A program made the position numbers and the translations under genes. Positions 1-32,000 of a stretch of DNA of 32,000 nucleotides are shown one piece after another. The stretch comes from Candidatus Saccharimonadota bacterium. GTDB lineage: Bacteria; Bacillota_I; Bacilli_A; Mycoplasmatales; Hepatoplasmataceae. The stretch's first letter is position 1. Every line of letters begins with the position of its first letter. The notes under the pieces were generated by a model that was not told where the DNA came from, did no database searches, and worked only from the letters and a program-made list of their open reading frames with translations. The DNA lies in contig AP027131.1 in assembly GCA_027925225.1 (NCBI GenBank), positions 510,001 through 542,000 on the forward strand. The letters are read 5' to 3'.

Positions 1-108
1 AGTAATTACAACAAACTTATTTTTTGGAATCTTAACATTTATATTTTTAAGATTATTTTCTCTTGCATTAGAAACAGTAATAAAGTCTCTATTATCTTTA
101 TTTATCAT
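1..108 (-). CDS. uvrA: Excinuclease ABC subunit A, N-terminal end (partial, runs off left edge)
   Basis: Reverse translation from the ATG at 108-106 gives [36 protein letters not shown]. This matches the conserved UvrA N-terminus (I-x-V-x-x-AR-x-x-NLKNI-x-V-x-IP-K/R-x-x-F/L-VVIT) that lies just before the first Walker A. Confidence 0.75.
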
Positions 109-244
109 AGAAAAATTATAGTAAATATTAAATAAGAAAAATTAATATTTTTATTTTTAAAAAATTAATAAATAAAAAAAATATTATAATTTTTTGTATA
201 AAAGGGAATAAATATAAAAAAACAAAAGGTGAATCATAAATAAA

Positions 245-2008
245 ATGGAATCTAAAAATTTTTTAATACCAAAAGGTTTTTGTCAAGAATTAATTGTCGA
301 AGAAGATGACAATGAATTAAAAAATATAAGTCAAAAATTTATTAATATTTTAGATGAAGAAAACGAAAAATATATAGAAGAAAAAAATAAAAAGGAAAAT
401 GAATTTAAAGAATATATAAATGATAAAAATGCTAAAAATTACTTTTTTGAACCAGAAATATTATCTAGAAGATCTCCGCTTACAATTATAAATGCTCCTT
501 GAGGAAGCGGAAAAACTTTTTTTATTGAAAATTTAATTAAATTGGCAATAGACGAAAAAGAAAAAGGAATAGATTTTAAAAACTTTAAAAAAATAATTAT
601 TATTGATGCTTGAAAATATTCTAATTCAGAAAACATACCAGATGAAATAATGTCAGAATTATTTTCAATTTTTATTAAACTTTATCCAAAATATAAGGAA
701 ATATTTAAAAAAATTGCTTATAAAATTTTTAATACAGCTGCAATACCATGAGCAAAAAAAATAAATATTGATATAAACAAAATTGATATAGAAAGAAAAG
801 AAAATGAAAACATTATAGATTATTTTAAAAAAACAAGTATTGAAAAAACAATTGTTTTCTTTGATAATATTGAAAGAATTGGCAAAAAAAGTTGAGAAAT
901 TTTAAAAGCAATTTTCAAAATACAACAATTTGATAATTTTGTTTTTGTTTTACCAATGAACATTAAGGGATTTAAAAATAATGAAAAAAATAATTCAGAA
1001 TATCCAATTGAAAAATTTATTGATATAAAATATTTTGAATTTAAACAAAATTATTTATCTCTTATTAAGGGGATGGGTTTTCATGAAAAAGAAGTAAAAA
1101 TAATAAATAGTATTCTTGATACAGAAATAGATGGACAAAAATTATCTATAAGAGAAGTAAAACAAAGATTTATAGCTAATAATATATTAAATATTAAAAA
1201 TGAATACGAAAGACTTTATAAAATATTTAAAAATATTTGAGGTTCTTCTTTAATTTTAAAAGAAAAAATTAACAAAGTTTCTTTTGAAATATATACAAAA
1301 AAAAGAGAATTTAAAGAAGAGACTAATGAATTTTTTAATTTAATTTCTAAAGAAATAAATAAATTTGAATTAACTGAAAAAATAAGGGAAATAATTAATG
1401 AATTATGAAAAAATACAAAAATGGAAGAATTATTAAGAAAAAGTAAAAGAAATAATTTTATTCAAATTAATGATTATGATTATTTTAAAAATTTCTTAAC
1501 AGAAGCGGAGAAAAATTTAGAAATTTTTTTAAATGAAAACAATAAAAATATTAAAAAGGAAAAAAATAATTTAACTGAAAATGAAAATTTAATTGAAAAT
1601 TATAAATCAAATAAAAAAGAAAATAATGATAAGATAATTAATCTAAAAAAAGAAAATCCTATTAATCATAAGGAAGTAGTTATACTTGAAACTGTAAATA
1701 AAAAAAATGAAGATTCTATTTACTTACATAATAAAAAAATTATTGAAAACAATAAAAAAATTTCAGTGATTAAAAACGAAATTGAGAAAAGTGAATTTGA
1801 TTTATTATTAATTAAAGAAATTAAAAATAAATTTACTAATAAACTTAATTTATTAAAAGATAAAAAAGTGAATATTGATTTATTTATAAAAGAAAAAAAT
1901 GAAAATCTTTTAGAACTAAGTGAAAAATACGAATATAATTTTGAAAATAAAGAAGATATTAATAGATTTTCAGATTTTAATTTTAATAAGCTTAATGAAA
2001 TATTTTAA
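245..2008 (+). CDS. KAP-family P-loop NTPase with a long K/N/E-rich coiled-coil-like C-terminal half
   Basis: Track ORFs 245-502, 956-1240 and 1421-2008 share one frame and are separated only by TGA codons, giving a single 587-codon frame with no TAA/TAG. It has a Walker A INAPWGSGKTFF (W encoded by TGA at 500-502). This is followed by IIIIDAWKYS, which resembles the KAP FNAW-x-Y motif. A Walker B-like IVFFDNIER (857-877, compare DDLDR) and then FVFVLPMN complete the pattern. Confidence 0.75.
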
Positions 2009-2934
2009 TTAGGATTACTAACAAGTAAAGTAAAATTACCATTTAAATTTATTTCTAATAATTCATCATAAGTTAATATTAAACTCTCGTATTTTTTAAT
2101 ATTAATATTATTTATACTTCCTTCACCTTTAATATTAGTAACAATTAAAAAATTATGATCTTGATAATTTTTTAATATATCTTCTCCAGAAATTACTCAT
2201 TTTTCTAAATTAAAAATACTATTTCTTATTAAAGAAGAAATCTTAAGATTATTAGAAGAAAAAATATTTTTAATCTCACTTTTAACATCAATATTTAAAT
2301 TTAAAACATTTAAAGCTTTTTTTACATCTAAAGGTCTTTTTTGCTTATTATCATCTAATCTATCATAATCATAAAAACGATAAGTAATGTCAGAAGATTG
2401 TTGAACTTCATAAAGAAAAGTATTTCCTTTAATTGCATGTAAAGTACCTGGCAATATATTAAAAACATCTCCTTTTTTTATTTTATAAGTACTTAAAATA
2501 TCATTCCATTTATTTTCTTTAATTTTATTTTTTATTTCTAATTTATCTTTTATCTTTGTTCCGATAATAATTTCATTGTATTTATTTGTATCTAATATAT
2601 ATCAAGCCTCTGATTTACCATAAGGGTAATTTTCTAATTCTTTTGCTTGTTCATCATTTGGATGTACTTGAATAGATAAATCTTCCTTTGCATCTATAAG
2701 TTTTATTAAAAGAGGAAAATAATCACTTTTATAATTATTAAATAATGGTTTATTATTTATATAAAAATCATATAAATTTACATTTTTATTTAAAATTTTT
2801 GAAGAATTATTTTTATATCCAGAAACAATTCAAGCTTCTCCAATTGCTTTATTATTTTTAATATTAAAAAAACTTGATAATCTTTTACCACCTCATATTT
2901 TTTCTGAAAAAACTGGTTCAATTTTTAAAATCAT
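2005..2934 (-). CDS. manA: Mannose-6-phosphate isomerase, class I
   Basis: The N-terminus reads MILKIEPVFSEKIWGGKRLSSF. The internal stretch LPGTLHAIKGNTFLYEVQQSSDITYRFYDYDRLDDNKQKRPL matches the class I PMI signature region. The frame is continuous through TGA codons from 2934 to the TAA at 2007-2005. Its stop overlaps the stop of the convergent KAP gene. Confidence 0.85.
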
Positions 2935-3077
2935 ATTTCTTATACTTTCTTTCTTTTGATTAAAATTTTTTTATTTCTAATTTCTTTAAAATCATCAAAA
3001 AAATAATAACAATAAATATTATTATTTTTAGTATTTAATATAATTTAAATTAAAAAATACAAAATTAATATTTTATA

Positions 3078-3410
3078 TTATTCTAAATTATTTATATTTT
3101 CCTCTTTTTGATTTTTTGCAATAAATTCTTTATCTTGTAAATTAATATTGAATATTAAATTAAAAACATATTTTAAACTAGATAAAAATAAAAATATATC
3201 AATAAAAATTAAAGCAGCAAGAATTATTTTTGAATTTTTTAATTCAGTACTATAAATATCTCAATTACTATAAGAAGAATTCATATTGCTCAATTTTTCT
3301 TTAAGATCTTCAATATTATGGTTAACATTTATCATTAATGGAATAAATAATAAAAATAAACCAAAAAATAAAATACATAATAATACTTTTTTATATTTAA
3401 CTTTTTCCAA
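3078..3410 (-). CDS. Hypothetical small membrane protein (110 aa, two hydrophobic segments)
   Basis: A TTG start at 3410 lies 8 nt after AAGAGGTGA. The frame stays open to the TAA at 3080-3078 with one internal TGA. The translation starts MEKVKYKKVLLCILFFGLFLLFIPLMI and later contains KIILAALIFIDIFLFLSS. It is absent from the track because of the TGA. No homology recognised. Confidence 0.4.
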
Positions 3411-3546
3411 ATTTATCACCTCTTAATTTTTTCTCTAAATAAAAATTCATCATAAATTTTAATAAAAATAAAAAAAAATAAATAATCTTTTTAAAAATTA
3501 TTTTACAAAGTATTATAATGACTTTGATATTGAAGCTAATAGGATA

Positions 3547-5832
3547 ATGAAAAATAATATTGAAAAATTTGTTGTTAATTTAGAGAAAAATGATTTAACA
3601 CAAAATGATATTTTTCAAATGATTTCTAACAAATTGTTTGAAAAACAATACATTAAAAACAAAGACGGATTAATTTTAAAATTAAAAGAAAGAGAAGACA
3701 ATATAAGCACTGGTATAGGTCAAGGTATGGCTATACCACATGCTAGTTTTAACGAGCTTAAAGAACCAAAGGTTTTTATTTTTCGTTTAAAAAATAGTAT
3801 GAAATGAAAAAATTCATTAGACGGGAAAAAAGTAGATTTAATAATTTCTATTTTAGTTCCCAAAAATGAAAGGAATAAACATTTTGAAATTTTAACAAAA
3901 TTTTCTTCTAGTTTAACTATTGAGGAAAATATTGAAAAATTTAGAAAATTACCAAAAAAACAATTAATTTATTTTATTGATAATGAAATATTTAATTCAG
4001 AAGAAAAGAAAGATGAAATATTAGAAGAGAGAGAGAGAGAGAGAGAGAGAGATAATAAAAATATATTTATAGTAGGTGTAACAACTTGTCCAACAGGAAT
4101 AGCGCACACCTTTATGGCAGCCACTGCACTTGAAAAAGAAGCAAAAAGTCGTGGTTGAAAAGTAAAAATTGAAAAACAAGCACAAATAACAAAAGATAAA
4201 TTAACTGCACAGGAAATTAAAGATGCAGATTATGTAATCTTTGCTGCAGGAAAAGGAATTGAAGAAATAGAAAGATTCTATGGTAAAAAACTTTATGAAG
4301 TAGATGTTGCAAAACCGATTACAAAAGCAAAAGAAGTTTTAGATGATTTACTTAAAAAAGCAAAACCTTTTAATGTTGGTGCAAAAAATAGTGAAACAGA
4401 AATTAATTCATTAGATAAAGAAAAAAAAGGTTTTAGCCAAGGGCCAATAAGACATTTACTTACAGGTATTTCTTATATGATCCCATTTATTGCAATGGCA
4501 GGAATTGTTTTAGGAATTACTTCTGCTGCTGGATTTGATACAGGTTGAATTAATCCTGATACAGGTATTGTAGTTCCGGGTCCATATGATGTACATCCAG
4601 AGGGTTGAACAGAAGAATGGACATATGGATTTGCGCCAGTAAATAATGCCGCGATGGCAGTTAATACTGTCGCGGGCGATGCTTTTACATTATTTATTCC
4701 AGTTCTTGGAGGTTATATTGCTTATTCAATTGCAGGTAGACATGCCATAGCACCAGCTATGATTACATCATTCTACTTAAATGATACTTCGGGAACAGCA
4801 CTATGAAATTACCAAGAGGGTACATTTGGAAATTTTGGTAGTGATCATTTGGTATCGCTAGGATTTTTAGGAGCAATTGCTGCTGGTTATTTAATAGGTT
4901 ATTCAGTATCATGATGAACAAAAAAAACCAGCAAGATAAATAATGCAGCTTTTCAAGCTGTTAATCCCTTATTAATAATTCCAATTTTATTTACAATGAT
5001 TCCTTGATTTTTCTTTGCATTTATTGGTTATTTACCATTATATTGAATTGCATATGGTTTAGGAGAAGGAATTGATGCTCTGGTTGATGCAAATCTCCTT
5101 TGGATTGCAGGTGGAATAATGGGTATAATGATTTGCTTTGATTTAGGGGGGCCAGTGAACAAGATGGCGATGGTTATTGGAGTTGGCTATTTAGCAACAA
5201 ATAATTATTTCCCATTATTAAATGGTGTTTGTGCTGTCTGTGTTTCTATTCCTCCTCTGGTTTTATTTCTTGCTTGTTATCTTGGAAAATATCTTGGTTT
5301 TAGAATGAATGAAGAAGATAAAGCAATGGCTACAACAGCAGGTATAATGGGATTCTTTGGAATAACTGAAGGTTCAATTCCTTTTGCTGCAAAAGATCCT
5401 AAAAGATACATGCCCGCATTTATGTTTGCTGGTTTTATTGCTGGTATGTTAGCTATAGCTACTGGCGTAGGAAACAATGTTGCAATGTGAGGAGGCCCAA
5501 TCATTTATATTGCTGGAGGTATGGGTCATTCACCAGATCATGTTACAACTAGTGCTGAATTTATGCAAGCTGATTGAGGATATGCTGCATGATACTTTGT
5601 TCCTTTAATAATTGGTGGTTTTGCAGGATTATTCGCACTTGCTTTCTTAAATTGAATGTATACAAAATCAGAAAGAAAAGAAAATAAAAATACAGATGAA
5701 ATTCTTGATGAGAATACTTCAAAAGTAAAAAAATATAAAAATAAAGAAATTAAAAAAAATAAAGAAAAAGAATCTATAAATTATGCAATACATATTAAAA
5801 ATCAAACATATTTTAATTACGCAATAATTTAG
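3547..5832 (+). CDS. fruA: PTS fructose-family transporter, fused IIA-IIB-IIC
   Basis: One frame runs from 3547 to the TAG at 5830-5832 with many TGA codons. The IIA (type 2) region contains GIGQGMAIPHA. The IIB region contains [32 protein letters not shown]. The IIC region contains MICFDLGGPVNKMAM and multiple hydrophobic helices. Confidence 0.9.
4027..4052 (+). repeat. Perfect (GA)13 dinucleotide microsatellite inside fruA, in the IIA-IIB linker
   Basis: Read directly: gagagagagagagagagagagagaga, 26 nt. In frame it encodes ERERERER between the IIA and IIB domains. Confidence 0.95.
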
Positions 5833-5850
5833 TATATAAAGATTTTTTAT

Positions 5851-5890
5851 AAAATAAAGACTAATTAATTAGTCTTTATTTTTTTTATTT
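5851..5890 (+). terminator. Rho-independent terminator downstream of fruA (perfect palindrome plus T-run)
   Basis: The sequence aaaataaagactaatt / aattagtctttatttt forms a perfect 16+16 nt inverted repeat at 5851-5882. A T-run follows, and the site is about 20 nt after the fruA stop. Confidence 0.6.
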
Positions 5891-5988
5891 TTACAAAATA
5901 AAAATAGGATAATGCTTAAATTTTATTACTAAAGGGCTAAGTCATTTAAATTTAGTTTATTAGATTTTTTAAATCAAAATAAATAAAA

Positions 5989-6131
5989 TTATCCTTTTAA
6001 CTCAGTAATAATATCTCTTAATTTAATAGCCTTTTCAAAATAATGTTTTTAGCTGCAAGAGTCATTTCTTTTTCAAGAAATTTACCTTTTATATTTTTAT
6101 TTAAAGCTGAAATTTTTATATTATTTTATGC
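5989..6131 (-). pseudogene. Decayed duplicate of the uvrB 3' end (last ~47 codons, UVR domain)
   Basis: It aligns colinearly and in the same orientation with 7381-7524, at roughly 85% identity by eye. A 1-nt deletion near 6045-6047 and a CAA-to-TAA change break the frame. The relic reads [23 protein letters not shown]...[15 protein letters not shown], against [41 protein letters not shown] in the intact gene. Confidence 0.8.
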
Positions 6132-6254
6132 TTTTTTATTATTAATTAAATAAAAAAAATATTTACATTTTTAAAAACCTTTTTATAAAAAAAAAAAATT
6201 AATTTTATATAAATTTATATTTCAAATTTTTACAAATATATTATAAAATTAGTT

Positions 6255-6319
6255 TAGGATGGTACTTAGGGATCATCAACAAGGGGTTAGTTCTTATGCA
6301 TCTAGCCCTTTTGCATTTT
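6255..6319 (+). ncRNA. Candidate small structured RNA or terminator-like element (unclassified)
   Basis: This is a local GC-rich patch (taggatggtacttagggatcatcaacaaggggttagttcttatgcatctagccctt) in otherwise almost pure A+T intergenic DNA. A hairpin pairs AAGGGGTTAG (6281-6290) with CTAGCCCTT (6302-6310), with one bulge and an 11-nt loop. It is followed by ttgcatttt on the plus strand only. I recognised no known RNA family. Confidence 0.25.
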
Positions 6320-6342
6320 AAGAACTTATAAAAAGCAAATAT

Positions 6343-7275
6343 TTAATTGTAATTTAAAAATTTAGAAAAATATTTTTTTAAATAATTAAATTTTTTTACA
6401 GATTTTGAATTTTCAAGTAAATTTTTGATATCAAAAATAAGTTTTCTAGCAATTTTATTTCTCAAAAAATCTTCTTGCTTATTTAAGTAATTAAACAAAG
6501 TATCGACTTTTTCTTTTTCCATTATTAAGTCACTTAAATGAGAAATAGCATTTCTATATTTTCTTGTGCTTTGTATTCTTTCAATAAAAATATTATTAAA
6601 AATCTTTTCATCTTTTTCTTTATTTGATAAATCTTTTTTATAAATTATTTTTCTAAGCTGATTTAATTTATGTTTATGAATAAAATTATAATTTGATAAT
6701 TCGTCTAAATTTATAAAGTTTTCATTTCATAATAATTTTAAAGTTTCTATTTTTTCGCAAAAAGAAAATTTATGAATTATTTTTGAAACATCTATTAAAT
6801 TATTTTTATCAAATATATTTTTTATTTTTTTGATATCAATCTTTTCTAAAATATAATTAAAATCTTTTTCAAAAAACATTACTTTCATATACAAAAATTT
6901 CTCAAGATAATATTCAAATGAAAAAACATAAGGGTATAATAAATTACTTAATTCTCTTTGTATTTTTTTCAAATCATTTAATAACGAATTCATATTTTTA
7001 ATAAAAATATTTTTGTTATTTTTTGAAAAATATAAAATCAATGGTCTAAATGATTTATAAAAATTTTCTAATAAATAAATATCTATTTTCCCGTTTTTTA
7101 TTGAATCATTAAAAAATGCAAATTTATTAAATTCACTTAGATTTCTATTTTTATCATAAATATAATTAAAATCAATTATTTTATTTCTAGTTAAAAAATT
7201 AATAATATTTTTATCAAATAAATTATTTTTTTTAAGCATATTTGATGCGTTAGTAAAAATTTTATCTGTTTTCAT
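6343..7275 (-). CDS. Hypothetical protein with Rx4H HEPN-type motif, Abi2 (AbiD/AbiF)-like candidate
   Basis: Track ORF 6727-7275 continues through the TGA at 6729-6727 to the TAA at 6345-6343, giving 310 aa. The C-terminal third contains IQSTRKYRNAISHLSDLI, and its RNAISH codons span 6555-6538. The motif and the protein length resemble the Abi_2 family consensus (l-RN-x-x-A/S-H). No other domain recognised. Confidence 0.5.
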
Positions 7276-7380
7276 AATACAATATTTTTTATTAAATGTT
7301 TAAAATTACAAAATCAAAAAAATTATATAAAAAATAATAAATTTTACTTGTAAAAATTAAAAATATAAATTTCAATAAAA

Positions 7381-9324
7381 TTAACCTTTTAATTCAGTAA
7401 TCATATCTCTTAATTTAATAGCTTTTTCAAAATCATACTTTTTAGCAGCAAGAGTCATTTCTTTTTCAAGCATTTTGATTTTATCTTTTTTATTTAAAGC
7501 CGAAATTTTTACATCTTTTTGTGCTAATTCTTCTATTAAAGGTTCTGGTATTTTTTTGATTATAGTTCGAGGAGTAATATTATTTGCTTTATTAAAAGCT
7601 AATTGAATTTCTCTTCTTCTTTCAGTTTCTCTTATTGCTTCTTTCATTGATTTAGTAAAATTAGTAGCGTAAAAAATAACATGACCATTTACATTTCTAG
7701 CAACTCTCCCTATCATTTGAATAAGCGATCTAGTATTTCTTAAAAATCCTTCTTTATCTGCTTCCAATACTGCAAGAAGGGAAACTTCTGGAACATCTAT
7801 CCCTTCTTTTAATAAGTTAATTCCTACAATCCCATCATAAAAACCAATTCTTAATTTTCTTAATACTTCTTCCCTTTGAAATGTTTTAAGTTCACTATGG
7901 AGATAAGCAATTGAAAAGCCTTTTTTTGTAAGAAATGAAGCAATATCCTCGGCTAGTTTTTTTGTTGTAGTATTTATAAAAACTCTCTCATTTCTATCTT
8001 TTCTTATTTGAATTTCTTTTATTAAATCATTTATTTGATTTTCTTCTTTTCTTATTTCAATAGTTGGATCAATAAGCCCTGTAGGTCTAATAATTTGTTC
8101 TACTACCTTATGATTTGCTTTTCCAAGTTCATAATCCCCTGGAGTTGCAGAAGTATAAATAACTTTATTCATTACTTTCTCAAATTCAGGAAATCTTAAT
8201 GGTCTGTTATCTAAAGCAGTTGGAAGTCTAAAACCATATTTTACAAGTGATTCTTTTCTTGACTTATCTCCTTCGTACATTCCTCTAATTTGTGGAATAG
8301 ACATATGTGACTCATCAACTATTAAAAGAAAATCTTTTGGAAAATATGAAAAAAGGGTAGCAGGAGGTTCTCCTGATTTTCTCCATGGCTCAAAATAAAT
8401 TGAATAATTTTCAATTCCAGAAGTCATCCCAAATTCTTCAAATTGTTCTATATCAAAATTTACTTTATTTTCAAGTCTTTGTTTTTCAAGACGTAAATCT
8501 TCTTTTTCAAAATAACTTAATCTTTCTTTTAAATCTTTTTTAATATTTTTAACAGCATTAGCCAATAAAGATTGAGAAAAAACATTGGGATTTGCAGGTG
8601 TAATTGTAAAACTTTTATAAAACTTTAATACATCTTTGTTAAGAGAATCAATTTCTACAATTTCTTCTATAACATCATCAAAAGTATCAATCCTTAAATT
8701 AAATTGATCAGTTCAAGAAGGAGCAAGCTCAATCAAATCACCATTTACAATAAAATTACCAGGAGAAAGATCTGATGATCTTTTATATCCTAGTTTTATT
8801 AATTTATGTAAAAATTCATTTTTATTAATTTTTTGTTTTAATGAAATTTCAAAATGATGTTTTTTATATTCATCAGGAGAACGATGACCATAAATAGAAG
8901 CAACAGAAGAAACAACAATTACATCATTTCTAGAAGTAAGTGCATTAAGTGCTGAATTACGCATCATTTCAATTTGTCAATTTTGTACAGATTGTTTTTC
9001 AATATAAGTATCAGTTTTAGGAAGATATGCTTCTGGTTGATAAAAATCAAAATTTGAAATATAATATTCAACTCTATTATTGGGAAATAAATCTTTTAAT
9101 TCTATAAATAATTGATTAGCAAGAGTTTTATTGTGTGCCATTACAAGGGTTGGTCTTTTATATTTTTCAATAACATTAGCCATTGTAAAAGTTTTCCCAG
9201 TTCCAGTTGCTCCCAAAAGAACAATATGGTCTTTACTTTTTAATTGCTCTAAAATTTCTTTTATTGCTCTTGGTTGATCACCTGATGGAATTTTATCGGT
9301 AATTAACTCAAAATTTCTTTCCAT
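7381..9324 (-). CDS. uvrB: Excinuclease ABC subunit B
   Basis: Three track ORFs (8977-9324, 8713-8967, 7381-8565) share one frame and are joined by TGA codons. The sequence contains [17 protein letters not shown] (Walker A), DESH, helicase motifs and the C-terminal UVR domain. Total 647 aa. Confidence 0.95.
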
Positions 9325-9325
9325 T

Positions 9326-9619
9326 TTATTTATCTTTTTCTTCTTTTTTATTATTATCTATTTTATTATTACTTTTTTTATCTTTTTTCGATTTATCAAT
9401 AGTATGATTTTTCTTTTCGTAAAATGTAATTCTATTAAATTTAATATCTGTAAAAAATAATAAAATAATAATAATTAATACAATAACTGCAATGGTATAA
9501 AAAAGAATTGCTAATGATTTTACTCCAGTAATTTGCCCCACTATTGCAATAATTATTATTATTAATAATATAAAAATTAATTTAGTTGTTCCATTTGTAT
9601 TTGTTCAAAGTTTTCTCAT
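9326..9619 (-). CDS. Hypothetical small membrane protein (97 aa) immediately upstream of uvrB
   Basis: The ATG at 9619-9617 gives MRKLW (W = TGA), and the frame then joins track ORF 9326-9541. There are two hydrophobic segments and a lysine-rich tail. Its TAA (9328-9326) lies 1 nt before the uvrB ATG. Confidence 0.6.
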
Positions 9620-9666
9620 TATTAAATTTTATTTTTTTGGTATTTAAATAATAGCATTTAAAATAA

Positions 9667-9933
9667 CTAAATTAAAATAAGAATAATTACAAGAATTACA
9701 ATTAAAATTAAAAAAAATATTGAAAAATAAATTATTAATTTTTTAATATTAAAATTATTAACTTTTTCAGAATACTTACTTTTAAAAGTATTAGTATATT
9801 CTTGTTTTAATAAACCTTCTTTATCAGTTGAAAATAGTTTTAAATTTAAAGACCCAGATAATTCATTTTTTTTATTTGAATTTGAGAAACTTATTTTCTC
9901 ATTATCTTCAAAAAAAACCTCTCTCTTTTTTTT
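9667..9933 (-). pseudogene. Out-of-frame C-terminal segment of the Ser/Thr kinase (juxtamembrane region plus terminal TM helix)
   Basis: This frame opens at the A10 tract (9935-9926 on the coding strand). It reads KKREVFFEDNEKISFSNSNKKNELSGSLNLKLF...KKLIIYFSIFFLILIVILVIILILI and ends at the TAG at 9669-9667. One extra A in the tract would fuse it to the kinase frame. Confidence 0.5.
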
Positions 9934-10802
9934 TTATCTTTTCTAATAATTGGTTTTATTTTTACCATTCTTCCTTCAATTTTATTTATATATCTATTTA
10001 ATATTTCTATTGCGGCTTCTGAATTTCTATATCTATTAATATAATCCTTTTCAATCATTTTCATTACAATAAGTTCTAATTCTAAATCAATATCAGGATT
10101 AAGTCTAGAAATTCTTTCTGGTTCTTTTAAAAGAATTTGCCTTGCTGTATCTTCATGATTTACACCATAAAAAGGAACTACACCAGTTAACATTTTATAC
10201 ATTAAAACCCCCACTGAAAATATTTCAGAAGATGGAGTGGCTTTTTCACCCTTAAATATTTCTGGAGCAAGATATTGAATTGTTCCTATTATGCTTGCTT
10301 GTTTTGTTAAATCTTGACTAGTTGAAGCTTGTACAATTCCAAAATCCATTAGTTTTATTTTATTTTCAAGATTTAAAACAATATTTGCAGGTTTTAAGTC
10401 TCTATGCATTATTCCTTGTGCATGAATTTTTTTTAATGCTTCAAAAATTTGTATTGAATATTTTACAGTATCTTTATTAGAAATAAAATTTCTTTCTTCT
10501 ATAAGCTTATCTATTGTTTTTCCTCTTACATATTCCATTACAAGAATTCTACGATCATCAAAATTAAAAAAATCATATGTTTCTACAATATTTGGGTGAT
10601 TTAATGATAAAAGTGTTTCTGCTTCAAGTTTAAATCTTTTATCCATATTAGAAAACTCTTCATTTTCGTTTTGAACTTTTAAAGCAACATTTCTATTATT
10701 TTTTAAATCTTCTGCAAGATAAACAACAGCGGAAGCGCCTTTCCCAAGAACTCTATCGATTTTATATTGATCTTTTATTAATTTACCTTTACTTCAATTC
10801 AT
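9891..10802 (-). CDS. prkC: Ser/Thr protein kinase (PrkC/PknB-like), kinase domain as currently in frame
   Basis: The ATG at 10802 gives MNWSKGKLIKDQYKIDRVLGKGASAVVYLAED, which includes the glycine-rich loop. HRDLKPANIVL, DFGI and APE motifs follow. The frame ends at the TAA at 9893-9891, shortly after an A10 tract. Confidence 0.9.
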
Positions 10803-11523
10803 AATTTACTAAAATACAAGTCATATTATCTACAGATTTATTTTTTTCAGCTGTTTCTATTATTTTTTTTGTTTTCTCCTCAATTGTTGTCTTTTTTTTT
10901 AGTATTTTATTATATTCTTCATCTTTTAAATAATTATGTACACCATCAGAGGTTATTATTATGTACCCTTTTTTGTCTAACAAAGTAACATAAATATCAA
11001 CCTTAGAATCTCTTCTTGGACCCAAAGCAGATGTAAGATAATTTGTGAAATTTGAATACTTCTTAAATGCATCATTTTTTTTTGCAAGTTGAGCAAGATT
11101 ATGATCCTCCGAAATTTGAAAATGATGATTTTTTTCTCAAAGTGTTGCTCTGCTGTCTCCTATATTTATCGTAAATAATTTGTTTCCATAAAAAATATTT
11201 AAATTTAAGGTAGTTCCCATATCAAAACTTAAATCTCTTTTTTCAACTTCTTCATTTAAAAAAGATTGAATATCTTTCATATAAGTAATTAAAAGATTTT
11301 GAATTTCAACATCACTTAAATTATTAAAATCAATATTATAAAATATTTTTTTAACAAGTTCAATAGTCATTTTAGAAGCTAATTTTCCATCTAAATGACC
11401 ACCCATTCCATCAGCCACTGCTGCTACAATATATTTATTTTTTGTGTCAAAAATTATAAAATCATCTTGATTTTCATTTCTTATACCTTGCCTCGTAAGA
11501 CCTGCATATTTATATCTAATCAT
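10789..11523 (-). CDS. prpC: PP2C-family Ser/Thr protein phosphatase
   Basis: Track ORFs 11137-11523 and 10789-11025 share one frame and are joined across TGA. The sequence contains RNENQDDF, VADGMGGH and the C-terminal DNMTCILV. Its end overlaps the kinase start by 14 nt. Confidence 0.9.
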
Positions 11524-11545
11524 TTTTAAATCATATCAATTATAT

Positions 11546-12058
11546 TTATTTTTTAGTTTCTTCTATAATATTTCTATTTTCTATCGATTTATTACTAATA
11601 TTATTAATTTCATTAAAATCATCTAAAGAAAATTTTAAATTATTATAAATATCTTCTTTAATATTATTGTTAATTTTGTCATTAATAAGATGTTCATTTT
11701 CTTTCAAAAGTAAATCTTCTTTCATTAAAGATAAAACATGAGTTAATGTTTTATCCTGTTTTTTTAATATTTCTTCTATATTTTTTGTAGTTTCCTCTAA
11801 ATTTATTGAAATTTTTTTTGATTCAGTTATATTTATTTTTAATTTTTTTGTTGTTTCATTAGATTCTTTTCAAATAAAAATTGTAAGAAAAAATGCAATA
11901 AAAGTAAAAAAAGAAGAAATTATAGTAAAAATATTAGTAAAAATTATAGTAATTGGAATTAAAAAAGCAATAATTATTAAAAATAAAAAAAACAACCAAA
12001 ATAATGAAGAGTGTTTATTTTTTTCTTTTATATTTAAAACTTTTTCATGAAATTTCAT
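11546..12058 (-). CDS. Hypothetical membrane protein with coiled-coil-like C-terminal region (170 aa)
   Basis: Track ORF 11870-12058 continues through TGA to the TAA at 11548-11546. An N-terminal hydrophobic block (LFWLFFLFLIIIAFLIPITIIFTNIF...) is followed by a polar K/E/N-rich region. No homology recognised. Confidence 0.6.
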
Positions 12059-12065
12059 GTATTTA

Positions 12066-12830
12066 TTATTCTAAATAAAATGGTAAATTTTTTTGAAAAT
12101 AAGTTATTATGTCTTTTTTATCAATTGGAACTCATAATTTTGAAGAATCTCAATTTTTACTTCATGGTAATGTTTTGTGACTTTCTTGTATTAATATTTC
12201 TAAAGAAAATTTTTTTAATGTTAAATAACACTTTTCTAAAATGCTTTTTGTATTTTTGTCAATACTATCAAAATCTATTTGAATGGGATCATCCATTGTT
12301 AAATAATTGTAATGACTAGTAATTGGTCCATTTTCAAAAGCATATCATTTTATATTTTCTTCATTTAAAAAAAAATTATCACTTACAATTTTATTAATTT
12401 CATTTTTTGAAATGTCTTTCATTGAGTAAAAATTATTTCTTAATTTTTGATTAATATAAATAAAACCAGCAAACATAAAATAAAGAATTTTATATTTTCA
12501 CATTTTATTTATTAATAAATTCTCAGGAAGAAAGAAATTATAAATTTTTTCAAGTTCATTTAATCAATTTCCTAAATTTAATATATTTTTTTCAATTGAA
12601 TTTATTTCTAAATTCTCTATCTTTTCTATTTTTAAATTATTTATTTTTTTAATTTCATCTCTACTTTTATTTAAGTAATTTTTAATTTCATTAATGTATA
12701 TTTCATAATCAATAGATAAATATTTACTTTTCTCATTAATAAAATTTTTTATTTTTTTTTCATATTTTCTATTCAATTCTTTTATTTCAATTGTTTTTAA
12801 TCAATATAAAAAGTCTTCATTTTTTCTCAT
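12066..12830 (-). CDS. Hypothetical protein (254 aa)
   Basis: The ATG at 12830 gives MRKNEDFLYW. The frame contains track ORF 12564-12776 and continues through several TGA codons to the TAA at 12068-12066. A 765-nt frame free of TAA/TAG in DNA this AT-rich argues for coding. No domain recognised. Confidence 0.6.
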
Positions 12831-12931
12831 GTTCTTTTTTTAAAAAGTATTAATTTTATATTTATTTTCTCATTTTATCAAGAAAATTATATATCCTTAA
12901 TATCTAAAAAAATTTAAAAAAAATGTTTTTT

Positions 12932-13519
12932 TTATTTATTGTTTTTTTTATTTATTTCTTTTGAAATAATTTTTTCTATTTTTTTTATTGTATTTTCTAA
13001 ATTGCCATTTATAACTTTATATTTATATTCATAGGCCATTTCAATCTCTTCTTTTGCTCTTTTTATTCTTCTATCAATTAATTCTTCTTCTTCTGTTTTT
13101 CTTTTTTCTAATCTTATTCTAAGTTCTCTTAAATTAGGGGGTTTTATAAAAATAGAAACAACATCTTTTGGAGGGAATTTTTTCATTATTATTAAAGCTC
13201 CTATTGTTTCAATTTCAAGAATTACATTTTTGCCTTTTATTAAATTTTCTTCTACATATTTTTTTTCAGTTCCATAATAGTTTGTTGTAAATCTTGCTCA
13301 CTCTAAGAATTTTTCTCTTTTAATTCTTTTTTCAAATTCTTTTTCATTTATAAAATAATAATCTTTCCCATTTATTTCGTTTTTTCTTGGTTTTCTTGTT
13401 GTTGTTGAAATTGAATAAATAAGATTAAGATTATCATTTTTAAGCAATTCTTTTATTATTGTTCCTTTTCCTACACCCGAAGGTCCAGAAATAAGAATTA
13501 TTCTTCCCCTTGTGTCCAT
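12932..13519 (-). CDS. gmk: Guanylate kinase
   Basis: ILISGPSGVGKGT is the P-loop. The join across TGA reads FLEWARFTTNYYGT. Track ORFs 13298-13519 and 12932-13186 share the frame. Confidence 0.9.
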
Positions 13520-14001
13520 ATTTTCTTAATATCTGTAAGAACTGAATTTGGAACAAGTCCTTCAATAGATTTTTTTGTTTTTAAATAATGTCTTACTAAA
13601 GTAGATGAAATATCTTCAACTCCTTGAAAGCTAAAATAATGAAATGTTAAATCAGGATTTAATTCTAGATATTCATCAGCAATTCTTGATTCGTATTCTG
13701 AAAGATGATGATCTTTGCTTACATTTCCTCTGATAATTACATTAACACCTTTTTCTTTTGCAAAAACTGGTGTTTTTTCATCTTTTTTTTGCATAAAAAC
13801 CGTTACATTAGAAAGACTTAAACTACTCACTGCTTTTTTTACAATAAAATATCTCATTTTTAAATCAGCAATATGATTTTTATATTCGTTATTTGCAACA
13901 TAAATATAAACTTCATCATAACTTCTTGAAGCTAATAAGATTACTTTAATATGTCCATTATGAATTGGATCAAAGGATCCTGGAAAAATTGCTTTGCTCA
14001 T
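13498..14001 (-). CDS. coaD: Phosphopantetheine adenylyltransferase
   Basis: MSKAIFPGSFDPIHNGHIKVI carries the T/HxGH nucleotidyltransferase motif. At 167 aa it has typical CoaD length. It overlaps the gmk start. Confidence 0.9.
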   Translation of the reverse strand: MSKAIFPGSFDPIHNGHIKVILLASRSYDEVYIYVANNEYKNHIADLKMRYFIVKKAVSSLSLSNVTVFMQKKDEKTPVFAKEKGVNVIIRGNVSKDHHLSEYESRIADEYLELNPDLTFHYFSFQGVEDISSTLVRHYLKTKKSIEGLVPNSVLTDIKKIWTQGEE

Positions 14002-14034
14002 TTTATCACCACCTAATAAAAAATAATATTTAAA

Positions 14035-14427
14035 TTATTTTGACACTAGAACAAAAATGCCTCCTAAAATAAAACCAAAAATTAATCCAAGCACACCAGC
14101 AGCAACCTTATTTTCTTTTCCGTTTAAATAATTAACATTTGAAAAAATAGTTCATATAGAGAAAATAATAAGAGGTATTAAAAAAATACTAAATAAAAAT
14201 AATATTGTTAAAAAAAATGAACCTATTATGTTTATTATTGCTCCTGCTTTTCCTAATGCTTCATGTTCAATTTTATTTTTAGTTTTTTTATCAATTGTTA
14301 TATCAATTTTATTTTCTATTTTATTATTTAAATTTTTACTTGTATTTGAAAAATCAATGTACTCACTTTCCATATTTTGATTTTCTTTATATTCAATTTG
14401 ATCATTATATTTTTCTTCTTCAATCAT
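14035..14427 (-). CDS. Hypothetical membrane protein (130 aa)
   Basis: Track ORF 14152-14427 continues through TGA to the TAA at 14037-14035. It has two hydrophobic segments (IIGSFFLTILFLFSIFLIPLIIF and VAAGVLGLIFGFILGGIFVLV). Confidence 0.6.
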
Positions 14428-14457
14428 ATTAAAAAAATTATAACTTTTAAAAAAAAA

Positions 14458-15000
14458 TTATTTATTTTTTAAAAAATAAATTTCCCTTTCTCCTAATTTT
14501 TTAATTTTAAAAACAAAAAATAAATCTATATTTTTTATTTTATCTTTATAAAGTTTTTCAAGAACAATTATTCCCTCGCCGCTTAAAATATTATTCTCTT
14601 TTATTATTCTTAAAGATTCATCATAGTAATTTTTTGCAACAAATGGAGGATCTAAAAAAATTATTGTAGGTTTAAAATCTAAATTTTTTAAAAATCTTCT
14701 AAAATCAGTAAAAAAAACTTTATAGTAATTTTTATTTAAATTTAAATCATTTATGTTCTTCTTTATTGCTCTATAAGATTCTAAATTATTATCAGCAAAA
14801 TAAACTTTTTTTGCGCCTGCAGAAATTGATTCAAAGCCAAGTAAGCCAGTTCCAGCAAAAATATCAATCACTTCATCTTTTTCATCAATTTTTAATGTAT
14901 TAAAAATAACAGATTTTGCTCTTGCTTCCGTTGGTCTCATATTTAGGTTTTTACCAACAATTATTTTTTTCCCTTTTAAATTACCATATGCTACTTTCAT
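14458..15000 (-). CDS. rsmD: 16S rRNA (guanine966-N2)-methyltransferase RsmD-like
   Basis: DIFAGTGLLGFESISAGA is the SAM-binding motif and FLDPPF is the catalytic DPPF/Y motif. At 180 aa the length fits. Confidence 0.85.
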   Translation of the reverse strand: MKVAYGNLKGKKIIVGKNLNMRPTEARAKSVIFNTLKIDEKDEVIDIFAGTGLLGFESISAGAKKVYFADNNLESYRAIKKNINDLNLNKNYYKVFFTDFRRFLKNLDFKPTIIFLDPPFVAKNYYDESLRIIKENNILSGEGIIVLEKLYKDKIKNIDLFFVFKIKKLGEREIYFLKNK

Positions 15001-15058
15001 AAGAAAAACTATTAAATAAACAATAATTTGTTTAATAAATTATTGAAACAAAATAAAA

Positions 15059-15703
15059 ATGGAATTCCTATTTTTAAATAATTTCTTTATAATTTATATA
15101 ATTATTATGGCAAAAGATGCAAAAAAAGTTAAACTTAAAGCAAATGATAGAATAGATGTTGATGACATAATAAAGGAAGATAATTCTATTTTAAGAGAAA
15201 TTTCTTTTGATGTACCTTATCCTTTAATGAAAGAAGATAAAAAATTAATGCATCAATTAATTGATTATGTTCGTTCATCTATTGATGATGATGAAAAAGC
15301 AAAAAGAAATTTAAAATCAGCTTATGGACTAAGTGCAATTCAACTAGGCCAAAGAAAAAAAATGCTTTTTGTTAGAGTTGAAAATGAATTTGGTGGTTTA
15401 CCAGAAGAATTTGCTCTTATAAATCCAAGAATAATTGAAAAATCTGATCGATATTCTTATTTAGAAGATGGAGAATCTTGTCTTTCAGTAGAAGATATTC
15501 ATAAAGGTCTTGTAAATAGACATTATATGATTAAAATTGTTGCAATAGATTATTTTACTGATAGAGAAGTGGAAATAGAAGCAAAAGGACTTACTGCAAT
15601 TGTTCTTCAACATGAAATGGATCATCTATTAGGAATACTTTTTTACGATAGAATAAATAAATTGAACCCATATTACATAAAAAAAGGTGCAATAAAAATT
15701 TAA
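15059..15703 (+). CDS. def: Peptide deformylase
   Basis: All three Def motifs are present: GLSAIQLG, ESCLSV (EGCLS-type) and QHEMDHL. The start is uncertain. The internal ATG at 15107 (MAKDAKK, 198 aa) is an equally plausible start. Confidence 0.9.
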   Translation: MEFLFLNNFFIIYIIIMAKDAKKVKLKANDRIDVDDIIKEDNSILREISFDVPYPLMKEDKKLMHQLIDYVRSSIDDDEKAKRNLKSAYGLSAIQLGQRKKMLFVRVENEFGGLPEEFALINPRIIEKSDRYSYLEDGESCLSVEDIHKGLVNRHYMIKIVAIDYFTDREVEIEAKGLTAIVLQHEMDHLLGILFYDRINKLNPYYIKKGAIKI

Positions 15704-15766
15704 ATTTAATATATAGAAAGAATAAGTTTTAATTTTATTAAGAATTTAAAACTTAATAGGAATGTT

Positions 15767-17500
15767 ATGGAAATTAAAAAAAAAGAAAATAATAATGAAT
15801 TAAAAGAAAATAACAATGAAATAAAACAAACAAGAAGAGATGTTCCACCTACTTATATTTTTGCTTTAGGAGGGCTTGGTGAAGTTGGAAAAAATATGTA
15901 TGTGGTAGAACAAGGAAATGAAATTTGAATTATTGATGCTGGAATTAAATTTTCCTCTGAAATAAGCATAGAAGGAGTAATACCTTCTTTTGATTGACTT
16001 GAAAAAAATAATAACCGTATAAGAGGACTTATAATAACTCACGGACATGAAGATCATATTGGTTGTGTTCCTCATCTTTTAAATAAAGTTAAAATACCAA
16101 AAATTTATGCTGGTAGAATTGCTGCAAATTTAATTTGAAATAAAATGAATGAAAAATCTACAATTAAACCAAAATTGGAAATTATTACAAACAAATCTAA
16201 AATAAATACATTAAATTTTAAAATTGAATTTTTTAATGTAAATCACTCTATTCCAGATTGTTTAGGGGTTCATTTTACTTCTAAAAATGGAACAATTGTT
16301 CATACTGCAGACTTTAAATTTGATTTTTCTCCAGTGGGTGCTAGAGCAGATCTTTTTAAAATGGCAGATTATGGAAATAAAGGAGTTACTATATTACTTT
16401 CGGATTCAACAAATGCACAATCAAAAGACTTTTCACTTTCAGAATCAACAGTAAGTGAAACAATTAGTGAAATTGTAAATGCTGCAAAAGGAAGAGTAAT
16501 AATTGCAACTTTTGCTTCTAATGTTTTTAGAGTAAGAGAAATTATAAATATTGCATTAAAAAGTAATCGTAAAATTCTTGTTTTTGGATACTCAATGGAT
16601 AAGGTTGTAAAAATTTCAAGAAAAATAAAATATGTAAATGCTAGTGATGATCTTTTTGTAAGTCCAAAAGAAATAAAAAATTATGATGATAATAAAATTC
16701 TCGTTATTTCAACAGGAACACAAGGTGAAGAATTGGCTTCTCTTTCAAAAATGGCTCACAGAACACATAAAGATATAAGTCTAAGAAAAGAAGATACAGT
16801 TATTTTTGCATCTTCAGCGATACCTGGAAATTTTGCAGCTGTTGAAAATGTGACAAATAGATTAATTAAAATTGGATGTAAAGTTTATAACAATAAAAAT
16901 TATCCTGGCGTTCATGCTTCAGGACACGGTGGACTTCAAGAACAATTATTAATGATAAATCTTTTAAAACCTATCTACTTCTTTCCAATTCATGGAGAAA
17001 CAGCTATGCAAATTCAGCATGGAAAAACTGCTGTAAAATCAAAACTCTTAAAACCAGAAAATATTTTTATTCTTTCTAATGGAGAAAAATTAAAAATGGA
17101 AAACGGGATTGTAGAAAAATCAAATAAAATTTCAGTAGAAGATATATATGTTGATGATACAAATTTAGATGGACAATCTTTAAAAGTTATAAACGATAGA
17201 AATAAAATGTCTGAAAATGGTGTTATTTTAATAAATGTAGGAATTAATTCTAAGCAAAATAAAATTATAATTAAACCAGAAATTATTTCAAAAGGTGTAA
17301 TACACGAGGAATCAAATTCTGAATTATTTAAAAGAGTAAAAGCAGTTGCTGAAAAAAAATTATTAGAGTATTATAAACATAATTCTAAAATAACTTTTAA
17401 CGGAATTAAAAATACAATAAAATTAACAACAGAAAGAGTATTTTTTGAGGAGAAAAATATTAATCCAATCGTTATTCCAATTGTACTTAATATTAATTAA
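15767..17500 (+). CDS. rnj: Ribonuclease J (metallo-beta-lactamase/beta-CASP RNase)
   Basis: The ATG at 15767 is in frame with track ORF 16145-17500, joined through TGA codons. The N-terminus reads [18 protein letters not shown] and is followed by [12 protein letters not shown]. Total 577 aa. Confidence 0.9.
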
Positions 17501-17506
17501 GCAACT

Positions 17507-18514
17507 ATGAAAAGAATTGTATCAGGAATTACAGCAACAGGAAATCTACATATAGGAAATTATATTGGAGCAATTCAATATCTTTTAAAAGAGCAAGATA
17601 AAAATAATGAACTATTTGTTTTCGTTGCTGATTTACATGGTCTTACAATACCAATAGATCCAAAACTCATAAATCAAAACACAAAAGAAATTATAAAGTT
17701 ATATCTTGCATGCGGGCTCGATCCAAAAAAAGTAAAATTATTTGTTCAGTCAGAAATAAAAGAACACACCGAACTTTTTTATCTTCTTTCTACATTAACA
17801 AATATAGGCCAACTTGAAAGAATGACACAATATAAAGACAAAATGATTAAACAAAAAAATAAAACAAATGTAATTCCAACAGGAATTTTAATTTATCCTA
17901 TTTTAATGGTAGCTGATATTCTTCTTTATAATCCTGATTCAGTAATTGTTGGTCAAGATCAAAAACAACATATTGAATTAACTAAATTATTAGCACAGAA
18001 ATTAAATAATAATTATGACTTAAAATTTAAAATACCAGAAGCTCAAATTGTTAAAAAAGAAGGCGGTTCTAAAATAATGGCACTTAGAAATCCTGAAGGA
18101 AAAATGTCAAAAAGTGATAATGAAAAAAATAACACAATTTTTCTTTTAGATTCACTAGAAGATATAAATAAAAAAATAACAACAGCACTTACTGATTCTG
18201 AAAATAAAATAAAATATGACCCAATAAAAAAACCAGGAATTTCAAATTTAATAACAATTTATTCTGCTTTTTCTAATCTTTCAATAAAAGAAATTGAAGA
18301 TAAATTTAAGGATTCAAATTATAAAAATTTTAAAGAAGAAATAAGTAATGTTATCATTAATAGACTAAAAATAATACAGAGCAATTTTTCAAAACTTACT
18401 GATAAGGATATTAAAGAAGCTTTAAAATTAAATAGAGATGAAATAAAAAAAATTGCAGCAAATAGTGTTAATAAGGTTAAAAAAAATATGGGATTATTAA
18501 ATTATGTTAACTAA
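17507..18514 (+). CDS. trpS: Tryptophan--tRNA ligase
   Basis: GITATGNLHIGNYIGA is the HIGH-type motif and KMSKS is present. At 335 aa the length fits. Confidence 0.95.
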   Translation: MKRIVSGITATGNLHIGNYIGAIQYLLKEQDKNNELFVFVADLHGLTIPIDPKLINQNTKEIIKLYLACGLDPKKVKLFVQSEIKEHTELFYLLSTLTNIGQLERMTQYKDKMIKQKNKTNVIPTGILIYPILMVADILLYNPDSVIVGQDQKQHIELTKLLAQKLNNNYDLKFKIPEAQIVKKEGGSKIMALRNPEGKMSKSDNEKNNTIFLLDSLEDINKKITTALTDSENKIKYDPIKKPGISNLITIYSAFSNLSIKEIEDKFKDSNYKNFKEEISNVIINRLKIIQSNFSKLTDKDIKEALKLNRDEIKKIAANSVNKVKKNMGLLNYVN

Positions 18515-19394
18515 AAAAGATAAAGAAAAAAGATGATTAATAACAATAGATTTAGACGGAACACTAATTTCAAATGGAAATGAAAAAACAGAAACTGATG
18601 AATACACAATTAGTGAGAAAAATATTAAATCAATTCAAAAATGTATTGATTTAGGACATAAAGTTGCAATAGTTACCGGTAGACCATGAAGAAATACAAA
18701 AACTATTTATGAAAAAATAAATCTTCATACAATTGTTGGAAATTATAATGGTGCACATATTCATCACCCACATGATGTTGGATTTTCTGAAATTAAAACT
18801 GCAATGAATAGAAAAAATTTTAGAAGAATACTTGATATTGATTTAGTTAAAAAAACTTTAAAAAATTTTATTATTGAATTTGATGATGCAACTTATATGT
18901 ATGATACAAAAGATAAAAAGATGAGAGCACTTTTTCATATTGAAGATAAAGAGCATTCTAATTTATTACAATGCGGATTAGATTTTCTTCCTCATAAAGA
19001 CCCTTTTGTTATGGCATTTAGATTTGATTATTCAAAAACAGACAGATATACATTAATTACAACACTTAAAAGAAAATTTGGTCAAGCATTAAATTTTAGA
19101 TATTGAATAAATGATTATAGAAAAACATTATGTATGGAAGTAAATCAAAAATTTATTTCAAAAGCATATGCAATGAATTTTATTGCAAGTTATTATAATA
19201 TTCCGCAATCACAAACAATAGCTTTTGGAGACGGCGAAAATGACGTAGAAATGTTAAATACAGCTGAATTAGGTGTAGCTATGAAAAATTCAACAGATCT
19301 TGTAAAATCATATGCTAGAGATGTAACTGATTATAATAATTATGAAGATGGTGTTGGAAAATATTTAGATAAATTTTTTAAAAAAGAAAATTAA
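18504..19394 (+). CDS. Cof-type HAD-IIB family phosphatase
   Basis: The ATG at 18504 is in frame with track ORFs 18804-19106 and 19134-19394, joined through TGA. ITIDLDGTLI is HAD motif I and AFGDGENDVEML is motif IV. Confidence 0.85.
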
Positions 19395-19402
19395 AAATTA
19401 AT

Positions 19403-20515
19403 TTATTTTTTTCTATTTTCTTTCTCTTTTTTTTTGTTTTCTTTTGAATGCATTTTATTAAATTGTTTTTTTCTTTTTTCTCTAATTGTTTTATCTTCTA
19501 ATGTTTGAGGGGCCCAACCATGAAATTTTGAATATGCATACTTTGCTTGCGTAGCATATAAAAATGCATCTTCATCAACACTTTTAACAATTTTAACAAT
19601 ATCTTGAAATTCTTCAGAATTTATAAGAATTTTAAGAATTAATCTTTTTTCTTTTGTATACCCTCCAAAAACTTCTTCTATCGAATGACCTCTGTGATAA
19701 TTCATTTCAATTAATTTTGCAGAAATTAATTGAACTTTTTTTGAATTTATTTCTACTAAATATTTTCTTGAAGTAGGATAAATATATCCAACAAGAAATG
19801 CATATGTAATAATAAAAAGTAATGAACCTAAAATCTCTGGCGCAAATAAAACTTGATCTATAAAAACTGAAAAACTCGTAATATCAGTACTAATTATTTG
19901 AATTATTATTATCCAAAAAAATGAAGAAATGATACTTGCAATTAATAAAACTTGTGATAAATTATAGCCTTTTTCTCTTCCGTAATATCTAGTAACTGGA
20001 TCAATGCCTAATGAAGTAGATCCCTGTGAAAATATAAGTCCTCCAGAAATACCATAAAGAACACCTCCCACAATACTCATAATTACTGTTTCAGCAATAG
20101 TTATATTAACTACTCCACTTTCATCTTTAAAATAAGATGCTGTATCAAAACCAGGAACATAGGAAAAGAAAAATGATGAAATAAGCATTACAAAAAATGT
20201 ATACAATGAAAGATAAATAAATTTCTTACCATAGTAAAAATATGAAAAAACAACAACTGGAATATTTATAGCAACTACTATAGCCCAATAAATAATAAGA
20301 ATTAATTGCTGGTCATCAGCTTTACCTATAGATGTTGTTATTGTATAAGAAATACCTTGTGCAAATCCACCTAAACCTGCCGAAAGTATTCCAAGAGGAA
20401 TAATAAAATAATTTAAAGCAAATGACATTAAAATACCAGAAAAAGTCAAAATTAAAATTCTTTTAAAAAAAGAACTGCTTAAAGATTTTGATTTACCAAA
20501 TTTATCAATTGCCAT
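19403..20515 (-). CDS. YitT-family membrane protein (DUF2179 C-terminal domain)
   Basis: The polytopic hydrophobic N-terminal part contains GLGGFAQGISY. The soluble C-terminal domain (GHSIEEVFGGYTKEKRLILKILINSEEFQDIVKIVKSVDEDAFLYAT) resembles DUF2179. Confidence 0.7.
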   Translation of the reverse strand: MAIDKFGKSKSLSSSFFKRILILTFSGILMSFALNYFIIPLGILSAGLGGFAQGISYTITTSIGKADDQQLILIIYWAIVVAINIPVVVFSYFYYGKKFIYLSLYTFFVMLISSFFFSYVPGFDTASYFKDESGVVNITIAETVIMSIVGGVLYGISGGLIFSQGSTSLGIDPVTRYYGREKGYNLSQVLLIASIISSFFWIIIIQIISTDITSFSVFIDQVLFAPEILGSLLFIITYAFLVGYIYPTSRKYLVEINSKKVQLISAKLIEMNYHRGHSIEEVFGGYTKEKRLILKILINSEEFQDIVKIVKSVDEDAFLYATQAKYAYSKFHGWAPQTLEDKTIREKRKKQFNKMHSKENKKKEKENRKK

Positions 20516-20581
20516 CTTAAAATGTAAATAAAATTATCCTTAATGATAACACCAACAAAGGAAAAAATGAAATAATGTATT

Positions 20582-21847
20582 TTAATTTATTAAATCAATT
20601 TCAAAAATAATATTTTTTAAATTATTTATATCTTTTTTAACTCAAAAAATAAAATTTCCATATCTTAATTGTGTATCTATTTTAAATTCATAATTTTTAT
20701 TTTTTCTTTTTTGAATTCTTAAAAATCACTCTTCTAATGTTGTTTTTTTTGAGATATTTGAAGGCATTTTATAACTTGGAAAATATGTTTTAAATAAATA
20801 TTGAATTGTTACATTTTTTTCTACAATAAATTGAGAATCATCCATCTTATAAACACCATCTTCTTTTACATCAAATTCATCATAAATATTTCCTATTAAA
20901 GTTTCAACAATATCTTCCACAGTAATAATTCCAATAAGAACATTACTTTTTTCTACAATTGCACAAATTTTTTGTCTATTTTTCTTAAGATCCTTTAAAA
21001 TTTTTTGAATTGAATAATCTTTTTTAAAACTTAAAAATGGATAAAAATAATCTTGAGCTTTTATATTTTTATTGTCTAAATATGCTATTAAAAACTTTTT
21101 AACATTTCAAAAATATTTAATTTTACCACTTTTATCGAGTACAGGAACTCTTGTAACATCAGCTTTTTTTGCATATTCATAATATTCATCAGAATCTAAA
21201 TCATTATAAACATATTTCATATTAGATTTTTTTATCATAATATCAATTGCTTTTGTTTCATCAAATCTTAAAGTTGCTTTTATTATTTTTCTTTCATGTT
21301 TTGATGTAATACCAAATCTTTCGGCCTCTAAAACAGTTTCCATAAGTTCATCTTCGTTTTTAATAGATGAGCCTTCATTTTGTTTAATAAGTAAATTTGA
21401 AAGATAAGTAATAGGGGAAAGAATTTTACCCAAAATTGTAATAAAAAAAGAAAGTTTCATTATCCCTTTTTCAGAATATTTTCTAGCAAACATTTTAGGA
21501 AGAAGTTCGCCAAGAAAAACTATTAAAAAAGTCATTAAGAAAAATGAAACTAATGATGCTACTATTGCATCATCAAAAATATACTCAAAATAAAAAGCCG
21601 CAAATGTTGTTGCAAGTACATTTATGACGTTATTCATTACAACAATTGTTGTAATTACTCTATTATAGTCCTCTAAAAAAGCTAGTACTCTTTTCGCTCT
21701 TTTTTTATCTTTTTTATTACCATTTTTTAAAATTAAGTTTAATCTAACTTTGTTTGTTGAAGCATGGGCAATTTCCGAAAAAGAAAATAACCCAGATAAA
21801 AAAACAAGGAAAACTATTAAGAAGGCGCCAATTATTGTAAAAACCAT
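20582..21847 (-). CDS. HlyC/CorC (CNNM/DUF21 + CBS pair + CorC_HlyC) family transporter-associated protein
   Basis: Track ORFs 21107-21847 and 20726-20920 share one frame. I translated the gap and it is open through TGA. There is an N-terminal four-helix membrane domain, then a CBS region (TRVPVLDKSGKI..., CAIVEKSNVLIGIITVEDIVETLIGNIYDEFD) and a C-terminal domain ending at the TAA at 20584-20582. Confidence 0.85.
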
Positions 21848-22004
21848 TATTTTATTTAATTATTTTTTAAAATTAAAAAATTCTAAAAAAATAAATCAAC
21901 ATGTAAATATTTTACAAGAAAAAAGCATTATTTAAAATAGAAAATTATATTTTATTAAAAAGATATTTAAAAAGACCAATATAATATATTTAAAGTTTCA
22001 AAAT

Positions 22005-22895
22005 ATGGAAAATACAAAAAAAGTAAAATCAATAAATAAAAAAGATCAAATTGTAAAATTAAACAAAAAGAAAATTATTATTATTTTTCTCATAATAATT
22101 ATTCTTGTTGCCAGTCTTGGAGTTGGACTTTATTTTGCTTTTAGGCCAGATAAAACACCTCTTCCAGGAGGAGCTGCAAATTGAGTTAGTGTAAATGAAG
22201 CAAAAAATAAAGTAGAAGAAACATCTGATGGAACAGAAGAAAATCCGGAAATAGTAGGTGTATATTTTGGAATTGAAAATAGTGATATTTCAAAATTAGC
22301 ACTTTATGGAAATGAATATAGCGATGAAGAACAATGAGATGATTTAAGTGGACCTTTTTCAGAATATTTAGAAAGCGGTAATGCTGAAATAAGTTGATAT
22401 TGTATAAATTCTTCAAATGAAACAGATAATCAAAAAAATATAGAAAATTTTTTCTACAATAATAATTCAAGTGATGAAGAACGCGGAATTTATGATAACG
22501 CAATAAACGAAGGATGATCTAATGCGTGATTCGGTGGAGAAGCAGATAATAATTCAATAAACTTTAATGCAAATGGTAAAGATTATTGAAATGAAGTAGA
22601 TATATCTTTTGAACAAGAATCGGATGATGACAGTTTAGACGACGATAATGATTATACTTTAACATTTAAAGGAATTGGCCAACCTATAACAATTGATTAC
22701 ACAATGCCTACATGAATGTGATTTAGAAATGGTGAATTATATGCAATGGTAAATGGAATGGCTCACAACGAAGATGAAGAGACAGGTGAAATAACAATAG
22801 CAGATGGAAGTGTAGGCGAAAGTAAAATTAATGAAGAATATTGGTTTGATATGGAAGAAATTGTTCTTAATGAAGAAATAAATAAAAAACCTTAA
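22005..22895 (+). CDS. Hypothetical membrane-anchored, acidic, Trp-rich protein (296 aa)
   Basis: I checked the frame codon by codon at both ends; the middle was translated by eye. It is open from the ATG at 22005 to the TAA at 22893-22895 with about ten in-frame TGA codons. A basic N-terminus is followed by one TM helix (IIIIFLIIIILVASLGVGLYFAF) and then a D/E/N-rich domain. It is absent from the track, which shows a spurious antisense ORF (22186-22503) instead. Confidence 0.65.
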
Positions 22896-23737
22896 TTTCT
22901 ATAATTTTGGCCTTTTAAATCTATTTCATCGGCCAATGCTTTAATTCTTTCTATTATTCTTAATGAGGAAAGTTTATCTTGTTCATCTGATTTTAAAATT
23001 AATTTCTTTTGATAATTATTTATAGATATATTTGAAGTAAATAAAGTAAGTTTTTTATTTTGCTCTCTATAATTTAAGATTGTAAAAAGAATATTATTTC
23101 TAAATCATTCTGATGTTTTTTCTGATCCAATATCATCTATTAGTAAAATATTAGAGTTTTTATAAAATTCTATTTTATTTAAAAATGTAATATTTTCTTG
23201 TATATTGGAATTAAATGAAGAAGAAAACTCAGGAAGAAATAAATATGCGACTTTATTATTTTTTTCTGCAAGTTTATTTAAAAAAGCAATGCTTATGTAT
23301 GTTTTGCCTACTCCAAAATTTCCCTTTAATCAATATCCTTTTGTAAAAATATTATCAACTCTACCTTTAATAATATTTTCAATTTTTTTAAAAAGAATTT
23401 CTCTGTCCTTTTTTTTATAAATATCATTAAAAAGATCTATTTGATAAAGCTCATCATTTTCAAAACTTGATAAATAATTTTCTTTAATTTTATTTATTTT
23501 ATATTTTAAATTTGTATTTTTAGAATTAATTGTAGAGTATTCTAAAATTTTGCCATTTCTATTAACATCAATAATGTATTTAAAATAAGTATTTTTATCT
23601 TGTGTTAAATAATTAAAAATTATATTTTCTTTGTCTAGAATTTCTTCATCACTAACAGAAAAGGAAATAAATTTTTTATAAAGGTCAGGGTTATATTCCT
23701 TTATTTTATTTTTTATTAATGCTATTTTCTCATTCAT
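22892..23737 (-). CDS. dnaI: Primosomal helicase loader DnaI/DnaC-like AAA+ ATPase
   Basis: Track ORF 23330-23737 continues through TGA. The downstream part reads LKGNFGVGKTYISIAFLNKLA (Walker A) and ILLIDDIGSE (Walker B). It ends at the TAA at 22894-22892. Confidence 0.8.
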
Positions 23738-24914
23738 TTAATCAACCAAAATTAGATTCTATTTTTTCAAGATAATCTGACACTTCTTCATTATTTTTTT
23801 TATCTTTAATATTAAAACTTATTTCCTCTGTTTTTTCTCTGTGTTTTTTAATTTGATATGCTACCTTTAAGTAATTAATGATTTCTTCATCTTTTAAAAT
23901 TTTTAATTTTAAAAGAGTATTTGAAATACTATAAATATAATTAGCAATAATTAATCCTCCATTTACAATATTTGAATAATCAATTAAAACATTAATAATA
24001 TAATCACTAAAATTATATTTTTCTTTTAAAGTAGAAATTATTTTTAAATCAGCTTTATTTACTTCTCGGTTAAGTATAAGATTTAAAAAATCTAATGAAT
24101 TTGTATTTTTTAGCATTTTCTCTTTATTTTGTAAGCTAATTTTTTCTGATTCAATTATTTTATCAAGATTTTGAATTTTAAAATTAAATTTTTGTTTTAC
24201 AACATCATAAAAACTTTTAGAATCTATAACAATATTATTTTTTTTCATATATTTAAAAATATCTAATAAATCTAAAAGAGAAAGTTTATAAAGAATTATT
24301 ACATCTTTTAATACTTCTTCTAATTCAATATTTCAAAATTTTTTATAATTAATTTTTGTTTCTTCTAAAACATTAAATAATGGTAAAAAATCTAATTTTA
24401 TTGTATTTTTATCAATAAAAGCTTTTTTATTTAAATCAACTTGATAATTTGTAGAAATTAATTTAAAGTTTTCATTGTGATTATAAATTTTAAAAATATA
24501 ATTTTTTAAATTTAAATCGTAATTTTCTTTGCCTATTTTTGAAATTAGTAATTCTTTTAATTTCAAATTATCATTAAAACTCAAAATACCAACTGGGGGT
24601 TTTATTACGTAAATATATTCATCTTTTTCTTTGTTTTTATAAACTTCTATTAAATTTAAAAATTCTAAATATTTAATTCCTTTTTCAATATCAATTATTT
24701 TTAAATTTAAAAAATCAACTAATCTTTGATTTGATAAAAAATAAAGATTAGAAAAACTATTTTGTCCTTCTGAAAAAAGAAATAAATATAAACTATAAGC
24801 TTTTGTATCTATAATTGGAAGATAAAAATTTGAAAAATACGCAAAATCTAGATTAAAAATTTTACTCATTCTTACTTTATATTTTCCAATTATTGAAAAT
24901 TTTCTATTATCCAT
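23706..24914 (-). CDS. dnaB: Replication initiation / membrane attachment protein, DnaB (Firmicutes-type, DnaD-domain) family
   Basis: Track ORFs 24333-24914 and 23742-24248 share one frame and I translated the gap as open. The N-terminal FYLPIIDTKAYSLYLFL matches the Y-x-P-I-I-G-x-x-A-x-x-LY motif of Bacillus-type DnaB/DnaD. Its position directly upstream of dnaI matches the Firmicutes dnaB-dnaI operon. The frame reads through the TGA at 23744-23742 to the TAA at 23708-23706. Confidence 0.65.
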
Positions 24915-25473
24915 TTTTTTTATTTGTCTTTTTAAGATTAAAAAATTCTATAAATTTTTCTACTTCTTCATCACTGATTCCATTTGTTGTATCAACAGTA
25001 TAATCATAATTTGCATCATTGTTTCACTTTTTAAAAAGAAATTTTAAAAATAATTCATTTCTAATATTTCTTTTTTCTAATCTTCTTACAATTTCTTTAT
25101 TTGATGCTGTAATTAAAACAATTTTATCATAAGAAAAACTTATAGGGGAATTACTAATAATTGGTAATTCTGCAACATAATTATCCTTATCTTCTAAATA
25201 ATCTTTTACTATAGGATGAATTAATTCATTTAATCTTTTTAAAATTTCAGAATTTTTTAATATTTCTTCTCTAAGTTTTTTTCTATCTACCTCTTTTTTG
25301 TTTACAAATTCTGAACCTAAGTTTTCTTTTATTATTAAATATCCTGGTTTATTAAATTTATATGAATCTGCAATAAAAGTATCAGCATTAAATGTTGGAA
25401 TACCTTTTTCAGCAATTTTTTTTAAAAATGTTGTTTTTCCAGAACCTGGTGGTCCTACTAAAATTACTCTCAT
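24907..25473 (-). CDS. coaE: Dephospho-CoA kinase
   Basis: MRVILVGPPGSGKTTF is the P-loop and is followed by FNADTF. The frame continues through the TGA at 25026-25024 to the TAA at 24909-24907, giving 188 aa. Confidence 0.8.
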
Positions 25474-26291
25474 AGTTTTTGTTCATTTGGACAAAAATAT
25501 GTCCCTCTCCCTCCTACTTTTATAATTTTAATTTTTTCTCCACAATTTTTACAATATTTATTTTTATATTGATGAACAATTAATTTGTTTTGAAAAAGAC
25601 CTTCATTTCCTGCTGCACTGTATGTTTTTATTGTTGATCCACCAAGTTCAATTGCTTCTTCTAAAATTTTTTTTGAGTGCTTTAAAACTTCTCTTAATTT
25701 ATCTTTTGAAATAGTATTTGTTTTTTGTAAAGGATGTATTTTTGCCCTATAAAGAACTTCATCAACATAAATATTTCCTAATCCCGCTATATTATGTTGA
25801 TCTAAAAGAACTACCTTAATGGGGCTAGATTTTTTCTTAACTTTTTCAAAAAAACTATCTATATCTATATCCCATGGTTCAAATCCTATTTTTTTTAATA
25901 CATTTAAATTTCTTATATTTTTATCTTTTTTAAAATATATATCTACGGTAGCAAATTTTCTGTGATCTGTAAAATTAAAAAATAAATCATCTAATTGCAT
26001 TAAAAAAATTGAATGAATTAAATTAAAATGAGTAGGTTGCTCTTTGTAAAAATTTATCTTACCCTCCATTCTTAAATGAATTACTAAATAAAAATTAGTT
26101 AATTCAAAAATAATATATTTGCCTAATGTTTTAATATCATATATTTTCTGATTTTTTAAAAGATCAAGATTTTCAATTTCATTATCATGTAAGGATTTTT
26201 TGGTTTTTAAATCAAAATCTAATATCTTTTTACCTAAAAGATTTTCTCTTAAATATTTACTTACTGTTCTAACTTCAGGTAATTCTGGCAT
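25464..26291 (-). CDS. fpg: Formamidopyrimidine-DNA glycosylase
   Basis: The start at 26291 gives the canonical MPELPEV N-terminus, 6 nt after GGAGGT. A C-terminal zinc finger CKNCGEKIKIIKVGGRGTYFCP is present. The track start at 26336 is probably too far upstream. The frame ends ...QKLWE with the TAA at 25466-25464. Confidence 0.9.
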
Positions 26292-26591
26292 ATTTACCTC
26301 CAAAATATAAATAAAAAAACTTTGTATTAAAAACAAACAGCAAAATTCCTTTATCTTTTAAAAAGTATATAACTTATATAAAGATAAAATAAAGAAAATT
26401 GTAATTACTTTTCTGAAATTCTTTCTTTTAAAATTTCATTTGTTATTTTTAAAAAATAATCAAACCATTCATAAATGTTTTGCTTTATATAAAAAACATC
26501 ACTTTTCTTTTTTTCGATACTTTATATTAAAAAAATATTTTTATTAATATAAAATTTCTCAAATTTTAATCTTTCTAAAATAATAGTAAAA

Positions 26592-27479
26592 CTAAAGATT
26601 TAATTTTTTGATTACATTAAAAAGCTTTTTATTTTCTAATCATTTTTTTAATTCAGAGTTAGGTTTTTTTGGTAGCAGGGAATTAAATTCTGGTTTTATT
26701 TCTCCCTTTAATTTTATTTTGGCTAATTCTTTTGATTTTAAACCTCTTTTTTTTCCATTTAAAATTTTTTCTTTTGTTTTGCCTTTTAATTCTTCTACAT
26801 TATCAAAAATTCTTTCAATACTATAATATTTATTCAATAAATCAATAGCGGTTTTTTCTCCTATTCCATGTATACCACTTAAATTGTCAGAAGAGTCTCC
26901 CATAAGACCTTTTAAATCTGGAATTTGGATTGGTGAAAGGCCATTAAATTTTTCATAAAAATTTTCATTTGTATAATCATCCATATTAGTAACACCAACT
27001 TTTGATAAATGAACACTTACATTCTCATCTACAAGTTGTAAAAGATCATAATCTGAAGTAACAATATCTACAAAATAATTTTGTTTTTTTGCAGCTTCTG
27101 CATAAATCCCAATAATATCATCTGCCTCATTTTTTAAAAACTCATCATCTTCTATTCATTTAATACCAAAAAGATCTAAAAATTCTTTTGCAATTGGTAT
27201 TTGTGCATATAGCTCATCGGGTTGTTTTTTTCTTTTTGCTTTATAAAAATCATATTCATGTCTAAATGTTTTTACTCCTTTTGCATCAAAAGCTACAAGA
27301 ATTAAAGAATCTTTATACATCAATCTTAAATTTATAATCATAAATGCAAATAATCTTATTGCATTTATAGGTTCATTATCATCTGTTCTTTCTTCGCCTT
27401 TTTTAAGTCTAAAATAGCTTGCATAAAAAGATTTAAATAACAAAGAATTACCATCTATTAATAAAATACTTTTATTCAT
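26592..27479 (-). CDS. polA: 5'-3' exonuclease (Pol I N-terminal domain homolog, FEN-like)
   Basis: MNKSILLIDGNSLLFKSFYA begins 6 nt after AGGAAG. The helix-hairpin-helix region reads GDSSDNLSGIHGIGEKTAIDLL. Track ORFs 27156-27503 and 26640-26984 share the frame, which extends through the TGA at 26642-26640 to the TAG at 26594-26592. Confidence 0.9.
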
Positions 27480-27512
27480 ATTTCTTCCTTTAAATAATAG
27501 CATTCCAGCAAA

Positions 27513-30383
27513 CTAAGAGGTTTCATTTTTTTTTGTAATATTTTTTAAATCTTTTACTATTATTGTTTTATTTATTTTTAAATCTAATTTTCCTTCTATT
27601 ACATAAATATTTCCAACAATAATATTTTCTTTAAATTTAGAGAAAGCTCCTGGCCAAAAAGTTATTGTTATTTTGCCTGTTCCGTCATTTAAAGTAGCAA
27701 AAGCCATTTCTTTATTTCATTTTGTATTTTGAGTTCGTAATGATATAAGTTCTCCAGCAATAATATAATCTTTGTTTTGTTCATCTGTTATTTCATTAAT
27801 AGAAGAATAAAAAGAAAAATTTTCTTTTACAAAGTTTTTATATTTTTCAAAAGTACTTTCTTGAAGAGAAAAACCATAAGCATCAATTTCAAATTCAGAA
27901 TAATTTCCTTTAGGATATTCTTTTAAAATTGGTTTTTCGACAATTGAATAATCAAAAATATATTCACCATTTTTTTTAATTGTAATAAGTTTTCCATACT
28001 CAATTATTCTGTCTAAATTTTTAAGCATTGTATTTCTTGTAATTTCAAAATAATCTAAACATCCGCCCTTTATTAAGGTAATAATATTTGAATGACTAAC
28101 ACTTCTCATTGAAATTCTTACAATGAAATCTATAAAATCTATAAACTCTTCTTTTTCTTTTTCAATACTTATTTCATTTAATGTATTAACACCAACACCA
28201 ATGAGTGCTTCAAGTCCAATTTGAATTGTTTTATCATCTATTTTAGAATATTTAAATGATTCATTTTTTAAAGAAGAAGGAACAATTTTAATTTCTAGTT
28301 TATTAAACTCAGAAATATAAAATACTGTTTTATTTTTATTTCCAATTACTGAATTTAATAAACTAATAGCAAATTCTATTAAGTAATATGTTTTTAAATA
28401 TGCAAGTTGATAAGAAATAATAGAATATGCAAATGCATGAGATCTATTAAAACCATAATTTGCAAATTCATAAATTAAATTATAAACATGATTTATAATT
28501 TTTTCTTTATGATTAAGATTTCTTGCCCCTTCAAAAAAATCAATCCTAATTTTTTTTAAAGCATTATCATCTTTTTTACCAATTGCTCTCCTAAATAAAT
28601 CAGCTTTCGCTAAATCAAATCCAGCAAATATTTGTACAATTTGTAAAATTTGTTCTTGATAAACAATTATTCCGTAAGTATCTTCTAAAATATGCATAAA
28701 AGAGGGGTCAATAATTTCTATTTCTTGATTACCGTGTTTTCTTTTTATAAAAGAAGATATTTGTTGAATTGGACCAGGTCTAAATAGTGAAGTAGAAGCC
28801 ACTAAATCTTCAAATTTATCAGGTTTTAATTCTTTTAAAAGTCTTATCATTCCAGGTGATTCAAATTGAAAAATTCCTGCTGTGTTTCCATTTGAAAATA
28901 ATTTATAAACATTTTCATCATTAAAATTAATATTTTTTAAATCAATATTTTTTTTATATTCTTTTGCAATCCTTTCTAAAATTTCGTTTATAAAAGATAA
29001 ATTTCTTAATCCCAAAATATCAACTTTAATAAGTCCATTTGTTTCTAAATAATTCATTGAATATTGCGTTTGTAAAATATTCTCATTATATCCAGACTGA
29101 ATAGGAACAAATTTATCAATATCGTCATTTGCAATAACGAGTCCAGCAGCATGTGTTGAAAATTGTCTTACAAGTCCTTCTAATTTTTTTGCAAAATCAA
29201 AAGATTTTTTATAATTTTCTTTGCTTTCAATTAAATACTTAAATTCTTTGTTTTTTTGATAACTTTCTTCTAAATTTTTTGTATCTAAAACAAGTTTTGT
29301 TACTTTGTTTGCTTCTGTTGGATTTATATCATAAAGTCTAAAAGCATCTTTTAAAGCTAATTTAGCTTTAAAGGATTGAAATGTAATAATAGAAGCGACT
29401 CTATTGTATCCATATTTTTTTACAATATATTTTAAAACTTCATCTCTTCTTGTATCCTCAAAATCAATATCAATATCAGGCATTGATATTCTCATCGGAT
29501 TTAAAAATCTTTCAAAAATAAGGTTATTTTTAATTGGGTCTATTTCAGTAATGTTTAAAAGAAAAACAATAAGCGAACCAGCAGCAGAGCCCCTTCCAGG
29601 ACCAACAAGTATTTTTTGTTCTTTTGCAAAATTTATTATATCTTCAACCATTAAAAAATATGCTTCAAATCCCATATCTGAAATAATTTTAAATTCATAA
29701 TTTACTCTTTTTAAATATTCGTCTTTTTTAAGATTTTTATTTTTCGATAAATAAATTTGCAAATTTTTTACTAATTTATCTTTTAAAATTTTGTGAACCT
29801 TTTCTTTGGTTTTTGCAAAGACTAAAAAAGGAAAGGAGATTTTTATTTTTGGAAAAATAATATTAACCTTATTAGCTATATTATTAATTTCATTTAATTT
29901 ACTTTCTCCATATTTTTTAACAAATTCTTCTTTTGTAAGTAATTTTTCTAAATTTTTTTCTTCTAGAAAAATATTATTTGCTTTTGCAAATAAAAATAAA
30001 TCATTTTTATCTTCTTCATTTAAATAAGAATGAGTAGGAAAATTTTTTTCTATTTCAATTAAATTTTTATCAATATGTTTTAATGAAAAATCGCCTTTTG
30101 TATTTATTTCTGATGAAATTAAAATTAATTTTTTATATCCTTCATAGTTTTTAGGAATTAAAATTTTATTATAATTTTTTGTTTCTACTTCAAGTCCTAT
30201 TATTGCTTTAATTCCAACATTTTTTGCTTTGCTAAAAAAAATATTTGCAGAATAAAGAATATTTTTTTCAATTATAAAAGCATATTCATAATTATTTTCT
30301 TTTGCAAAAGAAATAATTTTATTAATACTTAAAAAAGATGAAAAAAATGTATAAGAAGTTCGTACTCAAAAATTAGGATTCAC
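27513..30383 (-). CDS. dnaE: DNA polymerase III alpha subunit
   Basis: The GTG start at 30383 follows an upstream in-frame TAG four codons earlier and gives (M)NPNFWVRTSYTFFSS, a PHP-domain N-terminus. The core contains ILVGPGRGSAAGSLIVFLLNITEIDPI and NRSHAFAYS. An OB-fold tail lies in track ORF 27513-27707. All pieces share one frame, for 956 aa. Confidence 0.95.
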
Positions 30384-31308
30384 TGTTTTTCTCTAATTCT
30401 CCAATCATTTTTTTTATTTCTCTTTTATTTTTAGCTTTTGCTCCAGCAGCATTTTTATGTCCACCACCATTAAATTTATTTGCAACTTTATTTATTGGTT
30501 TGCTTTTTGAACGAAGAGAAATTTTATAAAGTTTTTCATTACTATTTCAAATTGCATAAAGTGCATATTTAGTATTTTTTCCTCCAAAAATTAAATTCAC
30601 CATTGAAGTAGCTTCATTAAAATTAATTTTAAATTTTTTTTCAATTCCTTTTTTTAAAACAATATAAGAAATTTCTCCTTTATTCTTATATTTAAGCATA
30701 ATATATCCTGAAAATTTAATCATTTTATCATCTTTTTTGTAAATTTCTTTATAAATACTTTCTAGATTAACACCTTCTTCTAAAAGTTTATATGAATAAT
30801 AAAAAGAGTCTTTTTTTGTATTTTTATAAAGAAATCTTCCTGTGTCAGTAATTATTCCTACCATCAGAAATTTTGCAATTTCTTTATTTATTTTAAGTTT
30901 TTTTTCTTCAAAAATAATTTTTGCAATAACCTCGGCACAAGAGGAAGCATTTTCTTCAATTATTTCTAAATTTGCATATTTTTCAACAAAAACATGATGA
31001 TCAATTTTTAATATAAATTGACCAAATTTTCAATTATCATCAGAAATTCTATCTTTATTTGCAGTATCAACTACAATAACAAGACTATTTTTATAAATAG
31101 AATTATTAATTACATCTAATTTTGGAAAAATTGAAGATAAATATTTTGGGCATTCATCACCAACAGCATAAACTTTTTTATCTGGAAAATTAAGTTTTAT
31201 TAATTCTTTTAAAGAAAACTGAGAAGCTAGAGCATCACCATCAGGATTAACGTGTCTATGGATAATTATTGAATCGTATTTTTTAATAAAAGATAAAAAT
31301 GATTTCAT
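30373..31308 (-). CDS. nrnA: DHH/DHHA1 family phosphoesterase (NrnA-like oligoribonuclease / pAp phosphatase)
   Basis: IIIHRHVNPDGDALAS is the DHH N-terminal motif, with DTAN and DHHV downstream. The C-terminal FNGGGHKNAAGA is the DHHA1 GGGH motif. Track ORFs 31030-31308 and 30547-30864 share the frame. The gene ends at the TAA at 30375-30373, overlapping the dnaE start. Confidence 0.85.
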
Positions 31309-31334
31309 TATTTTTTTCTATAGAAATAATAATT

Positions 31335-31574
31335 TTAATTACTTTTCTTAATATCAGGACCATAAATAAATTTAAAAATTGAAAAAAGTATAAAAAGTAA
31401 AGAACTTAACTCAATTGCACATCATGCAGAAAGTTTAACAATTTGCTCAGATGATAATATGCTTGGATCGCCAGCATATTTTGCATAACTAGCAATATCA
31501 TAAATATTTCATCCAGCACATAATCCAATCCCTATAAAGAAAAAGAAAATCCCTAAATATTTTAAAAATCACAT
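31335..31574 (-). CDS. Hypothetical small membrane protein (79 aa)
   Basis: The ATG at 31574 lies 9 nt after GGAGAT. The translation is MWFLKYLGIFFFFIGIGLCAGWNIYD...AWCAIELSSLLFILFSIF, with three TGA codons. It ends at the TAA at 31337-31335 and is not in the track. Confidence 0.5.
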
Positions 31575-31655
31575 ATTTTTAATATCTCCTTTTTTTAAAA
31601 AAGTAAAAATTTTAATTAAAAAAATTATACTATTATAATTTTTTTAAAAAACATT

Positions 31656-32000
31656 CTATTCATAAATTTTATATAATTCAATAATTTTATTTGCCATTCT
31701 TAATGATTCTGAAAGATTACCTTGTATATAATTATTTTCCACCAAATCAATTAATTTATCTATTTTTTTATTTTCTCTATATTTATTTAAAATAACTATT
31801 AAATTTTCTATATATTGATAAAGGTAAGTTATTGAATTTATTTCATTATAAAATAATTTTATATTTGTATTTTCATATTTTAATGATGTATTTTCTTCGT
31901 TTGCGATTATAAAGAAATTATCTTTATATTTTTCTATAAAATCTGAAACTTTACTTTGAAATTTTTGAAATTCTTGTTCCTTAACAAATTTTATTTTCTC
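31656..32000 (-). CDS. Hypothetical protein, C-terminal part (runs off right edge)
   Basis: An open minus-strand frame runs from the window edge to the TAG at 31658-31656 (...NYIQGNLSESLRMANKIIELYKIYE*). No domain recognised. Confidence 0.45.
   Translation of the reverse strand, partial: EKIKFVKEQEFQKFQSKVSDFIEKYKDNFFIIANEENTSLKYENTNIKLFYNEINSITYLYQYIENLIVILNKYRENKKIDKLIDLVENNYIQGNLSESLRMANKIIELYKIYE

Follow-up and report, generated by a model that had tools for sequence, protein, structure and literature searches.

The 3′ end of the DNA-repair gene uvrB occurs twice around one small gene in the genome of Candidatus Hepatoplasma vulgare, an isopod-gut mollicute with genetic code 4 and 22% GC. 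Our preferred reading, which we hold with about even confidence, is that the duplicated uvrB tail is a scar left when the uvrB-uvrA spacer was rearranged through duplication, and that this took place in the H. vulgare lineage after its split from the lineage of ERR14127475. On this reading, neither a recombinase nor an attachment core nor foreign cargo plays a part. The locus lies in a window of 32 kb, by which we mean the whole stretch of DNA that was analysed, and its principal features are as follows, in the direction of uvrB transcription.

7381-9324, minus strand: uvrB, DNA-repair gene, intact, 647 aa (code-4 translation)
7374-7539, minus strand: repeat copy a, the functional uvrB 3′ end (~155 nt coding, stop codon, 7 nt), from local alignment and repeat search
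6343-7275, minus strand: orphan gene HPAVJP_4350, intact, 310 aa (code-4 translation)
6240-6318, minus strand: copy E1 of element E, 79 nt, relatively GC-rich, conserved 7-bp stem AAGGGYTAG/CTAAYCC, just 3′ of the orphan gene (covariance model 91.7 bits)
5982-6145, minus strand: repeat copy b, the relic, a second uvrB 3′ end with a frameshift and stop codons that is detached from any gene body (alignment and translation)
5890-5968, minus strand: copy E2 of element E, AT-decayed, just downstream of the relic (covariance model 66.9 bits, E = 1e-10)
5856-5877, no strand assigned: palindromic hairpin resembling a bidirectional terminator, between E2 and the stop codon of the PTS gene (read from sequence)
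3547-5832, plus strand: PTS EIIABC gene, convergent with uvrB; the 6-kb PTS/PMI/KAP block starts with it
245-2008, plus strand: P-loop NTPase of the KAP family, with which the block ends (Pfam PF07693, E = 1.8e-12; ortholog in L081)
1-125, minus strand: uvrA 5′ end (1-108) and promoter-like TTTACTATAATTTT (112-125)

Local alignment within the window pairs 5982-6145 with 7374-7539, with 144 of 161 aligned bases identical (89%) and small indels that include a 1-nt deletion. The alignment score of this pair is 203, against a background mean of 32 and maximum of 56 when the same query was aligned with ~460 random 330-nt pieces of the window, and a repeat search independently returned the pair (D1/D2) at a spacing of 1392-1393. 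The initial annotation had reported that the uvrB end recurs in the same orientation, a claim that the alignment places far above background. Its by-eye figures of ~144 nt and ~85% identity give way to the aligned extent, which begins ~155 nt ahead of the uvrB stop codon and ends 7 nt past it (~165 nt in total). Read on the minus strand and compared with the last 42 residues of intact UvrB, the relic yields 24 residues, a frameshift and 17 further residues. Because it reads as UvrB C-terminal residues across the frameshift, the similarity reflects colinear coding homology and not AT-rich low complexity, and the formal alignment thereby decides against an alternative that had been raised together with the original observation. 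Alignment and translation also bear out the 1-nt deletion and premature stop first seen by eye, as well as the proposed contrast between a copy that abuts the gene body and a displaced copy that decays, copy a being in frame with uvrB and the relic frameshifted. The intact gene has the length of its orthologs, and its product matches the UvrB entry of Ca. Hepatoplasma vulgare at 100% identity and P0004 at 94%; the precomputed Pfam annotation comprises the full set of UvrB domains. A search for uvrB homology past the relic's inner edge (6145) gave nothing significant, and the boundary is sharp.

The sole close relative in the databases is Logan run ERR14127475 (contigs L082 and L081), whose UvrB is 94% identical and whose arrangement depends on joining L082 to L081 across a 48-nt palindrome; the hairpin at 5856-5877 matches by position the palindrome at this contig break. 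With the two contigs so joined, the sister uvrB leads without an insert into E, then a terminator and the convergent PTS gene, which is the sequence to the left of the relic in H. vulgare. The initial annotation had named just such an empty site, with uvrB running straight into the post-relic sequence, as the check for an insertion behind uvrB. The gene order in the sister is uvrB-E-terminator-block-E-orphan-uvrA, compared with uvrB-orphan-E1-(dead uvrB tail)-E2-terminator-block-uvrA in H. vulgare, and E2 corresponds in position to the sister's copy Ea, downstream of its uvrB. The sister's ortholog of the orphan gene lies ~6 kb away, adjoining uvrA, within the same uvrB-uvrA interval. The KAP-uvrA site of H. 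vulgare is, in turn, the reciprocal empty site, with a single TTTACTATAATTTT as against two copies flanking the gene in the sister. There, a 39-nt direct repeat comprises the uvrA promoter and first four codons (L081 6021-6059 vs 7282-7320, 82%), a similarity near the noise level for such AT-rich DNA. In the sister, a search for a uvrB-tail relic on the upstream side of E gave no significant result, and the AT-rich flanks of the orphan gene have no homology above shuffles between the two genomes. The 6-kb PTS/PMI/KAP block separates uvrB from uvrA in this clade; in more distant genomes uvrA comes immediately after uvrB.

The bracketed gene is a resident of this interval. It is the only CDS between the uvrB-tail copies, in agreement with the single gene first noted there, and the remainder of the segment consists of element E and AT-rich spacers. 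The CDS contains TGA read as Trp and is therefore split in table-11 ORF lists. Between H. vulgare and its L081 ortholog, dS is 0.53 and dN/dS 0.59, and because this dS falls within the range of the neighbouring genes (0.43-0.67), the copies in the two genomes are orthologous and have diverged together. Homologs also occupy the uvrB-uvrA spacer of three further Hepatoplasma (H. scabrum, L086 and L087), in the opposite orientation. The family has only seven representatives, all in Hepatoplasma-like genomes, with one member in an unrelated context in AP027132. The orphan gene thus belongs to a resident family of the Hepatoplasma uvrB-uvrA spacer and not foreign. This runs counter to the earlier proposal of an incoming cassette, given an ortholog 6 kb away in the sister, a dS like that of the flanks and homologs in the same spacer of three genomes.

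That proposal had taken the layout as the footprint of integration into the end of uvrB. A decayed site-specific integrative element, inserted by a tyrosine or serine recombinase at the uvrB 3′ end, would have supplied a replacement end and since lost its integrase, and it would account for direct repeats that correspond to a gene's 3′ end, for the intact copy on the gene side and for the empty site in the sister genome. Still, we consider such an element very improbable. Between the repeats there is neither a recombinase gene nor a pseudogene of one, only the orphan CDS, E and AT-rich spacers. In agreement with the initial annotation, neither the cassette nor the rest of the 32-kb window yielded an integrase or recombinase: the orphan CDS has no Pfam or PADLOC hit, and Pfam scans of the other unassigned ORFs returned housekeeping families alone. 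In addition, the cargo is orthologous to a gene already resident in the locus. The segment furthermore contains other short duplicated local pieces, one of them inverted, and since site-specific integration does not produce such patchwork copies, they leave this explanation unsupported. A tRNA/tmRNA scan found none, so there is no RNA-gene target; an Rfam search of the whole window at gathering scores gave no match. A search of the literature for integration at uvrB gave no relevant result, and the H. vulgare genome paper makes no mention of uvrB, uvrA, rearrangements or mobile elements. What survives of the insertion footprint is therefore the DNA behind uvrB, the duplicated tail and the empty site, and not an integrase-driven incoming element.

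A different kind of mobility is a live alternative, though not the more probable one. The orphan gene and E may form a small (~1.1-1.2 kb) non-autonomous module, whose circular intermediate is integrated in trans or by Campbell-type recombination via short borrowed homology, each insertion duplicating the end of its target gene (the uvrB 3′ end here, the uvrA 5′ end in the sister). Consistent with this, the module is flanked in both genomes by a directly repeated end of the gene next to it (the uvrB tail, 165 nt, here; the uvrA 5′ end, 39 nt, in the sister), each genome has a clean empty site where the other holds the module, and gene and E stand in circularly permuted order in the two, as if a circle had been opened at different points. 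The family member in an unrelated context in AP027132 also fits. Yet the cyclic order of gene, E and uvrA spacer differs between the genomes, which means that one circle cannot explain both, and the sister's 39-nt repeat is close to AT-rich noise. The putative module has no recombinase or transposase, no terminal repeats and no conserved ends common to both insertions; its flanks outside the CDS lack detectable homology. We know of no transposition chemistry that target duplications of 39 and 165 nt would match. The module is single-copy, the gene family has only seven representatives, all in Hepatoplasma-like genomes, the dS of the gene equals that of its neighbours and so gives no sign of independent acquisition, and searches around its homologs in four other genomes (L003, L086, L087 and L088) revealed no gene-end repeats. 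It is tempting to speculate further that the orphan gene and E are a new kind of tiny, recombinase-less Hepatoplasma module that hops between gene ends within or between loci via a circle, duplicating tens to hundreds of target bases and leaving the host gene intact, with the uvrB 3′ and uvrA 5′ ends as landing sites and E as a cis-acting site or RNA. We regard this as unlikely.

In this clade the ancestral uvrB-uvrA operon is split by the 6-kb block and by the orphan gene with its 79-nt companion E. Under the rearrangement that we prefer, the orphan gene would have been relocated across the block by a DNA-copying process that does not cut at a defined site. Perhaps a tandem duplication reached from ~155 nt ahead of the uvrB stop to a point shortly upstream of uvrA and was followed by complementary deletions in both copies. 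Or, perhaps template-switching repair stitched in pieces of nearby sequence. By either route the last ~165 nt of uvrB would be written twice; the tail attached to the gene body would be kept under selection, and the detached tail would be free to drift, with ~12% private substitutions and indels. The private substitutions are indeed distributed unevenly, with 14 in the relic vs 4 in copy a. A second E, an inverted 52-nt copy and a stretch resembling the uvrA spacer would be by-products of the same kind of event. Besides the E pair, the copied pieces and candidate copies in this 1.4 kb are the following.

6193-6244, plus strand: inverted copy (44/52) of the uvrB stop-codon region and 40 nt downstream (7337-7390); repeat I1
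7337-7390, minus strand: partner arm of the inverted repeat, comprising the last uvrB codons, the stop and the first 40 nt of the spacer toward the orphan gene
6145-6213, minus strand: ~70-nt stretch abutting the relic and resembling the uvrA-upstream spacer (127-202); reciprocal best non-self matches

The inverted copy at 6193-6244 is the best non-self match among 15,524 scanned windows. The pairing of 6145-6213 with 127-202 is reciprocally best among 7,266 windows, with scores of 65-67 that are barely above a noise ceiling of 62-64 for such AT-rich DNA; a match beside the relic had been foretold by the tandem-duplication model before the search. The stretch is probably a copy of the uvrA-upstream spacer, a similarity that we take as suggestive only. 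Likewise only suggestive, and with similarity near noise, is position 6145/6146 as a candidate duplication junction, at which uvrA-spacer-like sequence would be joined to the uvrB tail. The direct pairs, namely uvrB tail a and b, E1 and E2, and the uvrA-spacer-like stretch with the uvrA spacer (the last being weak), have the same order in both halves.

The same features bear on a third possibility, which we judge rather improbable, namely that the insertion is the 6-kb block and not the orphan gene. The relic would be the truncated left end of a fragment imported from a sibling strain (uvrB-E-terminator-PTS/PMI/KAP-uvrA) and starting 155 nt before the uvrB stop, with a homology anchor in or near uvrA and an illegitimate left join behind the recipient's orphan gene and E, as in homology-facilitated illegitimate recombination. 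A single event would yield the exact observed order, including the uvrA-spacer-like stretch abutting the relic; E2 has the place behind the relic that E has behind the sister's uvrB, and the sharp inner boundary of the relic, with no further uvrB homology, also fits. One codon, moreover, is TTT in the relic and the sister and ATG in copy a and the outgroup, a conflict which hints that the history of the two copies was perhaps not purely intragenomic. On the other hand, copies a and b share two derived changes (a Leu codon, CTT to TTA) vs sister and outgroup, which speaks for the preferred reading and would make any donor very close to H. vulgare itself. PTS, PMI and KAP also have the same dS vs the sister as uvrB, which denies the block a separate history, and an import requires a block-less recipient ancestor, yet the sister already carries the block.

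The local rearrangement has difficulties of its own. We could not derive the orders of the two genomes from one ancestor by a single simple event. E is downstream of the orphan gene here and upstream in the sister, and at least one further step is therefore needed; the tandem-duplication route requires three events. No PTS, PMI or KAP fragments were detected in the stretch from E1 to the relic, and the relic-E2 and KAP-uvrA intervals likewise yielded no orphan-gene fragments.

Element E itself is known from four copies, and a covariance-model search of 190 kb of related loci found these alone. The initial annotation had described one GC-rich hairpin element. E is not unique, having a decayed second copy beyond the relic at 5890-5968, and folding of the whole element is no better than that of shuffles (z = -0.23); the four-copy consensus has only an 11-pair structure with weak covariation. 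A metagenome scan with the E hairpin pattern returned generic palindromic hairpins of ≤37 bits, compared with 67-92 bits for true copies, and Rfam matches to 5800-6400 at E ≤ 10 were at chance level. E1 was also considered as a relic of the uvrA 5′ end or a coding gene and rejected, with no match and stops in all frames. A division into subtypes (E1 with Eb, E2 with Ea) was dropped, since site patterns of 7/5/4 give no clear tree.

The orphan gene encodes an all-helical protein that is uncharacterised, evolves fast and contains an invariant RNxISHL motif. R241-N-A-I-S-H246 is invariant in 8/8 family sequences and conforms to the Rx4-6H motif, so that the motif half of the earlier Rx4H/Abi2-like label stands. 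The Abi2-like half does not: the Pfam Abi_2 profile (PF07751) gave no match at E ≤ 1 for any of the eight family members, the orphan protein had no PADLOC, NCBIfam or PDB-sequence match, and Foldseek with its pLDDT-82 model found nothing below E = 1 in PDB or BFVD. A HEPN-like RNase role may be considered as a motif-level guess.

These observations provide a base-level view of gene-order change in a symbiont genome that is tiny, very rich in AT and devoid of obvious mobile-element machinery. The essential uvrB-uvrA repair operon has served as a local dumping ground, in which copy-based shuffling spares the flanking genes and leaves datable pseudo-ends. As a rough estimate from relic substitutions and dS, assuming neutral evolution of the relic, the event would be ~0.6 times as old as the split between H. 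vulgare and the sister lineage. The locus also draws attention to two uncharacterised, Hepatoplasma-specific items, namely the helical RNxISH protein and the conserved 79-nt element that accompanies these rearrangements. A recombinase-less mobile module, if true, would represent a new mobility mechanism; as it stands, the locus carries an ordinary though instructive rearrangement scar.

Several known systems resemble parts of this locus. Genomic islands at tRNA and tmRNA genes insert in a gene's 3′ end and carry a replacement end, as do e14 and phage 21 at E. coli icd. As in these elements, a direct 3′-end duplication brackets the insert and leaves the gene intact, the displaced copy decays, and a related genome has an empty site. 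Unlike them, the locus lacks both an integrase and foreign cargo, and its inserted gene is orthologous to a resident neighbour; there are extra direct and inverted local copies, and the sister brackets the same gene with the duplicated 5′ end of a different gene. The orphan protein, for its part, recalls the HEPN Abi proteins (Abi2/AbiD/AbiF, PF07751) in being ~300 aa long and all-helical, with an invariant R-N-x-x-x-H (RNAISH) in its C-terminal half, and in being encoded by a fast-evolving gene adjoining a KAP NTPase; it differs from them in lacking an Abi_2 Pfam, PADLOC, NCBIfam, PDB-profile or Foldseek match.

Gene-order change by tandem duplication with complementary loss is known as the TDRL model, and FoSTeS/MMBIR denotes template-switching repair that leaves templated patchwork insertions. 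Unlike these models in their full form, the locus presents neither a full-duplication intermediate nor detectable remnants of lost copies, and the order of E and the orphan gene conflicts with them. It resembles them, however, in a gene order that has changed without inversion, in truncated and decaying partial gene copies at the junctions, and in several short paralogous segments that are colinear, with at least one piece copied in inverted orientation.

Behind uvrB in Candidatus Hepatoplasma vulgare, a symbiont in the hepatopancreas of terrestrial isopods, lies a duplicated gene end that, we argue, is the scar of a copy-based rearrangement and not of a site-specific integration. The window (22% GC) encodes a UvrB that is 100% identical to that of "Candidatus Hepatoplasma vulgare", which is on a 662,108-bp contig, and HPAVJP_4350 of the same organism matches the protein encoded between the repeats at 100% identity. 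Because its genes read through TGA, the window uses genetic code 4. The uvrB-uvrA locus is not discussed in the H. vulgare genome paper (PMC10928387). In minus-strand reading and with code 4, the order is:

9324..7381, minus: uvrB, full length
105 nt: spacer from uvrB to the orphan gene
7275..6343, minus: orphan gene, the CDS bracketed by both uvrB tails
6318..6240, minus: element E1, 3' of the orphan gene
between E1 and the relic: AT-rich spacer
6145..5982, minus: uvrB-tail relic
5968..5890, minus: element E2, 3' of the relic
5877..5856: palindromic terminator, between E2 and PTS EIIABC
3547-5832, plus: PTS EIIABC, convergent
between PTS EIIABC and the KAP NTPase: mannose-6-phosphate isomerase (PMI)
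245-2008, plus: KAP NTPase
left edge of the window: first 108 nt of uvrA

A short GA/TC dinucleotide run at 3969-4185 codes for an (ER)n linker of the PTS protein, and its opposite strand gives SLSLSL in spurious ORFs of translation table 11.

The initial annotation had described a same-orientation repeat of the uvrB 3' end whose second copy is a relic, and both observations hold, with coordinates refined to 5982-6145 and 7374-7539. Aligned within the window, these segments share 144 of 161 positions with a few indels of 1-2 nt, and score 203; pieces drawn at random from the window reach 56 at most. The gene uvrB itself is full length. The relic's translation matches the UvrB C-terminus residue for residue, apart from one frameshift and stop codons. 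The repeat extends to 7 nt past the stop codon, and no further uvrB homology is detectable past the relic's inner edge.

Scanning a single genome for each species with UvrB found Hepatoplasma relatives at 69% identity or less; closer ones came from a large protein database, namely P0004 (94%; Logan run ERR14127475, hereafter the sister genome) and P0005 (81%). Across 141 sites compared four ways, 14 differences are private to the relic and 4 to the intact tail, and the two have 6 differences from the sister in common. Two of these six, which turn a Leu codon from CTT to TTA, are derived relative to the outgroup, and such shared derived changes place the duplication within the H. vulgare lineage, after its split from the sister. 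One codon contradicts this placement, being TTT in relic and sister but ATG in the intact tail and outgroup. By our own rough arithmetic, which assumes a neutral relic and a dS of ~0.5 between the genomes, the duplication dates to ~0.6 of the way back to the sister split.

In the most distant Hepatoplasma relatives (L002, L004), uvrA directly follows or overlaps uvrB; the gene after uvrB in H. crinochetorum and H. scabrum is a small membrane ORF. This conserved gene for a 74-aa predicted membrane protein (L001 12017-12240, with equivalents in L003, L086 and L087) is shared by the H. crinochetorum/H. scabrum group; it is missing in the H. vulgare clade, where element E takes its position, and no sequence similarity between the two was detected. 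In the 81% relative (L083), uvrB is followed by two small reverse ORFs and then uvrA, with neither the orphan gene nor the 6-kb block of PTS EIIABC, mannose-6-phosphate isomerase and KAP-family NTPase (window 218-5832; L081 37-5961). The two ORFs (12005-12600, reverse strand, 88 aa each) stand where the orphan gene would be, and could be a small toxin-antitoxin-like pair. Only the H. vulgare/ERR14127475 clade has the block inside its uvrB-uvrA operon; it is absent from this position in L083 and all more distant genomes.

The sister locus lies on two contigs. L082 terminates 170 nt past uvrB, inside the left half of a perfect 48-nt palindrome, and L081 opens with the other half, followed by PTS, PMI, a 274-aa gene, KAP, an orphan homolog (311 aa, 55% amino acid identity) and uvrA. 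This palindrome, a bidirectional terminator between uvrB and PTS (L082 12067-12114; L081 1-27), is probably what broke the assembly, and we infer a join across it, backed by synteny with the window. Across that inferred join, sister uvrB continues straight to E, terminator and PTS without an insert, which is the empty site that the initial annotation had proposed to look for. The sister's orphan gene sits at the far end of the block, adjoining uvrA, where E and the orphan gene stand between two copies of TTTACTATAATTTT, 1,226 nt apart (expected count 0.007 per strand); in the window, this KAP-uvrA junction is empty and holds a single copy of TTTACTATAATTTT.

The initial reading of an integration into the end of uvrB survives in part: DNA did enter behind uvrB, the tail was duplicated, and a relative has the empty site, but what entered was neither foreign nor placed site-specifically. 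Window and sister differ at the orphan gene by a dS of 0.53, in line with its neighbours (uvrB 0.49, PTS 0.67, PMI 0.43, KAP 0.62), so the two copies are orthologs whose divergence tracks that of the locus; a foreign cassette is excluded by this ortholog and its neighbour-like dS. The gene evolves fast (dN/dS 0.59; KAP is similar, 0.58). Its family is small, with only seven representatives recovered by exhaustive HMMER searching. Among those that could be placed, P0124 (H. scabrum), P0125 and P0123 occupy, in reverse orientation, the stretch between uvrA and the small ORF following uvrB, and P0126 is elsewhere, after a ribosomal operon. The family has long resided in the Hepatoplasma uvrB-uvrA spacer. 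Its longer member P0123 (L087 5151-6659, 502 aa) carries the C-terminal region twice, as two matched stretches with about 140 extra aligned columns, as if the half with RNxISH had been tandemly duplicated within the protein.

The orphan gene and E could instead move as a small circle without a recombinase of their own, since in both genomes the end of the adjoining gene is duplicated on the two sides of the unit, whose internal order differs by a circular permutation. Yet the two insertions have no conserved ends in common, the repeat lengths match no known transposition chemistry, dS is the same as for the neighbours, the unit occurs as a single copy, and no such gene-end repeats are present in four other genomes. 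The block could also be a sibling-strain fragment beginning inside uvrB and anchored near uvrA, which would give the observed order from one event, but a distinct donor is hard to reconcile with the shared derived changes and uniform dS.

The "GC-rich hairpin" of the initial annotation corresponds to an element of 79 nt, E, whose 7-bp stem is conserved; it is not single, as a second copy follows the relic. Each sister genome has two copies, always at junctions of rearranged pieces: E1 (6240-6318) and E2 (5890-5968) in the window, and Ea (L082 11965-12040), adjoining the uvrB 3' side, and Eb (L081 6187-6262), preceding the orphan gene, in the sister. No others occur in 190 kb of related sequence, no Rfam entry matches, and the four copies give no resolvable tree. 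A general motif was ruled out by a pattern scan beyond related loci. Terminator, leader, small RNA and recombination substrate are candidate roles.

Further scraps accompany the repeat. Beside E1, 6193-6244 is a 52-nt inverted copy (44/52, 85%) of 7337-7390, the uvrB stop region and downstream spacer, and the top non-self match among 15,524 windows. The resulting inverted repeat flanks the orphan gene and E1, with the uvrB stop codon in one arm; an inversion may have left it, as the orphan gene has the opposite orientation in H. scabrum, L086 and L087. Because a tandem duplication predicts it, a match to the uvrA-upstream spacer was sought: among 7,266 windows, the 70 nt next to the relic (6145-6213) and the spacer segment 127-202 each have the other as best non-self match. 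Their scores (65-67) barely exceed the noise ceiling for AT-rich DNA (62-64), so this putative copy is suggestive. In the sister, beyond Eb and the orphan gene, L081 6021-6059 resembles 7282-7320 (39 nt, 82%), the uvrA promoter and first four codons (ATG to AAG). This decayed uvrA 5' end mirrors the window's uvrB-tail duplication, at a local-alignment score close to noise for AT-rich DNA.

No recombinase gene is encoded in the 32-kb window, as the initial annotation had remarked of integrases, and a decayed island that once carried one is the least likely explanation. Together with the resident, orthologous cargo and the local scraps, one of them inverted, this argues against site-specific integration and for copy-based rearrangement. 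Two routes are compatible with the data. A tandem duplication could have spanned the stretch between a point ~155 nt ahead of the uvrB stop and one just upstream of uvrA, after which the first copy lost the block and the second the orphan gene; this would explain the colinear pairs of uvrB tail, E and uvrA spacer. No trace of the lost copies can be detected. Template-switching repair would better explain the inverted piece. Since E stands after the orphan gene in the window and before it in the sister, at least one further step is required.

The label "Abi2-like" for the orphan protein finds no support. All eight aligned family members gave zero matches in Pfam, PADLOC and NCBIfam, a family profile found nothing among PDB sequences, and an AlphaFold model from the eight-sequence alignment, all-helical and confident (pLDDT 82, pTM 0.78), had no Foldseek match at E < 1 in PDB or BFVD. 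The RNxISH family and element E are two small uncharacterised components that may merit attention. The sole solid feature of the protein is an invariant R-N-x-I-S-H-L motif, which fits the Rx4-6H pattern of HEPN proteins; this link is a lead, short of a family assignment. The duplicated uvrB tail itself we read as the scar left by a generally known type of rearrangement, here in a genome that is unusual.
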